From the sequence record MZ501268.1: 64,000 nucleotides of DNA; one strand, 5' to 3'. A program made the translations under genes and the position numbers. The notes beneath the pieces were generated by a model that was not told the DNA's origin, did not search any database, and worked only from the letters and a program-made list of their open reading frames with translations. Below are positions 1 through 64,000 of the stretch, piece after piece; within the stretch, counting starts at the first letter, position 1, and each line of letters starts with the position of its first letter.

Positions 1-1410
1 GGTTCTGCCTCTGCTGGTCAGGCCTTACAATGTTTGGTGGTGCGTGGTTATCTGACGGACCATAACTCCCGTATCTTCGTCAAACCAGTAATGGGCAACT
101 ATGTCGAAGGTTTGGGTAAGTTCTACGATTCTTTCGTAGAGTCACGTTCTGCAACCAAAGCAGCGTTGTTCACCAAGAAACCGCTGGAAGATTCCGAATG
201 GTTTAACCGTAAAATGCAGCTGGTTGCACAAGCGGTTCAGAAGATCCATTTGGGTGAAGACTGTGGTTCGACCGTAACTGTCCCTATTGTTATGCGTCGT
301 GGCTGGGCAGCTGCAATGGCCGGGAAGTATTATCTTGATGACGATGGTCAATACAAGATGATCTCTGAAGATGATAAACAGCTAGAGAACCGACTGCTTC
401 ATATCCGTTCTCCGATGTATTGTAATCATCCAGACCGTACCGGCATTTGTGAGCGTTGTTATGGTAAGTTAGCGGTGTCGATTCCCTACTTTAACGTAGA
501 AGGGAAGATTGGGGATAACCAGGTTATTGCAGGTCATGTCAGTGCAACAGAAATCGGTGAGGATCTCTCACAGAAAATGTTGTCGACGAAACACCTCGAT
601 ACCTCCTCAACGGTGGATCCTTTTATCATCCGTCGTGCTGATATGTTGTACGTGAAGCCAGGTCGGCGTGAAAACGCCATTCGTCTGAATCCACGTCTGC
701 GTAACGACAAGGTGATCATGAAGGTAAGTTTCGACAAAACTACCGCATTATCTGATATCGCAGTTGCCGAAAACTTAGATGAAGTAGCAACGCGTGTTTC
801 TGGTTTCAACGAGATCGTGCTGGAGTTTGAGCGTGAAGATGGGGGTAAAGAATCTATCCCGGTTAACACCACTCAGGGTTCTCGTCAGGGTCAGTTTACT
901 GTCGAGTTCCTGCGTTACTTACAGCGCGTAAGCTGGACGAGTGCGGATAAAGATTATATCGCTATCCGTTTGGATCAGTTTGACTATGATTGCGATGTGG
1001 TTGAATTGCCGTTAGTGCATGAAGACATGATGGCGTATCAGAAGCAGATTGAATCCTACATTCGTTTCAGTAAAGAATCGGCGAACTGGAAGAACAAGTT
1101 TGTCACGCCAGATGAAGTGGGTGTGGTGCTGGATCAGTTCTATTCATTATTACGTCAGCGTCTTGGTGTGAACATTGTTCATGCGGAAATGATGTTGTAC
1201 TCGGTAATGACCATGGATCCATCGAAAGGCGATTACCGTCTACCACGGGCACACGAAACACGCCAGTTCTCTTCGTATCACGAATGTATTGAGTATCGTT
1301 CTTTATCGGTACAGCTCGTGTATCAGGAACAGGCTGCCGTGATGCTGAAACCATCCACCTTCTTAAATGACAAACGACAACCGCACCCGATGGATGAAAT
1401 CTTCAAATAA
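1..1410 (+). CDS. Non-virion RNA polymerase beta' C-terminal subunit (phiKZ gp74-like), 5'-truncated by the window
   Basis: Frame is open from base 1. RGYLTD...KPVMGNYVEGL, CERCYG and GHVSATEIGEDLSQKMLSTKH match beta' C-terminal motifs. It precedes the SF2 helicase as in phiKZ. Confidence 0.9.
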   Translation, partial: GSASAGQALQCLVVRGYLTDHNSRIFVKPVMGNYVEGLGKFYDSFVESRSATKAALFTKKPLEDSEWFNRKMQLVAQAVQKIHLGEDCGSTVTVPIVMRRGWAAAMAGKYYLDDDGQYKMISEDDKQLENRLLHIRSPMYCNHPDRTGICERCYGKLAVSIPYFNVEGKIGDNQVIAGHVSATEIGEDLSQKMLSTKHLDTSSTVDPFIIRRADMLYVKPGRRENAIRLNPRLRNDKVIMKVSFDKTTALSDIAVAENLDEVATRVSGFNEIVLEFEREDGGKESIPVNTTQGSRQGQFTVEFLRYLQRVSWTSADKDYIAIRLDQFDYDCDVVELPLVHEDMMAYQKQIESYIRFSKESANWKNKFVTPDEVGVVLDQFYSLLRQRLGVNIVHAEMMLYSVMTMDPSKGDYRLPRAHETRQFSSYHECIEYRSLSVQLVYQEQAAVMLKPSTFLNDKRQPHPMDEIFK

Positions 1411-1424
1411 GTAAGAGGTTGGCG

Positions 1425-2972
1425 ATGCGCAATACTGCGACAATCACCCTTAACAGCCATGGGTTTACTGTGTCTGATTATAATGGTGAGTTTTACGATA
1501 AGTTGAAGTTGTATTGCGCTCGTTTTGTCAAAACAAAAATGGTCTCTAAGGTTGTCCACGGACGGAGAATCTTGGCTAAAGAAAATGACCGTGTTTTTGC
1601 GAGCGCTTTAAACAACCGACGAGAGATCCGCTTTCACATCAACTGCTATGAGGACTTCAAACGCCACATGCAGCAGTGGGGATTTAACGTCTCCCGCTTT
1701 AAGGAAGTGCGAACTGAAATCCCTGAGGGCAAGAATGCCCAATTTGAATTCAAGTTCGAAGGTGTAGGTCCGCGTGATCACCAAACGGAATGGCTGGAGT
1801 ACCAGTTAAATAAAGACCAGGGTGAAGTCACAACGAAGATCAATACCCTTCAAACAGGGAAAGGAAAATCGTTCTGTGGCATTTACAACATGGTCAAGCT
1901 GGGAAAGGTAACAGTCATTGTCATCATGCCAAAATACATCAATGGATGGATTATTGCACTGAACGACTTTGTGAAGTTATCTGAAGGCGATATCATGGTG
2001 GTGCAAGGGTCAGGTGAACTCAACGGCTGCATGAAGTTAGCTGAACAGGGTAAACTGACCTCGCGTATCATTATCGTGAGTCTTCCTACCTTCCAGTATT
2101 ACATGTCGGAGTATGAAGATAACAACGGCGTGATGACCCACTACAACTACACACCTGATCAATTCTGGAAACTGATTAATCCCGGCTTCCTAATCGTCGA
2201 TGAAGGCCATGAGTCTATTCATGCGCTCTTTAAATTTGATCTCTACACCAACGTCAGAAACAAACTGGTATTATCCGCAACACTTGAGGCCGATGATCAG
2301 TTTGTGAATGACATGTACTTTGTTATCTACCCGAATAAGATCCGGTTCAGGGGAGGTGAATACGACAAGTACATTGAAGCTGTGGCATTACTCTACGGCT
2401 TGGTGAACGGAAAGAAAGTCAAGACCAAAGGGTTTGGCGGCACTTACAACCATGTGAAGTTTGAGCAGAGTATTATCAAGGACAAAGCGCTATTAAAGAC
2501 TTACCTTGGTTTAATCAACAAAGTGTTCTGTTACTTCTTTGTTAATAAGAAGGAAGCAAATCAACGATGTCTGATTTACTGTGCGACGGTTGAGATGTGC
2601 TTGTACGTGACGGACTATCTGAATCAGATTCATGATACGATGATTATCCGTAAGTACACCCAAGAAGATCCGAAGGAGACGTTGTATGAGTCTGACGTGA
2701 GTGTTTCGACACTGAAGTCAGCCGGTACTGGTGTGGACATTCCTGGTCTGCGCACCTGTATCATGACGATCGCTATCGGTTCTAGACAAGCGAATGACCA
2801 GGCATTGGGTCGACTGCGTAGATTGAAAGACTATCCAGACACCGTCCCGACGTTTGTGTACTTTGCCTGTACGGGTATCGAATCCCACATGAAGTACCAT
2901 GCCAAAAAGCAAGAACTGTTCCCGATCAAGACGTTAAGTCTGCGTGAGGTCAGTAGCGGTATCTCGTTGTAA
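1425..2972 (+). CDS. Superfamily 2 DExH helicase (gp75/UvsW-like)
   Basis: Motifs TLQTGKGKS, LIVDEGH, SATL, SAGTGVDIP and QALGRLRR. ATG 1425 follows AGAGGT. Confidence 0.9.
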   Translation: MRNTATITLNSHGFTVSDYNGEFYDKLKLYCARFVKTKMVSKVVHGRRILAKENDRVFASALNNRREIRFHINCYEDFKRHMQQWGFNVSRFKEVRTEIPEGKNAQFEFKFEGVGPRDHQTEWLEYQLNKDQGEVTTKINTLQTGKGKSFCGIYNMVKLGKVTVIVIMPKYINGWIIALNDFVKLSEGDIMVVQGSGELNGCMKLAEQGKLTSRIIIVSLPTFQYYMSEYEDNNGVMTHYNYTPDQFWKLINPGFLIVDEGHESIHALFKFDLYTNVRNKLVLSATLEADDQFVNDMYFVIYPNKIRFRGGEYDKYIEAVALLYGLVNGKKVKTKGFGGTYNHVKFEQSIIKDKALLKTYLGLINKVFCYFFVNKKEANQRCLIYCATVEMCLYVTDYLNQIHDTMIIRKYTQEDPKETLYESDVSVSTLKSAGTGVDIPGLRTCIMTIAIGSRQANDQALGRLRRLKDYPDTVPTFVYFACTGIESHMKYHAKKQELFPIKTLSLREVSSGISL

Positions 2973-2981
2973 TAAACTGAT

Positions 2982-3035
2982 TGTGTAAAAGACCGGGGTT
3001 CGTCCTTGGTCTTTTACACATCTTTTTCCTTTTCT
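2982..3035 (+). terminator. Intrinsic terminator after the helicase
   Basis: Perfect 13-bp stem TGTGTAAAAGACC/GGTCTTTTACACA followed by a T-rich tract. Confidence 0.75.
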
Positions 3036-3058
3036 TTTTTGTTGAGGATACACGGCTT

Positions 3059-3385
3059 ATGACTAGAAAGATTTTGGTAATGGGGTGTAGAGACATGGTT
3101 GGCTCTGCGCTGCTTGCTCGTTTGATGGAGATGGAGGGTGTTGAAATCACAACCACTGAGGAACTTCATCGTCGCTGGTCAAGTGAGCGGGGGATTGCTA
3201 ATCTGGAAGATATTGCTCGTCGGCTTGAGAAAGCAACCGAGGATAATCGCTTAATGGCTGGACTGCCAAGCTATTGGGATAACTTCATCGAGATGCGTGA
3301 TCAACAAATCTATCACCAAACCCGTATCCCACCGAAGAAAGCCGTATGCAGCTCTCGTCATAAAGGTCGGAGGTTTAAAGGATGA
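3059..3385 (+). CDS. Hypothetical protein with basic C-terminus
   Basis: ATG 3059 follows GAGGA; ATGA overlap with the next gene. Confidence 0.65.
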   Translation: MTRKILVMGCRDMVGSALLARLMEMEGVEITTTEELHRRWSSERGIANLEDIARRLEKATEDNRLMAGLPSYWDNFIEMRDQQIYHQTRIPPKKAVCSSRHKGRRFKG

Positions 3386-3699
3386 GTAATAATCGTGCAT
3401 TGAAGTATTGCTTGACCAAAGTCAGTCGACGCGTGCGTGACGGCGATGCCCGAAATGCATCCCGTTGTTTGTGTCGTTATATCGAAGAGCAAGTGGCCAT
3501 CAGAGACATGAGCGCCATTGATCGTCTTTTAGTTCAGTGCCGCGATAAAAAGGTACCCCTAAAAGAGATCAACAAAGTGTCACTGCTGCGCAGCTGTTTT
3601 CGTCTGCGTGAAAGCTTACGTGAATATCAGTCGTGCTTGGACCTGTGGCGTCAGGATCTAAAAGCGGCGGGTATGGATAACCTATTGATAGGATTGTAA
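3382..3699 (+). CDS. Hypothetical protein
   Basis: 105-aa ORF in a tightly packed operon. Confidence 0.65.
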   Translation: MSNNRALKYCLTKVSRRVRDGDARNASRCLCRYIEEQVAIRDMSAIDRLLVQCRDKKVPLKEINKVSLLRSCFRLRESLREYQSCLDLWRQDLKAAGMDNLLIGL

Positions 3700-3700
3700 C

Positions 3701-4063
3701 ATGTCCGATTACAGTACCGATATTTTTAAGGCCATCAGTTGTAAGACCCCGACTAAGGGCAGCGAGCTTTACATTGATGACTTTGGTGATTTGTGGATGC
3801 TGATTCCTCGCATCAACCGTTTTGGTGAGCAATCTGTGTACCGTCAGTATGCTGGTAACCTGACCCTTGCCAGCGCACCGAGTGCCATGTACCAGGGGCA
3901 GATGTATGTCTGTGAGTTACTCCCAGGGTACCATTTGATTTTGGTTAACCAGACAGCCCTTGTTAACCAGTATACCCTGGTCCAGTATGTGCGTACGCGT
4001 TCTGCAAAAGTAGAGGCGCGTTATCGTAGGAAACCCAAGGCGTTAGGAAGGCCGTATGCTTAA
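3701..4063 (+). CDS. Hypothetical protein
   Basis: 120 aa; AGGA RBS; abuts neighbours. Confidence 0.65.
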   Translation: MSDYSTDIFKAISCKTPTKGSELYIDDFGDLWMLIPRINRFGEQSVYRQYAGNLTLASAPSAMYQGQMYVCELLPGYHLILVNQTALVNQYTLVQYVRTRSAKVEARYRRKPKALGRPYA

Positions 4064-4409
4064 GTTACTTAAACGACTCTTTAACAGGAAGAAAGCAGAA
4101 CCGGCGCGTGTTGAACCGGCGGTGTTTGAGAAACGCCTCAAAGAGATTCCTGTTCGTCAACCGGTCAGGGCGGTTAGACCGACTGTAACACACCGTCCTA
4201 TCAGTAAATGTAACGACGAGAGTCAGTTGACTGCGTTGTTTGCAGCACAGCAGTTCTACGACCTGCCAGACCCCACCCCTTCATCTTATCACGCCAGACA
4301 GGATCATCATGCCACGCCCCATCATACTAGCCATCGTGACGATAGCCATAACGACACTGGCGCTAGTGACTACAGCAGTGGATCTGATAGCAGCAGTCCA
4401 TCTGATTGA
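4056..4409 (+). CDS. Hypothetical protein with His/Ser/Asp-rich tail
   Basis: 117 aa; low-complexity C-terminus ending DYSSGSDSSSPSD. Confidence 0.65.
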   Translation: MLKLLKRLFNRKKAEPARVEPAVFEKRLKEIPVRQPVRAVRPTVTHRPISKCNDESQLTALFAAQQFYDLPDPTPSSYHARQDHHATPHHTSHRDDSHNDTGASDYSSGSDSSSPSD

Positions 4410-4448
4410 TCAACTAACTTAATCTTAGGTAATAAAAGGAAGAATAAC

Positions 4449-5240
4449 ATGTCACAGAAGAAAGGTGTCTCAGAAATTAAATTAACCGGGATCATGGGCA
4501 GCGATGGTTATTACCATATTGTATCAGGTGATACAACGTCACTAAACGCCAATGGTCGACATTACAACCCGGTAGTATTGCAGTATATGGTTAACGGCGA
4601 TCGTTTAAACAGACGTGCTTTCAATACCGATGTTGAGCATCCGGTTTCACGTAAAACCCTGTTCCAGAAATACCTGGGTCTGGTGCCTGACGATGATCAC
4701 TATCGCGGTACGCCTGCTCAGCGCCATCCGTTCATGCGTGCGATGGCTTTACGCTTTAGTGTAGCAATGGAGTCGGCGAGAATCAGTTCCTATCGCCAGA
4801 CAGCTGGCGGTGACCGGATACACTATCTTCTACAGCAGTTCCACAACCATTACTTAAATGAAATGGCGGAAATAAAGGCAAGCCGACCTATTCCGATCGA
4901 TTTAACCCGCTATGCAAGGCTGTTGAAGTGGGAAGCTGTAAAGACAGAAAGGCCAGTTGTAGGCATGTGGGATAGCGAGTTTGCCGGACTCTATTTCCAA
5001 CCGTATCGGGCGGGTGTTGGTAAGTCAATGTTCTACAGCATGTTACCGGGCATCAAATTGCACCTGGGTGGTATTCACGCGACCATTGGAGGTCGTCCGT
5101 GGATCTATGAAAGCAGTTGCATGGGTCCCGCTGGCTTCTGGCCTACCACGATTGAAGACGGTATGGCGCACGACGGACCGGCTATCACCGCTCAGTTCAA
5201 TCGTGAGCGTATGGCGAAACCTAAGAAGGGGCGTGTATAA
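4449..5240 (+). CDS. Hypothetical protein; N-terminal half resembles the prohead protease family (S80, phiKZ gp175/T4 gp21)
   Basis: DGYYHIVSG...LNANGRHY...RLNRRAFNTDVEHP...LGLVP...LRFSV; AAGGA RBS. Confidence 0.55.
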   Translation: MSQKKGVSEIKLTGIMGSDGYYHIVSGDTTSLNANGRHYNPVVLQYMVNGDRLNRRAFNTDVEHPVSRKTLFQKYLGLVPDDDHYRGTPAQRHPFMRAMALRFSVAMESARISSYRQTAGGDRIHYLLQQFHNHYLNEMAEIKASRPIPIDLTRYARLLKWEAVKTERPVVGMWDSEFAGLYFQPYRAGVGKSMFYSMLPGIKLHLGGIHATIGGRPWIYESSCMGPAGFWPTTIEDGMAHDGPAITAQFNRERMAKPKKGRV

Positions 5241-6304
5241 TGGCATTAGACCAAGAGTATTATGAAAAGGCACTGGGTGTCTTACTGCTCAAAGGTTTCT
5301 CTGATACGGAAGCTGAACAGATCGCTCGCACACTCTCTGTACTGATCCCTATGCGTTTTATTACTGCAAAGGAATGGGATGCATTGCCAGCAGACCAGCG
5401 CCTGGTAAACGAGCAGGTAGAGAAGAATCTGACGTGGTTAGATCGCATCCCCGAACTGCAGAAGCCGGTGATCTACCAAATGCCGACTAACTTCACGTAT
5501 ACCACCTACGGTCAGGAGTACGTACCCGGTACAGACTCACCGACGTTTAAAACTGGGCCGGACGGTTACACCCATCATCCGGTTGGTTGGGAAAGTGGGA
5601 TTCGTGGTATGCCGGGAACAATAGGTGCTGAGGGGATTTCCTTTGCTGGTCACGGGTTTGTGCATAATGAGTTTAAATATGTACCGACTGTAGAACCACT
5701 CACTAAACGGATAATGGTCCGTGTGGTTGACGGCGGTCGTAGTTCCGATTTGACGCTGAATGAGTTTATCGAGCGTATTGGTGGTTATGGCAAATTACCC
5801 ATGTCCGTGCGTCAGGTCATTGATGACCTCTGTGCTGCTGAGGAGAACGGTATGAATTTCTTTGATGATTTACCAGCATTACCAGGCGGTGTTTCTAAAA
5901 AACGTGCTGCTGAACTTAAGCTTGATAATCTCGCTGACCTCGATGGGATCAAGCGCGCCTACCCGGATATCAATGACGCGGATGCGAACACGATCTCTAA
6001 CGCCCACCGTTTAGTTGATCAACACCTGGGTCGTGCCAAACGCGAACACGGTTTCTCGCCAAAGGTGCGTGATGCGATATCTGATGTGTTAATCAGTCTC
6101 AACGGACCTAGGAAAACACAGCCAGAGGCATCAGGTGATGTGAAAATCAAAACCCACTTCACGCGTAACTTCGGTTGTGGCTTGTCCTTTAATGAACCGT
6201 TGTTTGGCCAGAGCTTCAAATACCCTACCGGACCACAAACCATGCCAGGGTTAGAGCGGGGACCGGACGGGAAACGCAAGCGCAGAAAGAAGGGTAAGCG
6301 ATGA
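5240..6304 (+). CDS. Hypothetical protein with Lys/Arg-rich C-terminus
   Basis: 354 aa; start overlaps the upstream stop; ends KRKRRKKGKR. Confidence 0.75.
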   Translation: MALDQEYYEKALGVLLLKGFSDTEAEQIARTLSVLIPMRFITAKEWDALPADQRLVNEQVEKNLTWLDRIPELQKPVIYQMPTNFTYTTYGQEYVPGTDSPTFKTGPDGYTHHPVGWESGIRGMPGTIGAEGISFAGHGFVHNEFKYVPTVEPLTKRIMVRVVDGGRSSDLTLNEFIERIGGYGKLPMSVRQVIDDLCAAEENGMNFFDDLPALPGGVSKKRAAELKLDNLADLDGIKRAYPDINDADANTISNAHRLVDQHLGRAKREHGFSPKVRDAISDVLISLNGPRKTQPEASGDVKIKTHFTRNFGCGLSFNEPLFGQSFKYPTGPQTMPGLERGPDGKRKRRKKGKR

Positions 6305-7092
6305 GCCAGTCAAGCTGGGAAAGGTTATTTACTCGCTGGGTTGATGAGTACCCGGAGTTTAAAGAACAAGATAAACCTGTGGTCATGATCATCGTCGATT
6401 ATGAAACCGGTGCTGAGCAGAAAGCTTTTGATAAGATTGCCGCCACACAGACGAAGTTCCCGAATGTTATCCCACGTTTAATCAAGGCAAAAGACTTCAC
6501 GCCTAGTTTTGTTAAACAATTGTACCAAGATAATATATCGTGGCACTACATCCATACTTCTGGCTCTTGCTATTACCCCGGCCACGGCAAGTACATCGAT
6601 GGCGATGGTGAGTTATATGCACACCATGGTGGTGCTGGTGATCGGGGCTGTGTTATCCCTAACAATGGCTGGGTTGTTTATCAGGGTGATCCTGCTAACC
6701 CGCAGATGCGCGGCAGTGGCAAGCGGTCGTTAGAAGAGGTTATAACGAAAGGCAGTCCTTACGACTACCCGTCAGTCATCCGAGTGGTCGGTGACGTCAG
6801 TCAGCCTGAAACGGTTAAACTGGCGCATACCGTAGCGAAAATTGTTCAGGGTAAGAACATCATGGTAGAGATCGTTGCCTATAAGGAACTGATCTATTGT
6901 GGAGACGGCGGTAATGAGCTCAACATCTCTTTACCTGAATACCAGGCAGAACACGAAGCCATTTGGGATAATATCCCTAAGCCCGACTACGACCATTGCC
7001 GTAATGGTGTGAAAGGCGAAAGAGGTGAACCAGGACCTTCTGGACCCCTGGCCTCTGTATTAGCAACACGACGCAGGAAGCGCACGTATTAA
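6301..7092 (+). CDS. Hypothetical protein with a short G-X-Y stretch and basic tail
   Basis: 263 aa; ends GVKGERGEPGPSGPLASVLATRRRKRTY; ATGA overlap. Confidence 0.75.
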   Translation: MSQSSWERLFTRWVDEYPEFKEQDKPVVMIIVDYETGAEQKAFDKIAATQTKFPNVIPRLIKAKDFTPSFVKQLYQDNISWHYIHTSGSCYYPGHGKYIDGDGELYAHHGGAGDRGCVIPNNGWVVYQGDPANPQMRGSGKRSLEEVITKGSPYDYPSVIRVVGDVSQPETVKLAHTVAKIVQGKNIMVEIVAYKELIYCGDGGNELNISLPEYQAEHEAIWDNIPKPDYDHCRNGVKGERGEPGPSGPLASVLATRRRKRTY

Positions 7093-7123
7093 AACAAGTA
7101 ACCCTTCTAAGGAGAAGTGACTT

Positions 7124-7456
7124 ATGTGTAACATGCGATCGGATTGGTTCGTTGAACGCGCACCAGGTTGTATTGATGAAGACCCGCATCTTGACCATCC
7201 GAAGATGCACGACCTGCTTTCACGTATCCGTGATTTTGTGAAAGAGAACGATGTCAAAGTCATCACGGCCAAGAGCCTGCTTGATGAGAATGGTGAGTTG
7301 TTGGTTAAACCAGAAACCGAACAGAACTTCATGTCTTATCTGTCTCCGCTGCCAGCTGATTATCAGGTGATGATCAACCGCGTGGCTAATGACAGCGAGC
7401 AAGAAGTTGGCGTGCGTATCCTGAAAGGACGTAAGCGTGACCCAAGACCTCGTTGA
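7124..7456 (+). CDS. Hypothetical protein
   Basis: 110 aa; AAGGAG upstream. Confidence 0.65.
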   Translation: MCNMRSDWFVERAPGCIDEDPHLDHPKMHDLLSRIRDFVKENDVKVITAKSLLDENGELLVKPETEQNFMSYLSPLPADYQVMINRVANDSEQEVGVRILKGRKRDPRPR

Positions 7457-7667
7457 GCAACACGTCGAGCAGGCCAATCGTTATGAGGGGTCTACCGATG
7501 AATTGGTCCAACAGGTAAAAGATCGCATTGCACGGGGTGAGATTGTCTTCACTACCGGCGATGTGATTGAACCTGGTATTTGGACACCTGAGAAAATCGA
7601 AGAGTTGAAGTCTGTGCTTCGACATATTCGTGACTCAGAACAACGCATCAAAGGTGGCCAGGGGTGA
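7437..7667 (+). CDS. Hypothetical protein
   Basis: 76 aa; fills the gap between neighbours; GTG start. Confidence 0.55.
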   Translation: MTQDLVEQHVEQANRYEGSTDELVQQVKDRIARGEIVFTTGDVIEPGIWTPEKIEELKSVLRHIRDSEQRIKGGQG

Positions 7668-8161
7668 CGCCCTGGCTGTTATGCCAGTTAATTAGGAAAG
7701 GTAGCATGGGAACATGTAGTATGATTACATTGGCATTATTATTCCTGGCGGGGATTCTAGGCGCAAGTTGTTGGTTCTTACGAATCGTGCAGTATGAAGC
7801 AAACCGTTACGCGATTGAAAGTGACAAAGCGTTTAAGCGGTTTTCTAACAAACTCCACAATGCCCTGGATATTCCCAAGGAACAACCACCGTTTGTGAGT
7901 AACATCAATCAGGTTGAAGACGCACTACAGGCAACGGTTATACTTGTTGAAGAGATCTCAAATAAAATAAAAGATGAGACCTCACGTATTAAAGTTGAAA
8001 GCACCTTTATGATTGTTAGAGGTATGCAGACGGACATGCCGGTTAGAATCTGTGTAGGTAACACGGTTTTCAATTTATCTGAACACAACCACAACCACGT
8101 GGCGGTGATCAAAACAATTGATGACCTTAACAACACATTGCGTAAAATCAATGAAAGTTAA
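7664..8161 (+). CDS. Putative single-pass membrane protein
   Basis: Hydrophobic segment MITLALLFLAGILGASCWFL; exact start uncertain. Confidence 0.6.
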   Translation: MTPWLLCQLIRKGSMGTCSMITLALLFLAGILGASCWFLRIVQYEANRYAIESDKAFKRFSNKLHNALDIPKEQPPFVSNINQVEDALQATVILVEEISNKIKDETSRIKVESTFMIVRGMQTDMPVRICVGNTVFNLSEHNHNHVAVIKTIDDLNNTLRKINES

Positions 8162-8175
8162 CCGCAGATAGTTTC

Positions 8176-8188
8176 AGACCTATATAAC
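8176..8188 (+). promoter_or_regulatory. Candidate phage promoter, AGACCTATATAAC variant
   Basis: Intergenic, about 50 nt upstream of 8238; resembles the motif at 14620, 54351 and 63963. Confidence 0.45.
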
Positions 8189-8237
8189 CACCGTGATAGA
8201 CCCCTCAACCCAATTAACCTAACTGTAAGGATTCATC

Positions 8238-8678
8238 ATGAAATACGTTTACGCTACAATTATTGTCTTTGGTTTGTTCTTTGCATTTACTGTACAGGCT
8301 GAAGATCAGACGAGAGAAGTGGATGGTTGGTATGCGGAATACAATACAGCATCGGTGCATTATTCTGCGGCCAATAAGAAGGAACAAGAACTCACCATGG
8401 AGTGCTCGCTGGGTGACTGGACCTTTGCCTATGCAGACAAGATGGGAGAGGAAGTGAATTCAGTGGATGACAACATGACAATCCTCGTCGACGGTACAGC
8501 GTTTGCTGTGCCGAAGACAAAGGAGTCACGTGAGAAGCTTTATGCCGCGATTCAGCATGCCCGCCAAGGCATTCAGTTTAAGACACATCAGTACGGCGAC
8601 TCTGATGTCTTCCCAGTCAAAGGCTTGACGGTAATGTTCAAAGACTTGCCGTTTGAAGTCAGTCCGTGCATGAGCTGA
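8238..8678 (+). CDS. Putative exported/periplasmic protein
   Basis: Signal-peptide-like MKYVYATIIVFGLFFAFTVQA; AAGGA RBS. Confidence 0.7.
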   Translation: MKYVYATIIVFGLFFAFTVQAEDQTREVDGWYAEYNTASVHYSAANKKEQELTMECSLGDWTFAYADKMGEEVNSVDDNMTILVDGTAFAVPKTKESREKLYAAIQHARQGIQFKTHQYGDSDVFPVKGLTVMFKDLPFEVSPCMS

Positions 8679-8712
8679 AATTAACCCATCGGTTTATTAA
8701 GAGAAATTAACC

Positions 8713-8836
8713 ATGATCACCATTTACTGACCATGACATCACCATTGTTAAAGAGTATCGTGAATCTGCGTCTCATGGTATGCGAGACTTAGATCAACTT
8801 GCTCGTGAGCTATACGAGAAACACTTTGCAAAATGA
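8713..8836 (+). pseudogene. Possible frameshifted small gene of about 40 aa
   Basis: ATG 8713 reads MITIY-stop. The +1 frame from 8717 is open as SPFTDHDITIVKEYRESASHGMRDLDQLARELYEKHFAK, and its stop overlaps the RBS of 8844. Confidence 0.35.
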
Positions 8837-8843
8837 GGTTAGT

Positions 8844-9245
8844 ATGGGCAATGCATATTGTAAGGTAGTCGCGATACACAGCATCTACGTACACAGCGCT
8901 GCGATGGAACTCGTCTCAGCAAAATACAAGAACTGTTTTCGTCTTGCCTATAACTTCCTGAATGCAACACAGCTCGCTCGTGAGTTACGTCTTGCATCCA
9001 AGAATAGCGAGATCCTGATTGTGGATACCAGTGAGTTTACCCGTAGAACACTGAACACACTCGGGGAGCAGTTTTACTGTATCTATCCTGGATCGGAGCA
9101 GGCAACTGACATCTCCATGAAACATCAGCGCAGTTGTCGTATGACGCCCAACTGTATGCATATCGAAATCCGCGATATAAAGGATTTTGAGAGCCTTAAT
9201 TGGGAAATACGACCTGATGCCGGGATAAGACTATCACACCGTTAG
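8844..9245 (+). CDS. Hypothetical protein
   Basis: ATG 8844 follows GAGGT; terminator follows. Confidence 0.6.
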   Translation: MGNAYCKVVAIHSIYVHSAAMELVSAKYKNCFRLAYNFLNATQLARELRLASKNSEILIVDTSEFTRRTLNTLGEQFYCIYPGSEQATDISMKHQRSCRMTPNCMHIEIRDIKDFESLNWEIRPDAGIRLSHR

Positions 9246-9248
9246 AAC

Positions 9249-9302
9249 GGCATATAGGTCCTCCATTACGGAGGACCTTTTATGACACTTCTTTTTTTTT
9301 TT
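9249..9302. terminator. Terminator hairpin between convergent genes
   Basis: AGGTCCTCC/GGAGGACCT stem inside GGCATA...TATGAC flanks, then a T-run. Confidence 0.75.
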
Positions 9303-9681
9303 ACTGCACCAACCCCTGAGTGAGCTGGGAACTATATTGAATAGCATGATAGTTCGCAGATTTATCAAGTTGTTCGGTACAGCGATACACAGGAGTCTTC
9401 ATAAAAGGGCAGCCTGCGTTGGTTAACGTTTCGCGGTTCTCGTGAGTCTCGTCAACCCGGATAACAACATCGGTGACTTGAAAGCCAAAGACTTCACGCT
9501 TGGTGGCGGTGTAACTCGCATCCAATACCACGATCTTACCGTTGAGCACGAGTTTGATTGCCACAGGGTACTTTGAGACAAACTGCGACCCTAAGCCTGA
9601 CAGCGCAACCTTTATCATGAACTTCTTAAAGGATTGCATCAACTGACTTTCACTAGCCCAACTTTTTACAATCTGCAGCAT
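9301..9681 (-). CDS. Hypothetical protein
   Basis: 126-aa ORF between two hairpins; weak RBS. Confidence 0.5.
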   Translation of the reverse strand: MLQIVKSWASESQLMQSFKKFMIKVALSGLGSQFVSKYPVAIKLVLNGKIVVLDASYTATKREVFGFQVTDVVIRVDETHENRETLTNAGCPFMKTPVYRCTEQLDKSANYHAIQYSSQLTQGLVQ

Positions 9682-9724
9682 GTGTGTATTTCCACTAATA
9701 AAAGGGAAGTTAAGAAAAGCAACC

Positions 9725-9750
9725 TGAGGAGTTATTCCATTGACTCCTCA
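9725..9750 (-). terminator. Hairpin after the gp77/gp76-like unit
   Basis: TGAGGAGT/ACTCCTCA 8-bp stem, 10 nt downstream of the stop at 9760. Confidence 0.5.
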
Positions 9751-9759
9751 TAATGTATA

Positions 9760-10221
9760 CTACATGGATTCTATTTGCTTTTGAAGTTGCTTCAGTTGTT
9801 TGGCGTTATCTGGCATCTCTGCATCAAAATCACGCAATGCTTCGATCATTGACTTACGCCTACAATAAGTATACTTCATCCATTTATCAAATGACAAACC
9901 GTATTTTTCAAGAATACCCGCACGCAGGTACTCCATCTCATATTTTCGCAACCCAACTAATGCCAACGGATCTTCTTGTTCCGTTTGTAAGATTAACGAC
10001 AGCGGCGACGGTTCCGTATTGTGATCAATGATCCCGTACGTATCATCGTAAAGCTCTGTTAATCGAATTAGTGGGTACTCCCAGTTCCCGGTGAGAAACT
10101 TAGGATCCTCTAATGCGACGTCCCATGCATCAGACCGGTCATCTGGGCTCAGGCCGAAGTCATAATGGATTAGATGTCGGCTTGCTCGAACGTCTGATTC
10201 AACGTATTCGTCATTAGGGTA
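9760..10221 (-). CDS. -1-frame extension (gp76-like), probably fused to the upstream gene by frameshift
   Basis: Frame is open from the T8 run at 10221-10228 to the stop at 9760 (153 aa: YPNDEY...LYDDTYGIIDH...PLSLIL...IESM). No ATG/GTG/TTG occurs until TTG 9966. Confidence 0.7.
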   Translation of the reverse strand, partial: YPNDEYVESDVRASRHLIHYDFGLSPDDRSDAWDVALEDPKFLTGNWEYPLIRLTELYDDTYGIIDHNTEPSPLSLILQTEQEDPLALVGLRKYEMEYLRAGILEKYGLSFDKWMKYTYCRRKSMIEALRDFDAEMPDNAKQLKQLQKQIESM

Positions 10222-11813
10222 AAAAAAACCCGACCGACGTTCAGCGGCGTATAGGCTGGGAACATCTTACTGATCAGCGGTTGTTTTTTACCACAGTGCG
10301 GACAAGTCCAGCGAGGGACAGCGACCACACCAATGGTTACGCGGTTGATGAACTCGTTCAGCTTTTCAAAGAACGGCTTACGCATTTCTTCTTTTGCACT
10401 GAACTGCTTCAGCAGCATTGCGATATCATCGCCTGAATCAACAAAGCTGCCGTCTTCAAACTCGATGCGCGTGATCCAGTGTGCGTAACCACGCATAGAG
10501 GACAGGGCCGCTTGTTTGTTGATGTGCTGCTCACGCTGCTCACGGGTCATGCTGTCATTGAACGAGTCAGTGATCGCTTGCTGAATGCCATTGATCCAGG
10601 CGTAACCTGCCAGGTTCTTATCTTCCAGCGATGGCACACGCAGGTAGAACTTCACCGCACCCACTTCGATGACGTTGTCTTTCATCACTTCAAACGCCGC
10701 TTGATAAGCCAGCACTTGTTCGACGGTACGTCCACTGAAGTTACTCATGTGTGAACGCTGTGTTGCAGACAGGCGTGAGTTATCAATGATCATCAGGCGA
10801 GAGATGTTCACTTTAGCTGCTTCAACATGAACACAGGTCTTCGGATCAGCAGCACAGGCCGTTACCAGGTTGTAACCTGATTTGAAGCGCGCACCCAAGT
10901 AGGCGTTAGCGATCAGATCCAGATCCTGTTCTTTGATCAGCGGCAGCAGGGTTTTCTTATCAGATACCCCAAGTGAGCTGTCAGTCACCATTCCCAGCAG
11001 GAAGTCGGACATGTGTTTACGCACAACCACATCGAGGTTGTTAAACACCATGCCATTGGTACGACGACCGAGTACACCCTTCTCAGCCATGATCCCGGTC
11101 TGCATGTCGACGAATTCATCATCGCCAGCTACCAGCATGGTTAACCAGATACCAGAGTGGGGTAAAGGAATGTGGATGTAGTCACCCATGTTCATGACCG
11201 CACGTGCACGCATCACAGCCTGCGGGCCTGTCAGCAACTTAGTACCTTCGCTACTGGTCTTCACCGGTGGACGTGACACACCCTGCACTTTATCGCCGAG
11301 CAGAATACCCTGCAACCATTGCGCACCATCTTGACGAATGGTCAGGTTGATACCCGCACGGTATGACAGGTTGTTGATGGCGTTGCTTGCCAGGGAGAGC
11401 CAGAGCAGTGCACGTTCCGCACCGTACAGACTGATGATCTCTTTCAAGATCTTCTTGTCATCGGTGTTGCTGTCGATCTCATTGATCAGCGCAGCAAAGG
11501 CGTCGAACTCTTCATGCACGATAGACATGACATCACCGCCACCCATCGCTTCGATGCTTTTCAGCTTCTCGATGAATGGGTCTTTATAAAGCGCATCGAT
11601 TGGTTGCTCAACCGCGTCTTCCTCTTCTGCTGGTTGTTCTTCAGCAGGATCAGCAGGAGTCTCGGGATCAGTACCTGCCGGCGGCGTTTCTTTGACTGGT
11701 GTTGGTGCAGGAACAGCAGCGCGACCTTTGGATGGATCGACTTCAGGAATAGCGCTGTGTGCGTTATCGTCTTCAGTGGCCACATTAGCAACAGTTGGGT
11801 TCTCGTTGGACAT
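10170..11813 (-). CDS. gp77-like protein; probable tail/baseplate-hub assembly chaperone (T4 gp26-like)
   Basis: 547 aa; acidic N-terminus; Cys motifs CAADPKTC and CPHC; ends VFFTL...; synteny. Confidence 0.7.
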   Translation of the reverse strand: MSNENPTVANVATEDDNAHSAIPEVDPSKGRAAVPAPTPVKETPPAGTDPETPADPAEEQPAEEEDAVEQPIDALYKDPFIEKLKSIEAMGGGDVMSIVHEEFDAFAALINEIDSNTDDKKILKEIISLYGAERALLWLSLASNAINNLSYRAGINLTIRQDGAQWLQGILLGDKVQGVSRPPVKTSSEGTKLLTGPQAVMRARAVMNMGDYIHIPLPHSGIWLTMLVAGDDEFVDMQTGIMAEKGVLGRRTNGMVFNNLDVVVRKHMSDFLLGMVTDSSLGVSDKKTLLPLIKEQDLDLIANAYLGARFKSGYNLVTACAADPKTCVHVEAAKVNISRLMIIDNSRLSATQRSHMSNFSGRTVEQVLAYQAAFEVMKDNVIEVGAVKFYLRVPSLEDKNLAGYAWINGIQQAITDSFNDSMTREQREQHINKQAALSSMRGYAHWITRIEFEDGSFVDSGDDIAMLLKQFSAKEEMRKPFFEKLNEFINRVTIGVVAVPRWTCPHCGKKQPLISKMFPAYTPLNVGRVFFTLMTNTLNQTFEQADI

Positions 11814-11830
11814 TATGTTTTATCCTTACC

Positions 11831-12298
11831 TTACTCTTTTGTTGGATCGACCTGAACTGGGTCATTGACGGTGTTCTTGGCAGCGGTAGCAACAGCATTT
11901 GCGTGAGCACTGTCAGACATCGCGAGAATAGCGGCCCCGTGGAAAGCCATGGCATCGAGCAATTTGCTCTGCAAGATAACGTACTGCTCATTCACGCCCA
12001 GGAAGTCAGCGATGCAATCATCTTTCATTGCAAACCCGGTCTTGCCTTCGTGTTGTGCTTGAATGGCTGGGAGTTGTTTATCGAACTCTTCGACAATGGC
12101 GAGTGCTGCTTCCAGGTGTTGGTTCAGCGCCGGCACGTTTGGTTGGAAGCGAACGATGTTGGTGTTAACAGCCAGCAAACAAGTGTTTGACAGCTCGTTG
12201 CGCAAATTAATCGTATAACTTGCGACAGAATTCAGGTATTCCCAGAACTGGTCCGGTTGATGGACCTCCGGGGCCAGAGGCGGCTTGGTGTTTGACAT
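11831..12298 (-). CDS. gp78-like hypothetical protein
   Basis: ATG 12298 follows AGGA; synteny. Confidence 0.6.
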   Translation of the reverse strand: MSNTKPPLAPEVHQPDQFWEYLNSVASYTINLRNELSNTCLLAVNTNIVRFQPNVPALNQHLEAALAIVEEFDKQLPAIQAQHEGKTGFAMKDDCIADFLGVNEQYVILQSKLLDAMAFHGAAILAMSDSAHANAVATAAKNTVNDPVQVDPTKE

Positions 12299-12391
12299 AA
12301 TGGGTCCTATGAGGTGATTTATCTTGTGGCCTACATATATTGACACTACTAATGTCAATAATTACAACGTATTCGATTAAAAGGTATTGTC

Positions 12392-13303
12392 ATGAGTGAA
12401 CTGACTGACTTAACGAAACTGCAGGTTGATTTACCCCAGAACATCAATCGGGTTGATGAAAACGATGACGTGGGTGACTTCAGCGATTTGAATGATTACC
12501 TCATGACAATCATCCCGGATATCCGTCGTGAGAAACTGATTTCCATTTGCCAGAACTTAGCCGCGTTACAATACCATCAAGTGCAGCCAGATGTTGATCG
12601 CTTGATGATGATGGCTAACGAAGGGGAAGCCCCGTCTGTTGTGGATGACTTAACCCGGTTGTTATTTGAACACGCTTATGATCTGACCAAGAACATGGGC
12701 TTTAACTGGGCTGATGATATCGAGTTCCCACAGCTGCTGTTATTAGGTGATGTCATTGAAGGCGCCATGCTGATTGACGGGATGGAAGACTACGGTGATT
12801 TAACCGCAATCCTTGATGGCGATGATTCGGTAGAAGAGAAGGTTGTGGACATCTGGACCTTGGTGCTGGATAAAGACATGCACCATCTCTTTGACTTCAT
12901 TGAGTCTATCGAGCCCGCAGTGATCACAGGTATCAAGCAGGTCACCACACGCCCGTATGCGGCAGATGAGTACGAAGATGTCCAACGCCCGTTAGACTTC
13001 GTGGTGCAGCGTCTGGTTGCGTATCGACCCCACATGAAAGAAGACGGGATTGCTTACCAACACGTCGTACTGGGTGGCGCACTGGGCGTTGATTTGGAAT
13101 CACTGATCACCTTATATACTCCACAGTTGAATGAGGTCACTGATCACATCGAGTTGGCTGATCTGCTGTTGGCCTTTACCTTGATCAGTAATACCCCAGA
13201 CGGGCTGGTGAAGTCAGAAGCCATGAAGCTTGCAGAAAAATGGATTGATGATATTGAGTTCATCAATATGGTTGGGACTCACATCGATAAGGCGCCTGTG
13301 TGA
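12392..13303 (+). CDS. gp79-like acidic protein
   Basis: 303 aa; AAGG RBS; coupled to the RNAP subunit gene. Confidence 0.65.
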   Translation: MSELTDLTKLQVDLPQNINRVDENDDVGDFSDLNDYLMTIIPDIRREKLISICQNLAALQYHQVQPDVDRLMMMANEGEAPSVVDDLTRLLFEHAYDLTKNMGFNWADDIEFPQLLLLGDVIEGAMLIDGMEDYGDLTAILDGDDSVEEKVVDIWTLVLDKDMHHLFDFIESIEPAVITGIKQVTTRPYAADEYEDVQRPLDFVVQRLVAYRPHMKEDGIAYQHVVLGGALGVDLESLITLYTPQLNEVTDHIELADLLLAFTLISNTPDGLVKSEAMKLAEKWIDDIEFINMVGTHIDKAPV

Positions 13304-14610
13304 ATATTCGTGATTATTTAATCATGGCCTTTAGGGCCGGGGCGTACAAGCAACGCCAATGGGTATTGAGTGTCATGAGTATCACCACGACTCCTGATGG
13401 GAAGTCCGTGGCAGACTCTATGATCCCTTACCAGGTTCACCGCATTGCCCAAGGTAGTGTCGTTGAGTGGTGCTACTGGGATGATTTTAATAAGACCTTT
13501 GTCCCAATAGAAGGCGTGGATGTAAACTTCCCTCTGGTGCGTCCCGAGGATGAGTTTGCATTACACCCCGGAGACTTCGCCAATGTCGTGGAAGAAATTG
13601 TTACTACTTTCGGTCGTATCCTGGCTAATCACTATTATTTTATTGATGTGGTTGGTGAACGTATTCCTTTCCAGAACGTAGAGTTCAACCGGGGAATGCT
13701 GGAGAAGATCTACAAGGCTCGTGTGCTGGAAGATCCACAAGACTTGCGTCGCTCTGATCCGTTCTACATTACGGTAGAAGAGTTCAAGCGGTCTGTGGAC
13801 AACGGCTATGCGCTGGGTGGTCTGTCTAAACTCTGTGTGCCGACAGCTTGTCCAGAAACCATGTATCCGCCGAAGTTTATCATCGAGATGCGTGACCGTC
13901 TGTTTGAAGAACATAAAGACGAGCTCAACAACCCGGTGGTGATGGGGCGTATTCAGGATGAGTTGCTAAAGCACTACCGTGACTTCCTGATGTCGACGCC
14001 TTCTGCGAAGTTCTTCGTGATTAAGAAGACCATCGACCAGGCCTTCAACAACATGTTCCTGACCGGTGGTATCGCAGGCGCCTTTGGCGGCAACACAGTC
14101 ATCACCAACTCGCTGTATGAAGGCTGGAACCTGAAGAACTTCCCGGCATTAGTAAACGGCTCGATAGAAGCATCATTTGACCGCGGGGCTGCAACAGCGG
14201 ACGGTGGTGAGAAAGTGAAGATGCTGATCCGTGCCACACAGAACATCCGTATCACTGATGATGACTGTGGAGCGAAGATTGGTGTGCCGTGGGTAATCGA
14301 GTCAGTCGGTAAAGAACGTTTCATCAATTCCTACGTCTTGGTGAAAGGTGAATCGATTCTGCTGACCCCAGAGAACATCGACAGCTTTGTTGGCAAGCCA
14401 CTGATGGCCCGCTCACCGAACTTCTGTAAGAAATCACACGGTGACTCTTGCAGGTTCTGCGCCGGCGCACACAACGCCACTAACCCACGCGGGATGTCTT
14501 CCGGTACCTCTAAGATCGGTTCTACTCTGATGTTGTTATCGATGAAAGCAATGCATAAAGGGTCAAAGATAGACTTAATCGAATACAGCATTGACGAGGT
14601 CTTCAATTAA
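13300..14610 (+). CDS. Virion RNA polymerase beta' middle subunit (gp80-like)
   Basis: SFDRGAATADGGEKVK...ITDDDCG...RSPNFC...CRFCAG match the beta' bridge-helix and Zn regions. Confidence 0.85.
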   Translation: MNIRDYLIMAFRAGAYKQRQWVLSVMSITTTPDGKSVADSMIPYQVHRIAQGSVVEWCYWDDFNKTFVPIEGVDVNFPLVRPEDEFALHPGDFANVVEEIVTTFGRILANHYYFIDVVGERIPFQNVEFNRGMLEKIYKARVLEDPQDLRRSDPFYITVEEFKRSVDNGYALGGLSKLCVPTACPETMYPPKFIIEMRDRLFEEHKDELNNPVVMGRIQDELLKHYRDFLMSTPSAKFFVIKKTIDQAFNNMFLTGGIAGAFGGNTVITNSLYEGWNLKNFPALVNGSIEASFDRGAATADGGEKVKMLIRATQNIRITDDDCGAKIGVPWVIESVGKERFINSYVLVKGESILLTPENIDSFVGKPLMARSPNFCKKSHGDSCRFCAGAHNATNPRGMSSGTSKIGSTLMLLSMKAMHKGSKIDLIEYSIDEVFN

Positions 14611-14619
14611 CTATATCTG

Positions 14620-14632
14620 AAACCTACATTAT
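14620..14632 (+). promoter_or_regulatory. Candidate phage promoter AAACCTACATTAT
   Basis: Intergenic at the start of an accessory block; near-identical copies at 54351 and 63963. Confidence 0.55.
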
Positions 14633-14648
14633 CTAAAGGTAAATCAGC

Positions 14649-15302
14649 ATGTTAGAACTATTGATGGCGAGAGGGTTATCGGGCAAGGTCACCATCCCAG
14701 AAGCCGATGCCAACACTTTGTTTAGGATGGTTGATTTCAAAACAACCTCTGACGTCAAGGATAAAGGCCCTAACACCATTGCGGTGACGCCTTCAGGAAT
14801 GAAAGTTGGTACGGACGCTTTCGCCAGTTATATGTTGTTTGATGGTGCGGGATATTTCGGCATTGCTAACACCGCCCTGTTGGCACGGAACAACGTTGAA
14901 CTTAACTTCATTATTGGATCAGTGACGTATGTTACCGCGAGCTATGGTGAAGCGATCTTTGATACCCGCCCTGTTAGCTCAAACGGTGATAACCTGTATC
15001 ACCTGATGGGATTGGATGTTGCCACTGCTGATCCCGCCAGGTTTTATCTCAGCTATCCATCGAATAAGGCGGTCTACTCGCCAGTAATGAATGTTAATGA
15101 TGGTCCGGTATTGATTACAATAAGGATCACCACGACAGGGTCTTACCTATATATCAACGGTAAACTGATAGGCCAGCCGTCGACTACAGTCGGTGCCCTG
15201 CGAACCAATAATTTAAAAGTTGGGTTAGGGGCGTTTAAAAGCGCCGGTGTTCCTAACTTTAGAGGACGGATGTACTATATGGACATAAAGGCGATCGTTT
15301 AG
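14649..15302 (+). CDS. ConA/LamG-like beta-sandwich protein
   Basis: FDGAGYF...ITIRITTTGSYLYINGKL...LKVGLG...FRGRMYYMDI pattern; N-terminus MLELLMARG. Confidence 0.55.
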   Translation: MLELLMARGLSGKVTIPEADANTLFRMVDFKTTSDVKDKGPNTIAVTPSGMKVGTDAFASYMLFDGAGYFGIANTALLARNNVELNFIIGSVTYVTASYGEAIFDTRPVSSNGDNLYHLMGLDVATADPARFYLSYPSNKAVYSPVMNVNDGPVLITIRITTTGSYLYINGKLIGQPSTTVGALRTNNLKVGLGAFKSAGVPNFRGRMYYMDIKAIV

Positions 15303-15328
15303 TCATTCCTCTGTACCCGAGATAATAA

Positions 15329-15526
15329 ATGACGACAAACCCTCAGTTCGTTTTCGTGGCACAGGTTTCTGATGCTACACACAGCGTAGAGAAACTGGAA
15401 GTTGAGCGTAATACCGATGCATTGGAGAACCTGTCCGTTCTTCGCAAAGGCGCGCCGTTCGACTTCTCGTTTATCATGTCTGAAGAAGCGATTTACCAAC
15501 TTCGACAGGCAGGGCACATCAACTAG
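15329..15526 (+). CDS. Small hypothetical protein
   Basis: 65 aa, in operon. Confidence 0.55.
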   Translation: MTTNPQFVFVAQVSDATHSVEKLEVERNTDALENLSVLRKGAPFDFSFIMSEEAIYQLRQAGHIN

Positions 15527-15541
15527 ACTGCTGAGGTAGTA

Positions 15542-15961
15542 ATGACTGATAAATCGGAGATCTCACACGGTGGTGGTGATCAGCCTATGGAAAAAGAGCA
15601 AAGCAACTTATCCGTACTGGTGAATTATTCCACAGGTGTGATGGAAGGTGACCGTTTTAGTTATTCGGTTGCATTGGCGCTGTTGAAAGACGGCATCAAA
15701 ATCAAGCGCGAGGAATGGAGTAATGCCTTCCTGGTGTTTGTGCCGGGTACCCAGAATGTTGAACTACCCAAAGGGTCACCGTATGAAGTCGCACTCCACG
15801 GTAAGAAGTCCGTTGCCAATATTCGTCCTCATGTAGACCTATACACTGAGTATGGGGAATTTGAAGTCGGCTGGACACCTACTCAGCCAGACCTTCATGC
15901 ACAAGACTGGATGATTGTCTTAGACAAACCATCCGTCAATGAAGACGAAGATAACTCATAA
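15542..15961 (+). CDS. DUF2829 / Tad2-like protein
   Basis: FSYSVALALLKDGIKIKREEW...FLVFV...GWTPTQPDLHAQDWMIV follows the DUF2829 consensus; GAGG RBS. Confidence 0.75.
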   Translation: MTDKSEISHGGGDQPMEKEQSNLSVLVNYSTGVMEGDRFSYSVALALLKDGIKIKREEWSNAFLVFVPGTQNVELPKGSPYEVALHGKKSVANIRPHVDLYTEYGEFEVGWTPTQPDLHAQDWMIVLDKPSVNEDEDNS

Positions 15962-15964
15962 TTC

Positions 15965-15994
15965 AAAGGAGGGCTTCGGCTCTCCTTTTATGCC
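15965..15994 (+). terminator. Terminator hairpin
   Basis: AAAGGAGGGC-TTCG-GCTCTCCTTT then TATGCC. Confidence 0.65.
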
Positions 15995-16010
15995 CATTAA
16001 GGAATACGTG

Positions 16011-16367
16011 ATGAACAAAGAATTTGATATCGTACTTGACACTCGTGGTGATCTTGCTGGCATGTACCAATTACTGGTTGCCCGGATCAACACCCTATTG
16101 CGGGCTGGGGTACTCTACCACGAGGTGGCAATTACGCAATGGTCACTCTACCATAAAGGGTTGTTGGTAAAAGGGGGTGACACAATTCATGCTTCCTTGT
16201 TACGTCACTTCTATCACGATGTGACTACTAACACATTCGGTGGCGGGTTCATGACATTCGAGATCTTCGATGACATTGAGCGCTACTATCAGGTAGATGA
16301 CCTGTATGCCGGCTACAACATGGATGATCTGGAGTTGTCAATTACCGTGACCGTTACCGCACCTTAA
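16011..16367 (+). CDS. Paralog array member 1
   Basis: ATG 16011 follows AAGGA; motif VAITQWSLY. Confidence 0.65.
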   Translation: MNKEFDIVLDTRGDLAGMYQLLVARINTLLRAGVLYHEVAITQWSLYHKGLLVKGGDTIHASLLRHFYHDVTTNTFGGGFMTFEIFDDIERYYQVDDLYAGYNMDDLELSITVTVTAP

Positions 16368-16376
16368 GGGATTCCC

Positions 16377-16742
16377 ATGAAAGAACTCTTTAACATGAAG
16401 TTCGATACCCGTGATGCGTCATTTACCGATCAACTGGATTTGCTGCAATCCCGTATCAAGAGCTTCTCTAAACGTGGCACAGCGATTAAGGATGTGGCGG
16501 TTACTAGTTGGCAGCTGTTTTCAAACAACATGGCGGTGGTCGGCGATGATACCACTTACGTCACCATCATCAGCAGCTACCAGTATGATGTTGAGCAGCA
16601 GTGTGTCGTTGGTGGTTCCAGTGCGGTAGATACTCTCAGAGCGATCTGGTCGGCATATGGCCCTGACTCGACACTCCCACGTTACGGGTCTGTGCCGGGC
16701 GCTATCGACATTCAATACACAATTACTGTCTTTACTGTATAA
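16377..16742 (+). CDS. Paralog array member 2
   Basis: AAGGGG RBS; motif VAVTSWQLF. Confidence 0.65.
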   Translation: MKELFNMKFDTRDASFTDQLDLLQSRIKSFSKRGTAIKDVAVTSWQLFSNNMAVVGDDTTYVTIISSYQYDVEQQCVVGGSSAVDTLRAIWSAYGPDSTLPRYGSVPGAIDIQYTITVFTV

Positions 16743-16752
16743 AGGATTTGTT

Positions 16753-17139
16753 ATGTCACTTAGAGCAAAAGATTTCTATCTCCCGTTGACGTCTGCTGAG
16801 TCATTGGATTTTAAACTAAATAAAGATACCTGGCAGGCTGATTGCACGGATATGCATAAACGCCTTACTGACAAGATGATCAGCCGGCGTATCCAGGCGG
16901 TGTATATTACGGCCTGGGATCTGTTTGACGAACACGGTAAGATACGGGGTAGTCAGCAGAAACTGAAGCTTGATATCACTTCTTGGTTCGTCAGCCCGAA
17001 AGGTCCGACTAACAACACAACCATTGATCCCGTCAGTTATGCGTTCCAGATCAATCAACATCCTAGCGTTCGCACTCCTTGGGTACGGGCATTGCAAATG
17101 AACATCAAACTTATCGTGATCTTTAATAAGGGAGAGTAA
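16753..17139 (+). CDS. Paralog array member 3
   Basis: ATG 16753 follows AAGGA; motif VYITAWDLF. Confidence 0.65.
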   Translation: MSLRAKDFYLPLTSAESLDFKLNKDTWQADCTDMHKRLTDKMISRRIQAVYITAWDLFDEHGKIRGSQQKLKLDITSWFVSPKGPTNNTTIDPVSYAFQINQHPSVRTPWVRALQMNIKLIVIFNKGE

Positions 17140-17486
17140 TGGAAATTGAACACACGCTGGATCTTAGCCACGGCTGGGATCCGTTTAATCGGCTTAAAGC
17201 TTCCTTCGTAGCAGGTAAACGCCCAGAGGCCATTTACATTACTGCTTGGCAAGCCTACGGTTATAAAAGCAATCTCTTGGGAGAAGATAAAGTATTAAGA
17301 GGCGAGTGTAAAGAATGCCGGGTAGATATTACTCACATCTTTTTCCCTAGCCGTCCGGAAATACTGATCGGGTTATCCAGTTTCATTAACACCATTAACC
17401 GGGATAGTCATGTGCGTGTACCGGACTGGACCGGCTCGATCACCATGTGCTTTGAATTGATCTTAGATTATACAGATAAGATTTAA
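17139..17486 (+). CDS. Paralog array member 4
   Basis: TAATG overlap; motif IYITAWQAY. Confidence 0.65.
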   Translation: MEIEHTLDLSHGWDPFNRLKASFVAGKRPEAIYITAWQAYGYKSNLLGEDKVLRGECKECRVDITHIFFPSRPEILIGLSSFINTINRDSHVRVPDWTGSITMCFELILDYTDKI

Positions 17487-17597
17487 TCGGCATATATTCT
17501 TGTCTCGTTAGCGTAAGCTCGCTAAAAAACCTTATTTAAAGTTTTGTATAACAAACTATCAATTATGTTTAAATAAACAGAAAGGAAATTAACCGAA

Positions 17598-18287
17598 ATG
17601 TTGCATGAAAACTTTGAAGCGATGATCACTAACATCAGCCAGCTGATTGATCAACTACCCTCTCATCGTTTACCATCATTGGTCGTGATTAAGGACGAAG
17701 CGTTTGTTGACTATAAGGGTGATCCAACGGTCATGGCAATCGCCGCACTGTTTACTCATCTGCCAGGGAGTACGTTTGATGTAACCTTTAACCAGGAACT
17801 GATCGATGCGTTTAAACACAACAACATCGACGTGGTTAAACTGCCTTATGAGTACATTATTGGGTTGCGATCAAAGTCGATTAACCGTGAGGCAGGGCAG
17901 GTGTTCTGGTTATGCACTGACCCATGTCGCACACTTACACCGGAGTCCGTAGCGAGCATACGACATACTGTAGCTGACCTACGTAACCACAGTTCAAACT
18001 ACCCAGCATTCAACATTCTTCTGGATGGGTTTAGTTGGGATGATTTAATCAAACACATTATGACCGGTCGTTTAGATAATCCGCGTTTTCGTCTCTCTCG
18101 TATTGCTGAGTACGATTTCAAATTGACCTCTAAGACCCGTGAGTATTATGCCAGCACCGACCTACATAGTGCTATGTGGCCATACAGTGGTACGGCGAAA
18201 TTCAACCCGGATGATTTCGTTAATAAGAAAAACTGGAGTCTCGCCCCGCCTGACAGCGCCCGCCCACTCATCGAGGTCTATGTTTAA
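17598..18287 (+). CDS. Hypothetical protein
   Basis: 229 aa; AAGGA RBS; AT-rich upstream region. Confidence 0.7.
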   Translation: MLHENFEAMITNISQLIDQLPSHRLPSLVVIKDEAFVDYKGDPTVMAIAALFTHLPGSTFDVTFNQELIDAFKHNNIDVVKLPYEYIIGLRSKSINREAGQVFWLCTDPCRTLTPESVASIRHTVADLRNHSSNYPAFNILLDGFSWDDLIKHIMTGRLDNPRFRLSRIAEYDFKLTSKTREYYASTDLHSAMWPYSGTAKFNPDDFVNKKNWSLAPPDSARPLIEVYV

Positions 18288-18344
18288 ATGGACAAGCCCT
18301 CCAGATCGTATACTTGGTAACACGACTGATCCGGAGATTCCACC

Positions 18345-18656
18345 ATGGTAGACAATGACGATGTGGTGCCGATGCACTACAACCACAATGTGGACATGAA
18401 TAACCCCCTCGATGTGGATGCAGAAGACTTGAAGGTGCGGTTCGCAGCCCGCTTCTTCAGTTTCCTGGCATTGACCGATGAGCTGAATAAGGATAAGTTA
18501 ACCCTAAACGACATCAGTGAGTTTACAGTCGGGATAGTCAACCTCATCTGTGACGAGATGAAAGACAACCCTAAACGCGATCTGTACAGGAGGCAAATGG
18601 TTGAGAGGCTTGAGCCGGTTCTGTCAAAACATCTGATTAAACAGTCGGAGGAATGA
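18345..18656 (+). CDS. Hypothetical protein
   Basis: 103 aa; GGAG RBS. Confidence 0.6.
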   Translation: MVDNDDVVPMHYNHNVDMNNPLDVDAEDLKVRFAARFFSFLALTDELNKDKLTLNDISEFTVGIVNLICDEMKDNPKRDLYRRQMVERLEPVLSKHLIKQSEE

Positions 18657-18693
18657 CGGAACGTAATTAACATGCAGTAAAAGGATTACCATC

Positions 18694-19473
18694 ATGACAT
18701 TCGAAAAAGAAGGGGACACGTTGCACGTCGTGCGACTGAGAACCAAAAGCTGTTATCACATGACGATAACCAGCGATCCCGATGCCAGCATGGATATTGT
18801 TAATACCAACTTGCGTCAGGGTACCTTCACGGACCCACATTTCCAACACCAGTACGATATCTGTAAAAAAGAGATGGGGCAAGACCCTAATCCAAATGAC
18901 ATTGTTTTTCACCAGTTCGTGCTCACCAAAGACCAGACGGGCTATTTAACCGGCCACTGGATGATTCGTGATCACATCCGTCAGCACTACTCCCTGAAGT
19001 CACTGACTAACATTGGGGATTGGCTGTCTACGCCAGCGTATCTTTACTTGGTTGATCCTGAAGATAAAGAAGGGCTTGAGAAGAAATACAAAGTAACTGA
19101 TCTGGGAAAATACTTCTACCAGGAAGGGCTGTTGGATGACTTCAGCACTACCTTACCGATGTATTATCTTCCAGGCGAGGACGGCGGGGACAGTTACGAC
19201 GAGCTCATCGAGACTCATCGACTTCCACAACCGGACCATGGTTACTCTTGTGTGGCGATTAAGAACGGGACGTCATTCAGTCTGTTAACGTACAATAACT
19301 CTAAGCGGGCGCTTTCTGCAGAGGAAGAACTTGAAACAACCAAAGTACCGGTTAAAGCGGATGGGTTACTGTACAGCTCAGTCTTGGAATTGGCAATGGC
19401 GAAGAACGCACCAGTGTGGTTTGTTTTGGATATGTTAAAGTCCGAATCTGATAAGCACTGGCATTTCGTATAG
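18694..19473 (+). CDS. Hypothetical protein
   Basis: 259 aa; AAGGA RBS. Confidence 0.7.
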   Translation: MTFEKEGDTLHVVRLRTKSCYHMTITSDPDASMDIVNTNLRQGTFTDPHFQHQYDICKKEMGQDPNPNDIVFHQFVLTKDQTGYLTGHWMIRDHIRQHYSLKSLTNIGDWLSTPAYLYLVDPEDKEGLEKKYKVTDLGKYFYQEGLLDDFSTTLPMYYLPGEDGGDSYDELIETHRLPQPDHGYSCVAIKNGTSFSLLTYNNSKRALSAEEELETTKVPVKADGLLYSSVLELAMAKNAPVWFVLDMLKSESDKHWHFV

Positions 19474-19489
19474 TCGGGCGGCTGTGGGG

Positions 19490-19498
19490 AATCCTATG
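19490..19498 (+). promoter_or_regulatory. Candidate late promoter AATCCTATG
   Basis: Contains the phiKZ late TATG; the same 9-mer lies upstream of genes at 22809 (minus) and 24607. Confidence 0.5.
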
Positions 19499-19571
19499 CA
19501 ATTGCAAAGTAAAGTGATCACGTAGGAATTAACCACGGCCAATCGTAAGCTGTATTATAAGGAGAGAGATT

Positions 19572-21116
19572 GTGAGTGAAGAAAACAAAAACATCGTAGA
19601 GAAGTACGATGATCTGCCGAAAAATGCAGAAGCCGGTGACAAGTACACCGTGCGTGAAGACGCGATCGTTTATGAATTCCAGGACGACGGTTCTTGGAAA
19701 GACGTAGACATCGACGAAGAAACAGATCAGCAGAACGAAGAGCAAGCACAGGCTGATGCCGATGCCTCAGCTCCTTCAACTGAAGAACAACCGGCAGCTT
19801 CTGAGGAAACTCAGCCGGAAGACGCTCAGTCTACTGATCCTGTTGAAGAGTCTACGCCAGCGGAAGAGACCCCAGCTGACAGCGACAAACCTGCAGACGA
19901 AAAGGAGGGTGATCATGCCAATGCGGCGGAACCTGAAAATGAGACTGCGTCGGAAGATCAGACTGACGAAGCAGGACAACCTGATGATTCTGCTGACAGT
20001 ACCGACCCGGAGCCGGAAAGCGATGATGGCGTTAAAACGCAAGATTCGAAAGAGCAAGCTGATGTGCCGGAAGGCGTAGATCCAGAGCAAGCTCAACCTG
20101 AGAACCAACCACTGGCTGTTGCTGAAGTTGAGCAGCCGTATGTGGGTCAGGAAGCCGTTCCGGTTGATCCTAACGCCGAGCAGTCTACTCCGGCAGCGCG
20201 TCCCGATGAAAAGATCGCACAAGCTGAAGAAGAGAACGCCCAGGCTGAAGATGTTGCACGTGATCAGATTGCCGACGCTGGCGCTGATGCACAGGCTGCA
20301 ACAACTGCTGAACCAACCGAAGCTGGCAAAGCCGCTGATGAAGCCAATAAACAGGCTGAAGAAGAAGGTCAAGCTACCGACGGCCAGCAGCCTAACAACG
20401 GTGCAGCTGATGATGTTGCTGAGGGTAAACCTAACAACGATCAGACCTACACCGAAGACCAGACCGCTGACAACACGCCAGCGCCTGAGATCGTGCAGCA
20501 GCAGGAGAACCACACTGCCGAGCCAGATCCGGTGGTAAGCCAGGAAGAGACTGCGGTTCAAAACGCAACTGACCCTGACCAACCAACGATCATTCCTCAG
20601 GAAGCGAAGTCAGAGTCACTGGCTCATCAGCCTGCTGATCCTACCCAGGAAACGGTGTTTGTTAAACAGGATGAAAACCTGGACCCTGAAGTGCGTGTGA
20701 TCCAACAGCGCATTGAAGAGTACATCGCCAACATGGGTGCGAACGGCAAGCATGATCGTCGTGATGGTGCTAAGCATCAAGCGCGTCTGTACAAAGATCT
20801 GCATTCCATCATGTCCCTTGAGCCGACCAAGTTCAAGCAAGCGATGGATTACCTGTTGAACCGTGTGTATGAAGAGCGCTCCGGTGCTTTCTCTGACACC
20901 TATACGCGTCGTTACTTCGACCAGCTGAGCCCGTCTCATCTGCAGACGGATCGTGTGCGTGAGTTCGATAACATCCTGTCTCTGATCACCACGGTTGGCC
21001 ATTCTAAGAACCGTGCGCGTTCACTGGAACATATCGACCTGCAGCGTGCCCTGAAGAACATTCAGGATGCCGGTAAGCAACAGCGCATGGCAGCATACTT
21101 TGATGCACTGCGTTAA
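19572..21116 (+). CDS. gp81-like protein: about 370-aa acidic disordered region plus a helical C-terminal domain
   Basis: E/D/A/Q/P-rich region followed by IEEYIANM...FDNILSLITTV; AAGGAG RBS; synteny. Confidence 0.7.
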   Translation: MSEENKNIVEKYDDLPKNAEAGDKYTVREDAIVYEFQDDGSWKDVDIDEETDQQNEEQAQADADASAPSTEEQPAASEETQPEDAQSTDPVEESTPAEETPADSDKPADEKEGDHANAAEPENETASEDQTDEAGQPDDSADSTDPEPESDDGVKTQDSKEQADVPEGVDPEQAQPENQPLAVAEVEQPYVGQEAVPVDPNAEQSTPAARPDEKIAQAEEENAQAEDVARDQIADAGADAQAATTAEPTEAGKAADEANKQAEEEGQATDGQQPNNGAADDVAEGKPNNDQTYTEDQTADNTPAPEIVQQQENHTAEPDPVVSQEETAVQNATDPDQPTIIPQEAKSESLAHQPADPTQETVFVKQDENLDPEVRVIQQRIEEYIANMGANGKHDRRDGAKHQARLYKDLHSIMSLEPTKFKQAMDYLLNRVYEERSGAFSDTYTRRYFDQLSPSHLQTDRVREFDNILSLITTVGHSKNRARSLEHIDLQRALKNIQDAGKQQRMAAYFDALR

Positions 21117-21131
21117 GTGATCTTTTGATCC

Positions 21132-21183
21132 GCATAAGGAGAGGGCATTTGCCCTCTCCTGTTTATGCCGTCTTTTTTTTTTT
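21132..21183. terminator. Terminator hairpin between convergent genes
   Basis: GCATAAGGAGAGGGC-ATTT-GCCCTCTCCT..TATGCCG followed by a long T-run. Confidence 0.8.
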
Positions 21184-21685
21184 ATGTCAATATTCCGTTA
21201 AATGTCACAGGGTCATTCCCAGCAAAAGGATTCCAGCGCATTACTGATCCTATCGTGTAGTCGTAGTAGATAAAGTCCAGACATTGACAGCCTGTATAGG
21301 TTGACCACGATTTGGATAGATACCCATTACGGTCTAGCGCAATGTACGAGGTGCGGCTAGATAGTGCCGTGAACTTCATTAATACCTGAGGTTGTTTACT
21401 AAGGTTATTTGTAAACACATCTAATGAAGGATGAGCGTGCCGAGCGATAGTGGCAAGCCAAGAGTCGTTAGTTAGCCATTCTTTATACGGCGTACCGTAC
21501 ATGTTTAGATCAGTAGTAATGGCAATATTAACGTACTTACCCGCATAAACGTTCATCGCCGTCCTGGCATCGGCAACCTTCGTGTACTTGGCGGTGTTTG
21601 CAGCTAGCCACGTTTGAAAATCTGCATAACTCATCTTGGTGCCAATATCTGTTCGCGCCCTCCCACCTAACATCATTTCTAACAT
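21182..21685 (-). CDS. Hypothetical, possibly virion-associated protein
   Basis: 167 aa; N-terminus MLEMMLGGR; AAGGG RBS. Confidence 0.6.
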   Translation of the reverse strand: MLEMMLGGRARTDIGTKMSYADFQTWLAANTAKYTKVADARTAMNVYAGKYVNIAITTDLNMYGTPYKEWLTNDSWLATIARHAHPSLDVFTNNLSKQPQVLMKFTALSSRTSYIALDRNGYLSKSWSTYTGCQCLDFIYYDYTIGSVMRWNPFAGNDPVTFNGILT

Positions 21686-21762
21686 AAGTACGCCCTTGAG
21701 TTATTAGTGGTGCTATAAAATTACAGTCACCCCCCCCCTGCAAACTTTGCGCCAGTTTTGGT

Positions 21763-21794
21763 CGGCATAAGTGGAGCAGCTAAAGGGCCGCTCC
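21763..21794 (-). terminator. Hairpin after the glycine-rich gene
   Basis: Minus strand GGAGCGGC...GCTGCTCC then TATGCCG. Confidence 0.5.
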
Positions 21795-21825
21795 GGTCCT
21801 GGTGTAATTTCTTCATAACGGTCGT

Positions 21826-22764
21826 TTAACGGATCACATTTTGATCCAAAGTATTTTGATCAGGGAAGCCACGACCTACTCCCCAAATTATGCGTACTGC
21901 ACCATTACCCCCGCCACCTAACCAACTGGTTCCGTCACTGCGATACTGCGTTGCACCACCGCCACCAAATCCCCCACCTGAAATAACGGCTGGGAATCCG
22001 GCACCTGATCCAGGATTATCCTTTATCCTACCCATGGGACGAATACCGCCACCCCCACGACCTGTATACGTCGTGACCAGGTTAGCAACCGCCATGGCAA
22101 CTGTTCCACCATAACCGGCTCCTGTGTCCACAGGCATCTTCTGCGCAGTGCCATAGTTCACACCAATAGATCCATCTCCAAGGTAGCCTCCGGCTCCTCC
22201 GCCTCCTACAGCGCGTGCTAGGAGGGTTCCTGTGGCACCTTTGCCGCCATTCCCGCCACCAATCAATGGTGCAGCAAGATCATGGACAACAGCGCCAACT
22301 GCACCAACTGCCCCTTCGACTAATGTGGTCAGAAGATAGTCTAGTCCGGTGCCGGTAGTGCCTGATAGCTTCACACTGATATTAATGATCGAACTCAGTG
22401 AGAGATCTTCTCCCCCGCCATTGGCTCTAAGTATATAAAGCCCATTTCGGGTAATGCCAGAACTTACTCCCTTAGCGCCCGCATAGACGCCTTTAGTACC
22501 AGCAGTTAATCCATCTCCGCCTTTCCCTACAACAATTGCCAGACGTTCACCCGGCACAACCGGTATCCAGTTTCGATACCGTAAGGCCCCTCCATCACCC
22601 CCTTGGTGTTGTAACGTATTGTTACTGGCCGACTGCCCGCCTCCCACAGCCACAGCGCTCATTCTGTTGACTCCTTGCGGAACCACGAGCTCTTGTGTAC
22701 CTGCTGTCGTAAACGTTTGTTGACCCACTGCATGCGGAGTTGTGTTTAAGAATAACTCAATCAT
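21826..22764 (-). CDS. Glycine-rich virion/tail protein
   Basis: FTTAGTQELVVPQGV...VAVGGG...GGDGGALRY...IVVGKGG...GGNGAVRIIWG; start MIELFLN at 22764 follows GAAGGG. Confidence 0.7.
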   Translation of the reverse strand: MIELFLNTTPHAVGQQTFTTAGTQELVVPQGVNRMSAVAVGGGQSASNNTLQHQGGDGGALRYRNWIPVVPGERLAIVVGKGGDGLTAGTKGVYAGAKGVSSGITRNGLYILRANGGGEDLSLSSIINISVKLSGTTGTGLDYLLTTLVEGAVGAVGAVVHDLAAPLIGGGNGGKGATGTLLARAVGGGGAGGYLGDGSIGVNYGTAQKMPVDTGAGYGGTVAMAVANLVTTYTGRGGGGIRPMGRIKDNPGSGAGFPAVISGGGFGGGGATQYRSDGTSWLGGGGNGAVRIIWGVGRGFPDQNTLDQNVIR

Positions 22765-22808
22765 GCGATGCCCTTCTTGAATGAGTGCCATTGACAGCGT
22801 ATTCGTGT

Positions 22809-22817
22809 CATAGGATT
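22809..22817 (-). promoter_or_regulatory. Candidate late promoter AATCCTATG
   Basis: Reverse complement CATAGGATT lies 45 nt upstream of 22764. Confidence 0.5.
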
Positions 22818-22875
22818 TCAAGACGGCATAAAGGTATGGATACCCTGACTGTCGCCAAGGTATCCACGTGGTGCG

Positions 22876-24597
22876 TCAAGCCGCAGCCATAAAGTCTATT
22901 TCGATATGTTTTTCAACCATGAAGTCTTTCAGTAAGGTTATGGTGTCCGGTGCTTTGTACAACTTACGTGCCAGCTCACCTGCATTATTCATACCACCCG
23001 CTGCAAGGTTTACTGCCACCTGACGATACTCGGTATCATCCAATCCTTCGATCTTCGTCATTTCAATCCAGGTTGTTTGTTTACCCACATTCATAATGAC
23101 AGTGCCGGTTGGGTATGCTCCTTCTACGTCAATGTCGTTCGTGCCGGTTCGTACATATGACCTGACACCCGGTAGTTCTTTAAACATCGCTTTGCCATTC
23201 AAGGCAACCAGCTCTGTTGGGAGCATGACGATCCAACCACCCAGGCCTTGGATATGATCATCAAGATCGGTACGCATCTGATCTGATGTGGTGCCCCAGA
23301 TATACCCTTCCTTCATTACATCGTAATGCATCGCCTCAGCGATACGTGTAGGCTGTGATATGAAGTTACGGTAGTCTGACACCCCGCAGAACGTTGGAAC
23401 CGCTACAGAGAGGTCTGAGGTCTTCTCGTCCATCATTTCAACTACGATGCAGTCGAAGATGTTATACATCACATATTCGTACTTGTAGTTGGTCTGCATG
23501 AACTCATGCCAGTCAGCACCATGATAACCTTCGGCTTCAGTGAACTTCATCTTGGTTACACCGAGTACTTTCTCTGCGATGTTATCCAACTTGTAGTTCA
23601 GCTCTTTACCGTTCATGGTACGCAGATAGTAATACGTCGACATGGACTCTGCCCAGCGGAAGGAAGCCGGAGCATTGACATAGGGCCACTTCTCATAGTT
23701 AGCCAGTGAGGTCTTGGTGACTTCTTTGCCGTCGTTTTTGACTTTATGGGTTTTCCCCTCGTAGTAAAAAACGTTACGATACTCTTTCGGTACCGATGGG
23801 TCGCAAAGTACGTCAGCCGGATTGATCCCCGCATTGACTAAGGTCTGGTTCAGGATTTTGTAATCGAACTCCAACACGTTCCAGCCACTGATAAAATCAG
23901 GCATCCACTGGTGTGCGCGTTCCATCAGTTTGACAAAGCCATCTGCAGCACTGTCAACCAGAACAAACTCAGGGGTGGTGATGTTACGGAGGGTTGCCCA
24001 CTCACCCATGTACTTGTCCCACGCCAGTTTAATTTTCTGATGAATACGCTCATCCGCTTCACCGCCAAAGTAACGACGAATCACAAACGTGAAGGTACGT
24101 TCTTTGAAGGTTAACGAAGCCATGATCGGCTCGCCCTTGTGCTTCTCATCAACCATGTCGGTTTCGATATCGAACACACTGACTTTATACGGTGTAAAGC
24201 AATCCGGGAACCGGGATTCATACATCGCCTTCACAATAGAGGAAGGTTCAATATCCGCACCGTAGACATAAGGGTTTCGACACACCCGACGCAGGTACTG
24301 GTCACTGGCACCTTTCCCCAGCATCTTAGAGATGTGGTTAGGAAGATCCCATTGTGGGCAGCTGAACTTTTGAAGTTTGGATAACTCTTCGTAGTCCTTT
24401 TTATCCTGGTGGTTCCGGTAAGCCGGTTTGGTCAGGTAGTAGTCACGCTTCATGTCTTTTATAATGCGCGTGTGTGGCGTGGAGTTCCCCGCTTCATCAA
24501 TCACATTCTCTTTTACGAAGATAATGTCAGACTGACCCCTTAACGAAAGGGCATATGTCGCGTGCTTGCATTCGAAACGAAGATTCTTATTGCTCAT
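22876..24597 (-). CDS. Family B DNA polymerase N-terminal half with 3'-5' exonuclease (gp82-like)
   Basis: Exo motifs FDIETD, ISGWNVLEFD and YNIFD, plus motif-A-like DIDVEGAYP near the end; no motif C. Confidence 0.85.
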   Translation of the reverse strand: MSNKNLRFECKHATYALSLRGQSDIIFVKENVIDEAGNSTPHTRIIKDMKRDYYLTKPAYRNHQDKKDYEELSKLQKFSCPQWDLPNHISKMLGKGASDQYLRRVCRNPYVYGADIEPSSIVKAMYESRFPDCFTPYKVSVFDIETDMVDEKHKGEPIMASLTFKERTFTFVIRRYFGGEADERIHQKIKLAWDKYMGEWATLRNITTPEFVLVDSAADGFVKLMERAHQWMPDFISGWNVLEFDYKILNQTLVNAGINPADVLCDPSVPKEYRNVFYYEGKTHKVKNDGKEVTKTSLANYEKWPYVNAPASFRWAESMSTYYYLRTMNGKELNYKLDNIAEKVLGVTKMKFTEAEGYHGADWHEFMQTNYKYEYVMYNIFDCIVVEMMDEKTSDLSVAVPTFCGVSDYRNFISQPTRIAEAMHYDVMKEGYIWGTTSDQMRTDLDDHIQGLGGWIVMLPTELVALNGKAMFKELPGVRSYVRTGTNDIDVEGAYPTGTVIMNVGKQTTWIEMTKIEGLDDTEYRQVAVNLAAGGMNNAGELARKLYKAPDTITLLKDFMVEKHIEIDFMAAA

Positions 24598-24606
24598 GTG
24601 AATGAT

Positions 24607-24615
24607 AATCCTATG
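24607..24615 (+). promoter_or_regulatory. Candidate late promoter AATCCTATG
   Basis: Upstream of the head-protein operon starting at 24698. Confidence 0.5.
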
Positions 24616-24697
24616 TCAAAACACTACAATGTGCACCAGTGTTTAATACGCGTTATAACATCAGGCGTGCAACTACATTTCTACAAAAGGAGATCCC

Positions 24698-25960
24698 ATG
24701 ATCCTATCAAGCGGCATGGAAGCAATTTCATTCCAGCGTAATCCGCTTTTCTATAAACAGTTAGTGGTTGAATTCACTCGTCTGATGGAACTGGCTAAAG
24801 CCAACGGTAAAGCACGTCTTACTGAAGAGATGATGCAACAGTCTAACCTGGCAAAGATCACCATGGCGAACACCGGCATCTTGGTGTCACCTGGGGTAGA
24901 TACGGGCATGCAATGCAATGCGTATGTGCTGATCCCAAGCATTAACTCTTATCACGTCTTTAACGATCGCATGCGTCAGCTCTTTATGGGTTACGGTGAA
25001 GCCTTTGACCTGTACCGTAAAGCCAACGATGTGTTGATCGGACTGGTTGACTTACAGAACTCTAAGGTTGGTGGTGTATTCTCCCAGGTTAATCATCGCA
25101 TCTGTTTGTCGTATGACATGCTGACTGATTATGACATGACCCCGGGTGAAGTCGCTGCAATCTACATGCACGAAGTCGGCCATGCATTTACCTTCCTGGA
25201 GATGCTACATTATACAGCGACCACCAACCTGGTGTTGACGGCCGGTGTAGAAGCGGTGATCAAAGCAGAAACTTCTCGTAAGCATGTTATCTTGTCCGAT
25301 ATCGAAAACTCCTTAGGGATTAAGATTGACAACAAAGATGAACTGGTGGCTTACGACAAGTATGAAGATTATGCCGTGACGATTCTGTCAAAGTATAACC
25401 GCACGCTTGAATCTGCATTTGGCTCTCCAGCGCACGACGAGTCCATGTCAGAGCAGATGGCTGATATGTTTGCCACCCGCCATGGCGCTGGCTTGGATCT
25501 GGCCCGTGGATTGGCGAAACTGCACAAGTTCTACAAATCACAGAACCCGACCTTTGTTCGCTACTTAAATATCTTTATTGGTATTTTGGCCACCATGGGG
25601 ATGAGTCTGGTAGCTGGCGTTGTCGTCAACCTTGTCGTCCTGACGGTGGGGAACTTCTTTGGTGGGACCTACGACCGTGCGAAAGACCGTTTCATCCGCA
25701 TGCGTAACGAAATCATCGTTGGCTTGAAAGATGAAGAGATCTCTGCTGCTGACCGTAAGTTACTGATTTCACATGTGGCTGAAGTCAATAAGATCATTGA
25801 TCAAGCCAAGAACGAGAGTTCTTTTGTCGAGAAATTGGCATTGGTGGTACGGGCCAGTCAGCGTGAACGTTACGCGACCAAGTATCTCCAGAAAGATCTC
25901 GAAGCCTTACTTAACAACCCGCTGTACGTTAGCGCGGCTAAACTGAAAACATTGCAATAA
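24698..25960 (+). CDS. Head protein (gp84-like) with HExxH zincin motif
   Basis: YMHEVGHAF and downstream EQMADMFA; N-terminal SGME processing-like site. Confidence 0.7.
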   Translation: MILSSGMEAISFQRNPLFYKQLVVEFTRLMELAKANGKARLTEEMMQQSNLAKITMANTGILVSPGVDTGMQCNAYVLIPSINSYHVFNDRMRQLFMGYGEAFDLYRKANDVLIGLVDLQNSKVGGVFSQVNHRICLSYDMLTDYDMTPGEVAAIYMHEVGHAFTFLEMLHYTATTNLVLTAGVEAVIKAETSRKHVILSDIENSLGIKIDNKDELVAYDKYEDYAVTILSKYNRTLESAFGSPAHDESMSEQMADMFATRHGAGLDLARGLAKLHKFYKSQNPTFVRYLNIFIGILATMGMSLVAGVVVNLVVLTVGNFFGGTYDRAKDRFIRMRNEIIVGLKDEEISAADRKLLISHVAEVNKIIDQAKNESSFVEKLALVVRASQRERYATKYLQKDLEALLNNPLYVSAAKLKTLQ

Positions 25961-25973
25961 GGATTCATCAGAA

Positions 25974-26480
25974 ATGATTATCGATGTAGCAGAATTGAAA
26001 AAACAAGTCGTGTTGGTGCGTTCTATTGCTGAGATCCCAAGCACCCTGCGCGCCAAGCTGATTGAAACCGGTTTAGCCCGTGCTGTTGCGTATGGTGTTG
26101 ATTTGCCAGCAGCGCCTGCGGGTAACCCAGTTTCTTATTTCGCAACCAATGCGACTGACGCTAAAGCGGCGCTGGCAGCGATCAACGAAACAGCGGTGAT
26201 TGACATCTCCCGCATTCTGTCACTGGCCACCACGATCTGGCAGGCACGTTACACTATGGTCTTTACACCGTATTCCCGTGAAGCCCTGCAGTTAACACAG
26301 CAGGTATTGTCAGATCAGCGTGAGTGGTTGTTCGATACAGAGCAACAGGACTTCCTGGCGTCTGCCGTAGGTGATGGCACCGTGCAGGATACCTTAAAGC
26401 TGACTCTGCTGAACTTCACCAGCCCGGCTGTGATCAGCATGAAACAGGAAGCCGTGGTCACTACGACTGGCGAGGAGTAA
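25974..26480 (+). CDS. Small structural protein (gp85-like)
   Basis: 168 aa; synteny and size. Confidence 0.6.
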   Translation: MIIDVAELKKQVVLVRSIAEIPSTLRAKLIETGLARAVAYGVDLPAAPAGNPVSYFATNATDAKAALAAINETAVIDISRILSLATTIWQARYTMVFTPYSREALQLTQQVLSDQREWLFDTEQQDFLASAVGDGTVQDTLKLTLLNFTSPAVISMKQEAVVTTTGEE

Positions 26481-26482
26481 TC

Positions 26483-27949
26483 ATGTCCATTGATTTGATT
26501 AGCTCTTTTATTGATGATAGCGGTAGCGTGCCAATGGCGGCGCTGACTGTGGTCAAGAAAGACAACGACGAGGCCAATGCCAAACTCCCTAACCAGGTGG
26601 CGGTACTCAAAGCCTCTACTGAGCGCATTGAAGAACTGCAGTCGGTATTGCAGCGGGTACGTAAAGAAGGGATGAGTCGTGAGGTTGCCCGTCAGTTATA
26701 CCAGCTGGCTCCTGAAACACTCCCTATCGGTTACGGTACCGAAGGCTTCACCGAGAAGCCGTCTAAGGTCGGTCTGTCTGCAGGCCTTGAATCCATCACC
26801 GCGTATGTAATTGATGGTATCAAACGGTTGATCATCTTCCTGATCGACAAGGCCAAGAAAGCAGCGCTGTGGATTGCTGATCAGTATCGTCGTATGACCG
26901 GGATCTCTCCAACGGCGTACAAGATCGATCGTCGTGCTGCGTACCTGTCTCAGATGTCTGCACGCTTTGCTCAACACTTTGGTTCTGACCTGGCTACCTT
27001 GCTGGAGAATGAAGTCAATACCGGCATGTACGATATTGACAATGCCCGGGTAGTGTTAAGCGGTATGTTTGCAGATGCAGAAGTACTGCAGGCGGACTTG
27101 TCCAAATATGCTAAGCCTATTAACGCAATGTCGAAACAGATTGAAGCGTTACTGGCAGATGCCCCGGCGCGTGTGGTGCGCGTTAACGCTATTGTTAACA
27201 CCATGACCGTTGCCCGTAATGGCAATCCTGATCGCAGTGCTGAAGTGTTGCAGTTGATCGATACTCGTAACCTCGATGCATTGGTCGGTTCTCTGCGTGC
27301 CGTCAGTAAATTGCTGGCCAGCAGCCCAATGTACAAATCACCGGGCGTGGGTAAAGACGGGAAGGTTAAACAAACCATCCTGGAGCAGCTGAACAACGAT
27401 GGCTTCCGTGAAATGATGTCGGGCCTGTCCATGGCTGCTAATGCCGGGATTACCCACACCATGGATCTCACGGATGCATCGGCTATCATCCGTTCTCGTA
27501 ACCTGGCGCAAGCAGTAAAAGAGCTGACAGATTACGAAGAAGTGAAGAAGCGTTCGCTGGATGAGCTGAAGACAGCAACCAACTCCATCAACAGCAACAA
27601 GTACGTGCAGGCGGCTGAACAGTCTACTGGCGATGATCCAACCATGGCAGCGGTTGTGCAGTTTAACCAATACTGGGACGACATCACTACGGCGGTGAAA
27701 GTGGCGCAGGACATCACCACGTCTTATGCGGAAACCGTGTTCAAGCTGCAGTTGTTCTCTGTGCGTTGTCAGGATCTTGCTTTGGTGCAGTGGTCAACGA
27801 ATAGGGCGAATGCTGGACTGGCTGAAGCCAACGCGGCAACTGAACGTTTGCAGGGTGTGATTAAACAGTACCTCGACAAGGTTGTGAAAAACACAGCCGG
27901 TGCGAAAGGTGTGCTGGATGATCTGAATAAACTGGTCAGTCAACTGTAA
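26483..27949 (+). CDS. Head protein with propeptide (gp86-like)
   Basis: P..L...GFTEKPS...AGLE propeptide signature. Confidence 0.7.
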   Translation: MSIDLISSFIDDSGSVPMAALTVVKKDNDEANAKLPNQVAVLKASTERIEELQSVLQRVRKEGMSREVARQLYQLAPETLPIGYGTEGFTEKPSKVGLSAGLESITAYVIDGIKRLIIFLIDKAKKAALWIADQYRRMTGISPTAYKIDRRAAYLSQMSARFAQHFGSDLATLLENEVNTGMYDIDNARVVLSGMFADAEVLQADLSKYAKPINAMSKQIEALLADAPARVVRVNAIVNTMTVARNGNPDRSAEVLQLIDTRNLDALVGSLRAVSKLLASSPMYKSPGVGKDGKVKQTILEQLNNDGFREMMSGLSMAANAGITHTMDLTDASAIIRSRNLAQAVKELTDYEEVKKRSLDELKTATNSINSNKYVQAAEQSTGDDPTMAAVVQFNQYWDDITTAVKVAQDITTSYAETVFKLQLFSVRCQDLALVQWSTNRANAGLAEANAATERLQGVIKQYLDKVVKNTAGAKGVLDDLNKLVSQL

Positions 27950-27958
27950 GGGTATCGC

Positions 27959-29215
27959 ATGGACTCCACATTACTCGACACTGTCAGAGACACCACTGAT
28001 TTGTGTGACTCTCTGATTTCATTAGCACAACGTCTGGAAATGCTGGAACCCATTGCTGCTGAGTCCGTTAACTTCAGTAAGATCTATCACTCGATCAATC
28101 TGAAGGTGGCAAAGATTGCAGCCTCTATGGAATCAATCGGCACCGACGGCATTAACCAGCAGGCAGTGTTAGACATTAATACTGCCATGCCAGGTATCAT
28201 CCCTGACACCATCCCGATTAATGGTTACACCAAAGCTCGTAGTAAGATGAATGTGGGCTTTGCATTAGAGGCGTTGGAAACCGGGAAAGCAGCAATGATC
28301 TCTGGGTCAGTGGCTGGCGTGATCGCAATCATTGTTAAACTGTTCCGTTGGGTGGTCATGACCATCAAGCAATACGTGAAGTCTCGTCGTGATGCCAATC
28401 GCTTAGGGATTAACGTAACGCAGGCTATCCAACGTGCAGGGTCTATCAATGAGTTTCTGTTAGAGCAGTTGGCAAAGACGCCTGAGTTGAAAGCAGCTCG
28501 CCCTGGCTTTGATTGGTTAGCCTCTATCTGGCGTCCACAAAGTGCAGTGTTTGCATTCAATGATGAAGCCCTGGTGCAATGGTGGCCAGAGCTGGTGAAT
28601 GAACTGGAGTACGAGTACGACCAGATCAACACAGCGTTCGCCCATCTGCGCAAAGGCGGTGTGTTTACACCAAACATCGCTAAAGCGCATCAGTCTCCTT
28701 CGATGAAGCGTTTCTTTGAAGCACTCCCACAAGGGTGTGATCGTCAAGGTAACATCGTCGGACTTGAGCTTGCCCAGAAACAGTTTAACGAAGATCCTCA
28801 GCGTGCATTGTTCCAGTTGGCTGAACGACTGCGTTACATGGTCAAACGTGAACCTAAGAGTAAAGGCACTGAGTTCTGTAATGAACTGATCACCATGGGT
28901 CGCTCTATTGAAGCGTACACCAATGTTGATCGTCTGGTGTTTGATCAGTTGAACACCTATGACACCAACAACCGCTTAGGGAAGTTGGAAGAAGCCTTCT
29001 CAGGTCTGTACAAACAAGTCCAAGCAACTCGCTACACTGTTGATCAGTCAATGGTGGATGATTTCGTGTTCTTCGTGAACCGTTATTCTGAGAAGCTGAA
29101 CTGTTTCGTGCAGTTGATCACCATTGTGTCTTACCTGGACAGTTGCAGTTTCCAGTTACTGGAAAACATGTCCAAAGCCACCTTGAAGTACGTAGACATT
29201 GCAGCCAGTAATTAA
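27959..29215 (+). CDS. Head protein with propeptide, related to 26483
   Basis: MPGIIP...GYTKARS.MN...ALE signature. Confidence 0.7.
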   Translation: MDSTLLDTVRDTTDLCDSLISLAQRLEMLEPIAAESVNFSKIYHSINLKVAKIAASMESIGTDGINQQAVLDINTAMPGIIPDTIPINGYTKARSKMNVGFALEALETGKAAMISGSVAGVIAIIVKLFRWVVMTIKQYVKSRRDANRLGINVTQAIQRAGSINEFLLEQLAKTPELKAARPGFDWLASIWRPQSAVFAFNDEALVQWWPELVNELEYEYDQINTAFAHLRKGGVFTPNIAKAHQSPSMKRFFEALPQGCDRQGNIVGLELAQKQFNEDPQRALFQLAERLRYMVKREPKSKGTEFCNELITMGRSIEAYTNVDRLVFDQLNTYDTNNRLGKLEEAFSGLYKQVQATRYTVDQSMVDDFVFFVNRYSEKLNCFVQLITIVSYLDSCSFQLLENMSKATLKYVDIAASN

Positions 29216-29218
29216 ACC

Positions 29219-29269
29219 GGCATAAAGGCCTGGCCCTCCGCAAGGAAGGCCAGAGCCTTGTTTATGCCG
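29219..29269. terminator. Terminator hairpin between convergent genes
   Basis: GGCATAAAGGC...GCCTTGTTTATGCC long imperfect stem. Confidence 0.75.
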
Positions 29270-32219
29270 TTAAGCTGGATTTTGCTGCAGTGTGTTTCAA
29301 GAAGGTGATCGCAATATCTTCTTTCACCGTTAAGGTGTTGTCCGATGCTACGTCGACACGTTTCTTAATAGCACAACGCATGGTGTCATCAAGTGCAGTC
29401 ATGACCTTGATGTCATTGTTCACACCGAGGGCTTTAAACTCGATGTCAACCACATCAGACGTGCGGTATGGTTTCAGTGCATCAACCAGATCGGTCAGGC
29501 CGTAAGTCGCCTTCGCAATCACCCCGGCAATCGCCGCGCTGACCTTGCCGGACAAGTTATCACGCAGAGACGTGTTCTTGTATCCGTTGTCAGTCATGTA
29601 GAAGGTCACATCGAACCCGATCGCTGCAGAGATCTGACGATCCTCACGGGCGTTAGCCACAATGTTAATCAGACCAAGTGTTTGTTTCGGACGCAGGGAC
29701 ACTGTCGTCTTCTCAATCAACTGCGACTTCACCTGGACCATGTCTTCGGTTACCCAGTCAACCAGATCAGTAATCACCGTTGTGATGTACGACTGATCCA
29801 ATGCATTACCGGTAAAGTAATACACGCCATCCAGACCTACAATATCAATCTCACGCATGACCACACGTTCATTAAGAGGAATCGGGTTACCCTGTTCATC
29901 CGACTTAATGTCACCGATGCGATAGCGATAGATGATGTTGTTCTCGGCGTCATACATGATGTCGCCTTTGGCATGGATGATGATAGGCTGGTTGTTGGCA
30001 TCAAAGACTAACTGGTTGGTGATTGGATCACGCTGGTAAGTCGTCTCTGCATAACGCCACGGAACATCCACATCGTACTTCTGGTATTCGATGTCAGACA
30101 CCACAGAACGTGAACGCTGGTACAGGTAGGTTAACGCTTTACCCATGACCACGTCGTACGACTGCTCAGTCACCACCACGAATTGCTGTGGTAGATAGAA
30201 CGCACCCAGTTTCTTATCACTGTCACTGAACACCACATCGTTAGGTGATTTGTTCACCGCGATACAGTTTAGCAGGATGAAGTTCTTCTCAAGCACAGAA
30301 CGCAGCTTAGAAGGACTGTTACCAAACTGACCAAAGGACGTCAGGATGATTTCATCTTCATCAGTGATGTCAAGGTTACTGTCGATATCAAACTGCCAGA
30401 CACGCTCACGTGTTGACGTCCGTCCGATCATTGTGCCGTTCAGGTAGCCGTAGTTGGATTCCCCTTCTGGCATGAACAGTAACTGACAAGCCACGTCGGT
30501 ATCCAACAGGTTCTTGTAGTAATCCCCTGAACTGGTCACCACAGTCGCCCGGTAGCCATTAGCCGTCTTCGTGAAGGTGAAGCTATCCGCAACCAGCTCA
30601 ACCCCAATGGAGTTGTTCTCGTAACTGAACACCCGGCTTGGTACTGATGGATTATCCAGATCATACACCCGTGTCGTGAACGCATCGTTATTGGCATCGA
30701 GTACCATATAGAACGGCGAGTACATAAACACGTTGTTATTGATCGTGACCGCACGCGCATCCAGACCCGACGTATTGATCACCCCAAGCTCGGCATCAGA
30801 GACCATGTTGTAAATACCGCTGGTCAGTCGATACAATGCAGTTGGGGTAAGGGTGATGCGGTTGCCGTTATCACGTACAGCCGAGTTACTCACCAACTGC
30901 GCCATAGACGCCTGCAGTGTCACAATACCTGTGCCGGCCGGGGTGCTGATGTCAGACTTGTTAGCCTGTGCGTTCAGTGACCGTGTGGCATGGTAAATAC
31001 GTTGTGTCACCGTGTCTTCCGATTTCAAGGAACCGTACCCTAAATCAGAGAGGGTCTTGGAAACCTGCGCTTCGGTGATTGGTAAGGTGGTTTGGTTCGC
31101 AGCATAAATGACATCTTCACGCAACTGATCAATCGTCGTCCCGTTAGCACCACCGACCACACCCGAGGTGATTGACATGGTCTTCTCATTAAAGACGGTC
31201 AATGGGGTTGCGTATTTGTCCAATACCCCATCTTCGTAGTTAAAGTCACGATAGACCGCGCTGATCGACGAAGTGGTTAAGGACAAGGTCTCGATGATCA
31301 ATTCACCTTTACTGGTGTAAACATCGGTACGCACCTGACGACCCACACCCAGACGGTTTGTGATATAGATCTCTGGCAACACCATCTTTACGGAGTCTTC
31401 CAATACCTGAGCCACAAAGGTCAGCTTGGCATTATCATACACCAAATCACTGTGAGTAACGTACGCTTCCTCCCAGGCATCGGTAACGTTCGCACGGGTG
31501 AAGACACGAACATAATAGAACTGATCGCCGTTTAATGGGAAGGTGTTACGAAAACCACTGATGTTGGTAATCTGACCGTAATACGGGTTTGCATCAAACT
31601 GACGCAAGGGCACTGTAATGTAGAGAAGTTCAACGCCGTTATAGATCGCCGTCTTCCAGGTCAGCTGGTTCGTCTCAACAGTCATCAATGGCGTTGGCTG
31701 AGAAACATCGTACACCACCACGAAACCGCCGTGCTTCATCACACGAATTTCAATCGGGTATTCCAGACTGAAGGTAACATCCATGACCGTGATCTCGGTG
31801 TTACGTGGAATCACCATCTTGGAATAGACGCTGTCGATGTCATCATTACCATCGCTGTCGAGTTGCACCGCACGAGTACGGATCTCATCAGCATTGAAGA
31901 TGAAGTTGGTGGTGATGCGAGAAGGCGTACAGAAACGGTCTTTGTAATCTTCATCACTCATGTTGCGATACAGATCACTGTAAGACCGGGCCATCTTTGG
32001 ATAGAACGCCGTGTACTGGTCGGTGTGGTTCTGCATCACCGCGGCACCGGTTAGGGCCACTAACTCAAAAGCAAACATCGCCGGGTTGGTGGCATTCATG
32101 ATGTCCACGGTACCGTCCATGTTCTGGTCTAACAGATCGAGTGCATAGTCCATCATTAAAGACGGATCATTGCGCAGATCGATCATCTGTTGTTTACGTG
32201 TGTCGATGTCGTCGCTCAT
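29262..32219 (-). CDS. Baseplate wedge-like protein (gp87-like)
   Basis: 985 aa; VVGGANGTTIDQLRE matches the baseplate-J/gp6 GG.D.E pattern; synteny. Confidence 0.7.
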   Translation of the reverse strand: MSDDIDTRKQQMIDLRNDPSLMMDYALDLLDQNMDGTVDIMNATNPAMFAFELVALTGAAVMQNHTDQYTAFYPKMARSYSDLYRNMSDEDYKDRFCTPSRITTNFIFNADEIRTRAVQLDSDGNDDIDSVYSKMVIPRNTEITVMDVTFSLEYPIEIRVMKHGGFVVVYDVSQPTPLMTVETNQLTWKTAIYNGVELLYITVPLRQFDANPYYGQITNISGFRNTFPLNGDQFYYVRVFTRANVTDAWEEAYVTHSDLVYDNAKLTFVAQVLEDSVKMVLPEIYITNRLGVGRQVRTDVYTSKGELIIETLSLTTSSISAVYRDFNYEDGVLDKYATPLTVFNEKTMSITSGVVGGANGTTIDQLREDVIYAANQTTLPITEAQVSKTLSDLGYGSLKSEDTVTQRIYHATRSLNAQANKSDISTPAGTGIVTLQASMAQLVSNSAVRDNGNRITLTPTALYRLTSGIYNMVSDAELGVINTSGLDARAVTINNNVFMYSPFYMVLDANNDAFTTRVYDLDNPSVPSRVFSYENNSIGVELVADSFTFTKTANGYRATVVTSSGDYYKNLLDTDVACQLLFMPEGESNYGYLNGTMIGRTSTRERVWQFDIDSNLDITDEDEIILTSFGQFGNSPSKLRSVLEKNFILLNCIAVNKSPNDVVFSDSDKKLGAFYLPQQFVVVTEQSYDVVMGKALTYLYQRSRSVVSDIEYQKYDVDVPWRYAETTYQRDPITNQLVFDANNQPIIIHAKGDIMYDAENNIIYRYRIGDIKSDEQGNPIPLNERVVMREIDIVGLDGVYYFTGNALDQSYITTVITDLVDWVTEDMVQVKSQLIEKTTVSLRPKQTLGLINIVANAREDRQISAAIGFDVTFYMTDNGYKNTSLRDNLSGKVSAAIAGVIAKATYGLTDLVDALKPYRTSDVVDIEFKALGVNNDIKVMTALDDTMRCAIKKRVDVASDNTLTVKEDIAITFLKHTAAKSSLTA

Positions 32220-32228
32220 CGTGGCCTC

Positions 32229-33254
32229 TTATTTTGAATCCTTCGGAACCCACCATTGGAATTCGTTAGTCATAACGTCAATGTACGGGTAACCAATAAA
32301 GTTGTAACGTTGCATTTCTGAAGGAGAGATCTTCCGATAGAACGTATTGCGGTTGGCAGCTTTCATTTGCGGGTTGAACAGTTCAACGGTGCTGTTGAAA
32401 TCAAGGATCAACGACTGGGTATTATACCGCCAGCCCACACACTGCCAGTTACAACTGATTTGGTTGTTGTTCTTAATTAATGGCGTGTCTTTAGTCGTAC
32501 CAAAGTCAAACGCATTACCAATTGGGTTCGTGGTACAGATCGCAGCATAAGGCGCACCGATCTTGGTCACGTAGCGATACGTCTGATCCAGGATGATGCG
32601 ATACGGCCTGATGGTGTAATCAATATAGTTGTTAACAATGGCGTCCCAATAGGGAACCATCTCACCGAGGTACACCGACGAGCTGTATGTTTGCAGCAAA
32701 TCCAGAATCATGGTGATCGGGTCACCGGAGATATTGGTGTGTGTTGACGTCAACTGATACGGTTCATTAAACTCTGCCTGACCATCAACCATTGACCAGG
32801 TTTCTTTACGCGCACCCGGTGGTGCAGTAAAGGTATCGATCACGATATCTGGAAAACCGGTCATGGATTCCAAGGTGTTTGATAAGATCGGCAAGAAAGC
32901 CTGTTGATTATCAAACAGCTCAGAGTAACTATTTCGGGTCACTGTTCCGTCTCGATCGAACATGGAACGGATAGCACCAGGGATCGTATTGGCATTATTT
33001 GAGGCCAACGATAACAGCTTTTCTTGGCGATTCAGATTATCGTATGACAGGTTAAGGATTGGGCGTGTAAAAAAGGTATACCCCATAACGTCTTTGTTGA
33101 TGGGTAGAAAGGCGCTACGGTTACTAAATTTGTTTAGACCCCAATAGTTATGCGCAAGCGATGAGGTTACACTACCATACCCGGACTCCCTTGCAGCCGA
33201 GTCAATACTCTCGGTCCACAACCCAGGAACGTAGTCGTTGTCGTTATCGGCCAT
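32229..33254 (-). CDS. Tail/baseplate structural protein (gp88-like)
   Basis: 341 aa; GYTFFTRPILNL; synteny. Confidence 0.65.
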   Translation of the reverse strand: MADNDNDYVPGLWTESIDSAARESGYGSVTSSLAHNYWGLNKFSNRSAFLPINKDVMGYTFFTRPILNLSYDNLNRQEKLLSLASNNANTIPGAIRSMFDRDGTVTRNSYSELFDNQQAFLPILSNTLESMTGFPDIVIDTFTAPPGARKETWSMVDGQAEFNEPYQLTSTHTNISGDPITMILDLLQTYSSSVYLGEMVPYWDAIVNNYIDYTIRPYRIILDQTYRYVTKIGAPYAAICTTNPIGNAFDFGTTKDTPLIKNNNQISCNWQCVGWRYNTQSLILDFNSTVELFNPQMKAANRNTFYRKISPSEMQRYNFIGYPYIDVMTNEFQWWVPKDSK

Positions 33255-33305
33255 TACTCATCACCTCTTTAAAATAGAATATCCGTTGAATCATAGGAGT
33301 GCTTT

Positions 33306-34472
33306 ATGTTACCAGTCATTACGGGGGCGATTACACTGGCCAGTTCGCTTGCTCTTGTTGCTGAGCGTATTATGGCAGCAAAGAAGACCGCTGGCGAGAT
33401 TACCGGTAGTGTTGACAAGACCCTGACTACTTTAGGTCAGATGGGTACACGTGACTTGGTTACGTTTACCAAAGTTACCCGCATGGAACCTCTGGTCTTG
33501 TTAGACGACAAATTAAAGTTTGATCCGTCTACACCGGAAATCCTGCAAGTGCTGACCAGTTTGATTGCAGGTTACTATACCCAGGCGTTTGCGTTGCTCG
33601 GTCAAATTGACGGCATCGACGTAGTCGGTACCCTGGATAAACTGAACCCGTCTCGTACTGGTATCGGCCTGAACAACTTCGAAGGCGATCTGGAGAAAGA
33701 AGGTCTCCATAAATTTAGCAATCAGTCAAATACTTCTCTCTATAGTATCGGGATGGAAGCGATGGCTGAAGTGCAGTCTTCTGAGAACAAGCCGGTTAAA
33801 ATCCAAACAGACAAGAACGTGGTGGCAGACATTTCAGCACCCACTAACCTGGCTCTTGGTAAGATGATCAAAGTTACCCTGACCTCTAACGGTAACGTCA
33901 TCGAAATCCCAATCACCATTCGTGTGAAGCCTGTGACCACCACCAGTGAAGCTGTTACTGCTATCCTGGCGATCGGTACCTCGAAGAACACCGTGGCTGA
34001 GCGTTGGAACCGTTTCCGTGCAGGCGAGCTGACCTTCACTAACCTGGCAACCGGTGATGACGTTATTCGTCAGCACAAGAAAATCCTGATTCAGGATACC
34101 TCCGGCTTTTATGCTGAGGTGGTACGCCGTGCCCGTGGCAACGCGAAGAAAGGTGCACTCTCTGGTAACCTGTCTCTGGCAACCGACTCTAACGTGGTGA
34201 TGATCTCTGCCTCCACTGCGCTGGAAGTGGGTCGTGAACTGGGTGGTGAACTGTCTAACTTCAAGATCCGTGAAGCGATGTTCTCCAAGGTCTATTCCAA
34301 CATGCTGATCATTGTTGATGACCTGCGTGGAATGGTTTCCTTCTACTACCGCGGTGAATCCCTGCCGAACGTGTTATCACTGCAGGACATCAAGCTGTAT
34401 AATAAAGGCAGCGGTCCAGACATCATGTCGATCTTCAGCGCCTTTGCTGAAAACAAAATCCCTTCTCTTTAA
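33306..34472 (+). CDS. Inner-body/head protein (gp89-like)
   Basis: 388 aa; GME site; AGGAG RBS; synteny. Confidence 0.75.
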   Translation: MLPVITGAITLASSLALVAERIMAAKKTAGEITGSVDKTLTTLGQMGTRDLVTFTKVTRMEPLVLLDDKLKFDPSTPEILQVLTSLIAGYYTQAFALLGQIDGIDVVGTLDKLNPSRTGIGLNNFEGDLEKEGLHKFSNQSNTSLYSIGMEAMAEVQSSENKPVKIQTDKNVVADISAPTNLALGKMIKVTLTSNGNVIEIPITIRVKPVTTTSEAVTAILAIGTSKNTVAERWNRFRAGELTFTNLATGDDVIRQHKKILIQDTSGFYAEVVRRARGNAKKGALSGNLSLATDSNVVMISASTALEVGRELGGELSNFKIREAMFSKVYSNMLIIVDDLRGMVSFYYRGESLPNVLSLQDIKLYNKGSGPDIMSIFSAFAENKIPSL

Positions 34473-34484
34473 GGATCTCGTTCG

Positions 34485-35390
34485 ATGAACATTTTTAATT
34501 ACGTCAAGAACCTGGTCGGTACTGTCGACAAGCGTGATGTCTTAGGTGAGATTGACGCGTTGAGTGATGAACTCACCCGCTTTACCATCAGCAACTTCGC
34601 AAAAGCTATCGATGTGAACGTGAACACCGATGGTAGCAACTACTACGTGAAACAACTGAGCCGTGAATTCGCGAAAGTGAAACAGGTCGAAGGGTTGCGT
34701 GGACAGAACCTGATTATCCAAACCTTTATTACGCTTAAGCAATTAACGCTGACACTGGAATGGATGCGCAAACAGGTTGAGCGTGAATACGGCGGCCGTA
34801 TTGCTCGTGAAGCAGTTGACTTCAAACAAGCCAACTTCCTGCGCTTTATCGACTCGATCGATTTCTATCTGCGCTATGCACGCTCCATGCTGCTGGTTGT
34901 CACTACCCTGAACGCCAATCAGAACGAAGACATCACCAAAGGCTTTACCGTTCATGAAATCCGTTTCCTGACCGATACTGCGGTGCACTTCGTTTATCTG
35001 ACTGCGATGTTCGCTCAGCCGGTAAGCGTGACTGAGAAAGTGTTTGATGCCGTACCATCCGTGGTGGTGTCTGATGCTGACCAACAGGCGATCGAAGCAG
35101 TGCTCGGTGCGAAGACCGATGTGACAAAGTCTGGGTTTATCCCACTGGGTTACAATCTGTTCTTCCTGATTGGGCGCGCACGTGCTGAACGCCGTGTTAA
35201 ACGTCTGCGTGCTGCTGAAGCGGCAGCCATTGCAACTGAGCTGACCTTAAGCAAGTTGCTGGACAAGCAGGCCGGTGGTAGTGACGATCCGAGTATCCAG
35301 AAACAGATCGAGCATTACCAAAATCAGTTGAATAAACTGAACCATGAAATTGATGCGATCAATGCATCGGTTTCACCAGTGGTAGCATAA
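34485..35390 (+). CDS. Inner-body protein (gp90-like)
   Basis: 301 aa; synteny and size. Confidence 0.7.
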   Translation: MNIFNYVKNLVGTVDKRDVLGEIDALSDELTRFTISNFAKAIDVNVNTDGSNYYVKQLSREFAKVKQVEGLRGQNLIIQTFITLKQLTLTLEWMRKQVEREYGGRIAREAVDFKQANFLRFIDSIDFYLRYARSMLLVVTTLNANQNEDITKGFTVHEIRFLTDTAVHFVYLTAMFAQPVSVTEKVFDAVPSVVVSDADQQAIEAVLGAKTDVTKSGFIPLGYNLFFLIGRARAERRVKRLRAAEAAAIATELTLSKLLDKQAGGSDDPSIQKQIEHYQNQLNKLNHEIDAINASVSPVVA

Positions 35391-35400
35391 GGAGTCCGTC

Positions 35401-35940
35401 ATGGCAGATCGTGTTAGCACAGGTGCCGAGATTATCTACGGTACCGGCTTTACTTCCCATGGCGGGCCAGGTCAGTCTGGTGTGAAGATCAATGTGGATA
35501 ACAATGTTATTGACTTGTATCAACGCATGGCCGCTAACCTGTCGCTGGTTGATAACTTTAACTTCCGTCGTGAAGTGTGTGTCACCGCCGCCCGTTTGTT
35601 ATTCCCGCTACCCAATTGGCTGTTAGCCACGCGGGGTAATTACCTGCACTCAAAACATGCGCTGCTGTTTGCGCGTGACTTGGCGAAGGTGGCAATGGAG
35701 CAATCGCCGGACATGTCTATCATGACCCGCATGCGCTTGTTCTCCCCCAACGCAGTGAAGTCTAACCCGGGTGAATTGAATGCATCGAACTTTGATGCGC
35801 TTGATCTGATCCCGAACAAATTTATTGACGAGTTGCGCACTTACTCTAACGGTACGCAGCTGGCCAACCTGACCCGTGATTCACAGCGTGTCAAGGACCT
35901 GGTAACGTCATTATATGTCATGTTTGGTTCTGTTGAATAA
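35401..35940 (+). CDS. Virion protein (gp91-like)
   Basis: 179 aa; AAGGAG RBS; synteny. Confidence 0.65.
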   Translation: MADRVSTGAEIIYGTGFTSHGGPGQSGVKINVDNNVIDLYQRMAANLSLVDNFNFRREVCVTAARLLFPLPNWLLATRGNYLHSKHALLFARDLAKVAMEQSPDMSIMTRMRLFSPNAVKSNPGELNASNFDALDLIPNKFIDELRTYSNGTQLANLTRDSQRVKDLVTSLYVMFGSVE

Positions 35941-35977
35941 CAGGCCTCAAAATCGGAATATAGAGGACACGTAAAAA

Positions 35978-37555
35978 ATGAGTAAAGCATACCTCAATAC
36001 ACTGCTGAGTGCAGGTAATGAAGCGTTTGACGAAGCCGGCCAGCCTGCTCCGGTAGTGGTGGTTGATGCTCCGGTTGAAGTGCCTGTTGTTGCAGACCCA
36101 GCGCCAGTCGATCCAGTTTCACCGGAAGAGCCAGCGCCCGTTGTCGATACTCAGGATCCGACTGAACCAGATCCAGAACCTGTTTCTGTTGTGCTGGCAA
36201 TCAATGAAGATGAGAAAGAACTGGTCATCGCTTCTACTGAAGCGGCTCAGGCTGAAATCTCTCTGATCGATTCTGATTGCGCGCTGGAAGAAGTTGAAGA
36301 CCAGCTGGGCGAGCAGATCCAGGTTGTGGTTGAAACTGAAAACGTTGTGGCATCCATGGAATCCTTCGTGGGTTCTGCCATGACCATGCAAGACGCGGTT
36401 GCGCTGCAGCAGTGGGTGACCTCTGCAACCCGTGGTGAATACGACCAGGGTAAAGTGGTTGGCTCCCTTGAAAGCTTCGGTAACGACGTCTCTACTGATG
36501 ACGCACTGAACGCGGGTCTGGAAGGTCTGGGTGAATTCCTGAAAGCAGCTCGTAACAAAGCTGCTGATCTGCGTAAAGTGATGGTTGCTCGCTGGAACTC
36601 GTTCTTCAAAGATGCCTTCGTGGGCTTTGACAAAGTAGCACGTCGTGCTGATGCACTGGCGAAGCTTGCTAAGAACACTGCCGGCGAATCCAACTCATCT
36701 ACGATTCAGCTGCCGCTGGATACTGCATGGCGTCTGGTGCGTGAAGGCAAAGTCTCTGAGAACCTGCCAAAAGATCTGGGTGACCTGAGCAAGTTTGCCA
36801 AAGCAGTCTTTAAAGACAACGCCGAAGCGCTGACCATCCACCGTAAGAAACTGATCGACATCGCGGTTCGTCTGTCTACTGCAGATTACGACGATGCACT
36901 GAAGATCGGTAAAGAGCTGGTTGCTTATGAGCTGCCAGGTGTGGGTGTTTGTAAAACCAAAGTGGTTAACAACTCTAACACTGTTGATGTATTCCGTTCT
37001 GATGAATTCCTGGGCGGCATCTCAATCTTCTTCTGCAAGCCAGTCGACAAGATCAACGCGCAGTTACCTCTGCCGCGTCAGCTGGGTGATAAGTTCAACA
37101 GCATCATCGCCACTGACATCAGCATTGCAGAAACCGGTAAGAAAACACCGAAGCTGGATGTTTCTATCGATACCCTGCAGCCTGCTGAGATCGCGAAACT
37201 GGCTGATGATGTTAACGCCATCCTGGGTGACATCAAACAGTACCGCACCAACTACGGTGACTGGTATGCGTCGAACACTGAGCTGGATCGTGTTATCCAC
37301 ATTCTGGCATCTGTTCCATGGTCTGGCGATTCCGGCACTACCGTTGTTAACGAATCCGACACCGGTACACAGGTGACCTTCTTTGGTCTGAACAACGACC
37401 TGGCTGATGTGATTGACGGTATGAACGATACCTACAGCTACCTGACTGTTGCGCCTATCCGTGCACTGACTGCAGAGCTGATGCCAATCCTGAACCGTGC
37501 ACTGGAAGTGGGTGAGCGTTCTCTGGCTACCTACAGCGACAACAACCTGGCGTAA
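35978..37555 (+). CDS. Inner-body/ejection protein, gp93-family paralog
   Basis: Acidic propeptide with GNE, SME, SLE and GLE sites. Confidence 0.75.
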   Translation: MSKAYLNTLLSAGNEAFDEAGQPAPVVVVDAPVEVPVVADPAPVDPVSPEEPAPVVDTQDPTEPDPEPVSVVLAINEDEKELVIASTEAAQAEISLIDSDCALEEVEDQLGEQIQVVVETENVVASMESFVGSAMTMQDAVALQQWVTSATRGEYDQGKVVGSLESFGNDVSTDDALNAGLEGLGEFLKAARNKAADLRKVMVARWNSFFKDAFVGFDKVARRADALAKLAKNTAGESNSSTIQLPLDTAWRLVREGKVSENLPKDLGDLSKFAKAVFKDNAEALTIHRKKLIDIAVRLSTADYDDALKIGKELVAYELPGVGVCKTKVVNNSNTVDVFRSDEFLGGISIFFCKPVDKINAQLPLPRQLGDKFNSIIATDISIAETGKKTPKLDVSIDTLQPAEIAKLADDVNAILGDIKQYRTNYGDWYASNTELDRVIHILASVPWSGDSGTTVVNESDTGTQVTFFGLNNDLADVIDGMNDTYSYLTVAPIRALTAELMPILNRALEVGERSLATYSDNNLA

Positions 37556-37573
37556 CCGTCATAAGGCAAAGAG

Positions 37574-39034
37574 ATGTCTTTACATCAAAAGCTCCTCTCT
37601 GCCGGTTTGGAGGCGTTTGACGCGCCTCCAGCACTTGCAGACGTTACACCTGCTCAGTTGAAGAATGTCTTCGGTGGAAATGACCCCACTGTACTTGACA
37701 CTCCTCCACCGGGCGTTGAAGTTGTTGAAGTCACCGCACCCAGTCCATTTGATCCAGGTTATGTAGATAGCGAAGAGCTGCTGCGTGAAGAAACTGAAGC
37801 CCGTTTAGCGATCGTGTCTATCATCGAAGCTGAACGTGAAGAAGAAGACTCGCGTGCTGCTGTTTACGAACTGCGTCGCCTGTCCGATGGTCTGGAAGGG
37901 CTGATGGTTGAAATTCAGAATGTTAACAATCCTGAAGAACCAACCGAAGATGAACTGGCTATGTTGCGTTCAACCGCAATGCAGGTGCGCAAAGAACTCC
38001 TGGAAGATGACGAGCAACAGCTGGTGATCGACGTGGAGAACGGCGTGCTGGTCGGTTCACAAGAAGGCCTGGCAGATGCGCTCAGTAATGTGGCGAAGAA
38101 GATCGGCTTTGCATTAGGGAATGCTGCGAAAGGTTTATTGAGTAAAGGCGAGCAGGCGAAGAAGCCGTTGTCTTATAACCGTAAACTGGCAGCTGAACTG
38201 AAAGCGAAGATCGATAAGCTCGGGACTACCGAGTTTGCCTTTACCATGCCAGCTGATCTGGTGCGGCAGATTCGTGTGAGTGAATCCGGTTCGGTTGATG
38301 CGATCAAAGCAGTATCAGATTTCCCTGCAGCACTTGAAGCCTGGTATCTGACTCCTGCCGATGCAGCAATGAATCTGTTTGAGAAACACGCTAACATCCT
38401 GCAGTCTGTTGCCAGTAGCAAAAGTCGCGAAGAGTTCATCACGAACTATGCGAAACTTGGCTCTCTGGCTCCACCGCTTCCTGCTGGTGCCAAACGCCTG
38501 GATCCGATTAACACGAAGAACTATATCTTCGACGTTAGTGAACATCACCCAACCATGGGTCATGTGGCTCGCTACTATTATGTTGCGCGTCCGGATGTGG
38601 GTAAAACACCTGAAGATAAAGCGCTGGACAATGTCATTGCCCTGGCACAGTACTCAACCGGGATCTATCCGTTCGATAAGATCTCTGGGCGTAAAGCCAC
38701 TGACGAGCAGGTGAAGTTCAGTGCGGCTGAAGTCAAAGGCTTCCTGGATGACATGCTGAAAGCGTGCGACGTGATCGATAAGTACCTTTCACGTTTCTCG
38801 GTTGCCGGTACAATGGATAAGCGCTACAACGCTCTGGTTGATTTACTCAATAACGGTTTGCGTAAAGAAGAGTGGTGTTCTAAAGAAGTCAACAGCATGG
38901 CACACGTGGCGTTGATCTCGATGGATGCGTATTATTCGTACGGGTTTGCTTATATCAATCGTGCCTATGAACTGATGGGCGTTATCGTCAAGTTGGTGAA
39001 GAAGGCCGTGTATAAATCTGACCTCAGTAAGTAA
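37574..39034 (+). CDS. Inner-body/ejection protein, gp93-family paralog
   Basis: AGLEAF, GLEGL and SQEGL sites. Confidence 0.75.
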   Translation: MSLHQKLLSAGLEAFDAPPALADVTPAQLKNVFGGNDPTVLDTPPPGVEVVEVTAPSPFDPGYVDSEELLREETEARLAIVSIIEAEREEEDSRAAVYELRRLSDGLEGLMVEIQNVNNPEEPTEDELAMLRSTAMQVRKELLEDDEQQLVIDVENGVLVGSQEGLADALSNVAKKIGFALGNAAKGLLSKGEQAKKPLSYNRKLAAELKAKIDKLGTTEFAFTMPADLVRQIRVSESGSVDAIKAVSDFPAALEAWYLTPADAAMNLFEKHANILQSVASSKSREEFITNYAKLGSLAPPLPAGAKRLDPINTKNYIFDVSEHHPTMGHVARYYYVARPDVGKTPEDKALDNVIALAQYSTGIYPFDKISGRKATDEQVKFSAAEVKGFLDDMLKACDVIDKYLSRFSVAGTMDKRYNALVDLLNNGLRKEEWCSKEVNSMAHVALISMDAYYSYGFAYINRAYELMGVIVKLVKKAVYKSDLSK

Positions 39035-39045
39035 ACGGAGAAAAC

Positions 39046-40419
39046 ATGTCCGCTATTGATAAGTTCCTATTCACCGCGGGCATGGAGGGGTTTAACGACC
39101 CCTCCTCTATACCGTCCGTTGGTATAGTCGTGCCCTTTTTCGGTGTAGAAGAGTTTGCTGAGGCAGATGCTGAGCAAGCCCAACGCATGACCGAAATGAA
39201 TCAACAAGCCAATGCCATCTATAAACTGCAAGAGACATTGGTGTATATCGATGCGCATCGCCCTAACTTCGATCGCAGCAATGCTGAACACGTCGTGCAA
39301 GCACTAGGTGATGTTCAGGTGCTCTTACCCAATATGGAAGACCCTGTGACGATCATGGGTTCGCTGGAACATTATACGCCAGCTTATACTTCTCATCTGC
39401 TGGGTCATGGCCTGGAAGGTATTGGTAGTCAGATCATGGCGATCATCAAGAAGGTCATCGAATTATTGAAGAAGGGTTGGGACTTCTTGAATAAAGCGAT
39501 TCAGGCTAAAGGCGTGATCTTCGGTAAGCAAAAGCGTGAACTCGATGAGCTGGGCGACTGGTTTAAAGAACAGCGTAAGAACGGGACAGCCGCGCCAGCT
39601 AAAAGTAATGGCGATGCGAAAGTCATCTCGATTACGGCACCGACTTATCTGTACACGGTAGACAGTAATAAACCATTGTCTTCCGATCGTCTGATCTCTG
39701 AAGTGCGTAAGTACACCGGGTTTATCCGTGCGTTCCATCGTGACTTTATTACCCGTCAGATTATGTTGGGTGATCTGATCATCCGTGCGATCAACAGCGC
39801 AGATATTGCCAGTACACCAAACGATCAGTTGTTTGTCAAAGTGTTCAAAGGCCAGTTCAGCTTCAACGGCGTGGGTGGGACTACACTCTACAGCAAGCGT
39901 GATGGTGACCAGGTTGACTTAGCAATGGTCGGTCTGATCGGCGGTATTGGTTTTAAAGCCAAACTCAACAGTGCTTTAGTGTCACCGGTTGAGATGACAC
40001 CCGATGGCAGTAACCAGCGTAAGTTCTTCAAGCAGATGCAGTTCCTGCACAACTACAGCTTTACCTCCAAAATCAACATGGACGGTAGCTCTACTGGTGG
40101 CGCACCTATTTATGCGTGTAATGTTAACGATGCTGAAAACTTGACGCACGAGCTGTCTACATTAGCTGCAGCGATTAACGTCGTGCCGTATGATACCGAT
40201 GTGCGTGACTTTAATAAACGTGTTACTGATTGTGTTACTAAACTTGGTAACATGGCTGACACCATGAGTCACGATCGTAGCGATTTCATCACCACCATGA
40301 TAAACGCGCTCTCTGGTTTGTCAAGTGGATTGGAACAGTTAACCCGCGGTATGAATCAGCAGAGTAATACCCTGTTGAACAATGTGCGTGAGTATGTGAC
40401 TAAATCAGTAAAAGAGTAA
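39046..40419 (+). CDS. Inner-body/ejection protein, gp93-family paralog
   Basis: AGMEGF, SLEHY and GLEGI sites. Confidence 0.75.
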   Translation: MSAIDKFLFTAGMEGFNDPSSIPSVGIVVPFFGVEEFAEADAEQAQRMTEMNQQANAIYKLQETLVYIDAHRPNFDRSNAEHVVQALGDVQVLLPNMEDPVTIMGSLEHYTPAYTSHLLGHGLEGIGSQIMAIIKKVIELLKKGWDFLNKAIQAKGVIFGKQKRELDELGDWFKEQRKNGTAAPAKSNGDAKVISITAPTYLYTVDSNKPLSSDRLISEVRKYTGFIRAFHRDFITRQIMLGDLIIRAINSADIASTPNDQLFVKVFKGQFSFNGVGGTTLYSKRDGDQVDLAMVGLIGGIGFKAKLNSALVSPVEMTPDGSNQRKFFKQMQFLHNYSFTSKINMDGSSTGGAPIYACNVNDAENLTHELSTLAAAINVVPYDTDVRDFNKRVTDCVTKLGNMADTMSHDRSDFITTMINALSGLSSGLEQLTRGMNQQSNTLLNNVREYVTKSVKE

Positions 40420-40511
40420 ATTATTATATGTGTTAATGGCTCTGCAGGAAGCGCAGGGCCTTCTCACAAAAACGATCGTTTTTATTTTCATGAAAATAGA
40501 GGTCCAGAAAC

Positions 40512-41900
40512 ATGTCCATTTCCGCATTTTTGAATCTTGGCGCTGAGGCTTTCGAAGACGCACCAGTTCAAGAACCTGCTCCTTCTGTGGTGGTTGCACC
40601 TGTATCAGAAGAAGTGATTGAACTGATTGCTGATCGCGATGACGCCGACCTGGCTGTCGAGATGGCTAATGATGTTGCTGATATGTCTGCCGGTGCGCGC
40701 CAGGTAGAAGAGTATGCAGCAGCAATCGAACGTGTTGAAAACGTTCAGGCATCCATGGAACACTTCATCGAGTGTGGTCTGTCACAGAAATCTGCAATGA
40801 TGCTGCATCGTCAGATCAGCACTGTGATGGCATCCATCGGTAAAGATGGTTCTGCAATTGGCGGCGGCCTGGAAAACTTCGATAACGAAGAAGCCAGCAT
40901 CGCGCTGCTGTCATCTGGCCTGGAAGCGCTGAATAGCGAGAAAGCTTCTCTGGGTGAGCGTATCCGTGCAGCCATGATCAATGGTGGCGACGGCATCAAC
41001 AAATTCTTCAGCAAATTCCTGACTGCAGCTGGCCGCATGAAGTCTCGTGCAGAAGCAATCTCTAAAGCTGCTAAAGCCAAAGGCACTGCCTCAGCTGAAG
41101 TTAAGCTGAAGAGCAAGTACCTGACTGTTAAAGGTGGTGCGGCAAGTACTAACCTGGCAGCAGATATCGCAGCCTTCCACAAATTTGCTGAAGATGGTGC
41201 TGCGCGCTTCTTTAAAGACGGTGGTTCATTCCTGAGTGGTGCCGTTCTGACTGCCATCAAATCCATGGGTGCAGCTACTACCATGGAACAGGCATCTAAG
41301 ATCGTTAATGGTCTGAAATACCCGGGCTACCCAGGTGCAACCATTACTGTCCAGGACAAACCTGCGTTCACCATCAAACGTACCGAAGTGGTACTGGGTG
41401 GTTATGCGGTGTTTGATCTGCAGTACAAAACCACTGGCGGCGAAACTCAGCCTGAGCTGGTTCACGAACTGAAGGCACTGGGTAAAAACCGTGTGCACGT
41501 GAAACAAGCACCGGAAGAGAAAGGCAAGTCTGAATTCGACATGACCGTGTCTGCAGCTGATGCTGCAGCTATCGCTGATGAAGTAATCAAACTGGCTGGT
41601 ATCGCCCAGACTCTGCAGCGTAACATCGCGTGGATGGATCCATTCACTAAATCTCTGATCAACTCCAGCGTTGCTGCTGAAGCAGCAAATACGCGTGCCG
41701 CCAATTCTGAGAAAGGCGTGGCGGTTGTTCTGGATGCACTGGCCCGTGTACCAACTGGTGTGTTCCAGTCTGTACAGAGCCTGAGCTGGGAGCTGTCTTC
41801 AGCAATCCTGAAGGTTGGTGACGCTGGTCTGAAAGTGGCAAACAAAGTTGCTAAATCTTCTGAGAGCCGTGTAGCTACTGGCGACGAAGTAACTGCATAA
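40512..41900 (+). CDS. Inner-body/ejection protein, gp93-family paralog
   Basis: GAEAF, SMEHF, GLENF and GLEAL sites. Confidence 0.75.
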   Translation: MSISAFLNLGAEAFEDAPVQEPAPSVVVAPVSEEVIELIADRDDADLAVEMANDVADMSAGARQVEEYAAAIERVENVQASMEHFIECGLSQKSAMMLHRQISTVMASIGKDGSAIGGGLENFDNEEASIALLSSGLEALNSEKASLGERIRAAMINGGDGINKFFSKFLTAAGRMKSRAEAISKAAKAKGTASAEVKLKSKYLTVKGGAASTNLAADIAAFHKFAEDGAARFFKDGGSFLSGAVLTAIKSMGAATTMEQASKIVNGLKYPGYPGATITVQDKPAFTIKRTEVVLGGYAVFDLQYKTTGGETQPELVHELKALGKNRVHVKQAPEEKGKSEFDMTVSAADAAAIADEVIKLAGIAQTLQRNIAWMDPFTKSLINSSVAAEAANTRAANSEKGVAVVLDALARVPTGVFQSVQSLSWELSSAILKVGDAGLKVANKVAKSSESRVATGDEVTA

Positions 41901-41917
41901 ACAGTGCGTTTGTAAAC

Positions 41918-41955
41918 CTTAGGGGGAGGGGGGTTTCCCTCTCCTCTTATACCGA
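41918..41955 (+). terminator. Hairpin between inner-body genes
   Basis: AGGGGGAGGGGG-TTT-CCCTCTCCTCT stem with G-U pairs. Confidence 0.55.
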
Positions 41956-41971
41956 TCACAAAGGTGAATGC

Positions 41972-44314
41972 ATGACTACCATGTCAGAACTGGGCCCTGC
42001 ACACACAACCCTTCTTGCTGAAGAGAAGGATGTGCAAAAAGATGCCGCCACCGATGCCACGGAAACTGCCCTGGCCGTATTAAAGAAAACCAGCAAGAGC
42101 AAACCTGAGAAAGACGACGAAGATGAACCAACCATCTCGTTTGGTGCTGAAGGGTACACAATGTTGACCAGCATGTCTTTTGACCTGACTGAGAACACCG
42201 ACCTGGCGATTCAGGAGTTGCTGGATAAGATCAGTAAGATTGTCATTGAAGCTAATGGCAACTTGACGGATAAAGATCTCGAAGCCATCAAGAACGTCGG
42301 TAACGAAGCCTTGCTTGATGCCGGTAATGAAGATTACAAAGAAGTAATGAACTTGGTGATGCGCAAGATCATGCAGTTCATTCGCTGGGCAATCAATCAA
42401 GGTAAAGAAGGGATCAAACGTATCAGTGATCGCCTGAGCCGACTGAGCGTCAAGGCGATGTATGTTGAACGCAAGATCGACGTCTCAGCAGACAACTCGT
42501 TACCGAATGATAAGTTTGTCCTGCCTCGCACGTATCCATTACTGATGATGGCAAACAAACCGCCGGCCAATGCCATGGAAGTGATCAACGTACTTAACCG
42601 TACGAAGTATCTGTTCACTACCTTGCACAACGATTATCAGAATTTCCAGAATCTGTTCAAGAGCGCGGTGGCCACTGGTTCTCGTGCAGATACCCTGGAG
42701 ATGATCAATAGCTACCTGACAAGCCTGGCAAGTAAACTGTCGGCCAGACCGAATCCGTTGTTTGATAACCGCCTGAGCTTTAACCAGTTACCGGGTGGAT
42801 ATCGTTTGGTGTTCAGTCAAGGTCAAGCCTTCGCTGATTGTTCAGCAACCCTGACTCGTACCTCTGAGCGGTATGACATGGCGCCTGCTGTACAGCGTCC
42901 TGACAAAGCCAGCCTGATGCGTTTGGTCGCTGAAGTGAAAACGTACCTGCGGATCATCAATGAAGTCTATGGTCGTGTCTCAGGGCGCTTAGAAGCAGAC
43001 TTCCGGGCAATCGTTAAATCCGCTGAGAGAGAAGTCAAGTCATTTGACTCTACTGCAGATATCCGTACAGCCTCAACCACCATTGAATGGTTTACTGAAC
43101 AACAGTCCAAACTCTATACCCGTTCGATGATGTTATCGTGTACGGTATTGAACGCTTCGCTGGATTATTGTTTATCTGCCATTGGGGCGAAGCCTGCGGC
43201 CGGTACAGAGTCTTTCGACATCACAGAGACCTCATCTATCAGTTATGCCATCGAGTCCTTAGATGAGCAGCTAGAGCGTCTGGATGCCGGTCTGTGTTCA
43301 CTGGAAATTGATAGTCGATCAATGCAGTCGATTGCTGATGTTGAAGAACTCGTTGATGTGGATAACGACCAGGTCATTAACTTGTTGATGAATCAAACCC
43401 CAGCGTCGTATTACAACCCGCTCTATGGGATTTCCTTTGCCGGGCTTCAGGGTGTGTTGGAAGAGAAGAAAGGTGCGGAGTATATCGCCAGTCGTTTAGG
43501 GGGTATTGTTGACATCACCAAACAACTCGACAACACAGCAGAAGTCATCAAGCAGATCATGACAGATTTGCCTGACGGGGAAGTGGGTGCGGTAAAGCCT
43601 GGGTTGAAACCAACAGTCGCTGATGTTGAGTTCACAAGTGATCATCCATGGTGTGCTTTTTTACACCGGGTTGATCGTCAGAGCATCTATGCCTCCGATG
43701 TGGTGCGGTATGTCGGCGATACCTACGAGAAACTGCGTGGGGTCAATAACACCTTGTCGGTACTGGCTGAGCAGATGACCAAAACCGTGGTTGATGGTGA
43801 GATGAATGTGAGCTTGCTGAAGGAGTACATGTTTAATGCGCCTACAGAGCCGTTTACAGCCAGTTCACTTTGCGGTGGGTTCACGATCAGTCCGGTTGCT
43901 GAAAAGCTCGGTAAGCTCGTTGTACGCGGTTATGTGTTGGAATCACCCCCACCACTGAAACCGATGGTTACTATCCATCGCCCAAGTTATGACGAGTATA
44001 ATGAAATCAATTCATTGGCTGCTCGTTTTAATGCTGAGCAAGCTCGTCTGGCAGAGATCACTCGATTACTGCAAATCGGCACGGGACACCTGCGCTACAT
44101 CACAGCATCCGTTGCAGATAACCTGACCGCAGATGGATTGAAAGGCGGTGGGGATGGTTGGTTTAGCACTGCGCTGGAATACCTGGCTATCAGTGCTCGT
44201 CAGTATCGCTGGATGTATCGCTTGACGGTTCAGTTGGCAATCTACCAACGCACAATGATCAGTGCCTTGCGTCAGTACAATAACGAAGGAGGATGGGATG
44301 GAGACAAACAGTAA
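41972..44314 (+). CDS. Large inner-body protein (gp97-like)
   Basis: 780 aa; GAE, GNE, GTE and AIE sites; synteny and size. Confidence 0.7.
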   Translation: MTTMSELGPAHTTLLAEEKDVQKDAATDATETALAVLKKTSKSKPEKDDEDEPTISFGAEGYTMLTSMSFDLTENTDLAIQELLDKISKIVIEANGNLTDKDLEAIKNVGNEALLDAGNEDYKEVMNLVMRKIMQFIRWAINQGKEGIKRISDRLSRLSVKAMYVERKIDVSADNSLPNDKFVLPRTYPLLMMANKPPANAMEVINVLNRTKYLFTTLHNDYQNFQNLFKSAVATGSRADTLEMINSYLTSLASKLSARPNPLFDNRLSFNQLPGGYRLVFSQGQAFADCSATLTRTSERYDMAPAVQRPDKASLMRLVAEVKTYLRIINEVYGRVSGRLEADFRAIVKSAEREVKSFDSTADIRTASTTIEWFTEQQSKLYTRSMMLSCTVLNASLDYCLSAIGAKPAAGTESFDITETSSISYAIESLDEQLERLDAGLCSLEIDSRSMQSIADVEELVDVDNDQVINLLMNQTPASYYNPLYGISFAGLQGVLEEKKGAEYIASRLGGIVDITKQLDNTAEVIKQIMTDLPDGEVGAVKPGLKPTVADVEFTSDHPWCAFLHRVDRQSIYASDVVRYVGDTYEKLRGVNNTLSVLAEQMTKTVVDGEMNVSLLKEYMFNAPTEPFTASSLCGGFTISPVAEKLGKLVVRGYVLESPPPLKPMVTIHRPSYDEYNEINSLAARFNAEQARLAEITRLLQIGTGHLRYITASVADNLTADGLKGGGDGWFSTALEYLAISARQYRWMYRLTVQLAIYQRTMISALRQYNNEGGWDGDKQ

Positions 44315-44645
44315 TAAAGCACTGTACAACGCTGCTCGTCTTCCGGTGTTGTACGAATACCCGCGTGACTTTACTCCGTATGCCCGATTGATGGCTAACG
44401 AGAAGAAAGATGCACAACCGTCTCAGGCCTTTGCTGAGATGCTGGCTAAAGTAACGGGGGATCCCTGGACAATGACACCCAAAGAACCGTACACGTTATA
44501 CGGGGCGAAGGTTGCTTATATCGGGGAGAACCAGAAAGATTATCCAACCAGTAAGCGCTTTCCATATGTGCTGATTCTGCAGTTGAGCAGTCGTTACAAT
44601 AACCGTCGGTTGTACCTGAGTTTCAAGATCTTGAAATCCAGCTGA
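44298..44645 (+). CDS. Hypothetical protein
   Basis: ATG 44298 follows GGAGGA; terminator follows. Confidence 0.6.
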   Translation: METNSNKALYNAARLPVLYEYPRDFTPYARLMANEKKDAQPSQAFAEMLAKVTGDPWTMTPKEPYTLYGAKVAYIGENQKDYPTSKRFPYVLILQLSSRYNNRRLYLSFKILKSS

Positions 44646-44682
44646 GCATAAGGAGAGGGCAAACGCCCTCTCCTCTATGCCG
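44646..44682. terminator. Terminator hairpin with the same stem as 21132
   Basis: GCATAAGGAGAGGGC-AAAC-GCCCTCTCCT-CTATGCCG. Confidence 0.8.
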
Positions 44683-44689
44683 ATTAACT

Positions 44690-45397
44690 TTAAGCTGGTT
44701 GCTCAGAACCATCACCGTCTGCATGTGCAGCAGGCGCATCATCAGTACTGAACGTACTCGGTACTACAGGGACATCCGCGATCAAGGTGGCCGAAGTCAC
44801 GTTGTTCTTGAAGGTCCAATAACGACCCAGGTAAGCGGCGTACAGTTCCAGCAGGTGTTCGACAACATCGATCACTTCAACTGGAGTCAGTTCAACCATC
44901 TGACCTGCAACAGTGCGCAGTTTAAAGGTGGTCTCATCAGACGCATTAACACGCTTCTCAGCCACCACACGCAGACCCATCAGGTTCACACGCTCTTCAG
45001 CAGTCATCACAACCTGATAGTCAGTTTCGCCATGAGTGAATGGGATCCCGGTATTCAGGTCATTGGAGATGATGTTCTTTGCATCTTGCAGCGCGATGTC
45101 TTTACCAACAGCCAGGTTAGCGGACAGTTCGTCTTCATTATACGAACGAACATCCCAGTGCTGGTAGTACAGACCATCGTCACCCTGTGCTGGCGTGCCT
45201 TCGGTTACCACATCGCCGTCAGGACGATCAACCGGATACACAACTGCATACTGATTCGGTAAGGTCAACAGCTTTTCCGATTCAGTGGTGCTACCCCAGC
45301 TGACGTTCATGTTATCTTGACGCGCGTCATACTGGTACTTTGGATACGCCATGTCCCGCAAACGAACGAGGGGCGTGGAATTGGTTACTGTAGTCAT
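44690..45397 (-). CDS. Fibre assembly/accessory protein (DUF4376-like C-terminus)
   Basis: YP...RQDNMNVSW...YAVVYPVDRP...YQHWDV N-terminus and FKLRTVAGQMVELT C-terminus; directly follows the fibre gene. Confidence 0.6.
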   Translation of the reverse strand: MTTVTNSTPLVRLRDMAYPKYQYDARQDNMNVSWGSTTESEKLLTLPNQYAVVYPVDRPDGDVVTEGTPAQGDDGLYYQHWDVRSYNEDELSANLAVGKDIALQDAKNIISNDLNTGIPFTHGETDYQVVMTAEERVNLMGLRVVAEKRVNASDETTFKLRTVAGQMVELTPVEVIDVVEHLLELYAAYLGRYWTFKNNVTSATLIADVPVVPSTFSTDDAPAAHADGDGSEQPA

Positions 45398-45446
45398 TAC
45401 GATTCCTTAAAGAATGCTGGGGGTTTCACCCCAGCACAGAACGCCA

Positions 45447-48770
<3,324 letters not shown>

Positions 48771-48829
48771 TACAAACCTCTTTTAGTAACTATATTGCTG
48801 TTTAGTGTAAAACTGTTCACACCGGTGTG

Positions 48830-49360
48830 TTATGCCGCGCTTTCGATTTTCAGTGGATGTCCGTCTTCAGTGGTTAACCAAGAACCACTCTCAGTCAGGA
48901 TGACTGGCTCAACCACACCAGTGCCGAGTAGAACAGAAAGCGTTCCCTCATAGACCAGGCTGTTGTTAAAAACAATGTCGTGTTTGATGCGACCGTCTTC
49001 ATCAACATTACCATTGTCAATCGGGTTATCTGCCACTTCACTGGCAGCGACTTGTAAGCCGTAGAGATTGTTCAAAGCAGCTAACAGATCTTTCGTGGTC
49101 GAAGGACTGTCAACCGTTAATTCTGGAACAATGCCAAAGAACAACTTAGCAATCTGAAGTCGATCCAGATTAACAATATTGCTCCCCACGTACCCTTTGT
49201 CAGCTACAGCAATAACAGGGATATCGGTATCACGTTGACCCGCTCCTGTCACTGGCGTAGGGACACCAAAGTTAATTTGATCAGACTGGATAGCAAGATT
49301 ATTATCCAAGTTGATTTGATCAACAATGATTTGGGCCGATGGCTGATTCAGGATGGTCAT
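48830..49360 (-). CDS. Virion structural protein of a family common in phiKZ-like phages
   Basis: QINLDN...FGVP...RDTDI...GYVG...DRL pattern; first gene of the fibre cassette. Confidence 0.6.
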   Translation of the reverse strand: MTILNQPSAQIIVDQINLDNNLAIQSDQINFGVPTPVTGAGQRDTDIPVIAVADKGYVGSNIVNLDRLQIAKLFFGIVPELTVDSPSTTKDLLAALNNLYGLQVAASEVADNPIDNGNVDEDGRIKHDIVFNNSLVYEGTLSVLLGTGVVEPVILTESGSWLTTEDGHPLKIESAA

Positions 49361-49491
49361 ACTTTTCTCCCGTAAGCGCCGTTTCTGATGATCATATAAT
49401 AATTTCTTTTCTACAAAACTAACGTAATAGAATAGCTATTCGTTGATGAAATCGTATAGACATTAAAAGAACGGGGATTGAGGATCACATC

Positions 49492-51072
49492 ATGCCCATT
49501 GTGACTGAAGCTACACCTGAACAACATAAATCAATTATTCGACCAGTGGTCATTGAAGTGGTTAATCAGATTCTGCCGTTAATGCGTTTAGACGACAAAG
49601 ATGAATTGATCTTCAATGGCTTCTCTGACATTGCGTTACTGTCGAACTCCATGATCGGTGTGAACCGTAATCCCGACTCACCCATGCGTCCACCGGGTCC
49701 GAGTCAGATCATGGTCAATATCGAGGAGAGTGCCACCTCAACGACATCCCCTGAGATGTCTGTGCTGTATCCGGAAAACCGGTTCATCATGCGAGACGCC
49801 AGGCTGGGGATTGGTATCCGTCCTGTACGCAAACGCACGTTACTGAACATCACGTTTAACAAACGTTTTCGCTCCAAGGCTGCTGCTGATCGTTGGCATG
49901 CAAACATGGAACAGTTGATGGCACGTTACGTGCAGGATTACATCCACACGCTGGACTACCACTATAACATCCCCGACGGGATGATCCTGATGTTGAATGA
50001 CTTCTGGAAATTACGTGAAGCCCAAGCGCCGTATAATGAAAACTTCGGTCAGTGGTTATCGTCCTGCATGGCACCGTATCAGACCGTTACCACCAACCAA
50101 AGCGGTAAAGCCGCACAGCTCTCCTTTGCCGAGTCATTGGACAACGTACAAGGATGGTGGGATTTCGATGTGGTGCCGTATCCGGTGCGGGAGAACACCC
50201 GTGGTAACTGGCAAGTAACGTTTGATTACAAGGTTGAGTTTGATAAGGTGATTGAGCTGGTGATGAACTACCCTATCATCATTCACAATCAGATGCTCCC
50301 ACCGGAGCTGATCCCTCAGCCACGTTTACCAAGCTACCGTAATAAGGTCTATCAGAAGAATGCCATGATGTACCGAGCTGAGATTACGTCGGGTGAAGTT
50401 AACCCCACCGATTACAGTTTGCGGGATTATCTGTGCTTCCCGGTATATGACGACTGGGTACCGGAATACATCCCACCGTACCAGGTTGTTCAGTATACTG
50501 CACAACTTGGCTTAGACCCGGATGACTTGACGTTGATCGCTAACTTGAAAGAGTTGGGGGATTACGAGTTTACAGCAGATGCGCTGGAATATCTGCGCTA
50601 TGTGAAGAACCGGGCCTTTGCGAATACGCATTCGGTGATTCAGTTGAAGGTGTATGAAGAGGATGTATTGTTGGACACCAGTGTACTCACGCTGGATGCG
50701 AATCTGGATATCCGCTGTACCTTTGAGTTGAATCTGCGTAAGTCATACCACATTATGGTGACCGTGGATAAAGATCTGGCCAAACTCACTGAGCAGACTG
50801 TCAGTGAATTAAAAGAAGACGGTTGGTTTACTGAGAATGTGTTGCAGGTGATTTATCCGCAATACCTTAATACCGCTGTGTGGCCTAAACCGAATGACCG
50901 TGGTTTGATTTCCGATCTTGCCTGGGATCGATTCGTTGCTGCGTTATACCCAACCAATCAATGGTATCGTAAACCAGATATTGCTCAGTTGACGATCGGT
51001 CAATTTACGATCCTCGCGAAGAAGAGAGACAACAAATGCCAATTGCCAAGATCCCCGCACAGAAGCCGGTAA
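49492..51072 (+). CDS. Virion structural protein (gp98-like)
   Basis: 526 aa; synteny and size. Confidence 0.7.
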   Translation: MPIVTEATPEQHKSIIRPVVIEVVNQILPLMRLDDKDELIFNGFSDIALLSNSMIGVNRNPDSPMRPPGPSQIMVNIEESATSTTSPEMSVLYPENRFIMRDARLGIGIRPVRKRTLLNITFNKRFRSKAAADRWHANMEQLMARYVQDYIHTLDYHYNIPDGMILMLNDFWKLREAQAPYNENFGQWLSSCMAPYQTVTTNQSGKAAQLSFAESLDNVQGWWDFDVVPYPVRENTRGNWQVTFDYKVEFDKVIELVMNYPIIIHNQMLPPELIPQPRLPSYRNKVYQKNAMMYRAEITSGEVNPTDYSLRDYLCFPVYDDWVPEYIPPYQVVQYTAQLGLDPDDLTLIANLKELGDYEFTADALEYLRYVKNRAFANTHSVIQLKVYEEDVLLDTSVLTLDANLDIRCTFELNLRKSYHIMVTVDKDLAKLTEQTVSELKEDGWFTENVLQVIYPQYLNTAVWPKPNDRGLISDLAWDRFVAALYPTNQWYRKPDIAQLTIGQFTILAKKRDNKCQLPRSPHRSR

Positions 51073-52307
51073 ATCCCGTGCAGAACCCGGTGATCAAATC
51101 ACCGGTAGTAAAGAACGAAGTCGTGGATTCGATGTACACCCCCCGCAAGTCACTGATGACCTTTGTAGGGGGTTCGTCTTGGGCTGCGACGTACTACAGT
51201 CAAATCCTGGGTGAACACAGCGAGCCCATGGCCTTGCAACACGACGAACAGAACACCACGCAACAGTATCTGCGTATTCGTCGCACCATCATCAAAGTCT
51301 CGACCCCCCTTAACCATAGCCCGGAGAAAGACCAAGGGCAGATGGAAGTCACAGGTGCAGGGTTCTTGATGCCGGGGATTGTCCCAAACCAAGGGGATAT
51401 GTTTGTTGCAGATATTGGTGATGGTCGTGCTGGGGTGTTCACGATCAACGATATCGAGATCATGTCTATCTATAATGACTCGGCTTATCAGATCACCTAT
51501 GAGATGACCGACCTCTGGGATACCGATATCCAGAAGCTGTTTGATGACAAAACGGTACAAGACACAGTCTATGACCTGGACTACGCTCGTACAGGCAAAA
51601 ACCCAATCATCGCTTCCGAGGACTTCTTTAATCGCGATCGCATGACGGGGTTGGAAGTGTCATTGATCCAGCACTTCTTCATGACCTATTACGACAATGA
51701 ATACAACACCTTCATGGTCCCAGGTCAGACACACACCACGTATGATCCTTACCTTACTCGGTTTGTGGATAAGCTGATTGATTACGATGTCCGGCCAGGG
51801 CATGCCAGGGTGAATGTGTTTGATGAATCATTAAAAGGAAATGCCAAACCGACGACCCTTTGGGATCTGTTAGTGGGGCAAGACCCATTGATGTTCAAAT
51901 ACGTCACTAAACGCATGCAGGTCGTGCCAGCGACATATTTCCGTAGTGCTACCGCCCTTTATGGTGCAATCGCTTACGCGGGCATCTACGGCGTTGTATA
52001 CCCTGTGTCTGAAGACCTGCTGATCAACACTGATGTGGTGATTCCGACTACCCCGATCAATCCGTTGCTGTTCAGTGGGATGGGGATCAATACTACGTAT
52101 GTGCTGAGTGAAGCATTCTACAATCAGCAACCGCATCTCATGAGTGAGATGGAGCGTCAGGTGTATAACCTGATTACCGGCTTACCCATCAACATCGAAA
52201 AGCTCATTGACCTTGTTGATGCGTACTTTGACTCCACTGGTTTAGTTCAGTACTACGCATTTCCTTTATTAGTGTGTCTGTGCCGAACTGCACGTTACCG
52301 TTTATAG
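51036..52307 (+). CDS. Virion structural protein (gp99-like)
   Basis: 423 aa; PNQGDMFVADIGDGRAGVF; synteny. Confidence 0.7.
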   Translation: MPIAKIPAQKPVNPVQNPVIKSPVVKNEVVDSMYTPRKSLMTFVGGSSWAATYYSQILGEHSEPMALQHDEQNTTQQYLRIRRTIIKVSTPLNHSPEKDQGQMEVTGAGFLMPGIVPNQGDMFVADIGDGRAGVFTINDIEIMSIYNDSAYQITYEMTDLWDTDIQKLFDDKTVQDTVYDLDYARTGKNPIIASEDFFNRDRMTGLEVSLIQHFFMTYYDNEYNTFMVPGQTHTTYDPYLTRFVDKLIDYDVRPGHARVNVFDESLKGNAKPTTLWDLLVGQDPLMFKYVTKRMQVVPATYFRSATALYGAIAYAGIYGVVYPVSEDLLINTDVVIPTTPINPLLFSGMGINTTYVLSEAFYNQQPHLMSEMERQVYNLITGLPINIEKLIDLVDAYFDSTGLVQYYAFPLLVCLCRTARYRL

Positions 52308-52314
52308 GTGTTCT

Positions 52315-52944
52315 ATGTCCCAGGTGATTCACCACACTGATTTTCTTAAGAGCGAACTGAAGCGCTTACAGACCGTGATCTTCGAGTGTCGTTATGAGTG
52401 CCGCATTCGCCAACGTGACCTGTATGATGTCGACTATATCCAGAACGTTGGGGTGTTGTCATCTGGGATTGCTTGGCTGGATGCCGAGATGGATAACCAG
52501 TTGGTCGATAAGTACATGACCATCAACCAGATGACAGACTGTATCAAGAACGGGTATAACTTCTACGTCCTGTACCCTGAGACGTATGCGGGGATTATCT
52601 ACAAAGCGATCACCGACTATATCCGTTATTACGGTGAGCTGTCTGACCGTTTCCCGAACCTGCAATTGCCGGATCAGGATGACTTTGAAGTACTGGATGG
52701 ACTGGCCACCAAGATCTATGAACTCTACCGCTGCTACGAGAAACCGGAAGAGCTGTCTGGTGTGGTGGGTCGTCTGCGTAAGCGTCGTCGTTCGTTTGAC
52801 ATGCAAGATCCATTACCACAAGTTGAAGTGACCCGCGATGAAGACGGCAACGTCATTGCTAAAGAACACAACCCATTGCTGGACATGTTTGCTGATCGCA
52901 TGACAGTGAAGAGGATTCCAAAGCATGAATTTGGAGAAGAGTAG
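52315..52944 (+). CDS. gp100-like protein
   Basis: 209 aa; synteny and size. Confidence 0.65.
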   Translation: MSQVIHHTDFLKSELKRLQTVIFECRYECRIRQRDLYDVDYIQNVGVLSSGIAWLDAEMDNQLVDKYMTINQMTDCIKNGYNFYVLYPETYAGIIYKAITDYIRYYGELSDRFPNLQLPDQDDFEVLDGLATKIYELYRCYEKPEELSGVVGRLRKRRRSFDMQDPLPQVEVTRDEDGNVIAKEHNPLLDMFADRMTVKRIPKHEFGEE

Positions 52945-54286
52945 TCTTTATAATGAGATTGTGAGTATCGGGACCAAAGGCGGACGAAGCGTGTATCGCA
53001 TCAAAGCCGAGATCTTCTTTGATACCACAATCTGTTCAGTCTTTCGTATTCGTTCATTTAATCGCTTTGATGATTTCATGAACCAGTACAGCGAGGACTT
53101 GTCATTACAGGTGGCAATGTCAGAAGGGGTGTACAACCAACAGATCATCCCGAACGCTGACCGACTGAAGATGCACTTGATCATTAATAAGTACGTCACA
53201 GGTCAACCACCGGAATCCACGCGGTATACGTTTCGTGTGTTCCCAAAGACCGGCTATGATCCTCAGCTAACACAACAGCGTGCTGCAGACATTAACCAGA
53301 AGGCCGTGGCGGATACCTCGTTGCAGTTCTACGAGCTTCAGCTCTTCACTTCGGCAATGGAGCAGTTACGTGCGGTGCCTTGTGCAGGGATCTTCCCAAC
53401 CACCTCTCCGGCGGCATTGATCCGTGTGCTCCTGGGCGGTATCTCTGAAGGCTTGCAGCTTCCTCTGGAAGAGAAGCCGTTGGGGATGGAGATGTATCCG
53501 GTGGATGCCGTGACCCCAGATGGTAAAGAGATCATCAAGAACCATGTGGTGGTCAAGCCGATTCATCTGTGTGACCTTCCGGGGTATCTGCAGCATGAGT
53601 ACGGATTGTACAAGACAGCGATTGGGTCTTACTACCATAAGCAGTACTGGCATATCTGGCCGTTGTACAACACCAAGCGGTATGAACTGGTGCGTAACAA
53701 CCTGGTGATCGTCAATGTCCCGAAGGATAAGTTCCCAAGTATGGAACGGACCTACGAGATGCGTGGAACCAGTTTGTGTATCTTAGCGACCGGTGATACT
53801 GTTACTCATGATACGTCCAACCTGACTCAGTACCAAGACGGTAATGGCGTGCGTGCACAACGTTCTTCTTCGGTCAGTGGTGATGAGGGTATGGAGGTCA
53901 GTAAAGGGCAGGTGATGTTACAGCGCGGGGCAACCAACTCGGAGTTTGTGACATCCGATCGTAGGAGCGGTATCAACTACGCTCCGATGGCCGGAGAGAT
54001 CACCGACAACAGTTATCGCATCGTGTCAAAGAATGCTGCGAATACCGGAGCCACGATTCAGGTGACGTGGGAGAATGCTGATCCTGAACTGATCACCCCA
54101 GGGATGCCGATCAAGTACTTGTACATGAAAGACACCGGGGTTGAACAACGCTATGGAACCCTGCTAATGGCAGAAGCCCATTACCGTTTAGCCCAGGATG
54201 GACTGGCTGATGACTTGATGTTGTGTGATATGGCCCTGACCATCTTTATTGAGAATACCGATCAGACGTCGAACACATCGTTGTAA
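52925..54286 (+). CDS. Baseplate hub-like protein (gp101-like)
   Basis: 453 aa; QVTWENADPELITPGMP; synteny. Confidence 0.65.
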   Translation: MNLEKSSLYNEIVSIGTKGGRSVYRIKAEIFFDTTICSVFRIRSFNRFDDFMNQYSEDLSLQVAMSEGVYNQQIIPNADRLKMHLIINKYVTGQPPESTRYTFRVFPKTGYDPQLTQQRAADINQKAVADTSLQFYELQLFTSAMEQLRAVPCAGIFPTTSPAALIRVLLGGISEGLQLPLEEKPLGMEMYPVDAVTPDGKEIIKNHVVVKPIHLCDLPGYLQHEYGLYKTAIGSYYHKQYWHIWPLYNTKRYELVRNNLVIVNVPKDKFPSMERTYEMRGTSLCILATGDTVTHDTSNLTQYQDGNGVRAQRSSSVSGDEGMEVSKGQVMLQRGATNSEFVTSDRRSGINYAPMAGEITDNSYRIVSKNAANTGATIQVTWENADPELITPGMPIKYLYMKDTGVEQRYGTLLMAEAHYRLAQDGLADDLMLCDMALTIFIENTDQTSNTSL

Positions 54287-54297
54287 TTAATGACATT

Positions 54298-54340
54298 CAT
54301 CCCTAGTCCTATGAGCTAAAAAGCTCGTAGGCTAGGATGG
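54298..54340 (+). terminator. Terminator-like hairpin ending the structural block
   Basis: CATCCCTAG.CCTATGAGCT-AAAA-AGCTCGTAGG.CTAGGATG long stem. Confidence 0.6.
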
Positions 54341-54350
54341 ATTTATTTTC

Positions 54351-54363
54351 AAACCTACATTAC
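54351..54363 (+). promoter_or_regulatory. Candidate phage promoter AAACCTACATTAC
   Basis: Immediately after the hairpin, 35 nt before 54399. Confidence 0.55.
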
Positions 54364-54398
54364 GAAGCTGAATAAACATAATCAATAAGGACTTTATA

Positions 54399-55880
54399 AT
54401 GAGTCATAACTTCTCGTTGACTACCCTGATCAACTTATTGCAAGTTGAACTGGACTGGTATGCCGTGCACTTCCATTCACTGGAAAAGACTGCGAAAAAG
54501 CTGGTTGATGATTCAATTACCGGTAAGCTGATGTTAAACGATCTGAGTCGTATCATCGCCGACGTGAGTTTCCTGTACGGGATCAAACGCCTTGAGCCAC
54601 GTCAGATTCACCGTTTGACTGCTTATCTGCAGCCTGGCGGACATAACGGTGCGCGGTTTAACTACATACCGGGTCCTATCCAAAGTCTGGATGGTGTGTT
54701 TTACGACCGTCAGCCCAACCGTGATCTGATGACTGGGCAAGTAATCACTGCGATTCTAAACGACTCTGATTATACCTTGCTAGGTGATATCTACTCCTTT
54801 ATCAAATCAGGTCAACCTGATGTGCCGTGGTCAGGCGAGTATGAGAAGTATGATCGTTTGGTTGCGATCTTACGTGCCGCCCGTGTGCGTTATCCATCCG
54901 GTTTCCAGGCCCTGACTAAAGTGCCTCGGCTGACCGATGAGCTATCCACAGAGGTCTACCGTCAATTTGACGAGATCATCGGTGCGCTGGAAAAGATCAA
55001 CAGCGATAAGCAGTGGACTTCATCCAGTTATGATACCCACAATTTGATGGAATCATACACCTTCCGGGGAGGTGATAAAAATCCACAGCTTAGCCACGTG
55101 GTCAGAAAGGCCATTGATGGTGAACCAAACCCTGGCTGTGGTTTTGACGAAGATGATGACGGTGTTTTTGACGCACCGGTCTACAACCCAGAGACCGTTC
55201 TGGTCAAGAAGCTGGATGATGAAGGCAACCTTCAAGCGATTGTCAAAGCTATCGCCAGTGCGGTCCACACTAGAAATGACAATGGTTATCCGCAAAAGTA
55301 TGCGCTGGCCCCGTCGTTAGCAACCGTCAACCCGGGTTACTTCGACGGCCTGACGCGAGATCACCTGAAGCAGATCTACGCCGACGATATAAATGAAGTT
55401 AACCTTCATCGCATATTGCGGGGCGTGAAGTATTATTCTCTGCAGGGATGCACCACCGGTATTGATGGTGACGGTCGCGTTGAAGATCGTCAGTTCAACC
55501 CGGTTTTGGATCATCGTGATCATGAAGGCAATCTTCGGTTGCCGATTAACAGAGGATCAATGCCGGTCGAGATGAACACCGTGGTTGATTTCGATGTTAT
55601 TGCCAAATCCCCTCAGACGTATCGCACCGGGCCAAGCTATCTTGCCTGCTTAATCGATATTGTCTTCTTTGCCTTTGGTAATGGTAATATCTGGCGCCGT
55701 AAAGTCAGTCGTATTAAAAGTGTACCACTGCGTCACGTATGGGAACTCCCATTGATCGTGAATCCACACAAAACCATTGAAGAGATCTTCGCTGATCTTG
55801 GTTATGAACTTTTGGAGAAAAGTGAACCAAATGCCAAACCAGAGCCTGCAGTTCGAAAACCTGCTGGAAAGCGTAAATGA
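54399..55880 (+). CDS. Hypothetical protein
   Basis: 493 aa; AAGGA RBS; no motif recognised. Confidence 0.75.
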   Translation: MSHNFSLTTLINLLQVELDWYAVHFHSLEKTAKKLVDDSITGKLMLNDLSRIIADVSFLYGIKRLEPRQIHRLTAYLQPGGHNGARFNYIPGPIQSLDGVFYDRQPNRDLMTGQVITAILNDSDYTLLGDIYSFIKSGQPDVPWSGEYEKYDRLVAILRAARVRYPSGFQALTKVPRLTDELSTEVYRQFDEIIGALEKINSDKQWTSSSYDTHNLMESYTFRGGDKNPQLSHVVRKAIDGEPNPGCGFDEDDDGVFDAPVYNPETVLVKKLDDEGNLQAIVKAIASAVHTRNDNGYPQKYALAPSLATVNPGYFDGLTRDHLKQIYADDINEVNLHRILRGVKYYSLQGCTTGIDGDGRVEDRQFNPVLDHRDHEGNLRLPINRGSMPVEMNTVVDFDVIAKSPQTYRTGPSYLACLIDIVFFAFGNGNIWRRKVSRIKSVPLRHVWELPLIVNPHKTIEEIFADLGYELLEKSEPNAKPEPAVRKPAGKRK

Positions 55881-56229
55881 TTTCGCTAACCAATTAGGTC
55901 AGGTGGCTGGATTAACCGAAGGCTTTGACGGGGGCGTAAAACGCCCCTATCTTGCATTCGCTCTTCACATGCTTCTGTCTTCAGAAGCATCGAAGCGTTT
56001 AGGTGCCGGTTGGTACCTTTTGGTTATCCGGTCGATCGTCAGTGAAATTGAATACGAGTTCACCACCACGGATGAGTTCGATGATTTCGTTGACAAGTTC
56101 TTCAGTTTGTTTGAAGAGCACAACATCCAGTTAGACGAAGCGGTCATCAACGAGTTGGACATCGCTTTTGACATGTACGACCAATCCCTTGATCTGGTTG
56201 ATACCAACACAGATTCTTTTGACAACTAA
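55831..56229 (+). CDS. Acidic hypothetical protein
   Basis: Fills the gap between neighbours; start uncertain. Confidence 0.55.
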   Translation: MPNQSLQFENLLESVNDFANQLGQVAGLTEGFDGGVKRPYLAFALHMLLSSEASKRLGAGWYLLVIRSIVSEIEYEFTTTDEFDDFVDKFFSLFEEHNIQLDEAVINELDIAFDMYDQSLDLVDTNTDSFDN

Positions 56230-56257
56230 CAGCGTATTAATTTAACCGAGACGTAAA

Positions 56258-56479
56258 ATGAAGAAAACAATCCTGCTGTCATTAGTGCTACTTTCCCCTT
56301 TTATATCTGCGCGTGCATCAATGGATGTACCGCCTGATCCGTACAGTATCCAGTGCCTGTCAGAGACAGAGTGCTTTTATGCCAATGGTCGTAAGGTGAC
56401 TGAGGAAGAACTCAAGAAGCTTGCGGTCCTGATCCAACAAGAGGAACAGAATGAGTCTCATGAAAACAATGACGGCTGA
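56258..56479 (+). CDS. Small exported protein
   Basis: Signal-like MKKTILLSLVLLSPFISARA; Cys pair CLSETEC. Confidence 0.6.
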   Translation: MKKTILLSLVLLSPFISARASMDVPPDPYSIQCLSETECFYANGRKVTEEELKKLAVLIQQEEQNESHENNDG

Positions 56480-57212
56480 GGACGTCAGAAAGGCAATGTG
56501 GGTTTATGACCAAAAGATTAGCCGTCATCGTGGGCTGTATGTAGTCTTTGAAGGTCCGGACGGTTCCGGTAAATCCACCCTGAGCAAGAACACAACTGAA
56601 TGGCTGGGTAATGAACTTGGTGGTACTGGGGTTATTGCAACGCGAGAGATGGGCGGTACAGCACAAGGTGCAACTTTCCGTCAGATGGTACTGTTCCCAA
56701 AAGAAACCCAATCACTTGACCTGCAGACCGAAACGCTGCTCTGTTGGGCTGACCGGGTAGAAGGCCAGAAACAAGTAAAAGAATGGCTCGATGCAGGCAT
56801 TGCCGTTGTCCAGGACCGCACGTATTTTTCAACCTACGCTTACCAAGGTATGCTCTTCGGGCAAACGCCCTTGGTAAACAAGGTTCATACGGGCCTGAAC
56901 ATCATGAACGCCGATATGGTGTTTGTGCTGGATGTTAATCCAGAGACAATCATTGAGCGTGTGGGTCGCCGGGTAGTAAAAGGTGAAGAAGATCCGGTGG
57001 GTAATGATCGGATGGATACCATGACTGATATCCAATTAAAGAATCTGTGTCATTATTACCAGGGGATTGAATATAACCTGCCTGAGTGTGCACGCGTTCA
57101 TGAGTCAGCGGTGATTCACCTCGATGGAACACTTCCACAGGACAAACTGCTGGAACAGGTGATTGCGCACGTGAACCGTTTCCTGGATAAAAAGGAACAT
57201 GAAGCCAAATGA
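56451..57212 (+). CDS. tmk: Thymidylate (dTMP) kinase
   Basis: VFEGPDGSGKST P-loop, TREMGGT, ADR and DRTYFSTYAYQG. Confidence 0.92.
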   Translation: MSLMKTMTAEDVRKAMWVYDQKISRHRGLYVVFEGPDGSGKSTLSKNTTEWLGNELGGTGVIATREMGGTAQGATFRQMVLFPKETQSLDLQTETLLCWADRVEGQKQVKEWLDAGIAVVQDRTYFSTYAYQGMLFGQTPLVNKVHTGLNIMNADMVFVLDVNPETIIERVGRRVVKGEEDPVGNDRMDTMTDIQLKNLCHYYQGIEYNLPECARVHESAVIHLDGTLPQDKLLEQVIAHVNRFLDKKEHEAK

Positions 57213-57520
57213 CTTCCCTTGTGATGTTCGCCAATATCAATGAACCACTGTTGACCAAACTGAAAGAGCATCACGATACTGTGGATCTCGATTGGATAAC
57301 CGCCCAAGGTGCCATGGTCAGTCAGTTGCAGAAGAACGTGGTCCGTGCAACCCATGATGATGGCGCTGCAATCCATGTGGTGGTATTCCCGCGTGAGTTC
57401 CAGGTGGAAGCACCGAATAAACGTACCGACCCTCAGCATGTCGCCTGGGTGGCTGAGTGCAAGGTAAAACCGTTTAAAGAGCATTATGCTCACGGCGATA
57501 CGAGCGTGTACGTGTTTTAA
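57209..57520 (+). CDS. Hypothetical protein
   Basis: 103 aa; ATGA overlap with tmk. Confidence 0.6.
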   Translation: MTSLVMFANINEPLLTKLKEHHDTVDLDWITAQGAMVSQLQKNVVRATHDDGAAIHVVVFPREFQVEAPNKRTDPQHVAWVAECKVKPFKEHYAHGDTSVYVF

Positions 57521-57529
57521 CTTTAAGAT

Positions 57530-57560
57530 GGGGTAAGGTAATACTTACCCCGCTTATGCC
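57530..57560 (+). terminator. Hairpin
   Basis: GGGGTAAG/CTTACCCC stem then TATGCC. Confidence 0.55.
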
Positions 57561-57586
57561 AACTTAATTTAATCGGGACGTATGAA

Positions 57587-57997
57587 ATGAAATTAGGCTA
57601 TTATTACGGTTTAGTAAAGAACCATGTATCAGGCATGCGTGAAGTACTGAAGGTTCAACGCCAGTCTGTGGCAGAAACGTTCCCAGCGTGTTATACGCGA
57701 CTTTGTCAGGAGATTGAGGAAAGACATGCGGGTAAGTATGAAACCTCAGCTCTGGCTTTTGGAGAGCTTAAAATCGAGTACTACTCCAAGTCACTCACTG
57801 GCAATGTCTTTATTGGCCACACCAAGGTCGGTTTTATTACTCCGAAGCCAACCTTGATCTCTGTAGGCTGCGACTTCCCTGTTATGACAATCTATCTGTC
57901 CCCACCGCCAAGTATGCAGATTGGGGATGCGGAATTAATCCAGCTGCGTGACATTGTGGCTGAAGTCATTGGCGATGCAACCTGGGTGATGAAATGA
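57587..57997 (+). CDS. Hypothetical protein
   Basis: 136 aa; coupled to the next gene. Confidence 0.6.
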   Translation: MKLGYYYGLVKNHVSGMREVLKVQRQSVAETFPACYTRLCQEIEERHAGKYETSALAFGELKIEYYSKSLTGNVFIGHTKVGFITPKPTLISVGCDFPVMTIYLSPPPSMQIGDAELIQLRDIVAEVIGDATWVMK

Positions 57998-58467
57998 AAC
58001 GGTTTTACGCACAACCCGAAACAGTTTATAACGCGTTTAAAGAACGGGCCGACAACACAGTCAGGGACCACCTTGATTGTATCGATGAAGACATTCGTCG
58101 TGTGGTGGTTGAACTTAACCAGCTTGATGGCGTAGCGCCAGTATGGAGCTGTGCCTCCCATCCGGAAACTCGTCGAGTCGCTGATCGTAAACTGCATGTT
58201 ATTTGTGCAGTAAATGACACTGGTGCTGAGATGCTCGATAAGGTGTACCAGGAATGGACACGTATTCTTATCGACCACATGGCATTTCATTTACCTAATC
58301 TGGGGATCGTAAGACTGGAGCTACCATTATCCGATGGGTCATCTGAACCGGTAGAGGACCGGCTGTACTATGCAGTGGAACTAAAGGTTGAACGCGTTCC
58401 CACTAAGAAATTTAAACGTGGTATGCTTATTTCGTTAGAAGAAGCTATTCGCAACGTATCATTTTAA
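57994..58467 (+). CDS. TYW3-like protein, paralog A
   Basis: IDEDIRRVVVELNQLDGVAPVWSCASHPE. Confidence 0.6.
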   Translation: MKRFYAQPETVYNAFKERADNTVRDHLDCIDEDIRRVVVELNQLDGVAPVWSCASHPETRRVADRKLHVICAVNDTGAEMLDKVYQEWTRILIDHMAFHLPNLGIVRLELPLSDGSSEPVEDRLYYAVELKVERVPTKKFKRGMLISLEEAIRNVSF

Positions 58468-58470
58468 GAG

Positions 58471-58995
58471 GTGGGTATGTTTAATATTGCGATCGAGTCA
58501 GAAGAGACCCTGGCATTATACAAGCGACGTGCTGATAAATCACTAACGGAAATACGTGACCAGATTGATCCGGGTATTCTTCCGATTGTGGATCTGTTGA
58601 ATACTTTCCCTGGATTGGCTCCGGTGTGGAGTTGTGAATCGCACCCAGAGAAGAGTTCGCCTGCAGATGCCTATGTGACCTGCGTGGTAAATAAGCAAGG
58701 TATGGAGCACCTTGAATCAATCTATATTGCATGGATCGCTATTCTTGATCGGCAACACCGCATGTACCCACAGATGATCGAAGGATCACCTGGTGAATGC
58801 AAGTCCCAGAGAAACCCGTACTACGTTGCCCCCTGGCAGGTCTTTGTTCGTTTGAATCGTTTGGCAATGCGTCGTGATCCAAGCCGAACTTACATGGCAG
58901 TCAAGATCGGTTATCATCGTGCTAATTCAATGAATAAAGAACATGTGTTGAAAACGTTCACCGATGCAGTACAAACTGTTAAAGATAAGATTTAA
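58471..58995 (+). CDS. TYW3-like protein, paralog B
   Basis: IDPGILPIVDLLNTFPGLAPVWSCESHPE; GAGG RBS. Confidence 0.6.
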   Translation: MGMFNIAIESEETLALYKRRADKSLTEIRDQIDPGILPIVDLLNTFPGLAPVWSCESHPEKSSPADAYVTCVVNKQGMEHLESIYIAWIAILDRQHRMYPQMIEGSPGECKSQRNPYYVAPWQVFVRLNRLAMRRDPSRTYMAVKIGYHRANSMNKEHVLKTFTDAVQTVKDKI

Positions 58996-58997
58996 TC

Positions 58998-59062
58998 GGC
59001 ATAACCCCCTGAGAGAGAAGCGCGATGCTTCTCTCTCAGGGATGCCCGAATCTTTTTTTTTT
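58998..59062 (+). terminator. Intrinsic terminator
   Basis: CCCTGAGAGAGAAGC/GCTTCTCTCTCAGGG 15-bp stem, GGCAT/ATGCC flanks and a T-run. Confidence 0.85.
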
Positions 59063-59174
59063 AGTCATGTTAGTGGATTGAGAATATAAGTTAATTACAA
59101 AAAATAAAACAAATGAATATCTGCCGGTTAGGGCCAAAGCATGTGGTTCTAATTTTCAGGCACGTAGCCTAGAG

Positions 59175-59210
59175 AAAAAAAGGAGGAAGCAGCTATCCAG
59201 TTACTTCCTC
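59175..59210 (-). terminator. Terminator for the helicase gene
   Basis: Minus strand GAGGAAG...CTTCCTC then C and T7. Confidence 0.65.
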
Positions 59211-59251
59211 AAAAACGTTATTTCTCGTTGTCCCCATTCTGGGACATAGTA

Positions 59252-60784
59252 TTACCCAAACCAAGGAGCTCCGCCACCGTCTGCATTTGTCTCGCCGGCT
59301 ACGTGCTTACGTGATTTGTCCTTACCGTTCACATCATCAAGAATCCCCACACCAGGTTCAAACTTGTAGACGCAATATTTATCGCGCTCGGGTGTAATCG
59401 AAATGGTACGATGCTTACCGCGTTGAATACACAGGTAGGCCTCTTCACCAATACGGACAATATGGATAATCATCTCAACATCGACTTCTTGGTCAATCTT
59501 GGTACAGTTATCCCAATAACCTTTGTTAGCTGTTTCGCGAGGGAGATCTTCTTCGAGACCATTTCGCACAAGCATCTTCGCAGCAGGACTCAACTGATGC
59601 GGGGTAATCACACAGATACCACGGGCAGAAGTAAAGTTACGGACGCGACGGAAGAGATCACGGTACTCTTGACCCGCTACACCTTTCTCGCAACCTTCCT
59701 TACTGAACATCCCCAGGTAGTCAATGGTTAATAGATGAATCTCATAGCCCATGTTCTCAAAGTGCTTGATACGCTCAAAGAGATTACGGTAGCCGAACTG
59801 AGATGGGTTGACACGACAGAAGTTAACTTCATAGCCATTAACCGACAACGCCTTCATGACTTCTTGGGCAGCTTCGGCTTCATCTACAGTCTGGTGGTTA
59901 TGATCCAGGCCATCAATGTTCGCTTTAATCTTCTTCCACCACAGAACCATGTTATCGGTCATGTTGTTTTCAGAAGAGATGTGCATGATCATCGGCTTCT
60001 TACGCGGATCACGCATATACGGTTTATTGAAGGTTGCGATCTGACGAGTCAGGTCCATGGTGAAGCCAGTCTTGTTATTGTGCTGCAATGCGCCAATCAA
60101 GACAAACTCACTACGCCTGAATCCTCCGACCTCACCCAGCATACGGTTAATGCCGGTATAACCTGTTTTCAATACACCCAGAGTCGATGACTCTTCTTTG
60201 GCTTGCTTGAAGATCTTTCCAACTTCTTCCAGGTTACTGACCGTAACGTCTGAGATTACCGCTGGGTCGAATTGTTCAGAGACACCGATGTTTACTGTTT
60301 CAATCTCTTCTAAGAGTTTGACAACGGCGGTATCCATGTCAATGTCTTCGCCACCAAAGATGATGGGTGCAGCAAAACGTTTAATGATCGCTTTCGCACG
60401 ACGGTGCTGATCCCACTTACGCAGTTCACGCCCAATCCCCACGACTGACTGCTTTGCTCGGTATGGGTCGTCTTCGGTGCTGCTGACACCCATCTCTAGA
60501 GCTTGGTAAGTTGCCGTGTCTTGACCACAGTCAGTTAACAAGCGTTGAAGCAAATCAGTTTTGTCCAGCGTTTGGTTTTTAGGGCGGTTAATCAACCAAC
60601 GAATAGTGCGTCGTAAAGCCAGCTGTACGCTGCGAGATTCATCGTCACCAATTCCCTCAACAGGGGCGGGGATGTTCTCTAAAAGCTCGTCGACAAACTC
60701 ACTACTGTCGTCGTGGTCAGTACCAACAATAGACTCTTGAAAAAATAACGTAATAATCTTTATGAGTAATAGATTGGTTTCCAT
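59252..60784 (-). CDS. dnaB: DnaB-like replicative helicase (gp118-like)
   Basis: LKTGYTGINRMLG, Walker A variant GALQHNNKT, ISSEN, IDYLGM, PHQLS and KIDQEVD; ATG 60784 follows GAGGGG. Confidence 0.88.
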   Translation of the reverse strand: METNLLLIKIITLFFQESIVGTDHDDSSEFVDELLENIPAPVEGIGDDESRSVQLALRRTIRWLINRPKNQTLDKTDLLQRLLTDCGQDTATYQALEMGVSSTEDDPYRAKQSVVGIGRELRKWDQHRRAKAIIKRFAAPIIFGGEDIDMDTAVVKLLEEIETVNIGVSEQFDPAVISDVTVSNLEEVGKIFKQAKEESSTLGVLKTGYTGINRMLGEVGGFRRSEFVLIGALQHNNKTGFTMDLTRQIATFNKPYMRDPRKKPMIMHISSENNMTDNMVLWWKKIKANIDGLDHNHQTVDEAEAAQEVMKALSVNGYEVNFCRVNPSQFGYRNLFERIKHFENMGYEIHLLTIDYLGMFSKEGCEKGVAGQEYRDLFRRVRNFTSARGICVITPHQLSPAAKMLVRNGLEEDLPRETANKGYWDNCTKIDQEVDVEMIIHIVRIGEEAYLCIQRGKHRTISITPERDKYCVYKFEPGVGILDDVNGKDKSRKHVAGETNADGGGAPWFG

Positions 60785-60813
60785 TATGCCCCTCGTTATA
60801 AGGTGAATTGACC

Positions 60814-61443
60814 ATGTACAAAGAAAAGTTGGTGTTTGTGCCAGCGCCAATCCTTCGGGCTATTCACAATGCCAAAGAAAGTGAAGCGATTTTAACGTGT
60901 CCTGAAAGAATGCTTTCCATATTATCCAGACGCGATGTCATTTTCTACTTCGTTGTGAACACACTGCTTTGTGACTATTCCTATAAAGCAGACCCGAACA
61001 ATCCTGAACCGCCTTTAGTGGCAGCACTCCGGGATCTTGCCAGACATACCATCGGCGTAATGGATGCCTTTACCTCACCGAGTTGGGTGAAGTTCCTCCA
61101 GGACAACGATGTGGATATAAAAAGCGAGCATCAACTCAAAGCGCGTAGTATCTATGAGTACCTTACTGGCGAACCATACGCATGGAATGCTACGGAAGGT
61201 GATGATTCGTTAGCTTATATCTATGACACCCAGGCGAAAGTTGTCGGGGGCGATACCGTTGCAGTGTTCATTAATGCTGTGAAGGATAACGACAGTTACA
61301 ATATCATCAGTCATCAACGTTTATTTGAACAAACCATTCTGGCGTTCACTACACTGACAGCAGATACAAAGAGCTTTTTCTCTCTGTATAAAGGCTATTG
61401 TGAGCTGATCTACCAAAACTCGTTAATCCGACGTTTTGCGTAA
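60814..61443 (+). CDS. gp119-like protein
   Basis: ATG 60814 follows AGGTGA; lies between DnaB and the capsid gene as in phiKZ. Confidence 0.65.
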   Translation: MYKEKLVFVPAPILRAIHNAKESEAILTCPERMLSILSRRDVIFYFVVNTLLCDYSYKADPNNPEPPLVAALRDLARHTIGVMDAFTSPSWVKFLQDNDVDIKSEHQLKARSIYEYLTGEPYAWNATEGDDSLAYIYDTQAKVVGGDTVAVFINAVKDNDSYNIISHQRLFEQTILAFTTLTADTKSFFSLYKGYCELIYQNSLIRRFA

Positions 61444-61585
61444 GAATCTATGTAATAGTATGTAAATTGCCATTTCGATGGCGGCGTACTGTTATGACCG
61501 TGTGTTAGCGCGACACAACCCCCTGTTTATGTACATAGACAGGTAATATCGAAAACTTATATAAGTTATTGAAGGAAACTACGAA

Positions 61586-63877
61586 ATGGCATTGAAACTT
61601 CTGCATGTAGCTAATACCGCCGACATGCTGTCACGCATCCAGTCTCAGATTAACTCCGGTCATGCTACAGGCGACCAAGCTGTAGTTAAAAGCTATGGCA
61701 TGGAATCTCTGGACCAGGTTTCTCTGGGCGCGCAGGACACTGCTATCAAGAACGGCGTTGAAGTCATCACTAGCGTGATTGCTCAGGGTACTGCATCTGA
61801 TGGCGTAGCTTATAAAGGCAATGGCCTGGAAGGCTTCTCTGACGCACAGATCCAGGCTGCTGGTATCGCACTGTCAATCGGTAAAGATTTCCAGGGCTAC
61901 ACCAACGCACTGAAAAACAACGCCGCACGCGCCATGAGCGCATCTGACCTGTCCCTGGTTTCTGGTAGCCGCTACGGTTCTGCCAACATGAAACAGGGCT
62001 ACGGTACCGAAGCTTTCGAACAGGCTCAGAGCTTTGTTCCTCAGCAGAACGCGACCGTTGAGTACAACCTGAAAGCGGCTAAGCAGGATGCCGTTGGTGA
62101 AGCCTTCTTCCCAACTACTACCCTGACGCCAAACGACATCGGTCTGAGCGTAACTGTTCCGGTTGACATCGTTGAGCCTTTCATCAAGCACAAAGCAAAT
62201 GGCGAAGTGACGGATTGGCAGCGTAAGAAGCTCATCAACGCAATGCGTGACCCGACCATCCTGCGTAACGATGCGATCAAACTGATCCCTTATCGTCCAG
62301 CTGACGGTTCCAACGACGGCCAGTTCGCTGTAGGCGTTCCTGCCTTCAACGAAACCCAGGGCGGCGAAGAAGTCCCAACTGGCGCACTGAAGCCTGGTAT
62401 CAAAATCGGCTTCATGGGTCTGTGCTCTACTCCTTCACTGGTTCAGGCCGGTGCACTGGAAGCTTCTGATCAGATCGACACTGGCGCACGCCTGCAATAC
62501 ATCTGGGTAGAAGTGGCTAACGCCTCTGGCACCAAAGAGCTGTTCAAACTGCGTACTGATCACCTGGATCGTTCTACTTTCCAGAAATCTCAGGAAGGCG
62601 ACAAATTCGAGACGTCTCTGGACTTCTCTAACGTCACCATCGCACTGAACGAACTGACCAAAACTGCGGACAACACTGCATCAGCTCTGCTGGCGCCGTT
62701 AGTAACCTCTGGTCAGCAGGCAGTTCTGGCACTGGACATCAAAGGTACCATGAACCACGAGAAAGGCAGCCTGGTAGTTAACTCGCTGACCAACCCTTCC
62801 GTGATCCGTATCTATGATACCATCGCTAAAGAAGATGCGAACACCAAGTCTGGTGCTCTGCGTGACGCAATCGACGCACTGACCATTACCTTCAAAGGTT
62901 ACTTCGTTCGTGCCAACCTGCGTAACAGCAACTTCCGTACTCGCGAGCAGCGTGTTGATCGCCAGACTTCTGTGTACAAGTACATGGTACAGCTGGGCGC
63001 ACCAATCACTGCAATCGCTCCGGCAACTGACGCGTGGGGCCCGAAAGAGTCTATCGCTGTTGAAACCCTGAGCAACGCAACCTACGCCCGTAACTCCGCA
63101 ATGGCTATCAGCCGTCTGCTGGACTACGTTGAAACCATCCGTGATGCGGGTGTGACCAACAACGGCCTGTGGCAGCGTTACGATGAGAACAGCATCGAAG
63201 GCGTTGGTAAAGCAGTAGTTGATCCATGGTACGGCGAAGGTTCTTACGATATCTCCAAGATCGTAAACGGTGTTAAATCTTCTCAGACCCGTGATGACGT
63301 TTCTGAAAAGATCCTGAACATCCTGCGTACCTACGCATACCGCATGAACGCCGAGTCTGGCTACAACGTTGCACTGCAGATGCTGTACAACGAAGTTCAG
63401 CCAACGCTGGTTATCGCAACCGACAACATCATCGCGCAGTACCTGATGGAAGTTGGTGACCTCCGCACAGCTGGTATCAGCTTCAAAGTGCACGTGGCCA
63501 CCACCAACAACATCGAAATGCGTGGCAAGATCCTGATGACTCTGTCCCGTATGAAAGCGGGTGGTCTGGATCTGTTGACCTTCGGTATGCACCTGTGGGT
63601 TCCTGAGATCGTTGCTACTGTTAACGTTATGCGTAACGGTACCTACATCGAAGAAACCATGGTACAGCCGCGTAACCTGCATGTGGTTGTTTGCCCGATT
63701 GTTGCAAACATCACCATCACTGGTCTGGAAGATGCATACACCGGTAAGATCACTATCGCAACTGATATCGTGAGCGAGCCTGAGTCTGCTGGTTCCCAAG
63801 ACCTGGGTGGCCTGAACACTGATCCAGCTACCACTACCGGTACTGGTTCTACTGCTAACGGCGGCGCTGGCGCGTAA
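61586..63877 (+). CDS. Major capsid protein (gp120-like)
   Basis: 763 aa; propeptide with GME, GLE and GTE sites; QDAVGEAFFPT; AAGGA RBS; synteny. Confidence 0.9.
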   Translation: MALKLLHVANTADMLSRIQSQINSGHATGDQAVVKSYGMESLDQVSLGAQDTAIKNGVEVITSVIAQGTASDGVAYKGNGLEGFSDAQIQAAGIALSIGKDFQGYTNALKNNAARAMSASDLSLVSGSRYGSANMKQGYGTEAFEQAQSFVPQQNATVEYNLKAAKQDAVGEAFFPTTTLTPNDIGLSVTVPVDIVEPFIKHKANGEVTDWQRKKLINAMRDPTILRNDAIKLIPYRPADGSNDGQFAVGVPAFNETQGGEEVPTGALKPGIKIGFMGLCSTPSLVQAGALEASDQIDTGARLQYIWVEVANASGTKELFKLRTDHLDRSTFQKSQEGDKFETSLDFSNVTIALNELTKTADNTASALLAPLVTSGQQAVLALDIKGTMNHEKGSLVVNSLTNPSVIRIYDTIAKEDANTKSGALRDAIDALTITFKGYFVRANLRNSNFRTREQRVDRQTSVYKYMVQLGAPITAIAPATDAWGPKESIAVETLSNATYARNSAMAISRLLDYVETIRDAGVTNNGLWQRYDENSIEGVGKAVVDPWYGEGSYDISKIVNGVKSSQTRDDVSEKILNILRTYAYRMNAESGYNVALQMLYNEVQPTLVIATDNIIAQYLMEVGDLRTAGISFKVHVATTNNIEMRGKILMTLSRMKAGGLDLLTFGMHLWVPEIVATVNVMRNGTYIEETMVQPRNLHVVVCPIVANITITGLEDAYTGKITIATDIVSEPESAGSQDLGGLNTDPATTTGTGSTANGGAGA

Positions 63878-63906
63878 GCGTAATAAGTGAGTTAGTATTT
63901 ACTAAC

Positions 63907-63947
63907 GCATAGACGAGGGAGGGGCGAAAGCTCCTCCCTTTATGCCG
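63907..63947 (+). terminator. Terminator after the capsid gene
   Basis: GCATA..AGGGAGGGGC-GAAA-GCTCCTCCCT-TTATGCCG. Confidence 0.75.
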
Positions 63948-63962
63948 ATCTTAAAGTTTTAT

Positions 63963-63975
63963 AGACCTACATTAC
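63963..63975 (+). promoter_or_regulatory. Candidate phage promoter AGACCTACATTAC
   Basis: Directly after the capsid-gene terminator; matches 14620 and 54351. Confidence 0.55.
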
Positions 63976-64000
63976 GTAATAGATACAATAACAGCGCTAA

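Follow-up and report, generated by a model that had tools for sequence, protein, structure and literature searches.

A probable programmed -1 ribosomal frameshift at the end of the gp77-like core gene of phiKZ-like phages

The window considered here, a stretch of 64,000 nucleotides from Erwinia phage AH06 (MZ501268.1), contains a long gene homologous to phiKZ gp77, which is overlapped at its 3' end by an open and protein-like reading frame that lacks a start codon over more than half of its length. This arrangement raises the question of how the downstream frame is expressed, and whether the two frames are decoded as a single unit by a shift at the run of thymidines where they meet. The relevant features are the following:

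11831 to 12298, minus strand: gp78-like gene AH06_285, directly upstream of the gp77-like gene and on the same strand, with a match to phrog_10945
10170 to 11813, minus strand: gp77-like core gene AH06_284, zero-frame product of 547 amino acids, labelled "baseplate protein" in GenBank
10221 to 10227, minus strand: slippery heptamer T_TTT_TTT, in phase (codons GTT TTT TTT), within the T8 run at 10221-10228
10170 to 10221, minus strand: two-frame overlap, where 16 zero-frame codons and the TAA coincide with the first 17 extension codons in the -1 frame
9760 to 10221, minus strand: -1 frame extension, 153 codons and a TAG, without ATG, GTG or TTG in the first 85 codons
9760 to 9966, minus strand: AH06_283 as annotated, 68 amino acids from a TTG start, covering the final 68 codons of the extension and no more
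10187 to 10210, minus strand: weak hairpin of 8 pairs with a 2-nt bulge, 10 nt past the T-run
9712 to 9750, minus strand: hairpin of 8 pairs with a U-rich tract behind it, immediately 3' of the extension stop and terminator-like

Around the T8 run the gp77-like ORF reads CGG GTT TTT TTT ACC on the minus strand, and past the heptamer the zero frame continues for sixteen sense codons to the TAA at 10172-10170. Read in the -1 frame, the sequence has no stop codon between a point 15 codons ahead of the site and the TAG at 9762-9760. If codons are numbered from the last T of the heptamer, as for the 153 codons of the extension, the first possible start of this frame is the TTG at codon 86, and for this reason the list of open reading frames shows only 9760 to 9966 (68 amino acids). 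By arithmetic alone, a shift at the heptamer yields a long product of approximately 684 residues (531 + 153). A sequence-only reading of this stretch had proposed such a fusion beside the 547-residue protein, and each of its counts, from the position and phase of the heptamer to the length of the start-less part and of the remnant in the ORF track, agrees with the sequence.

A run of seven thymidines is not by itself beyond chance in the AH06 window, where 17 matches face 9.7 expected. The T8 run at 10221-10228 is the only run of at least seven thymidines located within a long ORF of the window, all others being intergenic or abutting a stop codon. What lifts the observation beyond chance is the phase of the run, the overlapping open frame of 153 codons and, above all, the conservation of the arrangement in 79 loci.

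The label "gp77-like" is borne out by a tblastn match of the AH06 protein to PHIKZ077 (E = 4e-38), and the same search matched 224 phage records, while an HMM search for the gp77 family recovered 1671 representative clusters. AH06_284 matches phrog_4585 (E = 7e-164), and the extension matches a family of its own, phrog_13274 (E = 3e-86). In every isolate examined the gp77-like gene lies in synteny with the gp78-like gene. We found no entry for PHIKZ077 in the text and supplements of the core-genome paper, and the PCH45 homologue of gp77 is not named in the text of the Tn-seq paper.

For comparison, we used 79 distinct loci related to that of AH06 at 20-78% protein identity: 75 IMG/VR contigs, gathered by an alignment-based scan with the upstream protein, together with isolates; phiKZ, 201phi2-1, SPN3US and Goslar are among the 79. 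When viral contigs were scanned by pattern with the 153-residue extension alone, there were no matches. In all 79 loci the same pair of Phe codons coincides with a T-run, and the -1 frame, open from before both Phe codons, extends over 150-192 codons; the +1 frame closes within a few codons in most of them. A shift would be possible in every locus only within a stretch around the end of the heptamer, from 2 codons ahead of it to 8 codons past it. The zero-frame tail past the site is likewise conserved and ends within 8-37 codons throughout. The run measures T7 or T8 in 57 of the 79 loci and T5-T6 in the other 22, never exceeding eight, and all 22 loci with the shorter run keep the extension, as do the approximately nine loci in which the motif is degenerate (N_TTT_TTY or T5 only). 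The proposal that a programmed -1 shift joins the gp77-like gene to the start-less frame thus gains strong comparative support: the conserved slippery run and -1 overlap that it predicted among relatives recur in 79 of 79 loci.

The codons at the site are not a random sample of Phe codons. At the first of them 77 of 77 loci have TTT, compared to a TTT share of 0.41 in these genes, and at the second 58 loci have TTT and 22 have TTC. A T precedes the first Phe codon in 68 of 81 loci (background 0.29) and ends the codons of at least 11 different amino acids. Most loci have an A directly 3' of the run, where T is hardly ever found. When the loci are clustered at 50% identity, T_TTT_TTY is found in 39 of 44 clusters. 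This codon choice fits selection for slipperiness at the Phe pair, beyond what the amino acids would ask for.

The start-less part of the downstream frame appears to be coding. A tblastn search with the AH06 extension matched 21 phage records, in all of which the similarity begins at extension residue 1, directly behind the heptamer, and does so even where the identity is 44-50%. Within the start-less stretch AH06 and phage Special G differ at 8, 9 and 26 sites in codon positions 1, 2 and 3; of the codon changes 22 are synonymous and 11 non-synonymous, and the stretch is under tighter constraint than the annotated part. Judged by these substitutions, it evolves as coding sequence. The overlap at 10170 to 10221 is nearly identical in the two phages, compared to approximately 80% identity in its flanks, and its substitutions track the codon positions of the zero frame.

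The start codons of the downstream frame show no such conservation. Its first ATG, GTG or TTG is scattered over homologous positions 3 to 126 among the 79 loci, a Shine-Dalgarno-like motif precedes it in approximately three of them, and three loci have no ATG anywhere in the frame. All ten GenBank records examined annotate two separate genes, as the sequence-only reading had anticipated, and the downstream starts chosen for the relatives sit at widely differing homologous positions. From this comparison, the TTG start of AH06_283 is a gene-calling artefact. Nor does the family contain a fused ORF among 19 database homologues (521-570 amino acids) or among the best 150 of the 1671 representative clusters, all of which end approximately 10 residues or less from the end of the profile.

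The 3' flank of the locus is consistent with a single unit. The terminator-like hairpin at 9712 to 9750 folds at -12.8 kcal/mol and is kept in Special G, where one pair is changed on both sides. It likely marks the 3' end of the transcription unit. No terminator-like element was found in AH06 between the zero-frame stop and the extension, and we count the position of the hairpin, after the extension and not after the zero-frame stop, in favour of one decoded unit.

Programmed shifts are often assisted by elements in the RNA, and the sequence-only reading had pointed to the weak hairpin at 10187 to 10210 in this role. The hairpin does exist 10 nt past the run, yet at -5.7 kcal/mol (z = 0.07) it folds no better than shuffled sequences; it was rejected as a candidate and is probably not a stimulator. 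For the 60 nt 3' of the site the family median is z = -0.10 versus -0.24 in controls, RNAalifold gives 0 consensus pairs downstream of the site across 58 loci, and there is no enrichment of anti-Shine-Dalgarno pairing that would indicate an upstream Shine-Dalgarno-like stimulator. The folding tests address conserved secondary structure; a pseudoknot or a lineage-specific structure may still contribute. In E. coli U_UUU_UUU is reported to shift far less than A_AAA_AAG (PMC5009743), and the efficiency of the shift may therefore be low.

The same pair of products could arise at the level of transcription, if RNA polymerase added one U at the T-run so that some mRNAs carried both frames in register, a route that the sequence-only reading had also mentioned. 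In the phiKZ-like phages this would involve the phage's own non-virion polymerase inside the phage nucleus. Runs of T7 or T8 in the majority of loci and the failure to find an RNA stimulator of ribosomal shifting are compatible with it, and a tendency to polymerase slippage is possibly the reason why UUUUUUU is under-represented in all frames of enterobacterial genes (PMC4066793). The way in which the runs vary argues otherwise. None is longer than eight, and since the 22 loci with five or six T's keep the extension, slippage of the ribosome on a tetramer or heptamer fits better than slippage of the polymerase. Moreover, TTC as second Phe codon shortens the run and leaves the heptamer perfect, the A that mostly follows prevents any extension of the run in the 3' direction, and the phase-specific T ahead of the Phe codons is a requirement of the heptamer. 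Slippage of the polymerase is thus possible in principle, but we consider it unlikely.

If, on the other hand, the downstream frame were a separate gene, with ribosomes using a non-canonical start or re-initiating past the zero-frame stop, its overlap with the T-run would be incidental. The ten GenBank records are annotated in this way, in 201phi2-1 gp135 is annotated from a TTG that overlaps the stop codon of gp136, and the overlap follows the zero frame, such that the first 17 extension codons are only weakly constrained. A separate gene would, however, have no need for a frame that stays open back over the heptamer in 79 of 79 loci, nor does it account for the selection on codon choice there. 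No start position is conserved, Shine-Dalgarno-like motifs are almost absent, three loci are devoid of ATG, and the similarity sets in directly after the heptamer. This makes a separate gene very improbable. The least credible of the alternatives, which we regard as negligible, is an artefact or decay: a true T9 split by a sequencing error, a frameshift mutation or phase variation of the DNA at the T-run. Homopolymer runs are indeed common sites of sequencing error and replication slippage. Yet isolates and metagenomes, 79 independent assemblies in all, show the same frame relation with runs of 5 to 8 T's; a fused ORF is found neither in the 19 close homologues nor in the best 150 of the 1671 clusters; and the zero-frame tail is conserved and always short. 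On these comparative grounds, sequencing error as the cause is excluded.

The most plausible explanation, which we hold to be likely, is that throughout the family a programmed -1 ribosomal frameshift generates a short and a long isoform of the gp77-like protein of these phiKZ-like (Chimalliviridae-type) jumbo phages. Most ribosomes would read the zero frame to the TAA and release the 547-residue protein, which would end in a conserved 16-residue C-terminal helix. A minority would slip back by one base with tRNA-Phe in the P and A sites on U_UUU_UUU. A single tRNA-Phe decodes UUU and UUC alike, and for this reason both tRNAs could re-pair perfectly in the -1 frame. The slipped ribosomes would then read 153 more codons, such that in the protein of approximately 684 residues the C-terminal helix would be swapped for a helical extension domain. 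We infer that the shift is ribosomal rather than of another kind, that its efficiency is low, since the heptamer has no detectable stimulator, and that its purpose is to provide two isoforms in a fixed ratio. The open-access literature searched contains no report of a product spanning both frames; nor did we find, in that literature or in the records examined, a publication or annotation describing a gp77 frameshift.

What the two isoforms might do was approached through their predicted structures, for which the 547-residue product and the extension were modelled as separate pieces. In the AlphaFold model of the former (pLDDT 67) approximately the first 106 residues are predicted to be disordered; behind them lies an alpha/beta body, and a C-terminal helix (526-544) would span both Phe codons of the shift site. 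The extension is modelled as all-helical at low confidence (pLDDT 60), and a PDB fold search with this model was uninformative. The Pfam search of the AH06 proteins gave no match, including the tail-chaperone and T4_baseplate families; PDB sequence profiles matched neither the 547-residue protein nor the extension, and the best hit of the 547-residue model in a PDB fold search reached only E = 0.39. Foldseek against predicted structures, in turn, returned three members named as T4_baseplate family (E = 2e-6, 7e-6 and 2e-3, probability 1.00), with target TM-scores of 0.43-0.56 and the query model at pLDDT 67.

A corresponding trace is found among the homologues. PF12322 was matched by 2 of 59 gp77-family members (best E = 5e-5), the best score of 23.5 bits lying below the curated threshold of 24.5, and phrog_150 was matched at 3e-6. 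In one member, L028, residues 357-498 align with profile positions 107-212 of 219; when 30 family members were searched one by one against Pfam, one of the two PF12322 matches was recovered. PF12322 (T4_baseplate) and phrog_150 ("baseplate hub") represent the family of T4 gp26. Together, sequence profiles and predicted folds weakly link the gp77-like family to the T4-type baseplate-hub assembly proteins. The phiKZ protein is missing from the 40-protein virion atlas (PMC13250141), and the records of 201phi2-1 gp135 and gp136 carry no mass-spectrometry note, unlike those of their neighbours; the gp77-like products are apparently not part of the virion. These indications weakly suggest that the gp77-like protein is probably a non-virion assembly factor of the tail baseplate hub, to which the extension would add a second binding module.

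The sequence-only reading had likened the two frames to the G/GT pair of tail chaperones. As in lambda gpG/gpGT, a -1 shift would take place at a slippery heptamer, close to where a phage morphogenesis-type gene ends. The two products would have their N-terminal part in common, with the long form probably being minor, and both apparently stay out of the virion. The shift is also conserved over large evolutionary distances, as PMC5009743 summarises for lambda and the tail chaperones of long-tailed phages (Levin 1993, Xu 2004). In contrast to lambda, the first gp77-like product comprises 547 residues with an alpha/beta body instead of approximately 140, and the heptamer is U_UUU_UUY. The pair also does not lie between the tube and tape-measure genes; its neighbours in AH06, Special G, phiKZ, 201phi2-1 and Goslar are the gp78-like gene, small hypothetical genes and subunits of the virion RNA polymerase. 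No match to tail-chaperone families was found by sequence or fold, "tail assembly chaperone" appearing in BFVD only at E > 2. The G/GT label is thus tenable as an analogy, which size, position and fold do not extend to membership of the chaperone family. To our knowledge, no tail assembly chaperone pair has been described in phiKZ-like phages. The analogy keeps some basis through the weak link to the baseplate-hub family, as T4 gp26 and gp51 are named in a review as chaperones of hub assembly (PMC3004832); the members of the T4-type hub family have less than half the length of the jumbo-phage proteins.

We know of no frameshift in T4 gene 26. Closer in its consequences is T7 gene 10A/10B, where a -1 frameshift extends the capsid protein: in both cases a late-gene shift close to the stop codon would swap a short C-terminus for a longer minor form, although the T7 proteins are structural capsid components found in the virion and belong to another family. 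The major head protein of phage A2 is cited as a further frameshift-extended capsid protein (in PMC10885494). With E. coli dnaX (tau/gamma), a canonical bacterial case, the gp77-like gene would share a -1 shift whose heptamer is of the homopolymer type and is read by one tRNA species. The dnaX site differs in that its A_AAA_AAG is flanked by a Shine-Dalgarno-like element upstream and a hairpin downstream, and in that its shift truncates the protein (PMC7412058, PMC5009743), whereas at the gp77-like site no stimulator was detected and the shift would extend it.

The most far-reaching reading, conceivable but held only tentatively, is that the short and long forms are a fixed-ratio tail-hub assembly pair, an independently evolved counterpart of G/GT built on a T4 gp26-like protein and driven by a bare U_UUU_UUY on host ribosomes, unchanged from Pseudomonas to Vibrio hosts. 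If so, this recoding would be among the most widespread in phages outside G/GT, given that the proteins form over 1100 clusters at 50% identity, and model phages such as phiKZ would lack it in their annotation.

Few phages have been studied as intensively as the nucleus-forming phiKZ-like group, of whose conserved gene set gp77 is a member. If the frameshift is real, the proteome of every such phage would contain an unannotated protein of approximately 650-700 amino acids, and the small downstream proteins annotated as hypothetical (PHIKZ076.4, 201phi2-1 gp135, SPN3US gp40, Goslar gp82 and AH06_283) would be fragments with arbitrary starts. PHROG families built on the downstream ORFs, as well as knock-down and transposon screens that score the two frames apart, would need to be re-read. 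The principle of a fixed-ratio assembly pair produced by frameshifting, known from G/GT, would reach another protein family and another genomic position, and the site would offer a natural example of a heptamer that is seemingly active without a conserved stimulator in many hosts.

The window matches Erwinia phage AH06 (MZ501268.1) at 100% identity; AH06 is a phiKZ-like jumbo phage of the genus Agricanvirus with a genome of 275 kb. By tblastn, the 547-aa protein matches 224 phage records, phiKZ among them, and since the phiKZ match falls on PHIKZ077 (E = 4e-38), the label "gp77-like" given to it by the sequence-only reading is right. The locus comprises the following features, of which the T8 run and the heptamer were read from the sequence:

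10170-11813, minus strand: AH06_284, 547 aa, GenBank name "baseplate protein"
10221-10228, minus strand: T8 run
10221-10227, minus strand: heptamer T_TTT_TTT, in the zero frame
9760-9966, minus strand: AH06_283, 68 aa, the sole annotated gene downstream of AH06_284
9712-9750, minus strand: terminator-like hairpin of 8 bp, then a U-rich tract, directly 3' of the extension stop

The zero frame passes the site as CGG GTT TTT TTT ACC and continues for 16 more codons to a TAA at 10172-10170; the -1 frame, counted from the heptamer's last T, runs for 153 codons (the extension) to a TAG at 9762-9760. Because the extension holds no ATG, GTG or TTG until codon 86, only its last 68 codons appear in the ORF list. 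Heptamer, phase, open -1 frame and missing start are all present as first described. T7 runs in the window are no scarcer than chance predicts, and the run at 10221-10228 is the sole run of at least seven T's within a long ORF. The other long homopolymers (T11 at 9292-9302, T11 at 21173-21183, T10 at 59053-59062 and T7 at 59175-59181) are each intergenic or abut a stop codon, and two of the four, lying between convergent genes, may be bidirectional terminators.

An alignment-based scan of IMG/VR yielded 75 loci of 21-76% identity, which together with phiKZ, 201phi2-1, SPN3US and Goslar make 79 distinct loci. The T-run and the open -1 overlap are present in all 79: ahead of two conserved Phe codons close to the C-terminus the -1 frame is already open, and it reaches 123-174 codons past the zero-frame stop, giving extensions of 150-192 codons, and the +1 frame is closed within a few codons in most loci. 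The interval that would permit a shift in all of the loci alike spans only about 10 codons, from 2 before to 8 after the heptamer end, and includes the T-run. At three loci (L066, L073 and L075) the zero frame runs 37 codons past the heptamer, compared with 8-21 elsewhere, so that both frames overlap by more than 110 nt.

Protein alignments show little or no variation at the two Phe residues; the amino acids alone are therefore no proof, but the choice of codon is informative. All 77 loci with the Phe pair use TTT for the first Phe, compared with a TTT share of 41% elsewhere in the same genes; for the second, TTT occurs in 58 and TTC in 22, either of which leaves a perfect heptamer. The preceding codon ends in T in 68 of 81 loci (third-position background 29%), behind at least 11 different amino acids. 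When loci were grouped at 50% identity into 44 clusters, T_TTT_TTT or T_TTT_TTC was found in 39, and the remainder carry N_TTT_TTY or a T5 run, i.e., at minimum a slippery tetramer. Judged by this comparison, the codons at the site, unlike its amino acids, appear to carry a signature of selection for slipperiness.

The close relative Special G (81% DNA identity to AH06) retains the T8 run and the entire 52-nt overlap almost unchanged between diverged flanks, and its -1 frame is likewise open, with the downstream gene annotated from a GTG at a homologous position differing from the AH06 start. A tblastn search with the 153-aa piece matched 21 phage records, and similarity upstream of 9966, a point on which the proposal could have failed, extends in all 21 to the first extension residue, right at the heptamer. 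This includes Salmonella phage SA002 (48%), Erwinia phage pEa_SNUABM_37 (50%) and Proteus phage 10 (44%), where the upstream gene ends 51 nt past the match start. As had been expected, two separate genes are annotated in all ten GenBank records examined, with unrelated start positions, and the downstream genes of the model phages are only those portions of the extension frame that follow the first start-like codon:

phiKZ: PHIKZ076.4, 80 aa
201phi2-1: gp135, TTG start
SPN3US: gp40
Goslar: gp82

In P0020 (the MadMel and RAY type of Agricanvirus) and in locus L006, the -1 frame is by chance open for 48 codons 5' of the heptamer, start codon included, and a 182-aa downstream ORF is consequently annotated from inside the gp77-like gene. 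The family phrog_13274 (profile of 182 positions) rests on this ORF from some Agricanvirus genomes.

Independent starts with ribosome-binding sites were looked for in the homologues. The first ATG, GTG or TTG is scattered over positions 3 to 126 of a common alignment, a Shine-Dalgarno-like motif lies ahead of it in only about 3 of the 79 loci, and three lack an ATG altogether. The substitution pattern indicates that the AH06 stretch from the zero-frame stop to the annotated TTG evolves as coding in the -1 frame: differences from Special G number 8, 9 and 26 at the first, second and third codon position (22 synonymous and 11 non-synonymous codon changes), those from a 62%-identical relative 21, 9 and 51 (34 to 21), and constraint is tighter than on the annotated part of the extension. 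The zero-frame tail 3' of the site is also conserved as protein. No fused homologue was found, all 19 database homologues of the 547-aa protein measuring at most 570 aa; lengths of the long product are arithmetic sums only. When 1.84 billion representative proteins were searched with an HMM, 1671 clusters matched, 1128 of them at E <= 1e-30; each of the 150 best stops no more than about 10 residues from the profile end, and thus the zero-frame stop is conserved. The continuous ORF expected from a T9 sequencing error is absent from the 19 homologues and these 150 clusters alike. Neither a T9 misread nor a pseudogene nor DNA-level phase variation can account for a frame relation that recurs in 79 independent assemblies, whose runs hold between 5 and 8 T's.

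A -1 ribosomal frameshift on U_UUU_UUY is the simplest interpretation. Since a single tRNA-Phe reads UUU and UUC, both tRNAs would re-pair perfectly in the -1 frame. RNA polymerase slippage at the T-run would yield the same long protein and is a less likely alternative. Against it stand the absence of any run above eight T's, the 22 loci whose run has just 5-6, the tolerance of TTC at the 3' end, and the fact that the run is never lengthened on that side. The hairpin at 9712-9750 probably terminates a gp78-gp77-extension unit; Special G retains it, with both bases of one pair altered. No comparable element separates the two frames, which places them in one unit.

For the ribosomal shift, stimulators were sought around the site. 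The hairpin proposed at 10187-10210 exists, but is weak (-5.7 kcal/mol; z = 0.07 versus shuffles). Across loci, the 60 nt 3' of the site fold no better than controls (median z = -0.10 versus -0.24), RNAalifold detected no structure common to 58 loci, and no anti-Shine-Dalgarno pairing was found upstream. Two loci with only a T5 run, the most degenerate motif (L021 and L026), have among the most stable downstream folds (z = -3.0 and -2.6), which may be a lineage-specific compensating stimulator. In E. coli, U_UUU_UUU is reported as a far weaker shifter than A_AAA_AAG (PMC5009743), which suggests that the shift would be inefficient and the long isoform the minor one, as in lambda G/GT with its ratio of about 30:1 (PMC5009743).

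The AH06 547-aa protein has no Pfam match and no PDB relative by sequence or fold. Its AlphaFold model (pLDDT 67) opens with about 106 disordered residues, followed by an alpha/beta body and, C-terminally, a helix (526-544), which contains the shift site, so that the long form would lose most of it. Residues 1-106 (window 11496-11813) are rich in P, A and E and highly variable among homologues in length and sequence, and SPN3US-type proteins carry about 130 additional N-terminal residues (phrog_8054). A CxxC pair (CPHC, 10278-10289) lies about 25 residues ahead of the site; with two more conserved Cys upstream it resembles a putative zinc-binding site in the alignment, and it is missing from the most distant homologues, P0018 and P0019. 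The extension belongs to no recognisable family, and its helical, low-confidence model has no fold match.

A search of predicted viral structures with the model recovered its own family and, as weaker matches, entries under the names "Baseplate hub assembly protein, bacteriophage T4-like" and "Baseplate protein" (E = 2e-6 to 2e-3). PF12322 (T4_baseplate) and phrog_150 ("baseplate hub") are matched by 2 of 59 family members; the Pfam match of the homologue L028 (23.5 bits, below the cut-off of 24.5) aligns residues 357-498, just 5' of the shift site, with profile positions 107-212 of 219. These T4 hub-type matches probably explain the GenBank name, and the tie to the T4 hub-assembly family, though suggestive, stays below threshold. 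T4 gp26 and gp51 are listed as hub assembly chaperones in a review of T4 (PMC3004832). The structural atlas of the phiKZ virion, with 40 proteins, makes no mention of gp77, and 201phi2-1 gp135 and gp136 lack the mass-spectrometry note their neighbours have; a reasonable guess, at about even odds, is therefore that the protein helps to assemble the tail hub and stays outside the virion.

The proposed kinship with the lambda G/GT tail chaperones did not hold: position, size and fold were each compared and none agrees, which puts the gp77-like gene outside that family. The likeness to lambda G/GT and to T7 10A/10B lies in a late -1 shift by which a longer domain would replace a short C-terminus and the ratio of two isoforms would be set. 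A description of the gp77-like frameshift was not found in the open-access literature, including phiKZ papers that mention frameshifting, a comprehensive recoding review and a phage frameshift-prediction paper. The locus would represent a canonical mechanism that operates in a protein family and genomic setting new to it and is conserved throughout an entire major group of phages.
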